Positions 1-64,000 of a stretch of DNA of 64,000 bases are shown here, piece by piece. How positions within the stretch are numbered: position 1 is the first letter of the stretch; each line of letters begins with the position of its first letter. This stretch comes from Dehalococcoidia bacterium (lineage in GTDB: Bacteria; Chloroflexota; Dehalococcoidia; DSTF01; JACRBR01), in the NCBI GenBank assembly GCA_041494685.1, contig JBGQBE010000011.1, positions 1 to 64,000 on the forward strand, in the 5' to 3' direction. The position numbers and the translations under genes are program-made. The notes under the pieces were generated by a model that saw only the letters and a list, made by a program, of their open reading frames with translations, was not told the DNA's origin and ran no database searches.

Positions 1-96
1 CCTTCGCGGACCAACGGCAGCGCCTGCGCGACGCGGGCGCGGCCATCCCGGAGGGGCGCAGCGAAGTCGCGAGCGGAAAGGGCTGACGGCATCGGC

Positions 97-927
97 GTGA
101 CATTCCGGCAGAAGCTTGACGCGGCGTGGGAGCGGAGCGGCAGCCTGCTCTGTATCGGCCTGGACCCGGACCCCGCGCGCATGGCCATCGACGACGTGGC
201 CGCCTTCAACATCGCCATCATCGAGGCCACGTCCGACCTCGTCTGCGCCTACAAGCCCAACGTCGCCTTCTACGAGGCGCTCGGCCCCGAGCGCGGCTAC
301 GAGGCGCTCCGCAAGACGCTGGCGGCCATCCCGCCGCACGTCATCACGCTGGTCGATGCGAAGCGCGGCGACGTCGAGCACACCGCGCGCGCCTATGCCC
401 ACGCCTTCTTCGACAACATGGGCTTCGACGCCGCCACCGTGAACGCGTACCTGGGCGAAGACTCCGTCACGCCCTGGATCGAGCGGGACGGCCACGGTGC
501 GTTCATCGTCTGCCGCACGTCGAACCCCGGCGCGCCCGACCTGCAGGACCTGCAGGTGCAGACGGCCGACGGCGCGCGCCCGCTGTACGAGGTGGTCGCC
601 GAGCGCGCGAAGGCGTGGGATACACACGGCAACGTCGGCCTGGTCGTCGGCGCCACCTACCCCGGCGAGATGCGCCGCCTCCGAGAGATCTGCCCCGAGA
701 TGCCCTTCCTCGTGCCCGGCATCGGCGCGCAGGGCGGCTCGCTGGCCGATGTCCTCCGCGCCGGCCTCGACGCCCGCGGCCTCGGCCTGCTGATCAGCGC
801 GTCGCGCGGCGTCACCTACGCGTCGCAGGGCGCCGACTTCGCGCAGGCCGCCCGCCGCGAAGCGCAGCGCCTGCACGGCGAGATCATCCGCGAACGCGAC
901 GCCGCTACCGCCGCCGCGGGAGGCTGA
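97..927 (+). CDS. pyrF: Orotidine-5'-phosphate decarboxylase
   Basis: LCIGLDP, YKPN, catalytic DAKRGD (DxKxxD), RTSNP, VVGAT and LVPGIGAQGG motifs. Confidence 0.95.
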   Translation: MTFRQKLDAAWERSGSLLCIGLDPDPARMAIDDVAAFNIAIIEATSDLVCAYKPNVAFYEALGPERGYEALRKTLAAIPPHVITLVDAKRGDVEHTARAYAHAFFDNMGFDAATVNAYLGEDSVTPWIERDGHGAFIVCRTSNPGAPDLQDLQVQTADGARPLYEVVAERAKAWDTHGNVGLVVGATYPGEMRRLREICPEMPFLVPGIGAQGGSLADVLRAGLDARGLGLLISASRGVTYASQGADFAQAARREAQRLHGEIIRERDAATAAAGG

Positions 928-929
928 CC

Positions 930-1169
930 GTGGCCGAGATCGTCGACTTCCGCATGGAGGATGTACTCCGCCTGCGCAAGCCGCATCCGTGCGGCAGCTA
1001 CGACTGGACCGTCGTGCGCCTCGGCGCAGACATCGGCATCAAGTGCCTGCAGTGCGGCCATCGCGTGCTGCTGGGCCGGCGCACGCTGGAGAAGCGGCTC
1101 AAGGCATTCGTCAGCCGCGGCCCAGAGCCCGACGCCGAGCGCATGCGGATCGCCCTGGAGCGGGACTGA
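930..1169 (+). CDS. DUF951-family small protein
   Basis: GTG at 930; LRKPHPCG...RLGADIGIKCLQCGHRVLL signature. Confidence 0.85.
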   Translation: MAEIVDFRMEDVLRLRKPHPCGSYDWTVVRLGADIGIKCLQCGHRVLLGRRTLEKRLKAFVSRGPEPDAERMRIALERD

Positions 1170-2497
1170 TGGCCCACGCGCGCACCGCCATGCTGCGGCT
1201 CTCGTCGCTGGTCGGCGAGCGCGCCCTCTTCGAGAACGACGCGTTCCGTAAGCTCTGGCTCGCCAAGCTGCTCTCGCACGTCCCCGTCAACGCCATGGTC
1301 TACACCATGCTGATCCTCGTCGTGAACGCGACCGGCCGCAGCTTCTTCAGCAGCCTCTTCGTCGTCGCCTACATCGCGCCTACCGCGCTCCTCGGCACGC
1401 TCTCCGGCGTTGTCGTCGACCGCATGCCGAAGGGACTCGTGCTTGCCGGCACGAACGCCGTCCGCGCCGGCCTCTGCGTGCTGCTGGCGATGTCCACCGG
1501 CAACATCGTCATGGTCTACCTGATCGCGGTCGCCTTCGCCGTCGGCTCGCAGCTTGCCGGCCCCGCCGAGGGCGCGGCGCTCCCGGCGATCGTGCCGCCC
1601 GGCGAGCTCACCGCGGCGAACTCGCTCAACAACCTCCAGGGGCTGCTCTCGCAGGTCGCCGGCCTTATGATCCTGCCGGCCGTCTTTCTCAAGACCGTCG
1701 GCCCCGAGGCGCTGGCGCTCGCCTGCGCCGCCATGTTCGCCTTCGCCGCGTTCAACTTCCTGCTGATCGAAGGCCTCGGCGGCGCGGTCAGCGAGCTGCC
1801 GTCGTCGGTCGAGGAGACGCGCGAGCGCTTCGCCGAGGCCTGGCACCGGCTCAGCATGGACTCCGTCTCCTACGTCGCGATCGTCATCGTCGTGCTGACC
1901 AACACCACCGGCCTCGTCGTGATGACGCTGCTGCCGCGCTTCGCCAACGGCGTCCTCGGCGTCAGCGCCGAGAACGTGATCTTCGTCGCTACGCCCGCGG
2001 TCGGCGGCGTCTGGCTCGCGCTCCGCTTCGTCGGCCGCGTCTCCGGGCGCGTCTCCCCCTGGTGGGGCATCGGCGCGCCGTTCGCCGCGATGCTGGTATT
2101 CCTGTTGCTGCTGGCGTTCGTCGGCCCGGCCGGCGATGGCCTGGCGGCCATGAATCCCGCCGGAATCTTCGATCCGGGCCCCTTCGGCGAGGGTGCGGCG
2201 CGTATTATGCTCTCGTCGGTGCTGGGCGCGGGGCTGGCGTTCGCCTTCACGTTCGTGAACATCGTGGGGAGGTCCATCGTCAACGCACGCATGCCGAGGG
2301 AGATGCAGGGGCGTGTGTTTGCCGGGCAGACCGTGCTCACCAACCTCGCGTCGATCCCGCCGATCCTGCTGACAGGTCTGCTGGCCGACGTGTTCGGCGT
2401 GGCGCCCGTCTTCTTCTGCATCGCGATCGTCTGCGCCTGGCTTGCCGCGTTCTACGCCGCCCGCAACCTTGCCATGCCCGCAAGGACGGCCTACTGA
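1169..2497 (+). CDS. MFS transporter
   Basis: ATG overlaps the upstream stop; about 12 hydrophobic segments; GVVVDRMPK motif A; MQGRVFA in the C-terminal half. Confidence 0.85.
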   Translation: MAHARTAMLRLSSLVGERALFENDAFRKLWLAKLLSHVPVNAMVYTMLILVVNATGRSFFSSLFVVAYIAPTALLGTLSGVVVDRMPKGLVLAGTNAVRAGLCVLLAMSTGNIVMVYLIAVAFAVGSQLAGPAEGAALPAIVPPGELTAANSLNNLQGLLSQVAGLMILPAVFLKTVGPEALALACAAMFAFAAFNFLLIEGLGGAVSELPSSVEETRERFAEAWHRLSMDSVSYVAIVIVVLTNTTGLVVMTLLPRFANGVLGVSAENVIFVATPAVGGVWLALRFVGRVSGRVSPWWGIGAPFAAMLVFLLLLAFVGPAGDGLAAMNPAGIFDPGPFGEGAARIMLSSVLGAGLAFAFTFVNIVGRSIVNARMPREMQGRVFAGQTVLTNLASIPPILLTGLLADVFGVAPVFFCIAIVCAWLAAFYAARNLAMPARTAY

Positions 2498-3870
2498 TGG
2501 TGGTCGAGACGCGCCCCGTCCATCACGTGCCGCCGCCCAGGCCGCGCTCGGTCTTCTCCAACCGCAGCTTCCTCCTGCTCTGGCTCGCGCAGTTCATCTC
2601 GCAGTCCGCGCAGAACGCCATCCTCTTCACGCTGCTCGTGCTCGTCACCAAGCTCACCAGGGGCTCGACGTTCACCTCCATCCTCGTCCTGTCGTTCGTC
2701 GTGCCGTCCGTCGTCTTCGGCATCTTCTCCGGCGTCATCGTCGATCTCTGGAGCAAGCGGCTGCTGCTCATCTACACCAACGTCGTCCGCATGCTGCTCG
2801 CCATCGCCTTCCTCTTCTCGCGCGATAGCGTCACGCTGCTGATCCTGATCAGCATCTTCTTCGCCACCTCCAGCCAGTTCTTCGGTACCACGGACGCCGT
2901 CACCGTCCCATCCGTCGTGCCGAAGGACCAGCTCATGGCGGCCAACAGCATGTTCAGCATGGCCGTCACCGGATCGCAGCTCGCCGGCATGATCTTCCTG
3001 GCGCCGATCCTCCTGCCCACGCTCGGCGCCGTCTGGCTCTTCGTCATCGCGTCGGTCATGTTCGGCGTGGCCGTGCTGTGCGCCTACCTGATGCCGCCCA
3101 TCCATCACGAAGACGACGCGCCCGATCGATCGTGGCCGACGTTCCGCGAGTTGCGCGACGCGGCCGGCGACTACGCGCACACTATCCGCACGCTCCGCAA
3201 GGACCCGGTGTCCGTCCTCGCGCTCATCCACTACGCCACTGGCAGCTCCCTCGTGCTGCTCTTCGCCGTGCTCGTCCCGTTCTACATGCAGTCCGTCCTG
3301 CAAATATCACCCGACAAGGCCGTCACCATCTTCGCGCCCGTCGGCGTCGGCGCGATCGTCGGCCTGCGCGCGCTGCCGTACATCGCCGCGAAGTTCGGCA
3401 AGAGCCGCACCGTCATCATCGGCATGTGCGGACTCGCCCTCTGCGTGCTCGCGCTCGGCCTGATCGAGCCCATCTCGCGCTCGCTCCAAGGCACATCGCT
3501 CGACCCGTTCGCCCAGCAGCGCGCGGGCGGCCTCTCCGTGCTCGTCTTGCTGACGATGGCGTTCGCCGGCCCGCTTGGATTCACCTACGCGCTGGTCAAC
3601 GCCCCCGCGCAGACCGTGCTCCACGAGCGCGCGCCCGCCGAACTGCGCGGCCGCGTCTTCGCCGCCCAGATCGTGCTGGCGAACGCCGTAGGTGTACTCC
3701 CGCTTATCGTCGCGGGCTCCGTGGCCGATATCTTTGGTGTGAGCCCGGTGCTCTTCGCGATCGCCGTCGCCATGGGCGCGATCGCGGGGTTCAGCATCTA
3801 TCTGGAGGCCAGGTGGTCCGTATCCGGCCGGCCGCCGCCCGCAAACGCCCTCAATGGGACGGAGCTGTGA
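2497..3870 (+). CDS. MFS transporter (tandem paralogue)
   Basis: TGATG coupling; FLLLWLAQFISQ, GVIVDLWSKR and LRGRVFA motifs. Confidence 0.85.
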   Translation: MVVETRPVHHVPPPRPRSVFSNRSFLLLWLAQFISQSAQNAILFTLLVLVTKLTRGSTFTSILVLSFVVPSVVFGIFSGVIVDLWSKRLLLIYTNVVRMLLAIAFLFSRDSVTLLILISIFFATSSQFFGTTDAVTVPSVVPKDQLMAANSMFSMAVTGSQLAGMIFLAPILLPTLGAVWLFVIASVMFGVAVLCAYLMPPIHHEDDAPDRSWPTFRELRDAAGDYAHTIRTLRKDPVSVLALIHYATGSSLVLLFAVLVPFYMQSVLQISPDKAVTIFAPVGVGAIVGLRALPYIAAKFGKSRTVIIGMCGLALCVLALGLIEPISRSLQGTSLDPFAQQRAGGLSVLVLLTMAFAGPLGFTYALVNAPAQTVLHERAPAELRGRVFAAQIVLANAVGVLPLIVAGSVADIFGVSPVLFAIAVAMGAIAGFSIYLEARWSVSGRPPPANALNGTEL

Positions 3871-3877
3871 TCCACAG

Positions 3878-3921
3878 CGCACATGTGTTCGTTGACTTCC
3901 CGAGCGGGCCGTGTCTAGACT
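3878..3921 (+). promoter_or_regulatory. sigma70-type promoter with an adjacent LexA(Cheo)-like box
   Basis: CGCAC-ATGT-GTTCG (3878-3891) abuts TTGACT (3892-3897), N18, TAGACT (3916-3921). Confidence 0.45.
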
Positions 3922-3949
3922 TGATCGTTCGGATGGAGGTTGTGGCGGC

Positions 3950-4477
3950 TTGATTGAGATGACGATCGAAAGCATCAGGGTAAGCCTGATGAACTACCAG
4001 CGGGTGGTCATCCTCAAGGAGAAAACGTCCGATCGCTATCTCCCCATCTGGATCGGCCCCGCCGAAGCCGACGCCATCGCCGTCCAGCTCCAGGACGTCT
4101 CCGTCGCCCGCCCCCTTACCCACGACCTCCTTCGCTCCGTCATCGACACCCTTGGCGCCGTTGTCAACCACGTGCTGGTCAACGACCTCTCCAACGACAC
4201 CTTTTACGCCCGCATCGTGCTGGACGTGAACGGCGGCTCGATGGAGATCGACTCGCGTCCGAGCGATGCCATCGCCCTCGCCGTCCGCGCCAAGGTGCCG
4301 ATCTTCGCCGACGAGCAGGTGCTCGACAAGGCCGGCGTCCAGCTCGATGAGGAAGGCAAGGGCGTCGGCTCCGGCGACCGCGCCAAGGTCGACCCCGAGG
4401 AGCTCGAGAAGATGTCCGCGTTCAAGGACTTCATCGAGAGCCTCGACCTCGACGACTTCGACAAGCGCAAGAGCTAG
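3950..4477 (+). CDS. Bifunctional nuclease family protein (DUF151)
   Basis: TTG after GGAGG; LPIWIGPAEADAI, RPLTHDL and IDSRPSDAIALA motifs. Confidence 0.92.
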   Translation: MIEMTIESIRVSLMNYQRVVILKEKTSDRYLPIWIGPAEADAIAVQLQDVSVARPLTHDLLRSVIDTLGAVVNHVLVNDLSNDTFYARIVLDVNGGSMEIDSRPSDAIALAVRAKVPIFADEQVLDKAGVQLDEEGKGVGSGDRAKVDPEELEKMSAFKDFIESLDLDDFDKRKS

Positions 4478-4705
4478 TAGCGGTTAGCCGTTAGTAACAT
4501 CCTGCCCCCGGCCTAACCAAGCTCAGTGGGGAAGTTCCCGCCGCCCTACGCAGACTCGATCGTCCCTTCGCGCGCCGGGAAGGGATAAGAGGGTGAGGTT
4601 CCCTCAACTGCCAACTACGAACTACCGACCACCGCCTACCAACACCCCCTTGTATGAGCCCCTGCCAATGCGCATACTTGACCGGCCCGCAGCAGGGCGA
4701 TCCGT

Positions 4706-4758
4706 TCGTGCAGAAATTCACTATTGATCGCCCCGCCTGCTCGTGATAGGATTCGCAA
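4706..4758 (+). promoter_or_regulatory. atp operon promoter flanked by two Rex-like operators
   Basis: TTGATC (4724-4729), N17, TAGGAT (4747-4752) with TGn; TCGTGCA-N4-TTCACTA (4706-4723) and TCGTGAT-N4-TTCGCAA (4741-4758) resemble TTGTGAA-N4-TTCACAA. Confidence 0.55.
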
Positions 4759-4779
4759 AGTCTCGGGAGGGCGTCGATT

Positions 4780-5028
4780 GTGCAGCGCCTTGGCCCGGTT
4801 TCTCAGTTGTTGGGGCTCGGTTCCTATCTCGCCACCTGCATTGCCGGCGGCCCGATCGTAGGGTATTTCGTCGACCGATGGCTTGATACCGCGCCCGCGT
4901 TCACGTTAATTGGCTTAGCTCTCGGACTAATCACGGCGTTCGTAGGCTCATACAGGATGATCACGGAGACGCTCCGCGGCATGGAGCGCGAAGCTGCCGC
5001 TCGGCAGAAGGCGACGAAGAAGAAGTAG
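4780..5028 (+). CDS. AtpZ/AtpI-family ATP synthase accessory protein
   Basis: Two-TM protein with GYFVDRWLDTAP motif; first gene of the atp operon. Confidence 0.85.
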   Translation: MQRLGPVSQLLGLGSYLATCIAGGPIVGYFVDRWLDTAPAFTLIGLALGLITAFVGSYRMITETLRGMEREAAARQKATKKK

Positions 5029-5029
5029 C

Positions 5030-6331
5030 TTGAAACCCAAGGGCATTCTCATCGCCGTAGGCGTGCTTATCGTCGTGTTCGCGGGCTTCTGGTTCGTCCG
5101 TGGACCCAAACCCATTATCGAGATCAAGGGCGAAGCCCTCATCACGTGGGGCGACTACGGTGACTTCCTGACGCCGAAGCTTCTCAACACCACCTTGAGC
5201 GGCGTCGTCGCCTCCGTCGTCATCATCATCGTCGCGCTCGTTGCGACGCGTAACCTCAGCCTCATGCCTGGCGGATTACAGAACGCCCTGGAGGCCGTGT
5301 TCGAGGCACTCTACAACCTCTGCGTCCAAATGGCCGGTGAGAAAAACGCCCGCCGCTTCTTTCCCGTCGCCTTCACGCTCTTCGTCTTCATTTGGACGGC
5401 GAACTGGCTGTCGTTGACGCCGTTCTTCAATTCGTTCGGGGCGATCGAACACGTCAACGCCGAGGAGTTTCACAAGGAAGCACACGTCATCACGCAGAAA
5501 AGCGGCGTCGGCTTCATTTTTCCGTTCACCCTGGGCGCTGACAGCCCGTCCGTGAAGTTCACGGTTGATGAAGCCGAAGTGACAAAGATCGACAGCGAGA
5601 TCACCGCGGCCACGGCTGCCGGTGCCGCGCCGGCAGCCGTGGCCGAACTCAACGCGCAGCGCGCTGAAGCCCTGCTGAAGGCCCGCGAGGAAGCCGTCGC
5701 TGCCGCGCTCCCGAAGGCGGCTGGCCTGCACCTCGACTACAGCTCGTGTACCGCCGCGACCAGCGGCGCCGCGCCCTCCGAAGCCTCGATCGATAGCTGC
5801 AAGCGCGCGATCAACCTGGAGCACGCCGACGAGGCCGCTGCGAAGATGAAGGCTGACGGCAAGGAGCTCGGCATCATCGCGCCGTACTTCCGCAGCTTCA
5901 ATACTGACCTGAACTCGCCGCTCTCGCTCGCGATCGTCTCCGTTTGCTTCATCGAGTTCTGGGGCATCACCGCCCTCGGGTTGTTCAAGTACGGCGGTAA
6001 GTTCATCCGCAACCCCCTCACGGATCCGATTGGCGCGTTCGTGGGGTTCCTCGAGGGTATCGCTGAAGTCGCGCGTCTTATCAGCTTCACATTCCGTCTA
6101 TTTGGCAACATGCTGGCCGGCGAGATCCTGTTACTGGTGATGACGTTTCTCACTCCGTTTCTCGTGGCGCTGCCGTTCTACGGTCTGGAAGTCTTCGTCG
6201 GCATGATCCAGGGCTTCGTCTTCTTCGCCCTCACGGTCGCCTTCGGCGCGCTCGCCGTGGCGTCTCACGACGCGCACGAAGAAGGCCACGCCGAGGACGG
6301 CGCTCATGCAGAACTCGTGGCGGCGAAATAG
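5030..6331 (+). CDS. atpB: F0F1 ATP synthase subunit a, with a large loop insertion
   Basis: PGGLQNALE, NWLSL, essential Arg in FRLFGNMLAGE, LEVFVGMIQGFVF. Confidence 0.93.
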   Translation: MKPKGILIAVGVLIVVFAGFWFVRGPKPIIEIKGEALITWGDYGDFLTPKLLNTTLSGVVASVVIIIVALVATRNLSLMPGGLQNALEAVFEALYNLCVQMAGEKNARRFFPVAFTLFVFIWTANWLSLTPFFNSFGAIEHVNAEEFHKEAHVITQKSGVGFIFPFTLGADSPSVKFTVDEAEVTKIDSEITAATAAGAAPAAVAELNAQRAEALLKAREEAVAAALPKAAGLHLDYSSCTAATSGAAPSEASIDSCKRAINLEHADEAAAKMKADGKELGIIAPYFRSFNTDLNSPLSLAIVSVCFIEFWGITALGLFKYGGKFIRNPLTDPIGAFVGFLEGIAEVARLISFTFRLFGNMLAGEILLLVMTFLTPFLVALPFYGLEVFVGMIQGFVFFALTVAFGALAVASHDAHEEGHAEDGAHAELVAAK

Positions 6332-6442
6332 CAGGTCATACACCGTGCGGTGCACGGAGGGTTGAACTACCGACGCCCGGATGGGGCAAGAAGAACGGAA
6401 GGCACGACGCTGGCGTGCCGCGTGTGAAGGAGGAGTCCTGCC

Positions 6443-6706
6443 TTGGAACTGTCAATGTTGTTGCCGCTGCTCGCATTCACGGACGCCGGACTGAAGTACA
6501 TCGGCGCTGGTATCGCTATCGGTTTGGGAAGTATTGCCCCCGGCTTGGCGATCGGCATGATGGCCGCCAAGGCCATGGAAGCTATCGGTCGTAACCCCGA
6601 GGCGCAGCCGCAGGTGCAAAGCTCGATGATCCTCGCGATTGTGTTCGCCGAGGCCATCGCCATCTATGCTCTGGTCGTGGCGATCATGATCGGCTTCATT
6701 TTCTAG
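6443..6706 (+). CDS. atpE: F0F1 ATP synthase subunit c (H+-type)
   Basis: GRNPEA loop; ion-binding Glu in FAEAIAIY; no Q...ES/T Na+ signature. Confidence 0.95.
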   Translation: MELSMLLPLLAFTDAGLKYIGAGIAIGLGSIAPGLAIGMMAAKAMEAIGRNPEAQPQVQSSMILAIVFAEAIAIYALVVAIMIGFIF

Positions 6707-6771
6707 CGCCGCGTGTTCTAGGCCTCAGGCGCCGCCCGACGCGACGCCTGTGGAGCGGCTGGAGGTAGGCC

Positions 6772-7287
6772 ATGATCATCCTCGGAATCGCGGATCTGGG
6801 CATCAACGTTCCGGTCCTCATCGCGAACATCGTCAACTTCACGGTGCTCCTCATCGTGCTGCGGATGTTTGCCTGGGGCCCGCTGACGAAGATGCTCGAC
6901 GAGCGCCGCGAGCGAATCCGCGAGAGCCTCGCCGCGGCCGAGCAGGCAAAGGCGCAGGTCGCCAACTCCGAGCGCCAGGTCCAGGAGCAGGTCGAAGCCG
7001 GCCGCCGCGACGCGCAGAACCTGATCGCCCAGGCGCAGGAGATCTCCGCCCGCATCCAGGCCGATGCCCGGACCCAGGCGCAGGCCGACGCCGAAGCGCT
7101 CATCTCCCGCGCCCGTTCCGAGATCCAGCTCGAACGCGACACCGCCATCGCCGACCTCCGCAAGGAGTTCGCCGACGTGACGATCGCCGCGGCCGAGAAG
7201 GTCGTCAACTCGTCGCTCGACCGCACCGCCCACCGCCGGCTCATCGATGAAGCGCTCGCCGAGTCGAACTTCAGGGAGAAGAACTAG
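6772..7287 (+). CDS. atpF: F0F1 ATP synthase subunit b
   Basis: N-terminal TM (NIVNFTVLL), MLDERRERI, long coiled coil. Confidence 0.95.
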   Translation: MIILGIADLGINVPVLIANIVNFTVLLIVLRMFAWGPLTKMLDERRERIRESLAAAEQAKAQVANSERQVQEQVEAGRRDAQNLIAQAQEISARIQADARTQAQADAEALISRARSEIQLERDTAIADLRKEFADVTIAAAEKVVNSSLDRTAHRRLIDEALAESNFREKN

Positions 7288-9367
<2,080 letters not shown>

Positions 9368-9413
9368 GCCGAGAACAACGACGGACTACGAACTAAGGAC
9401 TTAGAACTAAGAG

Positions 9414-10277
9414 ATGGCATCAATCAGGCAGATCCGGCGGCGCGTCCGCTCCGTGACCTCCATCGCCAAGGTGACCAAGGCGATGGAGCTGGTCGCCGGC
9501 TCGAAGATGCGCCGCTCGCAGAGCCGCGCGCTGCAGGCGCGGCCCTACGCCGAGAAGATGATGGAGATCCTGGGCGACCTCGCGAAGCAGCGCGGCGAGT
9601 CCGAAGAGAGCCACCCCTACCTGGTCGCGCGCCCCGTGAAGAACTCGCTCGTGCTCTTCCTCGGCCCCAACCGCGGCCTCGCCGGCGGCCTCCCGTCGAA
9701 CATGGCGCGCCGCGCCGCCTCCTTCGCGCTCGAGCAGGAGACGCCCGTCAGCTTCGTCACCGTCGGCCGCAAGGGCCGCGACTTCGTCGTGCGCGCCGGC
9801 CAGCCGCTCGTCGCCGACTTCACCATGCCCGACTACCCGGACCTCTCCGATACGCTCCAGGTCACGCGCCTGGTCGTCGACGAGTACATGTCGGAGCGCG
9901 TGGACCGCGTCTTCCTGCTCTATCCGCGGTTCGTGAACACCGCCGTCCAGGTACCGACCGTGCGCCAGATCCTGCCGATCGAGCCGCCGTCGATGGCGGA
10001 CGTCACGCCCGAGGACGTGGACTACATCTACGAGCCGAGCATCGCGGGCGTCTTCGAGCAGCTGTTGCCGCGCTACATCGAGATGACGGTCTACGCCGCC
10101 ATCCTCGAGACGGAAGCCAGCGAGCTCTCCGCCCGCATGGTCGCCATGCGCAACGCGACGGACGCGGCGAAAGAGATGATCGAGACGCTGACCCTGGTCT
10201 ACAACAAGGCGCGCCAGGAACAGATCACGAAGGAACTGCTCGACATCGTGGGTGGTGTCGAAGCCATGAACGCGTAA
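9414..10277 (+). CDS. atpG: F1 gamma subunit
   Basis: KVTKAMELVA, SELSARMVAMRNATD, YNKARQEQITKELLDI. Confidence 0.97.
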   Translation: MASIRQIRRRVRSVTSIAKVTKAMELVAGSKMRRSQSRALQARPYAEKMMEILGDLAKQRGESEESHPYLVARPVKNSLVLFLGPNRGLAGGLPSNMARRAASFALEQETPVSFVTVGRKGRDFVVRAGQPLVADFTMPDYPDLSDTLQVTRLVVDEYMSERVDRVFLLYPRFVNTAVQVPTVRQILPIEPPSMADVTPEDVDYIYEPSIAGVFEQLLPRYIEMTVYAAILETEASELSARMVAMRNATDAAKEMIETLTLVYNKARQEQITKELLDIVGGVEAMNA

Positions 10278-10292
10278 GCGAGCGGGATAGCC

Positions 10293-10318
10293 GTAGGGAC
10301 AGGTCTTCAGACCTGTCC
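10293..10318 (+). repeat. GTAG-family REP-like palindrome
   Basis: GTAG-GGACAGGTC-TTCA-GACCTGTCC; 21 bp (10291-10311) are identical at 12347-12367. Confidence 0.7.
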
Positions 10319-10347
10319 GCCCGCGGAAACAACCGCTGACCGGCTAA

Positions 10348-11784
<1,437 letters not shown>

Positions 11785-11822
11785 TAAGTGATAGGTTCTA
11801 GTTCTAGGTTCTAGGTTCTACC

Positions 11823-12251
11823 GTGCCACTAACAGTCGAAATCGTCACCGTCGAACGCGTGCTCCTCACCGAAGAGGGTGTCGATGAGGTGATCGCGCCC
11901 GGCGTCGAGGGCCAGCTCGCCGTGCTGCCGCAGCACGCCGCCTTCATGACCATGCTCGCGCCCGGCGAGCTGGTGCTGAAGAAGGGCGGCAACGAGATCC
12001 CCTTCGCCGTCACCGGCGGCTTCTTCGAGGTGCTGCGCAACAAGGTCGTCGTGCTGGCTGACGCCGCCGAGCGCGCCGACGAGATCGACGTCGTCCGCGC
12101 CGAGCAGGCGCGCGAGCGCGCTCGCCTGGCGATCGAGCGCCGCGAGAGCACCGAGGACATCGCGATGGCGCAGGCCGCCCTCCAGCGCGCCCTCATCCGC
12201 CTCCGTGTCGTCGAGAACCGCCGCCGCCGCATCGGCGCCGTCCGCCGCTAA
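11823..12251 (+). CDS. atpC: F1 epsilon subunit
   Basis: PGVEGQLAVLPQHA, GGFFEV, C-terminal helices. Confidence 0.95.
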   Translation: MPLTVEIVTVERVLLTEEGVDEVIAPGVEGQLAVLPQHAAFMTMLAPGELVLKKGGNEIPFAVTGGFFEVLRNKVVVLADAAERADEIDVVRAEQARERARLAIERRESTEDIAMAQAALQRALIRLRVVENRRRRIGAVRR

Positions 12252-12275
12252 CACCCGCGCGCATCAGCAAGCCAG

Positions 12276-12308
12276 AACGCCCGCGAACCCCGCGGGCGTT
12301 TTCTTTTT
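12276..12308 (+). terminator. Rho-independent terminator of the atp operon
   Basis: AACGCCCGCG-AACCC-CGCGGGCGTT followed by TTCTTTTT. Confidence 0.85.
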
Positions 12309-12472
12309 CGACCCGTAATCGTGCGATGCGCGCCGCGCGCCCGTTTCCGTAGGGACAGGTCTTCAGAGGGAATGGTACCTTTTGCACACCTCGGAGGACC
12401 TGTCATGCTAACGCCTACCAGAAACGGCCTACATGGGCCGTGGCTAGGTGTCCGGGTATCAGGAGCCGACCT

Positions 12473-13090
12473 ATGGACGCTGCCCTCTCTCCATTGGGCG
12501 CGGCGATCGCCACTATCGTCGTGCTACTTATCGCTTGGGGGTTTCTCCCCCAATTGGTCAGCGGCGCAGTCAAGGCCGGCGCTCGCGTGATCTTCAACAT
12601 TCACGACGATCCAAACATCGAGTTCGGTTCTATCCGTCCAGACCTTGAGAATGGATGGACGCCTTATAACACCCTGTATCACGTCGAATGCGTAAATCGC
12701 CCACTCAGCGGTTGGCGGCGAAGGTTTTCCCGCACGAACGATGCGATGGGATGTCGCGCGACGATCGAGGCCGCACCATCATCGGGGCCAGGTGCGACGC
12801 TCCGCGATGACGCGATCTTCACCTTGGGGGCGACCAGCGACGTGATCGCGACGCTGTACGTCGATAAGCCGGTGTGGATACCTGTCTATTGGATAGCGCC
12901 TACCAGTGGATCACAGACCCCGCCCGGGCCCGCAGCGGAGCAGGGTTACTACATGGCGGGCGCTGGATTCATGGTGAACCGCCGTTGGTTCAAGCATCGA
13001 CTCCCACCGAATACATATCGCATGAAGGTTGGGGTGATCTGGAACCAAGAGCCATTTCTTTACGAATTTGAATTGGCGGTGCCGTTCTGA
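12473..13090 (+). CDS. Hypothetical protein with an N-terminal TM helix (lower-GC insert)
   Basis: AGGAG RBS, ATG at 12473, atypical codon usage. Confidence 0.55.
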   Translation: MDAALSPLGAAIATIVVLLIAWGFLPQLVSGAVKAGARVIFNIHDDPNIEFGSIRPDLENGWTPYNTLYHVECVNRPLSGWRRRFSRTNDAMGCRATIEAAPSSGPGATLRDDAIFTLGATSDVIATLYVDKPVWIPVYWIAPTSGSQTPPGPAAEQGYYMAGAGFMVNRRWFKHRLPPNTYRMKVGVIWNQEPFLYEFELAVPF

Positions 13091-13248
13091 TGTTGGCCAG
13101 CGAAGGGACAGACTGGAAGCGATGGCAGATGCAAAGAAACCCCGCGCAAAGCCGCTCGCGCGCTACCGCATGTCCTTCGAGGAAGCGGTAGGCCGCGCAA
13201 TCGAAGCGGGGCCGTACCTACACAACTCCCAGTCCCCCAGCTCCCAGC

Positions 13249-13560
13249 CTACCGCTCGTTCTCGTACGGGATCGCCATCGCCGGCGCCGGCTGCCCGAAC
13301 CGCGTCCACAGCTTCAGCGCCCCGCGCAGGCTCTCCATCCGCTCCGGCGAGCAGTCGAACCCCTCCAGCAGGCAGCGGTCCAGGTGATACTCCATCAGCC
13401 GCGCCCCCACCAGATCCAGCGCGCTGCGGATCGCCATCGTCTGCGTCAGCATGTCCTCGCAGTCGCGGCCCTCTTCCATCATCTTCTGGATGCCGCGCAC
13501 CTGCCCCTCGATGCGGCGCAGGCGGGTCGTGATGTCGTCCGGCAGTGTGCGTTCGGTCAT
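13249..13560 (-). CDS. CsoR/RcnR-family metal-sensing repressor
   Basis: RLRRIEGQVRGIQKMMEEGRDC...HLDRC (C-H-C ligand fingerprint). Confidence 0.9.
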   Translation of the reverse strand: MTERTLPDDITTRLRRIEGQVRGIQKMMEEGRDCEDMLTQTMAIRSALDLVGARLMEYHLDRCLLEGFDCSPERMESLRGALKLWTRFGQPAPAMAIPYENER

Positions 13561-13607
13561 GGTTCGGCTCAATTCCAGGGGCGCTGTAAAATATCCTGCG
13601 TAAGGCC

Positions 13608-13637
13608 TTGACATACCCCTTGGGGGTATATTATCCT
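13608..13637 (+). promoter_or_regulatory. trxA promoter with a CsoR-type operator in the spacer
   Basis: TTGACA (13608-13613); inverted repeat ATACCCC-TTG-GGGGTAT (13613-13629); TATCCT (13632-13637). Confidence 0.8.
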
Positions 13638-13705
13638 CCTGTTGAACCGCCTGTCAACGCCCGCCGGCCACCGGCAGGGTGCGAGTAGAGAAGAAGGAGC
13701 CCGAG

Positions 13706-14029
13706 ATGGCGAAGCCCACCGAAGTCACAGACGCAAATTTCGACACCGAGGTGCTGAAGTCAGACAAGCCCGTGCTGGTCGACTTCTGGGCGCCCTGGTG
13801 CGGCCCCTGCCGCATGGTCGCCCCTATCGTCGATGAGCTCTCCGACGAGTACGACGGCAAGGTGAAGTTCGTCAAGCTCAACACCGACGACAACATCCGC
13901 GTCGCCTCCCAGTACCAGATCCGCAGCATCCCGACGCTGCTCGTCTTCAAGGGCGGCGAGCCCGTCGGCCAGATCATCGGCTTCCGGCCGAAGAGCGACC
14001 TCAAGAAGCGCCTCGACGCCGCGCTCTAG
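13706..14029 (+). CDS. trxA: Thioredoxin
   Basis: [10 protein letters not shown] active site, SIPTL; AAGGAG RBS. Confidence 0.97.
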
Positions 14030-14129
14030 CCAGCGACCCCGCGGCCGCGTCGCCCGCTCGCGTCACGCGTCGGCGGCGCGGCCCGCACACCCTCACCGGC
14101 CCGGCAGCGCAGCACACGGAGCAGATCCC

Positions 14130-15113
14130 ATGACCACGCCCGACACCTCACCAGCCGCGTACGAGATCGTGATCGTCGGCGGCGGCCCCGCCGGCCTCGC
14201 CGCGGCGCTCTACGCCGCGCGCGCGCGCCGCAGCACGCTCATCCTCGAGCGCAAGGGCACGGGCGGCCAGATCGCGCTCACCTCCGAAGTCGAGAACTAC
14301 CCCGGCATCGACAGCATCAACGGCTTCGACCTCGCCCAGGCCATGCACCAGCAGGCTGAGAAGTACGGCGCCGAGACCGCCTACGCCGAGGTCACGGCCA
14401 TCGACCCGCTGCCCGACGGCCGCCACCTCGTCCGCACCAGCGAGGGCGACTACGCCGCCGGCGCCGTCATCCTCACCGGCGGCGCGGACTACGTCCGCAT
14501 GGGCGTGCCGGGCGAGGAGATCCTCACCGGCCACGGCGTCTCCTACTGCGGCACCTGCGACGCCGCCTTTTTCAAGGACCACGACGTCGCCGTCGTCGGC
14601 GGCGGCGACGCCGCGATGGACGAGGGGCTCTTCGTCGCCCGCTACGCCCGCCGCGTCCGCGTCATCCACCGCCGCGACCAGCTCCGCGCCAGCGCCATCC
14701 TGCAGGAGCGCGCCTTCGCCGAGCCGAAGATGGAATTTATCTGGAACACCGTCGTCGAAGAGGTCCTGGGCGATGGCAGCGTCAGCGGCGTGCGCGTCCG
14801 CAACGTCGTCACCGGCGAGGTGAGCACGCTCGACCTCACCGCCGTCTTCGTGTTCATCGGCATGACGCCCAACACGCAGTACCTGGCCGGCAAGCTCAAG
14901 CTCGACGCCGGCGGCCACATCTACGTCAACGAGTGGATGGAGACCGACGTCCCGGGCATCTTCGCCGCCGGCGACATCCGCGCCAACTCCGCGCGCCAGG
15001 TCGTCAGCGCCGCCGGCGACGGCGCGACCGCCGCCATCCGCGCCGACCACTACATCACCGACCATTTCGGCGCGCGCGCCCACATCGCCGCCACACCCGC
15101 CGCCGGCAGCTAA
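14130..15113 (+). CDS. trxB: Thioredoxin-disulfide reductase
   Basis: GGGPAG, GVSYCGTCD, VGGGDAA, HRRDQLRA, GIFAAGD. Confidence 0.95.
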   Translation: MTTPDTSPAAYEIVIVGGGPAGLAAALYAARARRSTLILERKGTGGQIALTSEVENYPGIDSINGFDLAQAMHQQAEKYGAETAYAEVTAIDPLPDGRHLVRTSEGDYAAGAVILTGGADYVRMGVPGEEILTGHGVSYCGTCDAAFFKDHDVAVVGGGDAAMDEGLFVARYARRVRVIHRRDQLRASAILQERAFAEPKMEFIWNTVVEEVLGDGSVSGVRVRNVVTGEVSTLDLTAVFVFIGMTPNTQYLAGKLKLDAGGHIYVNEWMETDVPGIFAAGDIRANSARQVVSAAGDGATAAIRADHYITDHFGARAHIAATPAAGS

Positions 15114-15147
15114 CGCGCCACGCCGCCGATGATCGCGCCGCGAAACC

Positions 15148-15210
15148 GTAGGGGCGCAGCCTGCTGCGCCCCGCCGTGCGCGCACCGAGCGCGGCGCACC
15201 GCGCCCCTAC
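15148..15210. repeat. REPIN-like pair of inverted GTAG REP units
   Basis: GTAGGGGCGCAGC-CT-GCTGCGCCCC ... CGCCCCTAC between convergent trxB and rpoC. Confidence 0.65.
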
Positions 15211-15320
15211 CCGTAGGCGCCCAGCGTGCGCACGCAAGATCCCCCGCCCCTGCACACTTGATCGCCCTTCCCGTGTCGGGAAGGGCAGGGGGTTAGGTTG
15301 CCCACACACGCGCACACGAA

Positions 15321-15349
15321 GAAGGGGAGCCCCAACGAGGCTCCCCTTC
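15321..15349 (-). terminator. Probable terminator hairpin downstream of rpoC
   Basis: GAAGGGGAGCC...GGCTCCCCTTC stem. Confidence 0.65.
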
Positions 15350-15373
15350 ACTATCTTCCGCTCGTCGTGCCGC

Positions 15374-23801
<8,428 letters not shown>

Positions 23802-23920
23802 GCCGGGCGCGCTCCTATCAATAGCGGTACGGACCGTGATTCCTTGGTGACGGAAATAGTCCCGGTCAGGGACATGCAATGGGGTTCCAAAGGCAAGGGG
23901 GTTCTGTCTAGCCTTGGGTG

Positions 23921-23950
23921 AGTATACAGATAAGGTTCTCGGGGTGTCAA
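23921..23950 (-). promoter_or_regulatory. rpoB promoter
   Basis: Minus strand TTGACA, N18, TATACT. Confidence 0.7.
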
Positions 23951-24154
23951 CCAGCGAATGCTACCGAATCACCCGCCCAAGATGCAACCCCCGGATGTCA
24001 GCCCGTCAGCGCCCGAATCTGTGACCACGTATACGGCCTATGCAGATGATTAATTCGTGCTCGGCCCGACGCGACATAATGTCTATGAGCCGGTCAGCGA
24101 GTCAGCCTGGCAGTCGTTCAGGCCGCCGGATAGTCACCGGTCACTAGCGACCGC

Positions 24155-24952
24155 CTACCAGCGACCGGGAGACCGGACACGTCCTTCCAGGGCAAACGCC
24201 GCCATCTCCACCATGCTCGTCGCCGTGTTCGCCAACAGCCGGTCCCGCAGCCCGCGATGCGGCCGCACGTATGTGATCTTCCGCTCCGCCAGCTTCGCCA
24301 TCCCCTGCGCCAGGTCGATCGCCCCGTCCAGGTCCCCCAGCTCGTCGATCAGCCCCCGCTCCTTCGCCTGCGTCGCCGTGTAGATCTCGCCCGTCGCCAG
24401 CTCGCGCACCGCCTCGCGCGGCATCGACCGCGCCTCGGCCACCAGTTCCACGAAGCGGTCGTAGAACGCGTCCAGCAGCGCCTGCTCCTTCTGCCGCTCC
24501 TCGGCCGTCGGCTCGCGGAAGTTGCTGAACATGTCCTTCAGCCGGCCGGCCTTCGTCACCTCCATGCGCACGCCGATCTTTTCCAGCAGTTCGTACAGCA
24601 TCGGCCGCATCGAGATCACGCCGATCGACCCGATCACCGCCATCGGCACCGCCACGATCTTCGTCGCGCCGCACGCCGCCATGTAGGCGCCGGACGCGCC
24701 CGTCCCGCTGACGAACGCCACCACCGGCTTCTGCTTCGCCACTTTCGCGATCGCCCGGAAGATCGTCTCCGACGCGCCCGCGCCGCCGCCGGGCGAGTCG
24801 ATGTCGATCACCAGCGCCCGGATCCGTTTGTTCTCCTCGATCGCACGCAGCATCCGCACGTACTCCGCCGTCCGCGACGGCTGCCCGATCGCGCCGAACA
24901 GCTCCGCGACCGCGATCCGCTCCGGGTTCAGGTTCAGCATGGCGGCAAGCAT
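24155..24952 (-). CDS. sppA: Signal peptide peptidase SppA (S49 family)
   Basis: IDSPGG, ASGAYMAA, GSIGV, KAGRLKD, GLIDELG. Confidence 0.9.
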   Translation of the reverse strand: MLAAMLNLNPERIAVAELFGAIGQPSRTAEYVRMLRAIEENKRIRALVIDIDSPGGGAGASETIFRAIAKVAKQKPVVAFVSGTGASGAYMAACGATKIVAVPMAVIGSIGVISMRPMLYELLEKIGVRMEVTKAGRLKDMFSNFREPTAEERQKEQALLDAFYDRFVELVAEARSMPREAVRELATGEIYTATQAKERGLIDELGDLDGAIDLAQGMAKLAERKITYVRPHRGLRDRLLANTATSMVEMAAFALEGRVRSPGRW

Positions 24953-25120
24953 GGCGTCTCCTAGCAAAGCAACAGAAGGGCAGGGGATAGCGATCCGAGT
25001 GTATGAGCGCGCCGTGAACGGGTCAATTCCGGCGAGGATATTGACTACCGACTGCGAACTGGCGATGGACGTGGCGGGACGTTCGTCCGGGTCTCGCGGT
25101 TGTCGCTCAGGGCGCCCGAT

Positions 25121-25873
25121 CTACTTCACGCGCCTGAGCGCCGCGACGAAGGCGTTCGCGATGACGCGGTGGCCGGCGTCGTTCGGGTGAAAGTCCGGGA
25201 TGGCGTCGCTCCAGTGCGTCAACGTCCTTCCCTTGCCCTCGAACGCGGCGGCCGTGACGGCGACGCCGGTGTGCGGATAGCGCGCGGCCACGCGCCGAAG
25301 CGCCGCGTCGAGACGCGCGAGCACGACGTGGGCTGACGCCTCCCACGAGCCGCCCGTGCCGGAGAAGAAGTTCGGATACAGCAGCACGACGACCGGCGTC
25401 TTCGGGTACGCGAGGCGCAGCTTCCGCATGATCTCGCCGATGTTCTCCTCCACCCGCCCCAGCGCATCGTCGAGCGCGCACGCCGGCGGCGCCGGGTCCT
25501 GCCCGCAGGCGGGAACCGCCAGGAGTTCGCCGACGTCGTTGAAGCCGGCGGAGATCGTGATGAACGCGGGCTGTCCGCCGTAGGCTGGCGGCAGCACCGG
25601 CGGCAACTGCCTGTCGATCACGTCGCGCGTCGTCGCGCCTCCGACGGCGAGGTTGTCCACCGCGAGGTTGCCCTCATCCCGCGCCAGCAGCTCCACGAAG
25701 CCCAGCGCGGGATCGCTCGCCCCCTGTCCCTGCGCGATCGAGTCGCCGAGCGAGATGTACCTGCCGGTGTACACGCGCGGGGACGAATCGCCGCACGCCG
25801 CCGCCCCTGCGAGCGCCACCGGCACAACGCCGGCCAACAACCGCAGCAGCGCCAGGACTGGGTGATGACGCAT
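25121..25873 (-). CDS. SGNH/GDSL hydrolase, probable lipoprotein
   Basis: LGDSI, GFND and DFHPN blocks; signal ending in AAAC. Confidence 0.85.
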   Translation of the reverse strand: MRHHPVLALLRLLAGVVPVALAGAAACGDSSPRVYTGRYISLGDSIAQGQGASDPALGFVELLARDEGNLAVDNLAVGGATTRDVIDRQLPPVLPPAYGGQPAFITISAGFNDVGELLAVPACGQDPAPPACALDDALGRVEENIGEIMRKLRLAYPKTPVVVLLYPNFFSGTGGSWEASAHVVLARLDAALRRVAARYPHTGVAVTAAAFEGKGRTLTHWSDAIPDFHPNDAGHRVIANAFVAALRRVK

Positions 25874-25996
25874 GACATCTCCATCCTCGCTGCCGACCCC
25901 GCCCGGCGGTGCATGCCCGCATCGTACCAACCACCGACTGCCAACTACCGACTCCCGGCTCCCAACTCCCACGCCCCAACCCGCTATCCTGTACCC

Positions 25997-27148
25997 ATGA
26001 GCAGCGACACGCCGCCGCCCGCGCAACAGCCCCCAACCGCTGCCGACGTCGCCCGTTTCCGCAAGAACTACCAGGGCGAGATCGACGGTGTCGAGATCTA
26101 CCGCCGCCTCGCCCGCGCCGAGAAGGATCCCGCGCGCGCCGCCATCTTCCTCGAGCTCGCCGAAACCGAGAAGACGCACCTCCAGAACTGGGTCGACCGC
26201 CTGCGCGCCGCCGGCGTCGAGCCGCCGAACGTGGGCCCATCGTTTCGCATCCGTGCGCTCGGCTTCCTCGCCGACCGCCTCGGCCCGCGCGCCGTCCTGC
26301 CCATGGTCAGCGCCATGGAGTCCACCGGCTTCGACAACTACATGGCCCAGCCCGAGGCCGGCCCCGACATGGCCCGCGACGAGCGATCGCACTCCCGCAC
26401 GCTCTCAACGATGTACTCGCCCGGCGGCGACACCGACGTCGCCGGCATCGCCCGCGGCGAGTCCTGGCACCGCGTCGACACCGGCGGCCAGCTCCGCGCC
26501 GCCATCTTCGGCGTCAGCGACGGCCTGCTCTCCAACCTCAGCCTCGTCATTGGCATCGCCGGCGCAAACCCCGAAGGCCGCTTCATCATCCTCGCCGGCG
26601 TCGCCGGCCTCCTCGCCGGCGCCTTCTCCATGGGCGCGGGCGAGTACATCTCCGTCACCTCCCAGCGCGAGCTGTTCGAGCGACAGATCGAACTCGAACG
26701 CGAGGAGCTGGAGTCCGACCCGGAGCAGGAGCGCCGCGAGCTGGCGCTGATCTACCGCGCCAAGGGCCTCCCCCCCGAGGAGGCCGAGTCGCTCTCGACG
26801 CGCATCCTCGCCGACCGCGGCGTCGCGCTCGAGACGCTCGCGCGCGAGGAACTGGGCCTCAACCCGGAGGGCCTCGGCTCCCCGTGGGGCGTCGCGATCT
26901 CGTCGTTCCTCGCGTTCGCCTCCGGCGCGATCATCCCCGTGATCCCCTGGTTCTTCGGCTCCGGCACCGCCAACTTCGTCGCGTCCGTCCTGCTCGGTTG
27001 CGTCGCGATGTTCGGCGTCGGCGCGGCCGTCTCGCTCTTCACGGGCCGCAACCCGCTCTTCGCCGGCGGGCGCCAGCTCGCCATCGGCGGCGCGGCAGCG
27101 GCCGTGACGTTCAGCATCGGCAAGCTGATCGGCGTCAGCACGTCGTAG
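25997..27148 (+). CDS. VIT1/CCC1 iron transporter with an N-terminal ferritin/rubrerythrin-like domain
   Basis: ExxH motifs (ETEKTH, DERSH); LRAAIFGVSDG; AFSMGAGEYIS. Confidence 0.9.
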   Translation: MSSDTPPPAQQPPTAADVARFRKNYQGEIDGVEIYRRLARAEKDPARAAIFLELAETEKTHLQNWVDRLRAAGVEPPNVGPSFRIRALGFLADRLGPRAVLPMVSAMESTGFDNYMAQPEAGPDMARDERSHSRTLSTMYSPGGDTDVAGIARGESWHRVDTGGQLRAAIFGVSDGLLSNLSLVIGIAGANPEGRFIILAGVAGLLAGAFSMGAGEYISVTSQRELFERQIELEREELESDPEQERRELALIYRAKGLPPEEAESLSTRILADRGVALETLAREELGLNPEGLGSPWGVAISSFLAFASGAIIPVIPWFFGSGTANFVASVLLGCVAMFGVGAAVSLFTGRNPLFAGGRQLAIGGAAAAVTFSIGKLIGVSTS

Positions 27149-27247
27149 GAACTCGGGTGCCACCCACGCTGGTTCGTGGGGAAACCCTTACCCGCCGTCC
27201 ACTCCGCCCCTCGTTCTCCGGGGCACGGCAGCCGATACTCCAGTGCC

Positions 27248-27691
27248 ATGCCGCTCTTTCGGACCAACCGCCGGGCAGCTCCCGATCCACCGGCGCAGGC
27301 GCGCGCCGAGACGATCGCGCGCGAAACATCAGACGCGTTCGCAGCCGAGCGGCGCGGCCCACTTCCGGATGAGGGGCTCGTGGCGTTCTGCCTGCGTCCG
27401 CAGGTCATGCTCGGCCGGCTCTCGCGCGACGAGATCGACCTCGCCGGCAGCACCATCGCCTCGCGCCTCCGGCAGGAAGACGGCTTCGACCTTCGCGCCG
27501 ACGGCGCCTTCATCGTCGTGCTGGCGAACACCGATCGCGGCACGGCGCAGATCGTCGCGCGGCGCCTCGCCAACGAGATCACCCGCCGCAGCGCCGCGGT
27601 CAACCAGCGCAAATGGGTCGCCGAGACCGTGGAAGACCGCGGCGACGCGCCGCGGGAAGCGCCGTCCGCCGAGGCCGCGCCGCGCGCCTGA
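27248..27691 (+). CDS. Hypothetical protein, degenerate GGDEF-like fold
   Basis: LRQED...RADGAFIVVLANTD...ARRL pattern. Confidence 0.5.
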   Translation: MPLFRTNRRAAPDPPAQARAETIARETSDAFAAERRGPLPDEGLVAFCLRPQVMLGRLSRDEIDLAGSTIASRLRQEDGFDLRADGAFIVVLANTDRGTAQIVARRLANEITRRSAAVNQRKWVAETVEDRGDAPREAPSAEAAPRA

Positions 27692-27798
27692 CGACGCCCG
27701 CCGCGTTTCTTCTATCCACGCTCGATCCCGTACACTGGGGCGCGGCGACCCCGCAGGCGCGGGGTTTGTCCATGTTTCGGGAGGAGCGTTTCGGGGTC

Positions 27799-28830
27799 AT
27801 GTCACCGCATCAGGCCGGCAAGCAGTTCAACGTCGCCGTCGTCGGCGCCACCGGGGTCGTGGGGCTCGAATTCCTCAAGATCGCCACGGAGCGCCGATTC
27901 CCCATCAAGGAGCTGAAGCTCCTCGCGACCGAACGCTCCGCCGGCAAGCAGATCCCCTTCGCGGACCGGCACGTGACCGTCGAGGCCACGACGCACCACT
28001 CGTTCAAGGGCGCGGACTTCGTCTTCATCTCGGCCTCCGGCGCGGCGTCGCGTGAGTACGCGCCGATCGCCCGCGACGCCGGCGCGATCGTCATCGACGA
28101 CTCCAGCGTCTGGCGCCAGGATCCGGACGTGCCGCTCGTCGCGACCGAGGTCAACGCCGACGACGTCGAGTGGCACAAGGGCATCCTCGCGATCCCCAAC
28201 TGCTCCACGACGCCGCTCGTGCTCTGCCTCTGGCCGCTGCACAAGCTCAACCCCGTCGTCCGCGTCGTCGCCGACACCTACCAGTCCGTCTCCGGCACCG
28301 GCACCGCCGCCGTCCTCGAGCTGGAGGAGCAGTCCCGCAACTGGGCCGAGGGGCGCGAGAGCATCCCCCACGTCTACCCGCACCAGATCGCCTTCAACCT
28401 CCTGCCGCACATCGACTCGTTCATGGACAGCGGCTACACCAGGGAGGAGTGGAAGATGATGGCGGAGACGCGCAAGATCATGCATGAGCCGCACCTGCCG
28501 CTCTCCGCGACCTGCGTGCGCGTGCCCGTCTTCCTGAGCCACAGCCTCGCCGTGCACGCCGAGTTCGAGCGCCCGATGACCGCCGACCGCGTGCGCGAGA
28601 TCCTGCACGACGCGCCCGGCGTCGTCGTCCAGGACGAGCCGGACGTCAACCTCTACCCGACGCCGCGCGCCGCCGCCGGGCACGATCCGGTCTACGTCGG
28701 CCGCATCCGCCAGGACTCGTCGAAGCCCAACGGCATCGCCATGTGGATCTCGAACGACAACATCCGCAAGGGCGCCGCCCTCAACGCGATCCAGATCGCC
28801 GAGGAGATGATCAAGCGCCGCCTCGTCTGA
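27799..28830 (+). CDS. asd: Aspartate-semialdehyde dehydrogenase
   Basis: VGATGVVG, PNCST, YQSVSG, ATCVRVPV, DNIRKGAALNA. Confidence 0.96.
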   Translation: MSPHQAGKQFNVAVVGATGVVGLEFLKIATERRFPIKELKLLATERSAGKQIPFADRHVTVEATTHHSFKGADFVFISASGAASREYAPIARDAGAIVIDDSSVWRQDPDVPLVATEVNADDVEWHKGILAIPNCSTTPLVLCLWPLHKLNPVVRVVADTYQSVSGTGTAAVLELEEQSRNWAEGRESIPHVYPHQIAFNLLPHIDSFMDSGYTREEWKMMAETRKIMHEPHLPLSATCVRVPVFLSHSLAVHAEFERPMTADRVREILHDAPGVVVQDEPDVNLYPTPRAAAGHDPVYVGRIRQDSSKPNGIAMWISNDNIRKGAALNAIQIAEEMIKRRLV

Positions 28831-29106
28831 GCCGGCGGGCAGAACCAAGACGTTGGAACCGAGAACCTATTGGGCGGCGGTTCTAGGTTCTTGGTTCTAA
28901 CGTCCGGGTTCTTGGCTCCCGGAGCCTGGGTTCTCGTCGCGAGAGATCGTAGAATCGGACCAGGCACTTGGATACGTGGAATCGAAACCGCCACAACCAG
29001 GAACTCGCAACCTCGGTACCTAATCGCGACCGTCACGGGTCGACGGCCCTAGGCCCGAGGTTCTAAGTTCTAGGTTCTAAGTTCTTCCGAGCGAAGCGAG
29101 GACCGC

Positions 29107-30000
29107 ATGGAACTGGGACGCGTCATCACCGCTATGGTCACGCCCTTCGGCCCGGACGGCGCCGTCGACTACGCCCAGGCGCGCCGCCTCGCGCTCGCCC
29201 TGCTCGACTCCGGCTCCGACGCCCTCGTCGTCACCGGCACCACCGGTGAGGCGCCCACGCTCTCCATGCCCGAGAAAATCCGCCTCTGGGGCGAGATCAA
29301 GGACGCCATCCGCGGCCGCGGCGCGATGATCGCCGGCGCGGGCGACAACTGCACCGCCGACAGCGTCGAGTTCAGCCGCGAGGCCGTGCGCGCCGGCGCC
29401 GACGCGCTGCTGCTCACCGTGCCCTACTACAACAAGCCCACGCAGGAGGGCATGTATCGCCACTTCGCCGCCATCGCCGCGGCGGTCGACGTGCCGTGCA
29501 TCCCCTACAACATCCCCGGCCGCACCGGCGTCAACATGACCGTCGAGACGCAGGTGCGTCTCTCCGGCATCGGCAACGTCGCCGGCGTCAAGGAGTCCAG
29601 CGGCAACATGGCGCAGATCGCCCGCATCGTCGAGGAGACGGGGCCGCGCTTCCGCATCTGGTCCGGCAACGACGAGGACACCTTCAACGTCGTCGCGCTC
29701 GGCGGCTACGGCGTCATCAGCGTCGCCACCCACCTCGTCGGCCGCCAGATCGCGGCGATGGTCGCCGGCCTCGCCGCCAGCCGCACCGCCGACGCCGCCG
29801 CGATCCATCGCCGCCTGCTGCCGCTGATCGACGCGCTCTTCTGCGTCACCAGCCCGATCCCCGTCAAGCACGCGCTCAACCAGATCGGCTTCGCCGTCGG
29901 CGGCTACCGCCTGCCCCTCTGCGAGCCCGACGACGCCTCCGCCGCCCGCATCGTCGCCGAGGTCCGCCGCCACAAGATCGACCTGCCGCTCCCGGTGTGA
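29107..30000 (+). CDS. dapA: 4-hydroxy-tetrahydrodipicolinate synthase
   Basis: AMVTPF, GTTGE, PYYNKP, YNIPGRT, GVKES. Confidence 0.95.
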   Translation: MELGRVITAMVTPFGPDGAVDYAQARRLALALLDSGSDALVVTGTTGEAPTLSMPEKIRLWGEIKDAIRGRGAMIAGAGDNCTADSVEFSREAVRAGADALLLTVPYYNKPTQEGMYRHFAAIAAAVDVPCIPYNIPGRTGVNMTVETQVRLSGIGNVAGVKESSGNMAQIARIVEETGPRFRIWSGNDEDTFNVVALGGYGVISVATHLVGRQIAAMVAGLAASRTADAAAIHRRLLPLIDALFCVTSPIPVKHALNQIGFAVGGYRLPLCEPDDASAARIVAEVRRHKIDLPLPV

Positions 30001-30052
30001 GCGAGCGCGCCGGTGTGACAAGCTGAAAATGCTGACCCGCTAAAGGGCTCCC

Positions 30053-31063
30053 ATGTCCCTCATCCTCGGCATCGAGACCTCCTGCGACGAGACGGCCGCC
30101 GCCGTGGTTGCCGACGGACGCGCGCTGCGCTCCAACGTCATCGCCTCGCAGTTCCACCTCCACGCCCAGCACGGCGGCGTCGTCCCCGAGGTCGCCGCCC
30201 GCCACCACCTCGAAGTGATCCTGCAGGTCATCGACGCCGCGCTCTCCGACGCCGGCGCGGCGTGGCGCGACCTGTCCGGCGTCGCCGTCACCGCCGGGCC
30301 GGGGCTCGCCGGCGCGCTGCTCGTCGGCGTCAACACCGCGAAGACGCTCGCCTGGGCCCACGACGTGCCGCTGCTCGGCGTCCACCACCTGGAGGCGCAC
30401 CTCTACGCCAACTGGCTCGAGGTCGAAGGCCGCCCGTACGCCGAGCCGGAGCTGCCCGCCGTCGGGCTGATCGTCTCCGGCGGTCACACCGACCTGATCC
30501 TCATGCGCGGCCACGGCGACTACGTCCGCCTCGGCCGCACGCGCGACGACGCCGCCGGCGAGGCCTTCGACAAGGTCGGCCGCCTGCTCGGCCTCGGCTT
30601 CCCCGGCGGCCCGGCGATCGAGCGGGTAGCCCGGGGCGCACCCGCGAAGCTGCCGTTCCGCCTGCCGCGCGCCTGGCTCAAGGGCAGCGACGACTTCTCC
30701 TTCAGCGGCCTCAAGACCGCCGTGCTGCACACCGTCCGCGGCGAACGCGGCGCGCCGCCGCCGGCGCCGGCCATCGCCGCCGCGTTCCAGTCGTCCGTCG
30801 TCGACGTGCTGACGAAGAAAGCGGTCGCCGCCGCCCTGCGCGAGGGCGCGCGCAGCATCCTGCTCTCCGGCGGCGTCGCCGCGAACGCCGCCCTGCGGCA
30901 GCTGCTGATCGACCGCTCGCCCCTGCCCGTGTTCGCGCCGCCGCCCGTCCTCTGCACCGACAACGGCGCCATGATCGCCGCCTGCGCCCACTACCGCTTC
31001 GACGCCCTCCGCGCCGGTCCGGACCTCGACCCGAAGCCCGGCGGCTGGCGCTGGGCGGGGTAG
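30053..31063 (+). CDS. tsaD: tRNA N6-threonylcarbamoyltransferase
   Basis: GIETSCDET, GGVVPE, HHLEAH, VSGGHT, CTDNGAMI. Confidence 0.96.
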   Translation: MSLILGIETSCDETAAAVVADGRALRSNVIASQFHLHAQHGGVVPEVAARHHLEVILQVIDAALSDAGAAWRDLSGVAVTAGPGLAGALLVGVNTAKTLAWAHDVPLLGVHHLEAHLYANWLEVEGRPYAEPELPAVGLIVSGGHTDLILMRGHGDYVRLGRTRDDAAGEAFDKVGRLLGLGFPGGPAIERVARGAPAKLPFRLPRAWLKGSDDFSFSGLKTAVLHTVRGERGAPPPAPAIAAAFQSSVVDVLTKKAVAAALREGARSILLSGGVAANAALRQLLIDRSPLPVFAPPPVLCTDNGAMIAACAHYRFDALRAGPDLDPKPGGWRWAG

Positions 31064-31137
31064 GGGAGTTGGGAGCGGGGAGTTTGTAGTTGGGAGTTAG
31101 CAGACAACAGACAACAGACAACAGACAACAGATCTGT

Positions 31138-32574
31138 CTACCCTGGACTGTCGCCCGATAACCCGCAGCGCCCGCAGCCGCCCTGCGTGCACCAGTCGCG
31201 CTGCAGCGCCAGCAGCCCCTGAGCACGCCGCGCGCCCACCGGCACCCGCAGCCCCTCCGACGCCAGCGCGTTTTCGATGAAGCGCGTCGCGCCGTAGACC
31301 GCCGGCCGCGGCAGCCGCGCAAACAACGCGCGCGCCCGCGCCGCGGCCGCGGCGTCGCCCGCCGCGCACGCCGCCGGCAGCAGCACGTTCACTACGATCT
31401 CCAGCGCCCGCGAGCGTCCGATCAGCGCCGGCGGCAGCCGGCACGGCCCGGCGCAGACGTCGTGGTGCGTGCGCCAGTAGCCGCCCGCCGTGACCAGCAG
31501 CGGCGCCACGGCCTCCGCCGTCGAGCCCGCGTCCGCCACCGACAGCAGCGCCGACGGCGCGCCCGCCCGGTCCAGCAGCGCCGCCGCAGCGGCGACGCGA
31601 CGCGCCGGGGCGTTCTCCGGCCGCACGCCCCACAGCTTCCACAGCCCTTGCGGCAGCGCGGGGAGCCGCGCCCGCGCGAAGACGCCCTCGCACTCGACGA
31701 CGTGGTCCTCCAGCGGCCCGCTGTGCCCGCGCTGCGACGGCAGCAGCCCCGCGCCGCCCAGCAGCAGCGCCTCGAAGACGGGCCCGCGCTCCGCCGCGCC
31801 GGCCGCCCCCGCCGCGTGACGCAGCAGCGTCCGCCAGGGCAGCAGCCGCGCCAGCGCCAGCATCGGCGGCGCGTTGCCGCCGTAGCCCAGCGCCTCCAGC
31901 AGCCCCTCGTACAGCGCCTGGTCGATGCCGGCGGCGCGGGCAGCCGCGCGCAGCCGCTCCGCCTTCGCGTCGAAGCGCCGGTCGCCCTCCGCGTCCAGCG
32001 CCGCGCCCGCGCCGTCGACGCCCATCCGCATCACGGCGTCGTGGCACGGCTCGCGCCAGAGCAGCGGCTGCGCCAGCCAGCGCCGCAGATCGTCGGCGCG
32101 GCGCGCCACCCACGGCGCCAGCGCCACCACCGGCGCGGTGCGCCCGCCGGGCAGCGGCGTGTCCTCGCCGGTGTCGTCCTCGAAGACCACGTGCAGGATC
32201 ACGTTGCGGTACGCCGGGTCAACTGCGTGCCCGTGCGCGCGGAACGACGACGACCGCACGTGCAGCTCCACGTCGCCGCGCAGCGGCACGCCCGACGGCC
32301 CGGCGATCACCGCGCCGCGGAAGTCCGGCCCCGGACCGCGCCCCTGCCGCCCCTGGAAGATCAGCCGCACCGGCACGCCGTGCCGCGTCACCAGCGCCCC
32401 GTCCGGGAAGCGCCGCCCGCGCCACAGCCGCGCGAGGTGCTCCTCGCTGAGCAACCTCGCGCCGGGCTGCTCTGCGGGGGCGGCCACGGCCGCCGCGTGC
32501 GGCACATCTGCGTCCGGCCGCTCTGCCATGACGACGGCCGCCGCGCGCGACACTCCCGCCTTGCCGGCGCTCAC
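31138..32574 (-). CDS. DUF2851-family protein
   Basis: GPDFRGA, GDVELHVRSS...HGHAVDPAYRNVILHVV, RPENAP, C-terminal CxxxxCxxC; GTGA overlap with the upstream HTH gene. Confidence 0.85.
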   Translation of the reverse strand: MSAGKAGVSRAAAVVMAERPDADVPHAAAVAAPAEQPGARLLSEEHLARLWRGRRFPDGALVTRHGVPVRLIFQGRQGRGPGPDFRGAVIAGPSGVPLRGDVELHVRSSSFRAHGHAVDPAYRNVILHVVFEDDTGEDTPLPGGRTAPVVALAPWVARRADDLRRWLAQPLLWREPCHDAVMRMGVDGAGAALDAEGDRRFDAKAERLRAAARAAGIDQALYEGLLEALGYGGNAPPMLALARLLPWRTLLRHAAGAAGAAERGPVFEALLLGGAGLLPSQRGHSGPLEDHVVECEGVFARARLPALPQGLWKLWGVRPENAPARRVAAAAALLDRAGAPSALLSVADAGSTAEAVAPLLVTAGGYWRTHHDVCAGPCRLPPALIGRSRALEIVVNVLLPAACAAGDAAAAARARALFARLPRPAVYGATRFIENALASEGLRVPVGARRAQGLLALQRDWCTQGGCGRCGLSGDSPG

Positions 32575-32804
32575 GGCTCGTCGCCGTCCGCGCCGCCGCT
32601 GTCGTAGGCGAAGCCCGCCTGCTCCGCCACCATCTGGAGCAGCCGGCCGCTGGCGCCGCGCGGCTGGTAGACGCCGGTCTCCCACTCGCTGACGGTCTGC
32701 TGGCGCACGCCCAGCAGCTCCGCCAGCTGGTCCTGCGTCAGCGCCATGTGCCGCCGCAGCCCCCGCACGGAGCCCGAATCCCAGCTCGCCCGCCGCTTCG
32801 CCAT
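32571..32804 (-). CDS. XRE-family helix-turn-helix regulator
   Basis: LTQDQLAELLGVRQQTVSEWETG. Confidence 0.88.
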   Translation of the reverse strand: MAKRRASWDSGSVRGLRRHMALTQDQLAELLGVRQQTVSEWETGVYQPRGASGRLLQMVAEQAGFAYDSGGADGDEP

Positions 32805-32811
32805 GCCCGCG

Positions 32812-32840
32812 ACGCTACACGGAACCGTGTACGATGTCAA
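32812..32840 (-). promoter_or_regulatory. Promoter of the XRE-DUF2851 operon with a palindromic operator
   Basis: Minus strand TTGACA, N17, TAGCGT, 7 nt before the ATG; TACACGG-AA-CCGTGTA at 32816-32831. Confidence 0.7.
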
Positions 32841-32865
32841 GCAGCCCGTTGCGAAACTCAACGAC

Positions 32866-33354
32866 TCAGAACGAGATGGTGACCTCGCCGGCAACCCCGT
32901 TGTAGGTAAAGACCCAATCCGCCAGCACGTCGCGGCCGATCAGGGCGATGATCGGATGCACTCCCGTACTCAGCCGGACGAATTGGCCGGTCAAATTCAC
33001 TCCCACAACAGAAGTAAACTCCCTGTCGATACCATCGCCGGGAAATTCCAGACGCGCTGGATACCGATTGTGCTGGACGGGGCCTGCCGCCGTGCCCGAG
33101 GTGATCGAGCCGATCGGATTGAGCCCAAGAGTTTGGAGGATCGCTTCATGCACGCAGGTATTCGTGGCACCTGTGTCGATCAGTGCCATCCCCGCTTGTG
33201 GAGCGGGGAGTGTGCCACCGGCGCTAGCAATCTGCTCCGCTAGCGCGGTCGGCACATGGATGAGCACGTTGAAGATGGGACCGCATTCTTGGAGAAACGC
33301 CGGGTGCGCGTTCCCGTCGTGATCCTTGAACGACCTACTTCGAGACGGAGCCAA
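32866..33354 (-). CDS. Retropepsin-like aspartyl protease
   Basis: ALIDTGA catalytic motif and LIGRDVL; start uncertain. Confidence 0.8.
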   Translation of the reverse strand: MAPSRSRSFKDHDGNAHPAFLQECGPIFNVLIHVPTALAEQIASAGGTLPAPQAGMALIDTGATNTCVHEAILQTLGLNPIGSITSGTAAGPVQHNRYPARLEFPGDGIDREFTSVVGVNLTGQFVRLSTGVHPIIALIGRDVLADWVFTYNGVAGEVTISF

Positions 33355-33607
33355 GGCCGATCCCTACGAATAGAACCGGCGCCTGCAACGGGGGCTCTTG
33401 CGCGCGGATCTCCCTGATGAGGAACGGCTTATTACCGATCTTACGCAGCCCAGTTTCGTATGCCTCCGCCTCCGTCGTGAAGGTTCCGACGATTTCGCGG
33501 CCTGACACCAACGCGAACTGCCCTTCGTGGTGCTGGAGCAGCAGTTCACGCTGAGACTCGAAATACTCGATCTCCGCTTGAAGGATCGGATCGGCTGTCA
33601 CTGGCAA
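33335..33607 (-). CDS. DUF5678-like small protein
   Basis: YFESQRELLLQHHEGQFALVSGREIVG...EAYETG pattern; AGGAGG RBS. Confidence 0.7.
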   Translation of the reverse strand: MPVTADPILQAEIEYFESQRELLLQHHEGQFALVSGREIVGTFTTEAEAYETGLRKIGNKPFLIREIRAQEPPLQAPVLFVGIGLGSVSK

Positions 33608-33854
33608 CGGTTCCTCCTGGGGGGCACGTTAGACCCTCTCATTGAGAGGGTCGGTAACTACGTCCCAGACTTGACGGTTCATGCGGCCCACCGTGGGTGG
33701 GCACCTAGGGACGATGGGCGACTGGGATAGGAGATCGCGTTCTCCCTTCGTCATGTCGAACCCGCGCTACGCGCCCCTTACCACCAGGTTCAAGAATAGT
33801 GCTATCAGAAGCGGGCTGTCAATTGCTAATTTCGTCACAAAGTTGACAACCGGG

Positions 33855-35022
33855 CTAGGCTAGGCATCTTCGCAGACTCGCCGAGTCCCGCATCAGAGCG
33901 GCAACGTTCATCGTTAACACACTGAGGGCCACGTGGAGCCACACCTTCGGCAATCGCCGCGTTCGGATGCTGTTCAGCTTCCGGTAGCCCTTGAGCCTGC
34001 TGAACACCCGCTCTACCGAGACTCGCTTGTTATAGACCGCCTTCCATTCCTTCGAACCGTACGGGAACGGGCTGTGCTTCTCGAAGTACCGGGCACCCAC
34101 GTCGCTCAAGGGGCCATCCGCGAACACCGGCAGGATCGGGCAGGTGCCGAACTCCGGGCACACCGCGTCGTAGGGCAGCCGGTTGCAGCGGTAGTGCAGG
34201 CCAGTGGACGTGATGACCGGCTCGGCCTCGCATGGGCGCGCCTCGCGCGCTCGGGTACTCGCTGGCCTTCGCACGTCGATAACCGGCACGGCCCCCAGGT
34301 CGTCGCCCACGAAGGCGAACAGGCGCTTGGCGTCGTAGCCCTTGTCAGCGGTCACGTAGGACGGCTGGAACCAGTTGAACCGGCTCCGAGCGTCACCTGA
34401 GTACAGGGGCGAGCATGTTGCCGTCGTAGGTGTTCGCCGCTGTCACGTCGAACCAGATCGGCAGTTCCGAGTCCGCGTCCACGGCGAGGTGGATCTTGTA
34501 GCCATACCAGAAATAGGTGCTCTGCTGGCCCTTCTTCTTCGCGCCCGTGCCGGCGTCGGGGTCCGTGTCCTGGTGGAAGCCATTCGCCCACGCCTTCACG
34601 TCGGTAGCGTCTACAGCGACCGTGTGGCCGAAGCCCGGCAGTTTGTCCCGTAGTTGGCCGACAGAGGCCATGAGCACGTCCGAGACGGCCCCGCGGAAGC
34701 CCGAGAGCTTGCGCCGGAACCGGCAGATGGCGAACTTGCTCGGCACGTCGTCAGGCGAGTGGATGCCGCAGGCAGCCGCCAGCAGTGGGTTGGATTCGAG
34801 AGCGCGTACAAGGTCGGTATCGTGGACGATGCCGAGGTAGAACGAGGCCACCAGCGAGCGCCAGACAACCGGGATGGCGTAGCCGGGGCGGCCGGTATGC
34901 CGCGTGGCTTCAAGTTCCGCCAGCAAGGCGGCATCTGGAAGCGCCTCGAACAGGGCCGTCAAATCGGCGAATGGACTCGTTCCACGCCCTTGCCGAGGCG
35001 TGGTAGGATTGGATGCTGGCAC
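33855..35022 (-). pseudogene. IS4/IS5-superfamily (IS1182/IS5-like) DDE transposase split by a one-base frameshift near 34395-34401
   Basis: ORF1 (35022-34393) has TGRPGY, VAVDAT and GYKIHLAVD; the +1 frame continues with ADKGYD and YNKRVSVERVFSRLK (YREK-like). Confidence 0.85.
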
Positions 35023-35091
35023 GGGAGCTGAACCTCCTGTGTTCGGAAGGTGCCCGGCGGAGTTGCCGCTCTACCGGGTACCGCTAATGCT

Positions 35092-35168
35092 TGGAGAGCC
35101 GGACGGGATTCGAACCCGCGAATGCGCCCTTGCAGGGGACGTGCCTTCGGCCACTTGGCTACCGGCTC
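35092..35168 (-). tRNA. tRNA-Cys-like gene with an aberrant anticodon arm (possible pseudo-tRNA)
   Basis: GAGCCGG/CCGGCTC acceptor stem, discriminator T plus CCA, TAGCCAAGTGG..AAGGCA D-arm, GCGGG-TTCGAAT-CCCGT T-arm, anticodon arm CGTCC-CCTGCAA-GGGCG. Confidence 0.75.
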
Positions 35169-35219
35169 TCGGAATCTGGGCGGAGGGGAAACACAGCCAC
35201 GTGGCCCCTCCGCCTCTTT

Positions 35220-35299
35220 ATTCTAGCACGTCGGAGATAAGAGTCAATAGCCTGTCGCCGCTTTTACACATTGACTTATCGGCGCGAGCGCGATAAGAT
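35220..35299. promoter_or_regulatory. Divergent promoter pair inside element 1
   Basis: Minus: TTGACT (35247-35242), N16, TAGAAT (35225-35220). Plus: TTGACT (35271-35276), N17, TAAGAT (35294-35299). Confidence 0.7.
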
Positions 35300-35322
35300 C
35301 ACGCAGTAAAGGAGGTGCGCTT

Positions 35323-36078
35323 GTGAATACCCCCAACCAACCCAAGCGAAAAAAGGGCCGCAGCCCAAGCTATCCCGGCATCGATCTCCAGGAGGCGCTT
35401 GGGCGGGCGCGGACGCTGTACAGCATCGAGCGGCGCAACCCGATCCCGGTCATGACAGCGCTCGCGCACTGGAGTTACAAGTCAGCCAGCGGCCCCGGGG
35501 CTGTGGTTCTGGCCGCCTTGAAGAAATTCGGCCTGTTGGATGACGAAGGGGCTGGACCGGGACGGCACGTAAAGCTCACCCCGCTGGCACTCCAGATCAT
35601 TCAGGACGAACGCGAAGAGTCGCCAGAGCGCGATAACGCGATTCGCAAGGCGGCACTGCTACCGACGATCCACAGTCAACTGTGGTCTGAATACAAGGGC
35701 GAGCTTCCGTCGGATGCCAATCTCAGATTCAAGCTTCTCCGCGAACGCTCGTTCACAGAGTCGGGGGCCGCTGAGTTCATTCCCCAGTTCCGACGAACAA
35801 TCGCCTTTGCAAACCTCTCAGAAGGTGATAGCCTATCGGAGGACTCTGGAGACAAGACCAACGAAGAGAGGCGAGGTGGCATGGGAGGCGCAGGGACTTT
35901 GCTCAAGACGCCGCCTTCGGCCCACACGGTCCAGATTCCGATCTCGCCCGCTGAGTGGGCCACACTCCAGGCCCCGTTCCCGCTGACTGAGGCGAAGTGG
36001 CGGCAAATGCTCGCGGTGCTAGCGGCCATGAAGCCCGCTCTCGTCCAAGACGGCACAGACGACGAAGCCCCCGAATAG
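35323..36078 (+). CDS. Hypothetical protein, probable winged-helix fold
   Basis: AAGGAGG RBS; LAALKKFGLLD...VKLTPLA wHTH-like segment; hairpin after the stop. Confidence 0.7.
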   Translation: MNTPNQPKRKKGRSPSYPGIDLQEALGRARTLYSIERRNPIPVMTALAHWSYKSASGPGAVVLAALKKFGLLDDEGAGPGRHVKLTPLALQIIQDEREESPERDNAIRKAALLPTIHSQLWSEYKGELPSDANLRFKLLRERSFTESGAAEFIPQFRRTIAFANLSEGDSLSEDSGDKTNEERRGGMGGAGTLLKTPPSAHTVQIPISPAEWATLQAPFPLTEAKWRQMLAVLAAMKPALVQDGTDDEAPE

Positions 36079-36087
36079 GGGGCTTTC
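36064..36087. terminator. Hairpin between convergent genes
   Basis: AAGCCCCC-GAATA-GGGGGCTT. Confidence 0.55.
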
Positions 36088-36089
36088 GC

Positions 36090-36296
36090 TTAGTTCTTGT
36101 CGCGCAGGAACGGGATGCGTGAGTGGAGCCAGGCAGTCAACCCAATGGCCGCTATTAGCCAGATCAGCGGGAGATATGGCGGCACACCTGGGTATGCCTG
36201 TCCTACTACTCCGGCAGCGAAGCCTAAGATGAAGAATGGCGCGATGAAGACTGCCGCCAACAAGACTACGAAGCGGAGAAACATCATCGGAGTCAT
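36090..36296 (-). CDS. Small two-TM membrane protein
   Basis: 68-aa hydrophobic ORF; TGG-TAGAAT lies 7 nt upstream of the ATG. Confidence 0.6.
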   Translation of the reverse strand: MTPMMFLRFVVLLAAVFIAPFFILGFAAGVVGQAYPGVPPYLPLIWLIAAIGLTAWLHSRIPFLRDKN

Positions 36297-36482
36297 CGGC
36301 GCGATTCTACCACGACTGCGCCCCGGAGTTTCGCAACGGGCTGCTTGTAGCCCGTTGCGAAACTCGAGAGTAGCCCCCTCGACTCCATGAGTCAATGCGC
36401 CGATTAGATATCTTCCTCCGCATTTCATGCCCAGTCATTAGGTTTCAAGATTCGAACGGACGTACCGGCTTGAATCTTGGGA

Positions 36483-36629
36483 TTGAAAGGCTATAGGAAG
36501 CTCAACGCGATCCGCACCCGCCGGTTGCCGAAGGTGTGGCTCCACGTGGCGCTGAGTGTTCTGACAATGAACACGGCTGCCGTTGTCGGCAGCCGCGAAG
36601 GGTTTAGCGTTAGACGGTGCGTGGCTTGA
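36483..36629 (+). pseudogene. 3' remnant of a related transposase
   Basis: Translates LKGYRKLNAIRTRRLPKVWLHVALSVLTMNTAA..., nearly identical to the C-terminus of the element 1 transposase. Confidence 0.88.
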
Positions 36630-36632
36630 GCT

Positions 36633-36917
36633 TCAACAGGGAACGAGCACTGGGACACTCATGGTGATGCCCGGCTTCGGTGCGTGAGGGCCCTCCTCCT
36701 CAACGTGCGCACCAATCCAAGCAAGGATGGCTTCTCTCACGTTTGCTGTCAGCTCGTCCAGTGTTTCGCCCTGAGAAACGCAACCTTCGAGGTCAAGAAC
36801 TTCGCCCCAATAGCCACCTTCCTCGGCGTCATGCACGCGGACGGTGAAGACCATCTCTACAACGGGGCCGTTCGCGCCCGTCGTGGGAGCGCCGAAGTTC
36901 CTGTTAAACAAGCGCAT
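36633..36917 (-). CDS. hicB: HicB-family antitoxin
   Basis: EEGGYWGEVLDLEGCVSQGETLDELTANVREAI. Confidence 0.85.
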   Translation of the reverse strand: MRLFNRNFGAPTTGANGPVVEMVFTVRVHDAEEGGYWGEVLDLEGCVSQGETLDELTANVREAILAWIGAHVEEEGPHAPKPGITMSVPVLVPC

Positions 36918-37122
36918 GGAACTCCTCCTCCGTCAATCCAGCCAGCTTAATTTGGTGGCGCAGCAAGCCGACCTTCAGCACGCCGGATGGCAACGAGATA
37001 AGCTTGCCATTCGGCATCTTCACGACTCGGTGGCTCCCTTTGCCCTTGCGTTCTGTGCCACCAGCGTTGACGAAGGCACGCACGGCTTCGTCTTGGCGAA
37101 CATCACGAAACGTGGGTGCCAG
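36904..37122 (-). CDS. hicA: HicA-family toxin (not in the ORF track; probable CTG start)
   Basis: Hand translation (M)APTFRDVRQDEAVRAFVNAGGTERKGKGSHRVVKMPNGKLISLPSGVLKVGLLRHQIKLAGLTEEEFHALV with GSH motif; overlaps the hicB start. Confidence 0.82.
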   Translation of the reverse strand: MAPTFRDVRQDEAVRAFVNAGGTERKGKGSHRVVKMPNGKLISLPSGVLKVGLLRHQIKLAGLTEEEFHALV

Positions 37123-37505
37123 CGGAGCACCTCACAGAGATAATCGGCGGGGATTGGTCAGATGGCAATGGGCTCCTTCCCTGAGGCCATCCAGGGTGTG
37201 TAAGCGATTGTACCACTTGACAACACAATGTATAGGGGATCTTCTGTAAGAAGCGGTCACAGCCTGAACCTGTGGGTTGACAACCCTGACGTTCACGTCA
37301 TTGTTTGGTGGAGTTTCGCAACGGGCTACAAGCAACGAGGCTGGGAGTTGGAAGGCGGAAGTGGGATGTCGGGGTGGCAGGGGACTGGAAATCGGGGATT
37401 GGACAACAATTCGGTGCCGTCTGCGCCTTATGTGTATCCGTCCGCGAGCGCAAGCCCCGACTCACGCGCCACCAGCATCCAACTTCCAATTTCCCGTCGC
37501 CACCC

Positions 37506-37532
37506 CTAGCACTCTCTCGTGTTGAGTGCTAA
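37506..37532 (+). promoter_or_regulatory. CIRCE element (HrcA operator)
   Basis: CTAGCACTC-N9-GAGTGCTAA upstream of groES. Confidence 0.93.
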
Positions 37533-37595
37533 GATGGCGTCGAAACCCAATCTGGCATGCAAGTTCAGACTCAAGACCACACAGGAGGTACCACA

Positions 37596-37982
37596 GTGGC
37601 CAAGGCCGCAGTCGCGTCGAAGAAGAAGAAGCACGCTCCCGCCAAGCCCGCCGCCCGCAATGGCAGCGCCCCCAAGGCGGCGAAGTCCGCTTCCACCAAG
37701 CTCGTCCCGCTGCACGACCGGATCGTCATCCGCCCCGTCGTGCAGGAGGAAGTCCTCGCCAGCGGCATCGTCATCCCGGACACCGCCCGCGAGAAGCCGC
37801 AGCAGGGCGTCGTCATCGCCGTCGGCCCCGGCCGCCTGGACGACGACGGCAAGCGCATCGCCATGGACGTCGAAGTCGGCGACCGCGTCCTCTACGCCAA
37901 GTACACCGGTCAGGAAGTGAAGATCGACCAGGAAGAGCTGATCGTCCTGTCCGAGAAGGACCTCCTGGCGAAGCTGGTGTAA
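37596..37982 (+). CDS. groES: Co-chaperonin GroES with a basic N-terminal extension
   Basis: GTG after [40 protein letters not shown]. Confidence 0.95.
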
Positions 37983-37997
37983 CTGGTCGCCTGGTGA

Positions 37998-39725
<1,728 letters not shown>

Positions 39726-39757
39726 TCCGACAGGGCACAGGCCACGCCGCACATGAG

Positions 39758-39790
39758 AAGCGCCCCCGCCACCGGCGGGGGCGCTTTCTT
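39758..39790 (+). terminator. Rho-independent terminator
   Basis: AAGCGCCCCCGCC-ACC-GGCGGGGGCGCTT-TCTT. Confidence 0.85.
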
Positions 39791-39852
39791 CGTCCGCCGT
39801 CGTCCGCCCGCGCGCTTCCCGTTCTCCGCTCCCCCCGGTACGCTGGTGCGCG

Positions 39853-40578
39853 ATGAAGACCGTCGATCTCGTCATCCCCTGCTATAACGAGGAACGCATC
39901 CTCGCCGAGAGCGTCGAGAAGCTCCGCGCCTGGGCCGCCGCCAACCTCCCCTACCGCTGGCGCGTCGTCGTCGCCGACAACGCCTCCACCGACGGCACGC
40001 TCGCCGTCGCGCAGCGCCTGGCCGTCGCGCACCCGGACGACGTCGGCTGCATCCACCTCGACCGCAAAGGGCGCGGCCGCGCCCTCAAGAAGGCCTGGCT
40101 GGAGAGCCCGTCCGACGCCATGTGCTACATGGACGTCGACCTCTCCACCGACCTCGAGATGATCGTGCCGCTGCTCGCCGGCGTCCTCGACGAGGGTTAC
40201 GACGTCGCCTACGGCTCCCGCGTCTCGCGCGGCTCCGACATCGAGCGGTCGTGGAAGCGCGAGATCAACTCCCGCGGCTACATCGCCTTCATCAAGCTGC
40301 TCTTCTGGACGAAGTTCGCCGACGCCCAGTGCGGCTTCAAGGCGATGACGCGCGAGGCGGCGCAGCAGCTGCTGCCGCACGTCGAGGACGGCGAGTGGTT
40401 CTGGGACACGGAGCTGCTGATCATCGCCGAGAAGGGCGGCTACCGGCTGAAGGAAGTGCCGGTGCGCTGGGTGGAGGACCCCGACTCCCGCGTCAAGTTC
40501 CCCCAGGACGTCATCAAGATGGCGCGCCAGCTGATCAGGCTGCGCTTCCGAACGCTGCCGAAGCGGCCGGCGAGCTAG
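39853..40578 (+). CDS. GT2 glycosyltransferase (polyprenol-phosphate-sugar synthase-like)
   Basis: IPCYNEE, DNASTDGT, YMDVDLS, DAQCGFKA, WFWDTELL. Confidence 0.9.
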   Translation: MKTVDLVIPCYNEERILAESVEKLRAWAAANLPYRWRVVVADNASTDGTLAVAQRLAVAHPDDVGCIHLDRKGRGRALKKAWLESPSDAMCYMDVDLSTDLEMIVPLLAGVLDEGYDVAYGSRVSRGSDIERSWKREINSRGYIAFIKLLFWTKFADAQCGFKAMTREAAQQLLPHVEDGEWFWDTELLIIAEKGGYRLKEVPVRWVEDPDSRVKFPQDVIKMARQLIRLRFRTLPKRPAS

Positions 40579-40934
40579 ACCTCCACGTACACGTCGTCGC
40601 CTTCGACGCGCGTGCGGTACGACGGCTCGCCGCGCTTCAGGAAGCCCGGGAACGTCGCGTCCATCAGCGCCCGGTACCAGAGCGGCTTCGTCACCCAGCC
40701 GCAGAGGCCGCCGTCCGTCACGTCGTAGCGCGCGCCGTGGCCCTGGCACGTCACGATCGTGCCGTCAAGCTCTCCCTTGTGCAGCCGGTAGCGCAGGTGC
40801 GAGCAGCGGTCGCCGATGGCGTAGGCCTCGCCGTCGACGTTGGCGACGAGGATCTCCTTCCCCTTCGCCTTGACGCCCTTCATGGTGCCGGGCGGGATGT
40901 CGGAGAGCCGGGCGACGCGGACGAATTCGGGCAC
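40575..40934 (-). CDS. Rieske [2Fe-2S] ferredoxin
   Basis: CSH...CQGHG ligands; GTG at 40934 after GAGGGAGG. Confidence 0.88.
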   Translation of the reverse strand: MPEFVRVARLSDIPPGTMKGVKAKGKEILVANVDGEAYAIGDRCSHLRYRLHKGELDGTIVTCQGHGARYDVTDGGLCGWVTKPLWYRALMDATFPGFLKRGEPSYRTRVEGDDVYVEV

Positions 40935-41235
40935 GAGCGATCCTCCCTCAGGTTCCGTTCGGGCGCGATTGTACCCCAGCGCTCCGGCTGGCGCTACACC
41001 GCCCGCACTCACGTGCTTCGCGGCGGCCCGACATTGACAGTTGCGAATCCTCGCGCCGCTTCCGCGCACGTTGACCGATTCCCGCCGACGCCTGCGGTAG
41101 AATCCGCGGAGTAAGGGTGCCGGCTCCCCCGTCCTCCGGCGGAGCCGAGCGTGCCGCCGTGCCTCGCGCGCGGCGCGGCAGGCCGCGCGATCGTGTCGTT
41201 CTAGCCGCCCCGCGTGATCGCGAGGCGGCGGCAGG

Positions 41236-44200
41236 GTGAATGTGCTGAGCCGATACCGCCTGCTCCTCGCCGCAGCCCTCCTCGTGGCGCTCGCCGCCGC
41301 CGGCGCGCCGCCCTCCTTCGCGCCGCGCCCCGCCGCCGCCGCGGCAGGCTCCTGGAGCGGCACCTACTACAACAACAAGACGCTGACGCCGCCGGCCGTC
41401 CTCACGCGTAACGACGGCGCCAACGCGGTGCCGAGCACGAGCCCGGCGCTCGACTTCTTCTGGGACCTCTCGCCCGGGCCCGGCGTCAACCCGGACAACT
41501 TCAGCGTCAGCTGGACCCGCACCGACACCTACGCCGCCGGCACCTACCGCTTCACCGTCACCACGGACGACGGCATGCGCGTCTACGTCGACGGCGCGAA
41601 GATCCTCGACGCCTGGATCGACCAGCCGCCCACGACCTACTTCGTCGACGACGCCCTCGCCGCCGGATCGCACACGGTGACGGTGGAGTTCTACGACGCC
41701 GGCGGCGGCGCCACCGCGCAGGTGACGATCCAGGACGTCAACACGCTGCCGCCCGGCTGGAACGCGCAGTACTTCGCCAACCAGACGCTGTCCGGCGCGC
41801 CCGTCCTGGCCCGCAACGACGGTCAGACGATCAACTTCGACTGGGGCGCGGAATCGCCCACGCCCGCCGTGCCCGTCGACCACTTCAGCGCCCGCTGGAC
41901 GCGCGACCTCCCGTTCCTCGACGGCGTCTACCAGTTCTCCACCACCAGCGACGACGGCTCGCGCGTCTTCATCGACGGCCAGCTCGTGCTCAACGCCTGG
42001 GTCGACCAGAACGTGGTGACCACCACCGCCTTCAAGCAGATGTACGCCGGCACGCACACCGTCACCGTCGAGTTCTACGAGAACGCGGGTGGGGCGATGA
42101 TGGCGTTCGACTACGCCTACCGCCCCGACCTCGGCGGCTTCGTCACCGACGCCGTCGCCACCGGCCTGACGCTGCCCACCGTCTTCGCCATGGCGCCCGA
42201 CGGCCGCGTCTTCATCGGCGAGAAGAGCGGGCGCGTCCGCGTCCTGAAGAACGGCGCTTTGCTCGCGACGCCGTTCTACACCGTCGCGCCCGTCAACAAC
42301 TACCATGACCGCGGCCTGATCGGGCTCACGCTCGACCCGAACTTCGCCGTCAACGGCTACGTCTACCTCTCCTACACCTACGACAACGATCCCGCCAACG
42401 TCCCCGGCAACAAGACGGCGCAGGTGGTCCGCCTCACCGCCGCGGGCGATGTCGCCGACCCGGCGTCGAAGGTCGTGCTGCTCGGGAGCGTCACCGGCAG
42501 CGCGGCCACGCCGTCGTGCGAGCAGCTCGACCTGGCGGCCGACTGCATCCCGTCCGACTACGACAGCCACAGCATCGGCAACATCAAGTTCGGCCCCGAC
42601 GGCATGCTCTACGTCGCCACCGGCGACGGCGCCAGCTACGCCACGGTCGACAGCCGCGCCCTGCGCGCGCAGAGCGCCGACCGCCTCGCGGGCAAGATCC
42701 TGCGCGTCAACCCCGCCAGCGGCCAGGGCCTGCCGGACAACCCGTTCACCGTCTGCAACCCCGCCTGCAACCTGGCGGCGACGCGGTCCAAGGTGTGGGC
42801 CTACGGCGTGCGCAACGACTTCCGCTTCAACTTCCGCCCCGATAACGGCGCGATCATCAGCGGCGACGTCGGCTGGGACACGTGGGAGGAGCTGGACGCC
42901 CCCACCCGTGGCGCGAACCTCGGCTGGCCCTGCTACGAGGGCGCCAACCAGCAGCCCGGCTACGCCGCGTTCAGCCAGTGCCAGGCGCTGTACGCCGCCG
43001 GCGCCGCGACGCCACCGATCTACCAGTGGGACCACGCCGCCGGCACCGCCGCCGCGGTCGGCGGCGCGCTCACCGGCAACAACGGCTACAGCGGCGCCTA
43101 CCGGAACACGTACTTCTTCGCCGACTACGCGGTCGACATGCTCTACACCGCCAAGCTGGACTCGGGCAACCACATCGTGCCCGGCAGCGTCAGCGTCTTC
43201 ACCGGCGCGGCGGCCGGCCCGGTCGATATCGAGATCGGGCCGAACGACGGCGACGTCTACTACCTGGCGATCAACGCCGGCGAACTGCGGCACGTCCGCT
43301 ATGTGGGCGAGAACCGGCCGCCCGTCGCGGTCGCCGGCGCCGACAAGCTCGCGGGCCTGACGCCGCTCACCGTCAACTTCAACAGCACCGGCTCAAACGA
43401 TCCCGATCCCGGGCAGGCGATCACGTACGACTGGGACTTCGGCGACGGCAGCGCCCACTCCGCCGCGGCCAACCCGATGCACACCTACGCGGCCAACGGC
43501 ACCTACACCGTCAGGCTGTGGGTCACCGACAGCCTGTACCTGACCGCCAGCACCACGCTCAGCGTCCAGGCCGGCAACACGCCGCCCGCCGCCAACATTA
43601 CTTCGCCCGCTGACGGCGGCACGTTCGACATCGGCGACACCATCACGTTCAGCGGCAACGGCGCCGACCTGCAGGACGGCGCGCTGCCGCTCTCGAGCAT
43701 GGCGTGGAGCACCACGCTCGTCCACTGCAGCGACGTCACCTTCACGAGTTGCCACACCCACCCCGGCATCACCCTCTCCGGCGTCGCCGGCGGCTCGTTC
43801 ACCGCCGAGGATCACGGCGACTTCGTCTACTACGAGATCTTCCTCACCGTCGTCGACAAGGGCGGGCTCGTCACGACGAAGATGATCAAGCTCTACCCCA
43901 ACCGCGTCACGCTCGCCTTCAGCGCCAGCCGCGCCGGCGCCACGATCACCGTCGACGGCACGAGCGGCGTCGCGCCGTTCACGCGCAGCGTGCCGCGCAA
44001 GTCCACCCACATGCTCTACGTGCCGTCGCCGCAGACCCTCGCCGCCGGCGCCTCGTACTTCGGCGCGTGGTCCGACGCCGGCGCGCAGCAGCACGCGGTC
44101 ATCGCCGCCGCCGACGCCTCGTACACCGTGACGCTCGTCGATCCCACCCCTACGCCCACCAGCACGCCGACGGCGACGAGCACGCCGACGGTCACGCCCA

Positions 44201-44517
44201 CCTTCACCGCCGCCGCGACCGGCACGCCCACCCCGACACCGGCCGCCACCGACACGCCCACACCCGCCGGCACGCCCACGCCGACGCCCACGTTCACCGT
44301 TACGCCGACGGCCGTGCCGTTCACCTGCCTCGGCGACGTCAACGGCTCGGGCGGCGTCAACTCGCTCGACCTGATGCTGATCGCCCAGGCCTTCAACGCA
44401 CAGCCGGGCGGCCAGCGCTGGATCGCCGGGTACGACCTCAACGGCGACCAGCGCATCAACTCGGCCGACCTGCGCCTCACGGCCCTCCACTACGGCCCCT
44501 GCCCAGTAGTCCCCTGA
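41236..44517 (+). CDS. Secreted multidomain protein: two PA14 domains, PQQ-dependent sugar dehydrogenase-like propeller, PKD, Pro/Thr linker, dockerin-like
   Basis: Signal peptide; two DDGxRVxxDG motifs; FGPDGMLYVATGD; YGVRN; WDFGDG; TPT repeats; GDVNGSGGVNSLD and DLNGDQRINSAD. Confidence 0.85.
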   Translation: MNVLSRYRLLLAAALLVALAAAGAPPSFAPRPAAAAAGSWSGTYYNNKTLTPPAVLTRNDGANAVPSTSPALDFFWDLSPGPGVNPDNFSVSWTRTDTYAAGTYRFTVTTDDGMRVYVDGAKILDAWIDQPPTTYFVDDALAAGSHTVTVEFYDAGGGATAQVTIQDVNTLPPGWNAQYFANQTLSGAPVLARNDGQTINFDWGAESPTPAVPVDHFSARWTRDLPFLDGVYQFSTTSDDGSRVFIDGQLVLNAWVDQNVVTTTAFKQMYAGTHTVTVEFYENAGGAMMAFDYAYRPDLGGFVTDAVATGLTLPTVFAMAPDGRVFIGEKSGRVRVLKNGALLATPFYTVAPVNNYHDRGLIGLTLDPNFAVNGYVYLSYTYDNDPANVPGNKTAQVVRLTAAGDVADPASKVVLLGSVTGSAATPSCEQLDLAADCIPSDYDSHSIGNIKFGPDGMLYVATGDGASYATVDSRALRAQSADRLAGKILRVNPASGQGLPDNPFTVCNPACNLAATRSKVWAYGVRNDFRFNFRPDNGAIISGDVGWDTWEELDAPTRGANLGWPCYEGANQQPGYAAFSQCQALYAAGAATPPIYQWDHAAGTAAAVGGALTGNNGYSGAYRNTYFFADYAVDMLYTAKLDSGNHIVPGSVSVFTGAAAGPVDIEIGPNDGDVYYLAINAGELRHVRYVGENRPPVAVAGADKLAGLTPLTVNFNSTGSNDPDPGQAITYDWDFGDGSAHSAAANPMHTYAANGTYTVRLWVTDSLYLTASTTLSVQAGNTPPAANITSPADGGTFDIGDTITFSGNGADLQDGALPLSSMAWSTTLVHCSDVTFTSCHTHPGITLSGVAGGSFTAEDHGDFVYYEIFLTVVDKGGLVTTKMIKLYPNRVTLAFSASRAGATITVDGTSGVAPFTRSVPRKSTHMLYVPSPQTLAAGASYFGAWSDAGAQQHAVIAAADASYTVTLVDPTPTPTSTPTATSTPTVTPTFTAAATGTPTPTPAATDTPTPAGTPTPTPTFTVTPTAVPFTCLGDVNGSGGVNSLDLMLIAQAFNAQPGGQRWIAGYDLNGDQRINSADLRLTALHYGPCPVVP

Positions 44518-44593
44518 CGCTGCGAAAACCGCAGCTCCGCGCGGCCGCCGCGCCCTTCCCCCGCGGCGCTATCCTGTAGCGGGAGGTGCCGCT

Positions 44594-45001
44594 ATGGCTG
44601 ACGACCGCGACGACTTCGAGGGCATCGACATCAACGGCCCCTGGGGCGGTGTGCGCATCGGCTCCGGACGCTTGCGCCGCGAGTTCGGCGGCGATCCCGA
44701 ATACCGCCACATCCGCCGGCGCATCCGCCGCCGGCTCGAGTTCTACCGTCACGTCGCGACGTTCGTCGTGATCGTCGGCGGCCTCGCGCTGCTCGACTGG
44801 GCCACGGGCGGCGGCTGGTGGGTGCAGTGGGTCGCGGCGATCTGGGGCGCGCTGCTGGCGCTGCAGCTCCTCAACACCTTCATCGCCCCGTCGCTCTGGG
44901 GCCGCGACGTCGAGGAGCGCATGGTCCAGCGCGAGATGGAACGCCGCCGCGGCCGCACCACCGTCACGCCTCCCCCGCCGCCCGACGATCAGCGCGAGTA
45001 G
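44594..45001 (+). CDS. 2TM-domain protein
   Basis: FYRHVATFV...WWVQWVAAIWG...ERMVQREM; GGGAGG RBS. Confidence 0.75.
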   Translation: MADDRDDFEGIDINGPWGGVRIGSGRLRREFGGDPEYRHIRRRIRRRLEFYRHVATFVVIVGGLALLDWATGGGWWVQWVAAIWGALLALQLLNTFIAPSLWGRDVEERMVQREMERRRGRTTVTPPPPPDDQRE

Positions 45002-45135
45002 TACGGCTGGCTCCGCAGCCCTGGTTCGTGCCCGACCCGGACATGTTGTCTGCTGTGTGAGGCGCACCCTCAGCCGGAGCGCTTACCGCTCTCCGCCGCT
45101 TCCCGATCTGTTGTCTGTTGCTGCTGTCTGTTGTG

Positions 45136-46407
45136 TCAGCCCGCCTCGACGCGCACCGCCGACGCCGCGCGCCGCGCATCCCACGCTGGCGCGTCCGCCT
45201 GGCGGCGCCGCCGTTCCCACGCCAGCACCGCCACGCCCGCCGCCGCCATGTACAGCGCGAACGCGTCGACGTGGAGATGCTCGTTCGGATAGATCCCCAG
45301 CGCCAGCAGCGCCCAGCCGCCGAGCATGATGGCGAGCACGCGCGCCCGCCGCTCCGGCCGCGTTGCGCCCAGCACCGCCGCCGCGGCTGGCGCGACCAGC
45401 ACGGTGTCCTGCAGGTACAGGTGCGGGTCCACCAGCACGGTCGCCAGCGTCAGCAGCAGCCACTGCAGTGCGTACCGCTCCGACCGCGGCGCCGCGTCCC
45501 CGCGCGACGCGTACGCCACCGCCGCCAACGTCGCCGCCATCAGCGCTCCCACCACGGCGAGCGCCAGCGGGAACTCCGCCGGATCCCATTTCATCGCCAC
45601 GATGCCGCTCCAGTTGAACATGCCGCTCGTCGTGACGCCGCTGTCGCTCCAGCGCGTGCTATCCAGCAGGTACCCCGGATACGCCAGCGCCGCCGGCACG
45701 CCCGTCACCACTACCGAGACCGCCACGGCCGCCGCCGCCGCAGGCAGCAGCGTCGCGAAGACGCGCCACCGCCGCTTCCACGCGAGGTACAGCGCCACCG
45801 GCACCAGCAGCTCCGGCTTGATCAGGAGCGGCGCCAGCGCCAGCCCCGCCCGCGCGTCGCGCCCCGACCGCAACAGCAGATAGGCGCCCGCCCACGACGT
45901 CGCCAGCACCAGCGAGAACTGACCGAGCTGCAATCCGTAGCTCACCGGGTACAGCGTCACGAAGGCCAGCGTCAGCAGCGTCCGCTCGCGCCCCGCCAGT
46001 TGCGGAGCGATGCGCCACAGCAACCAGACGTCCGCCGCAAGCAGTCCCAGCCCCACCAGCGTCCACGCCTGGAACGCGCGCTCCATGCCGATCGCCGAGA
46101 GCGGCGCCATCGCCGCCGCGAAGAACGGCGGATTGAAGTACGCGAGCGTGCCTGTGCCGCCCACCGGGTGCCCTGCCAACCGCAGTTCCTCCGCCCCGAC
46201 CGCCGCCGTGTCGTACAACAGCCGCCCGCCGCCGTGCGCCACCATGTGCGCCGCCGTGTAGAGCGCCGGGAAGTCTTGATGGAACCACAGCAGCCGCTCG
46301 CTGCCGAAGAACGCGAAGCCCGTCGCGAGCCACTCGTAGCAGCCCGCCGCGACCAACGCCGCGCAGACCGCCGCCCGCCATCGCCGCGCCAACACCGTCC
46401 TCATCAC
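45136..46407 (-). CDS. GT87/DUF2029-like membrane glycosyltransferase
   Basis: DFPALY, YFNPPF, LGQFS, LLIKP, PHLYLQD; many TM segments. Confidence 0.8.
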   Translation of the reverse strand: MMRTVLARRWRAAVCAALVAAGCYEWLATGFAFFGSERLLWFHQDFPALYTAAHMVAHGGGRLLYDTAAVGAEELRLAGHPVGGTGTLAYFNPPFFAAAMAPLSAIGMERAFQAWTLVGLGLLAADVWLLWRIAPQLAGRERTLLTLAFVTLYPVSYGLQLGQFSLVLATSWAGAYLLLRSGRDARAGLALAPLLIKPELLVPVALYLAWKRRWRVFATLLPAAAAAVAVSVVVTGVPAALAYPGYLLDSTRWSDSGVTTSGMFNWSGIVAMKWDPAEFPLALAVVGALMAATLAAVAYASRGDAAPRSERYALQWLLLTLATVLVDPHLYLQDTVLVAPAAAAVLGATRPERRARVLAIMLGGWALLALGIYPNEHLHVDAFALYMAAAGVAVLAWERRRRQADAPAWDARRAASAVRVEAG

Positions 46408-46704
46408 GCGCGGATCGTAGGTCCACGCGGCCGTCCCCGCATGGTGCATTCGGACCACGTGCCGCGACGCACCGCGCTCCGTAGTGAGTCCGAAACGAGT
46501 CGGACCGCCGCGCAACCGTCACGCCGCCTCGCGCCGCCCGACGATCAGGGCCAGTAGGCGCCCCGCGCACGCTCGCCGCGTCAGTCGCGTGGCCGGACCG
46601 TCCCACGCGGCCGCTGCGTCTCTGCGTTCCGAAAAAGTGCTACCGGGTGATTACGCCAGTTGCCGCAGCGCAAACGATCCGCACGGCGCGATGCACCGGG
46701 CTCG

Positions 46705-47412
46705 TTACAGCAGGTCCTTCAGCGTGTGCAGCACGAAGTGCACGACGTTTCGCGTGTCGCCGAACAGGGTGGCGGTCTGGTACGTCAGCAGGAAGAACGC
46801 GGCGTAGAACGACCCCGGCTCCCGCTCCAGCCACAGCGTCGCCGGCCTGCTGACCAGGCTCCGCACGCGCTCGCGGGCGCCCAGCCAGCCCAGCCCTACG
46901 CCGATCGCCGCGCCCGCCAGGATGTCCGTCGGCCAGTGCTCGCCCAGGTACAGCCGCGGCAGGCAGATGCCGAACGTCGCGTAGAGGAACGCGACGGCGC
47001 CCAGCCGCCGGCTCGAGAACCACAGCCCCGTCGCCAGCGCGAAGAACAGCACCGCGTGGTCGCTCGGGAAGGCACTCCAGTCCTCCAGGTCGACCGTCCC
47101 CGACCCGTATGGCGGCACAAAGTGAAACCCGTCGGCGTACACCGGACGCTCCCGGAACGGCAACGAATGCGCCAGCAGCCGCGCCGCCAACACGGCGACC
47201 ACGCCCGTGACGAGCGCCGCGATCAGGTACGACCGCCGGTCCGCCGCGTCGCCCCGCTCCATCCGGAACCACGCCCACCACAGCAGCGCCATGAAGACGC
47301 CGCCCTTCAGCAGGTCGTGCCCCTCCAGGAACGCCACGCTCGTATCGAACACGTGCGACCGCTGCGAGAAGCGATTCAGGAAGTCGATGATGCCGCTGTC
47401 GAAGGCGTTCAT
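46705..47412 (-). CDS. PAP2-family phosphatase
   Basis: RERP, FPSDHA, PRLYLGEHWPTD. Confidence 0.9.
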   Translation of the reverse strand: MNAFDSGIIDFLNRFSQRSHVFDTSVAFLEGHDLLKGGVFMALLWWAWFRMERGDAADRRSYLIAALVTGVVAVLAARLLAHSLPFRERPVYADGFHFVPPYGSGTVDLEDWSAFPSDHAVLFFALATGLWFSSRRLGAVAFLYATFGICLPRLYLGEHWPTDILAGAAIGVGLGWLGARERVRSLVSRPATLWLEREPGSFYAAFFLLTYQTATLFGDTRNVVHFVLHTLKDLL

Positions 47413-47603
47413 GGGTCACCAGTGCCGGGCACGCCGCGCACGCGCCCGGCCTGCACCAACTCCAAACGCCCCGCCGCCGCTACCGTATCACGCCCGCCGC
47501 CGCTCATGCGAAGCGAGGGCCGTCCGGGGGCGGCCCGCCCCCGCATCCTGCGTCCGCGCCTCGTCACTTGCCCGCCCCGCCCCTACCCACATACACTCGC
47601 GGC

Positions 47604-48449
47604 GTGAGGAATACCGGCGCGCGGACGCAGGATGCGGGCCTCTGGCGTGACCTGGCGGCGCTCCGCCGCTACGCCTGGCTCCCCCTCGCCTCCCTCGCGC
47701 TCGCCGTCATCGCCGCCCTCGTCATCGGCGCCATGCGGTCCGGCTCCGGCGAAGCCCGCTTCCGCGAGAATGTCGTCGTCGACGCCCTGCCGCCGCTCTT
47801 CGGCCCGCCCGTCCTGCCCTCGCCGTTCGACTACGCCCGCCTTGCCACCAGCGACGGCGTCGTCGCCGCGGCCGCGCAGACCGCCGGCGTCGACCCCGCC
47901 GCCCTCAAGCCGCGACTCTCCGCGCAGGCCCGCTTCAACAGCACCGATATCTGGTTCGCCGTGACCGGCCCGAACGCTCTCGCCGCAGCCCGTGCCTGGC
48001 GCCAGGCTTTCGCCGACGCCGCGGCTGCGCAGACGCCCGTGATCGAGCGCCTGCTCGTCCAGTCCTACGCCCGCCAGCTCGACGAGGCGCAGGCCGTGCT
48101 CCAGGCCCGCGACGCCGCCGCCAAAGTTAGCCCCGACGACGCCGTCGCCGCGCAGCAGCTCAAGGCCGCGCAGGAGAACTACGAGACCGCATCCAAGCTC
48201 TCGCAGTCGTACGACGTCGTCTCGAAGACCATGAAGGCCGCCTCCTTCGCCGTCGAGACGCCGCACCTGCGCGGCGCGGGCGTCGGCTCCACCGCCGGCC
48301 GGCTCGGCGCGGCCGTCGCCATCGGCCTGCTCGCCGGCGTCGTCGGCGCCTTCGCGCTCGACTGGGCGTCCCGCCGCCGCCGCACGCCCGATCTCCCGGA
48401 GGGCGAAGAGGCACCCGCCGCCTTCCGCCGCAAGACCACCGCGCGATGA
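47604..48449 (+). CDS. Wzz-like two-TM protein with a coiled coil
   Basis: N-terminal LRRYAW plus TM, central coiled coil, Gly-rich C-terminal TM; upstream of GT4 and flippase genes. Confidence 0.6.
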   Translation: MRNTGARTQDAGLWRDLAALRRYAWLPLASLALAVIAALVIGAMRSGSGEARFRENVVVDALPPLFGPPVLPSPFDYARLATSDGVVAAAAQTAGVDPAALKPRLSAQARFNSTDIWFAVTGPNALAAARAWRQAFADAAAAQTPVIERLLVQSYARQLDEAQAVLQARDAAAKVSPDDAVAAQQLKAAQENYETASKLSQSYDVVSKTMKAASFAVETPHLRGAGVGSTAGRLGAAVAIGLLAGVVGAFALDWASRRRRTPDLPEGEEAPAAFRRKTTAR

Positions 48450-48558
48450 GCGGTTGGCTGTCAGCAGAGCGTTGAAATCGGCTGGCCCGGAGCGCCGGCG
48501 CAGACTGGACGTGGCGGGTGAGGACAGTAGGGCGCTCCCGAGGAGCGGACCAGTGACA

Positions 48559-48939
48559 ATGTCGAAGTTGATCTTTGTTGCGCTGAACGTCTCTGATCTC
48601 GAACGGGCGGTGACGTTCTATCGTGAAGGGTTTGGCCTCGATGTACACAGAGATCGCAACGAGCCTGAGACGGATGTCTGGATCGGCGGAGACCATGCGG
48701 CGTTCTCGTGGACGGAAGGAGCGTTTCTTCACTTCGCGCTCTTCCCGGCATCTCCCCCTGACAGGCCTGTCTCGCGTGACGCTCAACTAGGATTCAGCGT
48801 CGCTGACATCGAAGTCGCCCACGCCAAAGCCGTCGCTTCCGGTGCGCTGGTAGTCCACGGACCACGGGCGGAGCCGTGGGGCCGCACGGCCCGATATCGA
48901 GACCCCGATGGGAATCTCATCAGCATCACCCAGCGTTAG
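48559..48939 (+). CDS. VOC/glyoxalase-family protein
   Basis: VSDLERAVTFY, EPWGRTARYRDPDGN; lower GC. Confidence 0.85.
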   Translation: MSKLIFVALNVSDLERAVTFYREGFGLDVHRDRNEPETDVWIGGDHAAFSWTEGAFLHFALFPASPPDRPVSRDAQLGFSVADIEVAHAKAVASGALVVHGPRAEPWGRTARYRDPDGNLISITQR

Positions 48940-49055
48940 CGCGATGGTCGAGCGGATGGGACGTGGCCGTTCGTCGTTAGGAGCCGTTAAGCTGCTAGCA
49001 TCTGGCACGAAGCGCTGACCGCTACCAACTACCAACGACGGGCTACCAACTCCAC

Positions 49056-50369
49056 ATGCGAATCCTCCTCATCTGCGCGCTCGACGTCTGGTCGCTCGAC
49101 CAGGGCCGCGGAGCGCCCACGCTCGAACGCACCCTGCGCGCCTGGGGCGACGCCGGACACACCATCGACGCCGTCCTGCCGGACATCGGCGCCAACCACT
49201 TCTATCGCGGCGGCAGCCAGCGCTCCGAAGCGCCCGAGACGCGCCCCGAGATCCCCGGCGTGCGCTTCCACACCTTCCACATGCCCGGCCTGCGCGACCT
49301 GCCGCTGCCGTCGTTCCCCGCCGCGCTCGAGAAGATCGACCAGAAGCTCCGCTTCGCCGCCGTCTTCCCGTGGCTCGCCGCCCGCCGCGCCGAGGACCTG
49401 CTCCGCAACGCCGGCGCACCCTACGACGCCGTCTACGCGTACGAGGCGCACGCCGTGCTCGCGGCGCGGCTGCTCCGCCGCCGCGGCTTCCGCCTGCCGC
49501 TCGTCGCGCGCTACCAGGGCACCGTCATGTACCCCGCGCTCAAGGACACGCTGCTCTACTACCGCCGCTACGAGGAGGCGCTCGCGCTGAAGACGCCCGC
49601 CGACCTGATCATCATGACCGACGACGGCACGCAAGGTGACGAGGTCCTCGCGCGCCTCAACCCGCGGTCGAAGGGCCGCGTGAAGTTCTGGCGCAACGGC
49701 CTCGACCTCGACCGCCTGCGCCCCGCGTCGCCGGCGCAGCGCGCCGAAGCGCGCGCCGCCCTCGGCGTGCCCGACGGCGCCTTCACCATGCTCACCGCGT
49801 CGCGCCTGGCGTCGTGGAAGCGCGTCGACCGCGCCATCCGCGCCATGCCCCGCGTCCGCTCCTGGGTGCCGGGCGCGCTCCTGCTCGTCGCCGGCGACGG
49901 CGAAGATCGCGCGCGGCTCGAGTCGCTGGCGCGCGAGCTGGGCGTGCAGGACGCCGTCCGCTTCGCCGGCGCGGTGCCGCAGCCCGACGTGCTGCGCTAC
50001 ATGCACGCCGCCGACGTCTTCCTCGCCGTCGCCGACCTCAGCAACGTCGGCAACCCCCTGCTCGAAGCGATGGCCGCCGGCGTGTGCGTCGTCGCGGTGG
50101 ACGCCGGCGACACGCGCGACCTCGTCGCCGACGGCCGCACCGGCCGCCTGGTCGATAACTCCCAGCGCTCCGGCTTCGTCAAGCCGCTCGGCGAGCGCCT
50201 CGCCGACCTGCTCGTCACGCTCGCCGGCGACGCCCCGCAGCGCGAACGCCTCGCCGCCGGCGCCGCCGCCTACGCGAGCGAGCACTTCTGGACCTGGGAC
50301 CAGCGCATGGCCGCCGAGATCGAAGCCGTCACCGCCCTCGCCCGCCCTCGCCCCGCCTCAGCCCCGTAG
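49056..50369 (+). CDS. GT4 glycosyltransferase
   Basis: SRLASWKRVD, AGDGE, GNPLLEAMAAG. Confidence 0.88.
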   Translation: MRILLICALDVWSLDQGRGAPTLERTLRAWGDAGHTIDAVLPDIGANHFYRGGSQRSEAPETRPEIPGVRFHTFHMPGLRDLPLPSFPAALEKIDQKLRFAAVFPWLAARRAEDLLRNAGAPYDAVYAYEAHAVLAARLLRRRGFRLPLVARYQGTVMYPALKDTLLYYRRYEEALALKTPADLIIMTDDGTQGDEVLARLNPRSKGRVKFWRNGLDLDRLRPASPAQRAEARAALGVPDGAFTMLTASRLASWKRVDRAIRAMPRVRSWVPGALLLVAGDGEDRARLESLARELGVQDAVRFAGAVPQPDVLRYMHAADVFLAVADLSNVGNPLLEAMAAGVCVVAVDAGDTRDLVADGRTGRLVDNSQRSGFVKPLGERLADLLVTLAGDAPQRERLAAGAAAYASEHFWTWDQRMAAEIEAVTALARPRPASAP

Positions 50370-50429
50370 GGGCGCCGCCTCCCGCGCCCACTCCATCCGC
50401 CCGTCCCCGCGCCCGATACAATCTCTCCG

Positions 50430-51812
50430 ATGCAAGACCTGGGCCCGCCCGCCGACCAGCCCCAGGGCTCCTTCGTCGGCCACGTCAACGTGGTCATGCT
50501 CACTTACGCCGCCGACGGCCTCCTCGCCTTCGCCTCCGGCGTCCTCGTCGCCCGCGCCCTCGGCCCTGGCGGCCGCGGCGCGTTCGGACTCTTCGTCATC
50601 TCCACCGCCATCGGCCAGATGCTGCTCGGCCTCGGCTTCGGCAACGCCGCCATCTACTACATCAACAAGCGCCTGCTCCCCGCCCGCGACGTCGTCAGCG
50701 CCGCCCACGTCGTCGCCGTCATCTCCGTCGCCGTCGCCGCCGCCTGCGTCGCCGTCATCGTCCCCTTTGCCGGCGACGAGGTCGCCGGCGCCCACGTGCC
50801 GGCCTGGCTGCTGATCGCCGCCGTGCCGGCGCTCGTCTACGCCGCCGCGCTGCGCACCGTCCTCCAGGCTATGAGCCGCTTCGTCGAGATGGGCATCGCC
50901 ACCGTCGTGCAGCCGCTCGTCATGCTCGCGCTGGTCGTCGCCGCCGACGCCACCGGCCACCCGACGCCCGCGCGCGTCGTCGGCTTCTGGGTGATCTCGA
51001 ACGCCGCCGCCGCGGCGTTCGCCGCCGCCCGCCTCGGCCCGCACATGATCGACGTCGCGCAGATCGTACGCCCGCGCTGGCGCGCCATCCGCTCGCTGCT
51101 CGGCTTCGGTGTGCAGGGCGAAGCGGGGAACCTGCTGCAACTCCTCAACTACCGCCTCGACCAGTACATCCTGCGCGCCTTCGTCGGCCTCGCCGGCGTC
51201 GGCATCTACGCCGTCGGCGTCTCCATGACCGAGGCCGTCTGGCTGATCGCCAACGCCGTCGCCATCGTGCTGCTGCCGCGCCTCACCGCCGCCGGCGACG
51301 AGGACGTGCGCTGGATGACGCCCGTCGCGGCGCGCAACACCATCCTCGTCGCCGCGCTCGGGTCCGCCGCGCTCGCGGTCGCCGCGCCGCTGCTCCTGCC
51401 CGCCTTCTTCGGCCACGCCTACGACGACTCCGTGCAGGCGCTCTGGTGGCTGCTCCCCGGCACGGTCGCGCTCACCGGCTCGAAGGTGCTGACGAGCTAC
51501 ATCTTCAGCCAGGGCCGACCGCTCGTGAACACCGGCATCACCATCGTCTCGCTCGTCGTGACGGTGATCGCGCTGCTCTCGCTCGTGCCGCCGTTCGGCG
51601 TGAACGGCGCGGCCGCCGCGTCGTCGCTCGCCTACACCGCGCACTTCTGCGCCGCGCTCTTCGCCTACTGGCGCATCTCCGGCGACACGCCGCTCGAGGC
51701 GATCATCCCGCGCCCCTCCGATGCGCGCCTCTGGATCGACGGCGCGCGCGGCGTGCTGGCGAAGCTCGGCCGCCGCCCGCTCGAAGCCGGCGCGCCGCGG
51801 GCGGGCGGATGA
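50430..51812 (+). CDS. Wzx-type oligosaccharide flippase
   Basis: ARALGPGGRG, NYRLDQ, VGIYAVG; many TM segments. Confidence 0.85.
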   Translation: MQDLGPPADQPQGSFVGHVNVVMLTYAADGLLAFASGVLVARALGPGGRGAFGLFVISTAIGQMLLGLGFGNAAIYYINKRLLPARDVVSAAHVVAVISVAVAAACVAVIVPFAGDEVAGAHVPAWLLIAAVPALVYAAALRTVLQAMSRFVEMGIATVVQPLVMLALVVAADATGHPTPARVVGFWVISNAAAAAFAAARLGPHMIDVAQIVRPRWRAIRSLLGFGVQGEAGNLLQLLNYRLDQYILRAFVGLAGVGIYAVGVSMTEAVWLIANAVAIVLLPRLTAAGDEDVRWMTPVAARNTILVAALGSAALAVAAPLLLPAFFGHAYDDSVQALWWLLPGTVALTGSKVLTSYIFSQGRPLVNTGITIVSLVVTVIALLSLVPPFGVNGAAAASSLAYTAHFCAALFAYWRISGDTPLEAIIPRPSDARLWIDGARGVLAKLGRRPLEAGAPRAGG

Positions 51813-53017
51813 GCGGCGTCGCGCCCGTGCCGCCGGAGCAGCGGCTGCGCATCGCCGTGCTCGCCGACTTCGACGGCCCGCACGCTCGCTCCTGGCTGCG
51901 CTGGTTCGTCGAGCGCGGCCACGACGTCCACGCGATCTCGTACTACGCGCCCCGCGAGCCGATCGACGGCGTCACCGTCCACGCGCTCCGCCCCTCCGCG
52001 CACGGCGCATCGGCGGGTGGCGGCGCCTCCGGCGCTGCCTCGCTTGCGGGCCGCCTGCCGCGCGGCCTCGTGCGCGTCGCGCAGGCGCTGCGCTACCGAC
52101 GCGCCGGCCTCGCCCGCACCGTCCGGGCGATCGCGCCCGATGTGTTGCACGCGCACTACGTCGTCGAGCACGGCTTCTACGGCGCGCTCACCGGCTTCCA
52201 CCCGTACGTCGTCACCGCCTGGGGCAGCGACATCCTCGTCGAGCCCGGCCGCGATCCGCTGACGAAGCTCATCGCGCGCTGGACGCTCCGCCGCGCCGAC
52301 GCCGCCACGTCGAACAACCGCTACATGGCGGAACGCATGGCCGCGCTCGGCGCGCCGCGCGACCGCATCAGCGTCATCACGCTCGGCGCCGACCGCTCGT
52401 TCCTCGATCGCCACGACGCGTCGGTGAACGTCGGTGCCGCCGAGCCGGGCCGCGCGCCCGTCGTGCTGAGCACGCGCGCCCACGAGCCGCTCTACAACGT
52501 CGCCGACGTCATCGCCGCCTACGCCCGCGTCGCCCGCGCCCGGCCCGACGCGAAGCTCGTCGTCGCGCACGGCGGCTCGCTCACGCAGGACCTGCAGCGC
52601 CGCGCCGCCGAGGCCGGTGGCCGCGTCGAGTTCATCGGCTTCGTCACGCCCGTCGCGCTGCGCGACGCGATGACTCAAGCCGAGGTCTTCGTCTCCGTGC
52701 CGTCGTCCGACGGCACCTCGGTCGCACTGCTCCAGGCGATGGCCGCCGGCTGCTTCCCGGTCGTCTCCGACCTCCCGACCCAGCGCGAGCTCGTCGAGGA
52801 CGGCGTCACCGGCTTCCGCGTACCGCCGCATCGCCCCGACCTGCTCGCCGAACGCATCGTGCGCGCGCTCGCCGAAGCCGATCTCCGCCGCGCCGCCGCC
52901 GCCCGCAACCGCGCCCTCGTCGAAGATCGCGGCCTCAACGAGCACCAGATGGCGAAGATGGAGGCGGTGTACCGCCAGCTCGTCGGCGTGCCATCCGCTT
53001 CAGTTTCAGGCAAGTAG
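51809..53017 (+). CDS. GT4 glycosyltransferase
   Basis: ATGA overlap; PDVLHAH, WGSDI, SDGTSVALLQAMAAG. Confidence 0.88.
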   Translation: MSGVAPVPPEQRLRIAVLADFDGPHARSWLRWFVERGHDVHAISYYAPREPIDGVTVHALRPSAHGASAGGGASGAASLAGRLPRGLVRVAQALRYRRAGLARTVRAIAPDVLHAHYVVEHGFYGALTGFHPYVVTAWGSDILVEPGRDPLTKLIARWTLRRADAATSNNRYMAERMAALGAPRDRISVITLGADRSFLDRHDASVNVGAAEPGRAPVVLSTRAHEPLYNVADVIAAYARVARARPDAKLVVAHGGSLTQDLQRRAAEAGGRVEFIGFVTPVALRDAMTQAEVFVSVPSSDGTSVALLQAMAAGCFPVVSDLPTQRELVEDGVTGFRVPPHRPDLLAERIVRALAEADLRRAAAARNRALVEDRGLNEHQMAKMEAVYRQLVGVPSASVSGK

Positions 53018-53071
53018 ATCGGTAACACCCTTCCAGAAGTCGCGCGAGATCGAGGCGTCGGCTAGCATCTG

Positions 53072-54172
53072 ATGGGCCGCGCCCGTGCGGTGCCGTTCCA
53101 CGATGCGAGGGCCGTAGTGGATGTAGCGCAAGTTGCAGGCCCCGTGAGCCGATTCGAACCGCAGCGACGATGGTTCATCCTTGAGCTTGTCGCGTTGGAG
53201 CTTGGGTTGACGGGCATGCTCGCGTTCTACGTGTGGAGTGCGTATCCGCCGCTGGATAGTTGGATCACGGTGCTGGGCTGGATGGCCTACGGTCTGGCCG
53301 CAGCGTCGCTCTGTCGGTGGGCTCTTAGCGCCTGTTTCGACTACATCGAGATTGGCGATGGCGTGTTTCGCCGACGCAATCGACTCCGGCTGCACCAGAC
53401 CGCGGTGAGACTCTCCGAATTGAGCGGTGTCACCACCGCTCAACACGGATGGCTGGGAGGACGCGCAGTTCGGGTCGGGTGGCCGGCCGGATCTGTATTC
53501 ATCCCGGTTCCCATATCGAACGACGGACGTTCATGGTCTTCATGGGGATGGAGTGACGTACGAGCGATCGTGTCGTGCCTACAACAACATGGAGTGCCGG
53601 TGTCCCGCGACGCACTTTTGGAGCTGAATCTAGCGTTGCCGGCTCCCGAAGCTAACGCTCCGATGACCCGCTATTGGCCGACCGGCAGTCATCGTGGCGT
53701 CGCCGGCAAGATCGTGGCGGCTCTGCTTCTCGTGGCGCCGGCTGCCGGTCTGATCTGGCTAAACCGCGGCGTCCCGATCGCACGATGGGAGGCGCAGGCG
53801 TTTTGGGTGGCATGGATCTTCGTCGTCCTGTTCGTCGTGAGCAACGAGTTCGAGTACGTCGAGATCGGCCAGGGGAACTTTCGGCGCGTTGGGTTCTTCA
53901 CGCTCTCGCAAACGAGCGTTCCGCTGTCTCAGATCAGCGGCATAGCCATCTTGCACGGCTGGCTCGGCATCCCGCGTATCACGGTCGAATGGCCCCGCGG
54001 GAAGGTCGAATTCGCGCCGGTTCACCTCGACCCCCGTCTTGGCCTGACGCGCTGGACGCCATACGGCATCAGACAGGTCGTGCAACGGCTGCGGCAAGAG
54101 GGAGTGACCGTTAGTGACGACGTGCTAGACGAATTGGGCTTGGAGATGGAGACACCGGAAGGTATCGAATGA
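53072..54172 (+). CDS. Hypothetical membrane protein with an internal duplication
   Basis: Two homologous halves (FDYIEIG...HGWLG...W and FEYVEIG...HGWLG...W); lower GC; start uncertain. Confidence 0.6.
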   Translation: MGRARAVPFHDARAVVDVAQVAGPVSRFEPQRRWFILELVALELGLTGMLAFYVWSAYPPLDSWITVLGWMAYGLAAASLCRWALSACFDYIEIGDGVFRRRNRLRLHQTAVRLSELSGVTTAQHGWLGGRAVRVGWPAGSVFIPVPISNDGRSWSSWGWSDVRAIVSCLQQHGVPVSRDALLELNLALPAPEANAPMTRYWPTGSHRGVAGKIVAALLLVAPAAGLIWLNRGVPIARWEAQAFWVAWIFVVLFVVSNEFEYVEIGQGNFRRVGFFTLSQTSVPLSQISGIAILHGWLGIPRITVEWPRGKVEFAPVHLDPRLGLTRWTPYGIRQVVQRLRQEGVTVSDDVLDELGLEMETPEGIE

Positions 54173-54299
54173 TCGCGTAGCGGCTGGCCGCTCATCGTGC
54201 AGGCGCCCCAGAGTGCTGTTTGCTGTTTGCTGTTTGCCGTCGCCCCCTGTTGTCTGTCGTCTGCTGTCTGTTGTTCGGCTCCCCCCGTATCCTTCCCCC

Positions 54300-55394
54300 A
54301 TGACCTCCGACTACATGCGCCGCGCCCTCGCGCTCGCCGCATCCGTCCTCGGCTCGACCAGCCCGAACCCCGCCGTGGGCTGCGTGCTCGTGCGCGACGG
54401 CGTCGTCGTCGGCGAGGGCGCCACGCAGCCGCCCGGCGCCGCCCACGCCGAGGTCATGGCGCTGCGCGCCGCCGGCGACCGCGCCCGCGGCGCCACCGCC
54501 TACGTCACGCTGGAGCCGCACGCCCACCACGGCCGCACGCCCCCCTGCACCGACGCGCTGATCGCCGCCGGCGTCGCCTCCGTGCGCGCCGCCATGCTCG
54601 ACCCCAGCCCGGAGGTCGCCGGCCGCGGCGTCGCGCAGTTGCGCGAGGCCGGGATCGACGTCGAGACCGGCGACGGCGGGGCCGAGGCGTCCAGGCTGCT
54701 CGAGGGCTACATCAAGCACCGCGCCACCGGCCTGCCCTTCGTCATCGCGAAGTTCGCCGCAACGCTCGACGGAAAGATCGCCGCGTCCAGCGGCGACTCG
54801 CGCTGGGTCGCCGGCGAGGAGGCGCGCGCCTGGGCGCACCAGCACCGGACGAAGGTCGACGCCATCATGTGCGGCGTCAACAACGTCCTGCTCGACGACC
54901 CGCAGCTCACCGCGCGCCCCGGCGGCGTCCCCGCCGCGCGACAGCCGCTTCGCGTCGTCGCCGACTCGCGCGGCCGCACGCCGCTCGACGCGAAGGTGCT
55001 GGGCCCGGGCGGACCGACGCTGATCGCCACGACCGACGCGTCGCCGCCGCAGTGGCGCGCCGCCGTGCAGGCCGCCGGTGCCGAGGCCGCCGTGCTGCCC
55101 GCGGACGCCGACGGCCGCGTCGACCTGCGTGCGCTGATGCGCCTGCTCGGCGAACGCGGCGTCCTCACGCTGCTCTGCGAGGGCGGCGGCGTCCTGCACG
55201 GCAGTTTCTTCGCCGCGCGGCTCGTCGACCGCGTCCACGCCATCATCGCGCCGAAGATCGTCGGCGGCGCCGCCTACCCCGCCGTCGCCGGCCGCGGCGC
55301 CGCCCGCATGGCCGACGCCGTCACGCTGCGCGACGTCGAGACGCAGCGCCTCGGCGACGACGTCGTGATCGTGGGGTACGTCAACAACCCCTGA
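54300..55394 (+). CDS. ribD: Riboflavin biosynthesis deaminase/reductase
   Basis: SPNPAVG, HAE, TLEP...GRTPPC, TLDGKIA, DDPQLTAR, EGG. Confidence 0.94.
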   Translation: MTSDYMRRALALAASVLGSTSPNPAVGCVLVRDGVVVGEGATQPPGAAHAEVMALRAAGDRARGATAYVTLEPHAHHGRTPPCTDALIAAGVASVRAAMLDPSPEVAGRGVAQLREAGIDVETGDGGAEASRLLEGYIKHRATGLPFVIAKFAATLDGKIAASSGDSRWVAGEEARAWAHQHRTKVDAIMCGVNNVLLDDPQLTARPGGVPAARQPLRVVADSRGRTPLDAKVLGPGGPTLIATTDASPPQWRAAVQAAGAEAAVLPADADGRVDLRALMRLLGERGVLTLLCEGGGVLHGSFFAARLVDRVHAIIAPKIVGGAAYPAVAGRGAARMADAVTLRDVETQRLGDDVVIVGYVNNP

Positions 55395-55529
55395 GCCGGC
55401 GGCACCGCCGTCTCGCTACAATGTCTTCGCCGCGGCACGTCGCGCGGCACGCCCGATATGGCCCGGAATTGTGCAATCGTGCGCTTGCCGGCCTGAGAAT
55501 TGCGAAAAACGCAGCAATCCCGGCACCCG

Positions 55530-55558
55530 TTGACGAGATATATACTTAGCGTTACGAT
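55530..55558 (+). promoter_or_regulatory. Internal promoter upstream of riboflavin synthase
   Basis: TTGACG, N17, TACGAT. Confidence 0.55.
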
Positions 55559-55579
55559 GACACTAACTCCGGAGGTCGC

Positions 55580-56191
55580 ATGTTCACGGGCATCATCGAA
55601 GAGCTGGGCACCGTCCGCCACAACAAAGACGGCGAGCTTGCCGTCAACGCCAAGCTGGTGCTCTGGGGCACCAACCTCGGCGACAGCATCTCCGTGAACG
55701 GCGTCGATCTCACCGCCAAGTACTTCGACGAGGACGGCGTGCTCTTCAACGTCATGCCCGAGACCCTCCGGCGCAGCAGCCTCGGCGATCTCAAGCCCGG
55801 CGATCTCGTCAACCTCGAACGCTCGCTCACTCTCGCCGGCCGCCTCAGCGGCCACATGGTGCGCGGCGTCGTCGAAGGCACTGGCACGCTCCACTCCTTC
55901 ACGCCCGAGGGCGAGGCGATCATCGCCCGCTTCAATGCCCCGTCCGAGATCCTCCGCTACGTGATCGTCAAGGGTCCGGTCGCCATCGACGGCATCAGCC
56001 TCACCGTCATCGACAAAGATGCGAAGACGTTCGCCGTCTCGCTCGTCCAGTACACGCAGGAGCACACCAACCTGCACACGAAGAAGCCCGGCGACCTCGT
56101 GAACCTCGAGACCGATATCATCGCCCGCTACGTCGAAGCGATGCTGCAGGACCGTCAGGAAGTTGGAGCGGTGCGGACCGCGCAGCCGTAG
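55580..56191 (+). CDS. ribE: Riboflavin synthase (alpha chain)
   Basis: MFTGI N-terminus, two VNLE repeats, DGISLT. Confidence 0.9.
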   Translation: MFTGIIEELGTVRHNKDGELAVNAKLVLWGTNLGDSISVNGVDLTAKYFDEDGVLFNVMPETLRRSSLGDLKPGDLVNLERSLTLAGRLSGHMVRGVVEGTGTLHSFTPEGEAIIARFNAPSEILRYVIVKGPVAIDGISLTVIDKDAKTFAVSLVQYTQEHTNLHTKKPGDLVNLETDIIARYVEAMLQDRQEVGAVRTAQP

Positions 56192-56254
56192 CGCGCGCCG
56201 CAACCGCGTGACCCCGCGATCGTGAGGGACGTCTTGGACCGAGAAACGCCACGT

Positions 56255-57478
56255 GTGACCGAGAAAGAAGCGGAGCGCGCCAGGACGCTCGCGACCGTCG
56301 ACGAGGCGATCGAGGAGTTCCGCAACGGGCGCTTCGTCATCATCATCGATGACGAGGACCGTGAGAACGAGGGCGACCTCACCATCCCGGCCCAGTTCGC
56401 CACGCCCGAGGCGATCAACTTCATGGCCCGCCATGGACGCGGCCTGATCTGCGTGCCCATGACCGCCGAGCGGCTCGAAGAACTCCACGTGCCGATGATG
56501 GTCAACCACAACGATTCGCACTTCGGCACGCCGTTCTCCGTCTCCGTCGAGGCGCGCTCCGGCGTCACCACCGGCATCTCGGCCGCCGACCGCGCCCGCA
56601 CCACCCAGGTGCTGATCGACCCCAAGACCCGCCCGAACGACCTGGTCATGCCCGGCCACGTCTTCCCACTCCGCGCCCGCGAGGGCGGCGTGCTCGTGCG
56701 CGCCGGCCAGACCGAGGCCACGGTCGACCTCTGCAAGCTCGCCGGCCTCTACCCGGCCGGCGTCCTCTGCGAGATCATGAACCAGGACGGCACCATGTCC
56801 CGCCTGCCGCAGCTCAAGCGCTTCGCCAGGCGCCACAACCTCAAGATCATCAGCGTCACCCAGCTCATCGAGTACCGCACCCACAAGGAGAAGCTGGTCC
56901 GCCGCGTCGCCGACACCGTGCTGCCGACGGAGTACGGCGAGTGGCGCTGCATCGCCTACAAGGCGATCACCGACCCGGACGAGCACGTCGCGCTCGTCTA
57001 CGGCGACGTCGCCGGCGATGATCCGGTGATGGTGCGCGTGCACAGCCAGTGCGTCACGGGCGACGTCTTCGGCTCGCAGCGCTGCGACTGCGGCGAGCAG
57101 TTGCACCTCGCGATGAAGATGATCGCCGACTCCGGCAAGGGCGTCGTCGTCTACATGCGGCAGGAAGGGCGCGGCATCGGCCTGCACAACAAGATCAAGG
57201 CCTACAAGCTGCAGGACCAGGGCATGGACACCGTCGAGGCCAACGAAGCCCTCGGCTTCCCCGCCGACCGCCGCGACTACGGCATCGGCATGCAGATCCT
57301 CGTCGACCTTGGCCTCAAGAACCTGCGCCTGCTCACCAACAACCCCGCCAAGCGCGCCGGCCTTGAAGGCTTCGGCCTCCAGATCGTGGACCGCGTCCCC
57401 GTCATCGCCGAGCCCAACGAGCACAACGTCCGCTACCTCGAAACCAAGCGCAAGAAGATGGGCCATCTGCTGGGGTAG
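56255..57478 (+). CDS. ribBA: DHBP synthase / GTP cyclohydrolase II
   Basis: DDEDRENEGD, TTGISAADR, RVHSQC...RCDCG, QEGRGIG; start approximate. Confidence 0.95.
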   Translation: MTEKEAERARTLATVDEAIEEFRNGRFVIIIDDEDRENEGDLTIPAQFATPEAINFMARHGRGLICVPMTAERLEELHVPMMVNHNDSHFGTPFSVSVEARSGVTTGISAADRARTTQVLIDPKTRPNDLVMPGHVFPLRAREGGVLVRAGQTEATVDLCKLAGLYPAGVLCEIMNQDGTMSRLPQLKRFARRHNLKIISVTQLIEYRTHKEKLVRRVADTVLPTEYGEWRCIAYKAITDPDEHVALVYGDVAGDDPVMVRVHSQCVTGDVFGSQRCDCGEQLHLAMKMIADSGKGVVVYMRQEGRGIGLHNKIKAYKLQDQGMDTVEANEALGFPADRRDYGIGMQILVDLGLKNLRLLTNNPAKRAGLEGFGLQIVDRVPVIAEPNEHNVRYLETKRKKMGHLLG

Positions 57479-57973
57479 GTACGGGCGGTAGCGCGGTGTC
57501 TGATGCTCGCGATCACCTTCTGTATGCGGCGACCGCGCGGCTAAGGTGCTCGCCTACGTCAGCCGAACAACTGCGCTGAAGCGCATCGCCCGCGAGAAGA
57601 ACCGCAACGGGGATCCGGCGAGGCGTGCGAGCTTGGATTCGGAGCGTCGCTGGGCAACGTCTAACGCCGAAACGGTATCGGGCTGTACATCGTGAAGCGA
57701 TTCCATGGAGACCCCCCTGTCCGGCGGGTTCTGGTACCGAAGCTGGACGACCGAAGGTCAGTATGGAGCGAAGCGGAATCACTGACCTTCCTGCCAAGCG
57801 GCGAGCAAGAAAAAGGATTGACAAGGGGCAGGCGCGTGCGAGACAATGGTCGCAGACTCGCTAGTACGTAATGAGTGACGGGTGCTTGACGAGTCGGCAG
57901 TGGAAGACCGATGAAGAAGCTATGCATACATCGTTGCCGCCGCTCCCTCTGGCGTCCGGAGGGCGATTAGGCG

Positions 57974-58501
57974 ATGAGATCCCGCCGTCGATCTCGGCCG
58001 GTGGCGACCGGTGCGTTCTTGGCCTGTCTCTGCATGACGATTACGGTGTTAGGTTGTTCGAACAACAGTCACGTCGTTCGGCTTGGCTCGGTTGACGCGT
58101 TAAGCGTGGATGAACCGGTCCTGTACACGCAGTATCGGTTATATGTGGTTCGCCTAGCCCCTGGACCCGATGGCGCGCCACAAGTGCGTGCGCTCTCAGC
58201 CGTGTCTCCTTGGATGGGCTGTGCGATCGACTGGCAGCCGACGAGACGGTATGGGGGCGAAGGTTCGCAGGTGCCCTTGCATGTGGGCGTGTTCGCCGAT
58301 CTCTGCGCGGGGGCGATCTTCGCCGCCGATGGCTCGTACCTGTCAGGGCCCTCTCCATCGAACCTCAACGAATTCAGGTTGACCGTGAGACCGGGCGATC
58401 AGACAATAGTTGTCGATCTGAATGACCGGATCTGTGGGTCTCATCCTCCCGGCCCGTCGCCCACAACCTGCGAGGCCACCGCTACGGCGACGCGCTCATA
58501 G
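57974..58501 (+). CDS. Rieske-like lipoprotein lacking cluster ligands
   Basis: Lipobox-like VLGC; SPWMGC...DLCAGAIFAADGSYLSGPSP. Confidence 0.6.
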   Translation: MRSRRRSRPVATGAFLACLCMTITVLGCSNNSHVVRLGSVDALSVDEPVLYTQYRLYVVRLAPGPDGAPQVRALSAVSPWMGCAIDWQPTRRYGGEGSQVPLHVGVFADLCAGAIFAADGSYLSGPSPSNLNEFRLTVRPGDQTIVVDLNDRICGSHPPGPSPTTCEATATATRS

Positions 58502-58840
58502 CTCTGACTCGTTACGCCGAATGATCCACTCCCCGCGCTTGGCCATTCGGCGACCTTGGTCCACAGTCAAGAGGCTTGGCGATGCCTACAACCGGCAAAC
58601 GCGCGGGTGTATGGCCGGAGGGTTCACGGCGGTGCGACGTCGCCCTCCTGGCTCATAGGCGGAGCGGGTTCTTCCGGCCAAGCCACCATAATCCGACTGT
58701 CTGGCGATTATGTCGGTTCCAGCGCTCTCACAAAGCCCGAATCTGTCCCGGAAATGGGACAAACGCACCACTCGCTGCACCCTCCGCCGCGCGATGATGA
58801 AGGTGGCGGATGCGCTATCCTGCCACTACCGGAGGATCCA

Positions 58841-59323
58841 TTGGCCAAAGGCGGACTCAGCTTCGAGGGCGGGCTCGACGCGGCCGGGCTGCGCGTAGCC
58901 GTAGTCGTCGCGCGCTTTAACGCGCACGTAACAGGCCCGCTGTACGATGGTTGCAGGGACGAGCTCGCCTGCCGCGGCCTCGACCTCGACACTCTGACCG
59001 CCGTCGAGGTACCCGGCTGCTTCGAGCTGCCGGTCGTCGCGAAGGAGCTCGCCGCCAGCGGCCGCTACGACGCGGTGATCTGCATCGGCGCGGTCATCCG
59101 CGGCGACACGCCGCACTTCGACTACGTGTCGTCGGGCACCGCCAGCGGCATCCAGCGCGCCGCGCTCGATACCGGCGTACCGGTCATCTTCGGCGTGCTG
59201 ACGACGGACAACGAGGAGCAGGCGCTCGAACGCATCGGCGGCGCCGCCGGCCACAAGGGGCGCGAGGCCGCGCTCACGGCGATCGAGATCGCCCACACGA
59301 TGCGCCGGCTGCGCGCGGGCTGA
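58841..59323 (+). CDS. ribH: 6,7-dimethyl-8-ribityllumazine synthase
   Basis: TTG after GGAGG; VARFN, VPGCFELP, IRGDTPHFDYV, VIFGVLT. Confidence 0.95.
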   Translation: MAKGGLSFEGGLDAAGLRVAVVVARFNAHVTGPLYDGCRDELACRGLDLDTLTAVEVPGCFELPVVAKELAASGRYDAVICIGAVIRGDTPHFDYVSSGTASGIQRAALDTGVPVIFGVLTTDNEEQALERIGGAAGHKGREAALTAIEIAHTMRRLRAG

Positions 59324-59394
59324 GCCGTGCCGGCGCATACACAGGCATACGACGCCCCGCCACCAGGCGGGGGAATCGCACAGGAGGCGACATC

Positions 59395-59790
59395 ATGGCA
59401 GTAAAAGCAGACGAAGTCCGTCACCCGGACCAGGTCGAAGACGATTTCGATTGGGAGGCCGTGGCCAAGGGCGAGCGTGTCGACGCCGAGACGCACCGCA
59501 CGCTGCGCCTGGCGCACCGCGCCATCGCCAAGTTCCCGGAGATGAGCGGCAAGTACAAGGCTTACGCCGGCGCCGTCGCCGTCGTCTCCAGCGTCGCGAC
59601 GCTCATGGGCGCCGTCGCTATCAGTCGCAAGATGAAGCGCGGCATGAGCGCCGACAAGGCGCTCGCGTCGCTCACCATCGCCGACATCGAGGCCGCCGTC
59701 CACGTCGCCGCGCGCGACCAGCGCTACAAGCGCCTGATCCGCAAGATCTCCCGCCGCGGCGCGAAACCCTCCCAGGACCAGACAGAGTAG
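59395..59790 (+). CDS. Hypothetical protein with one TM segment
   Basis: AGGAGG RBS, host-like codon usage. Confidence 0.65.
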   Translation: MAVKADEVRHPDQVEDDFDWEAVAKGERVDAETHRTLRLAHRAIAKFPEMSGKYKAYAGAVAVVSSVATLMGAVAISRKMKRGMSADKALASLTIADIEAAVHVAARDQRYKRLIRKISRRGAKPSQDQTE

Positions 59791-59799
59791 CGCCCGCCG

Positions 59800-60252
59800 G
59801 TGCGGCGCGATCGCGTCTACGCCTTCCGCTGGCGCCCGCCCCGGCGCCGCGATCTCGATGCCGCCGGCCTCGCCGTCCGCTTCGTCGTCAACGTCGCCGC
59901 GCTCTGGTTCGCCCAGCTCATCATCCGCGGCTTCGATATCGACAGTGCCTCCGCGCTGATCTTCGGCGCGGCCATCTTCGGCCTCGTCAACGCCCTCATC
60001 CGCCCCGTCGTCGCCATGTTCTCCTGCCTGCTCACGTGCGCGACGCTCGGCCTCTTCACACTGATCATCAACACCGCCATGCTGGCCCTCACCGCCCGCA
60101 TCGCCGATGTCTTCGGACTCGCCTTCACCGTCCACGGATTCCGCGCCGCCTTCCTGGGCGCCCTCGTCATCTCCATCGTCAGCACGGTCCTCAGCCGCTG
60201 GGCCGACCGCCAGGTCCTCGGCCACGAGCCGGGCTTCGACGACTGGGGCTGA
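59800..60252 (+). CDS. YvlD/DUF360 (phage holin 4_2-like) four-TM protein
   Basis: GLVNALIRP...TLGLFTLIINTAML. Confidence 0.85.
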   Translation: MRRDRVYAFRWRPPRRRDLDAAGLAVRFVVNVAALWFAQLIIRGFDIDSASALIFGAAIFGLVNALIRPVVAMFSCLLTCATLGLFTLIINTAMLALTARIADVFGLAFTVHGFRAAFLGALVISIVSTVLSRWADRQVLGHEPGFDDWG

Positions 60253-60456
60253 TTCGCTTTACATAGCGAGCCTGGCCGTCGATGAACGCCGTTCATCGGA
60301 CACATAACGATTGCCGATCGGCCCCACCCGTGCTATTCTTGCAGCCCCGTGGGTTCCTCTCCGGGACAAGCTGGGACATCGTGAAAGACCTGCTGCCGGC
60401 GCACCCCGCGCGCTGGCGCTGCGTGCCGTATTGGCCGTCCGGGAGGTTCGTCGGAA

Positions 60457-60993
60457 GTGCATGTAACGCCAGACGCGTGCGAGGCCCTGAGCAAGCTCCT
60501 GGTCCGCCGCCCGAATCAAGACCGCTGTCTGCGCCTCAGCACCGTCCAGGGCAACTACCGCTTCGTGATGGACGAACCCATCGAGCAGGACATCACCTAC
60601 CACTACGAAGACCGCCTCGTCCTCTGCGTCTCCGAGACCGTCTCCCGCGACCTCTGGGGCATCACCGTCGATTGCACGCTTGAGGATGGCAAGAAGAAGC
60701 TGATCTTCCGCAAAGCCCGCCATGGCGAGCCCTTCGACGCCGTCAAGGACGACACCGAGGTCGTGCCGCCGCAGTGGCGCACCAGCGAACACGAGCGCCT
60801 GCTCGCCGAGATCGCCGAGATCGGCCGCCAGATCGCCACGCTTCGGGGCGGCTCCAAGAGCGCCCTGCGCGAGCAACTCCAGGTGCTCGAAGCGAAGAAA
60901 CAGGAGAAATGGGACGCCATTCGCACCCTCTGGGCGGGCGATGGCGGCTGGCACAAACGCAACGGGGCTGTTCCTGTGCAGGCAGCCGAGTAA
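60457..60993 (+). CDS. Hypothetical protein: HesB/IscA-like N-terminal domain plus C-terminal helical hairpin
   Basis: GGGAGG RBS; VTPDACEAL...LRL...D...VLCV...ITVD pattern. Confidence 0.55.
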   Translation: MHVTPDACEALSKLLVRRPNQDRCLRLSTVQGNYRFVMDEPIEQDITYHYEDRLVLCVSETVSRDLWGITVDCTLEDGKKKLIFRKARHGEPFDAVKDDTEVVPPQWRTSEHERLLAEIAEIGRQIATLRGGSKSALREQLQVLEAKKQEKWDAIRTLWAGDGGWHKRNGAVPVQAAE

Positions 60994-61040
60994 ACTGGGG
61001 CGGTATACGCACCCGCCCCGGCGGGTAGATTGGAGCGTTC

Positions 61041-61238
61041 GTGGCGTCAGTAGACCTTCGTGACGGGGAATCCCCCGAACATCTGATTACGCGCTTCCGC
61101 CAGATGGTGCAGCGCGACGGCATCCTGCGCGAGATCAAGCAGCGCCGGCACTTCATCCCCAAGAGTGAGCGCCGCCGCATCGCCCGCGCCAAGGCCGCCC
61201 GCCGCCGCCGCAGGGCGAAGCGCACCGTCCCCGCGTAA
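61041..61238 (+). CDS. rpsU: 30S ribosomal protein S21
   Basis: GES...RF...GILREIKQRRHFIPKSERRR. Confidence 0.9.
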   Translation: MASVDLRDGESPEHLITRFRQMVQRDGILREIKQRRHFIPKSERRRIARAKAARRRRRAKRTVPA

Positions 61239-61253
61239 CCCGCTCCGCGCAGC

Positions 61254-62096
61254 CTACGGATCGATCCCCAGCAGCCGTGCCGCGTTCTCGCGCAGGATCT
61301 TCGGCTTCACCTCGTCCAGGAAGCCCGCGCCCTCGAAGTCGCGCAGCCAGCGCTCCGGCGTGATCGCCGGATAGTCCGAGCCGAAGATCACCTTGTCGCT
61401 CACCATGTGGTTGGCGTACGTGATCAGCGACGGCGAGAAGTACTTCGGCGACCAGCCCGACAGATCCATGTACACGTTCGGCTTGTGGACCAGCATCGCC
61501 AGCTGCTCCTCCTGCCACGGCCACGCCGGGTGCGCCATCACGATCGTCAGTTCCGGGAAGTCCGCCGCCACGTCGTCCATGTACGGGATCGGCCGCGCGT
61601 ACCCCAGCTTGATGCCGCCGCCGCCCGGGCGGCCCGCGCCGACGCCTGTCGTGCCCGCGTGGAACAGCACGATCAACCCCAGCTCCTGCGCCTTCGCCCA
61701 CAGCGGATAGAAACGCGGGTCGTTCGGGTAAAACTGCTGCGACGACGGGTGGAACTTCAGCCCCTTCAGCCCCAGATCCCGCACCCGCTCCGCCTCCAGC
61801 ACCGCCGCCCGTCCCTTCCACGGGTCCACGTTGCCGAACGCGGCGAACGTGTCCGGCCAGCGGCGCACGCACTCCGCGAAGTACTCGTTCGGCACCGGCG
61901 GCCGCCCCGTCGCCGTCTCCGTGTCGATCGCGAACAGCACGCCGAACATGTCCAGGCGCTGGTAGTAGTCCGCCATCTCCTCCGTGGTCGACGGCGGCGG
62001 CTCGCCGCGGAAGTACGCGGCCATCTCCGCCTGCTCCTGCGTCGAGAGCCCACCGGGCCCCGGCGGGTGGATGTGGAAGTCGATCAGCTTGGCCAC
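61254..62096 (-). CDS. Amidohydrolase family 2 protein
   Basis: IDFHIH, GLKFHP, MAHP, FGSDYP. Confidence 0.88.
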   Translation of the reverse strand: MAKLIDFHIHPPGPGGLSTQEQAEMAAYFRGEPPPSTTEEMADYYQRLDMFGVLFAIDTETATGRPPVPNEYFAECVRRWPDTFAAFGNVDPWKGRAAVLEAERVRDLGLKGLKFHPSSQQFYPNDPRFYPLWAKAQELGLIVLFHAGTTGVGAGRPGGGGIKLGYARPIPYMDDVAADFPELTIVMAHPAWPWQEEQLAMLVHKPNVYMDLSGWSPKYFSPSLITYANHMVSDKVIFGSDYPAITPERWLRDFEGAGFLDEVKPKILRENAARLLGIDP

Positions 62097-62163
62097 GCGC
62101 CTACCTCCCGCTGCCGCTACTGCGTGATCCGGATCGCCGCGGCGGCAACCCGGTGAAACATCG

Positions 62164-63606
62164 TCACTTCATCAACCCGACCTGCACGTTACGGAAGCGC
62201 GCCGCCGCCGCCCCGTGCCCCGTGTGCGCCACCTGCTCCGGCTGGCCCTTGCCGCAGTTCGGCGTGCCCCATACCACCCACTCGTCGCGGTTGGCCACCG
62301 CGTCGCAGCCGCCCCAGAACCGGGGCGTGATGCCCGTGTACGTCGCGTTCTTCACCAGGTCGCCCAGCTTACCGTGCTTGATCTCGCGCGCGATCTCCGT
62401 GCCGAACTGGAAGTTGAGCCGCCGGTCGTCGATGCTCCAGCTCCGGTTCGTCTCCATGTAGATGCCGTCGTCCGTGTCGGCGATCATATCCGCCAGCGTC
62501 CACTCGCCGGGCTCCAGGTTGACGTTCGTCATCCGGATCAGCGGGATCTTGTCCCACCCCGATGCCCGCATCGCCCCGCCGCTCCGCTGCCCCAGCGCCG
62601 CCGCCGTCTCGCGCGACGTCAGGTAGCCCACGAACCGCCCGTCGCGCACGATTGGCGTCGCCTGCGCCGGCACCCCCTCGTCGTCGAACCCGAACGTGCC
62701 CAGCCCGCCCGGGATCGTCGCGTCGGCCGTCATATTCACATGCCCGGAGCCGTACATGAAGCTCCCCAGTTTGTCCGTCGTCAAGAAGCTCGTCCCCGCG
62801 AACGCAGCCTCGGTGCCCAGCACCCGGTCCAGCTCGATCGGGTGCCCGCACGACTCGTGGATCTGCAGCGCCACCTGGCTGCCGTCCAGGATCACCGTCG
62901 TCACGCCCGGCTCCTGCGTCTTCGCCCGCAGCAGCGCTGACGCCTCCTCCGCGACCCGACCGGCGTTGCCCGCCAGGTCGTACCGCTCGACGAACTCCCA
63001 GCCTTCGGTGCCCTGGTGCCGTCCGACGCTGTTCGGATAGCTGCGGTTCTGCACGTCGCCCTCGTCCACCGCCGTCGCCTCGATGCCGCAGCCCGTCTCA
63101 TACAGCTCCTGCTCGATGTACGCGCCCTCGCTCGACGCGAACACCTTGTCCTCCCGCTGGCAGTACAGGTTCCCCTCCGCCGCCACGATGTTCGGCACCG
63201 CCATCATCGTCTCGTTCGCGCGCAGCAGCAGCGAGATCCGGTCGTCCAGCGAGACCGCGAACGGGTCGCGCCGCACCGGCGTGCGGTAGGTGCCGCTACC
63301 CGACTGCGGCGGCCCGATGTCCGCGCGCGGCCCGCGCACCAGCGCCGACGACCGCGCCACGCGCACCGCCTCCGCCGCGATCGCGTCCGCCTCGTCCAGC
63401 GTCATCCGGTGGCTCGCCGCGAAGCCCCAGTAGCCGTCCACGATCACCCGCACGCCGAACCCCAGCGTCTCCTCCGACGTCAGCGCCTCGACGTTCTTGT
63501 TGCGTACGGAGACCGACTCGGCGCGCAGCCGCACGACGCGCACGTCCGCGTAGTCCGCGCCGCGTTGCCGCGCGGTATCCAGGGCGCGCAGGGCCAGGTC
63601 GCGCAT
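62164..63606 (-). CDS. tldD: TldD-family metalloprotease
   Basis: HESCGHPIELD, FDDEG, RMTN, PNCGKGQP. Confidence 0.9.
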   Translation of the reverse strand: MRDLALRALDTARQRGADYADVRVVRLRAESVSVRNKNVEALTSEETLGFGVRVIVDGYWGFAASHRMTLDEADAIAAEAVRVARSSALVRGPRADIGPPQSGSGTYRTPVRRDPFAVSLDDRISLLLRANETMMAVPNIVAAEGNLYCQREDKVFASSEGAYIEQELYETGCGIEATAVDEGDVQNRSYPNSVGRHQGTEGWEFVERYDLAGNAGRVAEEASALLRAKTQEPGVTTVILDGSQVALQIHESCGHPIELDRVLGTEAAFAGTSFLTTDKLGSFMYGSGHVNMTADATIPGGLGTFGFDDEGVPAQATPIVRDGRFVGYLTSRETAAALGQRSGGAMRASGWDKIPLIRMTNVNLEPGEWTLADMIADTDDGIYMETNRSWSIDDRRLNFQFGTEIAREIKHGKLGDLVKNATYTGITPRFWGGCDAVANRDEWVVWGTPNCGKGQPEQVAHTGHGAAAARFRNVQVGLMK

Positions 63607-63621
63607 CGCGGTGTTCCTCCG

Positions 63622-64000
63622 CTACTGCGCGGCGTTCGCCGCGGCCGCATCCTGCAGGAAGTCGGTGACGTCGGCGTTCAGCTCGTCCGCGCACTCCATG
63701 AAGAAGAGATGCCGCCCGCCCGGGTAGAGCTTCAGCCGCACGTCGGGGATGCCGGCGGCCAGCACGCGCCCGTTCTCGACGGGCACCGTGCCGTCGTCTG
63801 TGCCGTGCGCGACGAACGTTGGGCAGGCGATCTCGCGCAGCCGCGCCTGCGTGTCGTGCGCGAGCACCGCCGCGAGCTGTGTCGCGCGCCCCTCCGGCGT
63901 CGACCGCAGCTCCGCGTTCGCCAGCGACCGCGCGACGATCTCCGCGTCGTGCGCCGCCACGTATGTGTCGCTGTAGTTGAGCGCGTAGGTCGAGCGCACC
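63622..64000 (-). CDS. Alpha/beta hydrolase (partial; 5' end outside the window)
   Basis: LREIACPTFVAHGTDD...YPGGRH. Confidence 0.8.
   Translation of the reverse strand, partial: VRSTYALNYSDTYVAAHDAEIVARSLANAELRSTPEGRATQLAAVLAHDTQARLREIACPTFVAHGTDDGTVPVENGRVLAAGIPDVRLKLYPGGRHLFFMECADELNADVTDFLQDAAAANAAQ

Follow-up and report, generated by a model that had tools for sequence, protein, structure and literature searches.

Transposases are usually kept at low levels by weak promoters, fold-back leaders or antisense RNA. In the stretch of 64,000 nt from a Dehalococcoidia bacterium that was analysed here (the window), a transposase gene lies directly behind a gene for a tRNA-like RNA, on the same strand and within the same mobile element, and the locus raises the question of what such an RNA does in front of a transposase. 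From the sequences compared below, we consider that this 77-nt RNA makes up the 5' portion of the transcript of the transposase in a family of cargo-carrying DDE transposons related to IS1182 and IS5. The function that we favor, tentatively and at slightly less than an even chance, is that the tRNA-processing enzymes of the host may excise the RNA from this transcript and so set the 5' end of the transposase mRNA.

The Element and Its Transposase

The tRNA-like gene and the transposase sit within a 3.5-kb element (element 1) whose ends are perfect 22-bp inverted repeats, the left one at 32838-32859 (+) and the right one, 100% complementary to it over 22 nt, at 36326-36347 (-). The core 17-mer of the left repeat, AGCCCGTTGCGAAACTC (32843-32859), has 4 perfect copies in the window against 0.20 expected, the expectation being for matches within 3 mismatches, and outside the window the 3.29-Mb assembly holds no perfect copy. 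The same inverted-repeat motif bounds homologous elements in L007, L014, L015, L016 and L017 (L numbers designate the loci of relatives), and a metagenome contig of run X4 joins 32842 to 36349, so that it lacks exactly element 1. A joint from 32771 to 37506 in run X3 was discounted, as it has only 28 letters on one side. The tRNA-like gene lies 1.16 kb from the repeat on one side and 2.2 kb on the other, which agrees with the preliminary description of this DNA, where the RNA had been placed inside the repeats and not taken for an attachment site. An 87-nt inverted repeat (33906-33992 / 36486-36572) was rejected as terminal, since it pairs the transposase 3' end with a truncated second copy. 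A local alignment of the region after the transposase stop codon with the regions beyond the tRNA-like gene, which would reveal terminal repeats nearer to the transposase, gave only chance matches of 11-13 nt. No integrase-like Pfam domain was found in element 1 or its relatives.

A degenerate element 2 adjoins element 1 (36349-37327, +). It has inverted 17-mers of its own (36349-36365 and 37311-37327). Inside it, a second transposase is represented by a 3' fragment (about 36480-36629, +), and there is also a HicB-like ORF (36633-36917, -). The flanks of 4-5 nt in the window are direct repeats only when the two elements are taken together, those of either element alone being inverted; in relatives, the direct flanking repeats are TCAA(T) in L015 and CTAG in L007, L042 and L043.

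The transposase is split into two frames by one extra base. Its N-terminal part (209 aa, 34393-35022, -) starts with GTG at 35022, carries DUF772 and DDE_Tnp_1 and stops at the TGA 34395-34393, and its C-terminal part (166 aa, 33855-34355, -) holds the second D and the E region and matches DDE_Tnp_1 / DDE_Tnp_1_6 in Pfam. The full-length relatives have about 390 aa. This frame break, which is absent from the preliminary description, is identical in contigs of three runs. With the NCBIfam IS1182 model (NF033551), the intact relative L016 scores 157.8 bits against a cut-off of 270, and the window pieces score 83.5 and 46.3; with the IS5 models (NF033581 and others), L016 scores 88.2 against a cut-off of 140, and a window piece 65.9. 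By its sequence the transposase can be called IS1182/IS5-like, though it stays under the curated NCBIfam cut-offs.

The element also carries passengers. A 162-aa ORF (32866-33354, -) is weakly aspartyl-protease-like in Pfam, with 24.6 bits for Asp_protease_2 (cut-off 24.3) and 25.1 for gag-asp_proteas, below its cut-off of 28.2. A 90-aa ORF (33335-33607, -) has no family and is preceded by a promoter-like site (33822-33793). On the other strand, ORF251 (35323-36078, +), for which the promoter scan gave a divergent promoter-like site (35271-35299, +), had no match in Pfam, NCBIfam or PADLOC; it is a weak relative of the ORF preceding the tRNA-like gene in L016 (BLASTP E 3e-4, 26% identity over 206 aa).

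A tRNA-like Gene of Incoherent Identity

The tRNA-like gene (77 nt, 35092-35168, -) has a Cys-like body and a U73-CCA tail. It is the sole tRNA called by ARAGORN in the window, where it was typed as Ala(tgc), and with 52.5 bits against RF00005 (gathering score 29, E 2.1e-8) it belongs to the Rfam tRNA family, this being the only gathering-level Rfam match in the window. Among the Rfam tRNA matches of its own genome it ranks 39/44, and the host tRNA-Cys (C1:50883-50956) reaches 69.3 bits. All 7 pairs of the acceptor stem and all 5 of both the T and the anticodon stem can form, and the L-shape determinants are present, namely GG in the D loop and UUCGAAU in the T loop. The CCA is encoded, as it is in all the host tRNAs compared.

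The anticodon loop is CCUGCAA, with UGC at its center, C33 and A37. Position 33 of the 7-nt loop of a decoder is expected to be U and position 37 a purine, and the window RNA departs from this by its C33, although A37 is present. If it is read as a tRNA-Ala, its acceptor has G3:C70 in place of the G3:U70 by which tRNA-Ala is identified. If it is read as a tRNA-Cys, its D arm and discriminator (U73) are indeed Cys-like when set beside those of the host tRNA-Cys, and the sequence shows the GCA register to require a C:C mismatch and a 2-nt position 26. Judged by sequence, the RNA is thus without a coherent tRNA identity, since UGC lacks G3:U70 and the Cys-like body has GCA out of register. The nearest host tRNA matches it at 58 of 77 positions, and tRNA-Cys at 54 of 77. 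The preliminary description had proposed scoring and typing this RNA, and the outcome, Ala(tgc) and 52.5 bits, bears out the 77-nt cloverleaf ending in U-CCA, its Cys-like D arm and discriminator, the odd loop on a well-paired stem and the mismatch in the GCA register that it had drawn.

The Leader of the Transposase

On the minus strand, a promoter is followed by hairpin 1, the tRNA-like gene with its CCA, hairpin 2, a sequestered Shine-Dalgarno sequence and the GTG-started transposase. The promoter is of the sigma-70 type (TTGACT-16-TAGAAT with a TG extension, 35220-35247, -; 10/12 consensus matches), and transcription of the transposase, together with hairpin 1 and the tRNA-like gene, is predicted to start from it. 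Over 4.7 kb the scan gave 6 promoter-like sites where 0.9 were expected; L094 and L095 have homologous promoters. Between the tRNA-like gene and the transposase (minus strand, 35023-35091), neither a terminator-like nor a promoter-like site was found.

Hairpin 1 (35179-35214, -) is a GC stem of 10 pairs with -27 kcal/mol and a z score of -3.55, none of 200 shuffles being equally stable. It ends 10 nt upstream of the 5' end of the tRNA-like gene, and an equivalent hairpin is found in 19 of 20 loci of the close clade, at most about 12 nt upstream, behind either an ORF or a promoter; it is absent from L094. Hairpin 2 (35049-35082, -; apical GCGGCAAC) has -25.8 kcal/mol and a z score of -2.4, with 4/200 shuffles equally stable. 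Of the 12 pairs predicted in the leader, 6 show compensatory changes among 17 sequences, and these 6 all belong to hairpin 2. Downstream, GGAGGT lies at 35037-35032 and the GTG start codon at 35022-35020; in the predicted fold (35024-35037, -), GGAGG (35037-35033) pairs with GCUCC (35028-35024), and each of these pairs is kept in 15-17 of 17 relatives. Counted from the CCA, the start codon ends after 72 nt in the window and after 69-74 nt in the 16 relatives listed. The promoter with its 16-bp spacer, both hairpins, GGAGGT and GTG had all been pointed out in the preliminary description, and all were found within 1-2 nt of where it had put them.

Recurrence of the RNA among Relatives

Relatives were recovered by an alignment-based query of genome contigs, whereas a single-protein query found none; the plasmid collection gave only one remote IS1182 match. 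Upstream sequence was available for 20 distinct relatives with at least about 40% identity, and 19 of them have a co-oriented tRNA-like gene 65-128 nt before the transposase start: all 6 of L005-L010, all 3 of L015, L016 and L018, and all 10 of L094-L099, L101, L102, L104 and L105, so that L012 is the one close relative lacking it. With ARAGORN at its default settings, a tRNA was called within 500 nt upstream on the transposase strand at 16 of 86 loci and on the opposite strand at none, and control segments gave 0/86 on either strand; the metagenome set (n = 76 loci) gave 16 on the transposase strand against 1 on the opposite one. At 80% thresholds the calls (40, 42, 32 and 28 of 86 in the test and control sets) were discarded as noise, and a strict scan for acceptor plus T arm (minihelix) was used instead. 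In all, about 35 loci of the family, from two phyla, bear the RNA. It is present at roughly one locus in five of the distant Actinomycetota branch, and it is missing there from L042 and L043, two identical copies of 4367 bp with exactly defined ends.

The relatives' elements are 3.3-4.4 kb long and carry several passenger genes. Those of Chloroflexota occupy one conserved chromosomal site beside a DUF2851 gene, in both orientations and also in tandem.

Conservation and Variation of the RNA

L094 and the window are 72.5% identical over 2225 nt, yet their RNAs share 76 of 77 bases, the CCUGCAA loop included, and because of this difference the RNA appears to be under purifying selection. As 19 of 20 relatives carry the RNA, L094 keeps it nearly unchanged and Actinomycetota have copies too, the sequences argue that it is a conserved element-borne gene and not a decayed host tRNA. 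The preliminary description had anticipated that homologous transposases might carry upstream cloverleaves with variable anticodon arms, and they do; it had also named two findings that would speak against it, homologues lacking the RNA or a decayed copy of the host tRNA-Cys, and the homologues have the RNA, with the odd loop intact in L094.

Arm statistics were taken from the ARAGORN brackets; a MAFFT alignment of 13 tRNA-likes misaligned the copies with degenerate D arms. The acceptor is paired 7/7 and the T stem 5/5 in 15 of the 16 correctly called cloverleaves. L008 has 6/7 and 4/5 in the ARAGORN register, and L007, L008 and L014 reach 7/7 and 5/5 in the minihelix scans. The D arm is degenerate in L007, L008, L014, L101, L102 and L105. 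From these comparisons, the top half of the molecule (acceptor and T arms) is taken to be preserved in every copy, while the D and anticodon arms are variable or degenerate. The window, L094, L095, L016, L018, L053, L054 and L040 have loops with C33, with 8 nt or with a pyrimidine at 37, and C33 loops recur independently as CCUGCAA (window, L094), CCGUUAA (L095) and CCAGCAA (second copy of L008). Other loops are specific to lineages: UCG-type in L014, L007, L101, L102, L105 and L008, AUC at 4 loci and UGCG at 2. Canonical loops of 7 nt, with U33 and A37, are found in many copies (e.g. L006, L009, L010, L063, L066, L083 and L104). The stems show compensatory changes between the sister copies L009/L016 and L014/L007, as read from the sequences. 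Actinomycetota copies have a tRNA-Leu-like class II body with A73 and the anticodons AUC, UUC, UCC, CCA or a 4-base UGCG. The CCA is encoded in Chloroflexota copies and absent from Actinomycetota ones, according to the host convention.

Some elements are mosaics. L015 matches L017 up to the CCA and then, within about 5 nt past it, L016, so that the leaders of L015 and L016 are near-identical and their RNAs differ. A second breakpoint lies inside the transposase and leaves the RNA with the transposase leader. The linkage between RNA and transposase is therefore not absolute, as breakpoints occur both right after the CCA and inside the transposase. T-box-like pairing between anticodon and leader was rejected, because L015 and L016 share a leader and differ in anticodon.

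Possible Functions of the RNA

If the RNA is processed as we tentatively propose, its 5' end would be made by RNase P and the CCA end by RNase E, RNase Z or exonucleases. This excision would separate the transposase mRNA from the upstream transcript, which in most relatives holds passenger genes, would fix the mRNA 5' end about 10 nt before hairpin 2, and would leave the upstream RNA with hairpin 1 at its end; the excised RNA would probably be a stable, non-decoding tRNA mimic. Some observations count against this proposal. Processing needs the fold alone, and the window and L094 nevertheless share all loop bases as well: by our estimate, a divergence of 27% should have changed about 5 of some 20 unconstrained positions, and 1 change is observed, which suggests that the RNA is recognized by its sequence in some way that goes beyond RNase P. 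In scaffold families, positions 34-36 vary next to a constant 32, 33 and 37, a pattern that looks like that of a working anticodon loop and not of a free one. The lack of hairpin 1 in L094 also counts against processing, as does the Actinomycetota branch, where the RNA seems optional and behaves like cargo.

The excised RNA may, rather, act in trans, as a non-decoding tRNA mimic that binds a protein through an anticodon arm serving as its specificity part; the transposase and tRNA-modifying enzymes are candidate partners, as are tRNA-targeting toxins or defence enzymes, toward which it would act as decoy or antidote. We hold this to be somewhat unlikely. It would account for the conservation of the entire RNA in L094 despite the background divergence, for loops conserved by lineage and for the repeated, independent origin of C33 loops, and it fits the defence or toxin-antitoxin type of cargo (PDC-M34A, PDC-S33 (RelA_SpoT), HEC-09 (NYN), ParE-like and HicB-like). 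However, the type of RNA does not follow the cargo: L097 and L099 have the same RNA and different upstream ORFs, and a Gly-like type is common to L009, L016 and L097, whose neighbors differ. No partner protein was found family-wide, the upstream ORFs being PDC-M34A/DUF5343 (the literature searched yielded nothing on DUF5343), without family, or RHH-like (L053, L063), and a fixed place beside the transposase leader would be unnecessary for trans action. An extended form, fairly unlikely in our view, would make these RNAs a transposon-borne family of non-decoding mimics whose anticodon arm is a swappable specificity module, acting in trans after release; they could, for instance, act against tRNA-targeting toxins and defence enzymes, as decoys or antidotes, or serve as a licensing cofactor. 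The C33, 8-nt and rare-codon loops would then be adaptations excluding the mimic from the ribosome, and a licensing cofactor would tie transposase output to the tRNA-processing or charging state of the host. A working tRNA, be it a supplied decoder or a deliberate mis-decoding or suppressor tRNA, is unlikely. The retained L-shape determinants and encoded CCA, the host convention for CCA followed in both phyla and the many U33/A37 loops would suit it; so would the Leu-like class II bodies with varied anticodons, as bacterial LeuRS ignores the anticodon, and Leu- or Cys-like bodies with foreign anticodons are allo-tRNA-like. Against it stand the C33 and incoherent identity of the window copy, its low Rfam rank and score beside tRNA-Cys, the six close copies without a normal D arm and the commonness of 8-nt and pyrimidine-37 loops. 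Codon supply is further disfavored because the neighboring transposase gene shows no enrichment of the cognate codon (6/21 positive, permutation p 0.98), in a test confounded by GC differences between clades.

Two further explanations were considered. The RNA could be a captured host tRNA or former insertion target without present function, or the module could target tRNA 3' ends; the breakpoint just past the CCA in L015, the resemblance to the host tRNA-Cys and the optional presence in Actinomycetota would be expected from this. It is nonetheless quite improbable, for the RNA lies 1.16 kb inside the inverted repeats, no inverted repeat pairs the post-CCA sequence with the region beyond the transposase stop, the ends of L042 and L043 do not adjoin a tRNA, and the element has no integrase-like domain. 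Neither do the RNAs look like functionless passengers, with no host tRNA closer than 58/77, 76/77 bases retained against a 72.5% background, compensatory stem changes between sister copies and one breakpoint that leaves the RNA with the transposase leader. Very improbable, finally, is a guide RNA, proposed by analogy with bridge RNAs and omega RNAs, whose variable anticodon loop would pair with target or donor DNA and aim the transposase. A structured RNA with a variable loop is indeed encoded beside the transposase, and the Chloroflexota elements do share one site, but at this same site, with the same inverted-repeat core, the loops are UGC (window), GCU (L015, L017), CCUC (L016) and UUUCGAAG (L014). 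Targeting, one of the roles offered in the preliminary description, is disfavored for that reason; moreover, near-identical leaders go with different RNAs in L015 and L016, and no loop complementarity to repeat ends or flanks was seen by eye.

Significance

If the processing proposed here occurs, it would add a new layer to transposase control, in which the mRNA is made by the host tRNA-maturation enzymes, and some of the numerous irregular tRNA genes of soil and sediment metagenomes would thereby acquire a function. The literature searched, seen in part, contains no description of this arrangement, in which a tRNA-like gene lies directly before a transposase and the anticodon arm differs among relatives. 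The approximately 35 loci in two phyla, with conserved hairpins and variants with degenerate D arms or altered loops, constitute a natural mutational series that suits testing what bacterial tRNA-like processing or mimic elements need. The regulation of these elements also bears on the building of defence islands, because they carry candidate defence genes site-specifically and stack in tandem.

Comparison with Known Systems

Transcripts that combine tRNAs and mRNAs are known from the tRNA punctuation of mitochondrial polycistrons and from the thrU-tyrU-glyT-thrT-tufB operon of E. coli. As in these, a tRNA-shaped unit and a coding region share one transcript here, and excision by RNase P and 3' enzymes is presumed. 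The window unit differs in not being a genuine decoder (C33, incoherent identity), and in lying inside a DNA transposon, directly before the transposase and with dedicated flanking hairpins, its processing being predicted. In the MALAT1 mascRNA and MEN-beta systems, the excision of a cloverleaf matures the neighboring RNA, and a stabilizing structure lies just upstream of the RNase P cut. The window RNA likewise combines a tRNA-like cloverleaf with a structure left just upstream of a predicted RNase P cut; however, the mascRNA system belongs to eukaryotic nuclear long non-coding RNAs, the window RNA is upstream and not downstream of its functional partner, and its score with RF01684 (mascRNA-menRNA) is 18.8 bits, below the gathering score of 42.5. 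The IS110 bridge RNA and the IS200/605 omega RNA are structured guide RNAs encoded beside transposases of other classes. They share with the present RNA a conserved non-coding structure next to the transposase gene within the element, and they differ in that here the same target is used with different loops by another class of transposase.

Non-canonical tRNA genes with unexpected anticodons, some of them inactive in translation, have been described in soil and sediment bacteria, and irregular tRNAs and allo-tRNAs were found in the neighborhood of genes related to transposons and of toxin-antitoxin loci (Mukai et al. 2017, PMC5389517; review PMC7609411; both seen in part). The window RNA resembles them by its unexpected anticodon, its sediment host and its proximity to a transposon gene, as far as the parts of these papers that were seen describe them. 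Allo-tRNAs are defined, in the part of PMC5389517 seen, by a 12-bp acceptor branch split 8/4 or 9/3, whereas the window RNA has a 7-bp acceptor and a 5-bp T stem. A fixed position before a transposase, an element bounded by inverted repeats and family-wide conservation are not described in the parts of PMC5389517 and PMC7609411 seen.

For IS5 and IS1182 elements, the portion of the literature searched contains no description of a tRNA-like gene before the transposase. Like them, the present elements have a DUF772 plus DDE_Tnp_1 transposase and variable cargo, with terminal inverted repeats that share ..GCGAAAC across branches and CTAG-type flanks (L042, L043). They depart from them by a transposase under the curated cut-offs, by a length of 3.3-4.4 kb with several passengers and, in the Chloroflexota branch, by insertions that share a single chromosomal site and occur there in both orientations and as tandem arrays.

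A tRNA-like gene inside the transposon

The only tRNA that ARAGORN calls in the 64-kb window is an Ala(tgc) on the minus strand (35092-35168). This gene is also the sole gathering-level Rfam match in the window, with 52.5 bits for the tRNA model (gathering score 29). The cloverleaf of 77 nt has an acceptor stem of 7 bp, a D stem of 3 bp with an A13/A22 mismatch, an anticodon stem of 5 bp that carries the loop CCUGCAA, a variable loop of 5 nt, a T stem of 5 bp with the loop UUCGAAU, and a discriminator U followed by an encoded CCA. Its body is Cys-like; a decayed copy of the host tRNA-Cys was nevertheless rejected because no host tRNA is close (58/77 matches for the best one, 54/77 for tRNA-Cys). 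In the same assembly (G000), the only tRNA-Tyr found (contig C40:4464-4540, 77 nt, 64.2 bits) has a short variable arm and C1:G72, a type expected of archaea and eukaryotes and not of bacteria, and its D arm is similar to that of the tRNA-like gene. This contig also carries a truncated tRNA-Arg-like fragment (C40:11942-12017, minus strand), whose 5' half matches the Arg(CCU) gene at C1:872 almost throughout.

The preliminary description had placed the RNA within the element, and this holds, because a perfect 22-nt terminal inverted pair (32838-32859 and 36326-36347) encloses it and because a contig of sequencing run X4 joins 32842 to 36349, exactly element 1 being missing from it (one contig, depth 3.25, shorter side 49 letters). 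Element 1 is 3.5 kb long; besides the transposase and the tRNA-like gene, it has the divergent ORF251 and two small ORFs. It is abutted by element 2, a 0.98-kb remnant in which a HicB-like ORF accompanies the 3' part of a second transposase gene. The assembly contains one more isolated piece of the transposase 3' end, the third, at C5:65935-66063 (80% identity). The 17-mer core of the repeat, AGCCCGTTGCGAAACTC, is present in four perfect copies of alternating orientation (at 32843, 36326, 36349 and 37311), against 0.20 copies expected in the window within 3 mismatches, and no further perfect copy was found elsewhere in the 3.29-Mb assembly. An 87-nt "inverted repeat" was rejected as the element end, since its two arms are the 3' end of the transposase gene and a truncated second copy of it.

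The same core is found at the ends of the relatives' elements, and in a distant Actinomycetota branch (about 30% identity) the elements end in a related repeat, CTAGGAGGGnTnGCGAAAC. Two 100% identical copies of 4367 bp on one contig (L042 and L043) have the Actinomycetota repeats and CTAG at both ends; the family thus moves as multigene units. The cargo is varied and mostly of the defence-candidate or toxin-antitoxin type. In L014-L017, as in the window, the element adjoins a DUF2851 gene; both orientations of the element occur, and some elements are in tandem. One conserved chromosomal site beside this gene is occupied in at least five genomes (window 32838-37327; L014, L015, L016, L017, L094), with PDC-M34A/DUF5343, PDC-S33, HEC-09, dCTP-deaminase-like, ParE-like and DUF3800 cargo. 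There, 6-7 nt separate the abutting ends of tandem elements, and about 13 nt outward from the repeat is a palindrome, TACACGGAACCGTGTA, that is conserved. The pattern resembles a hot spot used site-specifically by a DDE transposon.

The leader of the transposase gene

In the window, the leader features are all on the minus strand. A promoter (TTGACT-16-TAGAAT with a TG extension, 35247-35220) lies upstream of the tRNA-like gene, which is flanked by the GC hairpin 1 on its 5' side (35179-35214, -27 kcal/mol, z -3.55) and by hairpin 2 on its 3' side (35049-35082, z -2.4). Downstream of hairpin 2, the predicted fold pairs GGAGG with GCUCC, and the GTG start of the transposase follows. A site scan found no internal promoter or terminator between the tRNA-like gene and the transposase. 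Measured from CCA, the start codon ends after 72 nt in the window and after 69-74 nt in 16 relatives. Of the 12 leader pairs predicted, 6 show compensatory changes across 17 sequences, all of them in hairpin 2, and the Shine-Dalgarno pairing is kept.

Hairpin 1 was found in 19 of 20 close loci. Upstream of it, the element has an ORF in most close loci and the promoter in the window and L095; in L094, the promoter lies 7 nt 5' of the RNA and hairpin 1 is absent. Hairpin 1 can also exist without the RNA, since at L014:6941-7800 its homologue (GGCGGAGCG..CCACGTGG..CGCTCCGCC) comes after a second PDC-M34A-like ORF, with no tRNA-like gene or transposase behind it. In the window and in the relatives of the leader alignment A5, an apical GGCAAC/GGCAAG motif is common to hairpin 2 and to a third hairpin (34975-34996) within transposase codons 7-14, and the inner terminal repeat reads GTTGCG on the opposite strand. 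Such sequences might be recognised and bound by the transposase or by a regulator.

The transposase and its frame break

The transposase combines DUF772 and DDE_Tnp_1 domains. The NCBIfam families nearest to its full-length relatives are IS1182, with 157.8 bits against a cut-off of 270, and IS5, with 88.2 bits against 140 (scores of the intact relative L016), and because these scores are below the cut-offs, the transposases are IS1182/IS5-related and not members. Intact relatives encode about 390 aa; the window's gene is split over two frames (209 and 166 aa) by one extra base at AGG-TGA-C (34395-34393, minus strand), a site that the intact relatives do not have. The break recurs in contigs of three runs, and a +1 shift at the TGA stop gives an ungapped alignment with the family consensus. 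Either a simple insertion of 1 nt or a shifty stop of the prfB type accounts for the break. At the 3' end of the gene (33826-34134), 42 differences and 5 gaps are clustered in contig 1 of run X1, a pattern that points to a variant present alongside or to recombination between copies.

Recurrence of the tRNA-like gene among relatives

Few genomes carry the family (5 of 60 related ones and 3 of 400 sampled from the phylum, with identity measured against the window's ORF in these two surveys and against P0001 in two others), and most loci come from metagenome bins. The expectation that homologous transposases are preceded by cloverleaves with variable anticodon arms was borne out: a co-oriented tRNA-like gene precedes 19 of the 20 distinct relatives with at least about 40% identity and upstream sequence present, related loci not being independent in these counts. 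It was found in all six related-genome loci (L005-L010; four by ARAGORN, two by eye and a strict acceptor-plus-T-arm scan), in all three on genome contigs (L015, L016, L018; ARAGORN) and in all ten on metagenome contigs (L094-L099, L101, L102, L104, L105; eight by ARAGORN, two by the scan). Several calls come from our own scan and reading. No tRNA-like gene was found in L012, nor in L013, L103, L106 and L107 (33-39% identity). With ARAGORN defaults, the 500 nt upstream contain a tRNA on the transposase strand in 16 of 86 loci, and none on the opposite strand or in control segments (0/86 each); in the metagenome set (n=76), it is 16 loci versus 1.

Acceptor 7/7 and T stem 5/5 pairing is seen in 15 of the 16 cloverleaves correctly called by ARAGORN and, in strict scans, in L008, L007 and L014. 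The anticodon arms are diverse (UGC, GCU, GGA, CCC, CGG, GUU, CAC and a 4-base CCUC), and UCG-type loops occur on copies with degenerate D arms. Actinomycetota copies (L083, L091, L121, L128, L130, L138, L168, L172, L173) have a tRNA-Leu-like class II body with A73 and the anticodon AUC, UUC, UCC or CCA, or an 8-nt loop with UGCG; several of these anticodons match codons ending in A or U, which are expected to be rare in high-GC hosts.

Tandem pairs of tRNA-like copies occur in L091, L063 and L144. In L040, L054, L083 and L173, a palindromic motif, TGCAGCCTATATCGGCTRCCC, directly follows the gene; elsewhere, it has one weak match in the same orientation within 6 mismatches, in L075, the sole such case among transposase loci without a detected tRNA-like gene. 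A second tRNA-like gene of L008 (2994-3064, plus strand), oriented against the transposase and about 0.7 kb upstream of it, has U73-CCA and CCAGCAA, a C33 loop like the window's.

Selection on the RNA and its possible function

L094 and the window are 72.5% identical over 2225 nt, but 76/77 positions are identical in the RNA, including the whole anticodon loop; by our own arithmetic, 27% divergence would leave 77 sites with no more than one change with a probability of about 1e-9. Compensatory stem changes can be read between sister copies (L009 versus L016, L014 versus L007). Among copies with the same scaffold, positions 34-36 vary, but 32, 33 and 37 do not.

We tentatively read this anatomy, at somewhat less than even confidence, as that of a tRNA-like unit that would be excised from the transposase transcript, because position and strand are conserved, the "top half" is intact, the lower arms are free or degenerate, hairpins flank the unit and nothing between it and the transposase resembles a promoter or terminator. 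The loop bases shared with L094 and the constancy of positions 32, 33 and 37 argue against a purely structural role, and so keep two other readings alive: a tRNA mimic acting in trans, which we consider unlikely, and a decoding or mis-decoding tRNA, which is less probable still; a codon test did not support codon supply by the gene. A guide-RNA function is disfavoured, since a single target site and a single repeat serve elements whose loops differ.

That the RNA is a hitch-hiker or of insertion-target origin fits a mosaic breakpoint directly after CCA; another breakpoint, however, keeps the RNA with the leader. The position of the RNA inside the inverted repeats, the X4 contig, the near-identity with L094, the compensatory changes and the lack of a close host tRNA also speak against this origin, which we regard as less probable than a decoding or mis-decoding tRNA.

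Relation to known irregular tRNAs

The literature searched, which includes few subscription journals, yielded no description of a DDE transposase gene preceded by a tRNA-like gene. Passages of two papers (Mukai et al. 2017, PMC5389517; 2020 review, PMC7609411) report irregular tRNAs with a possible link to transposable elements or toxin-antitoxin loci. The allo-tRNAs presented there differ from the RNA considered here in having acceptor/T branches of 8/4 or 9/3, and an arrangement ahead of a transposase is not described in those passages.
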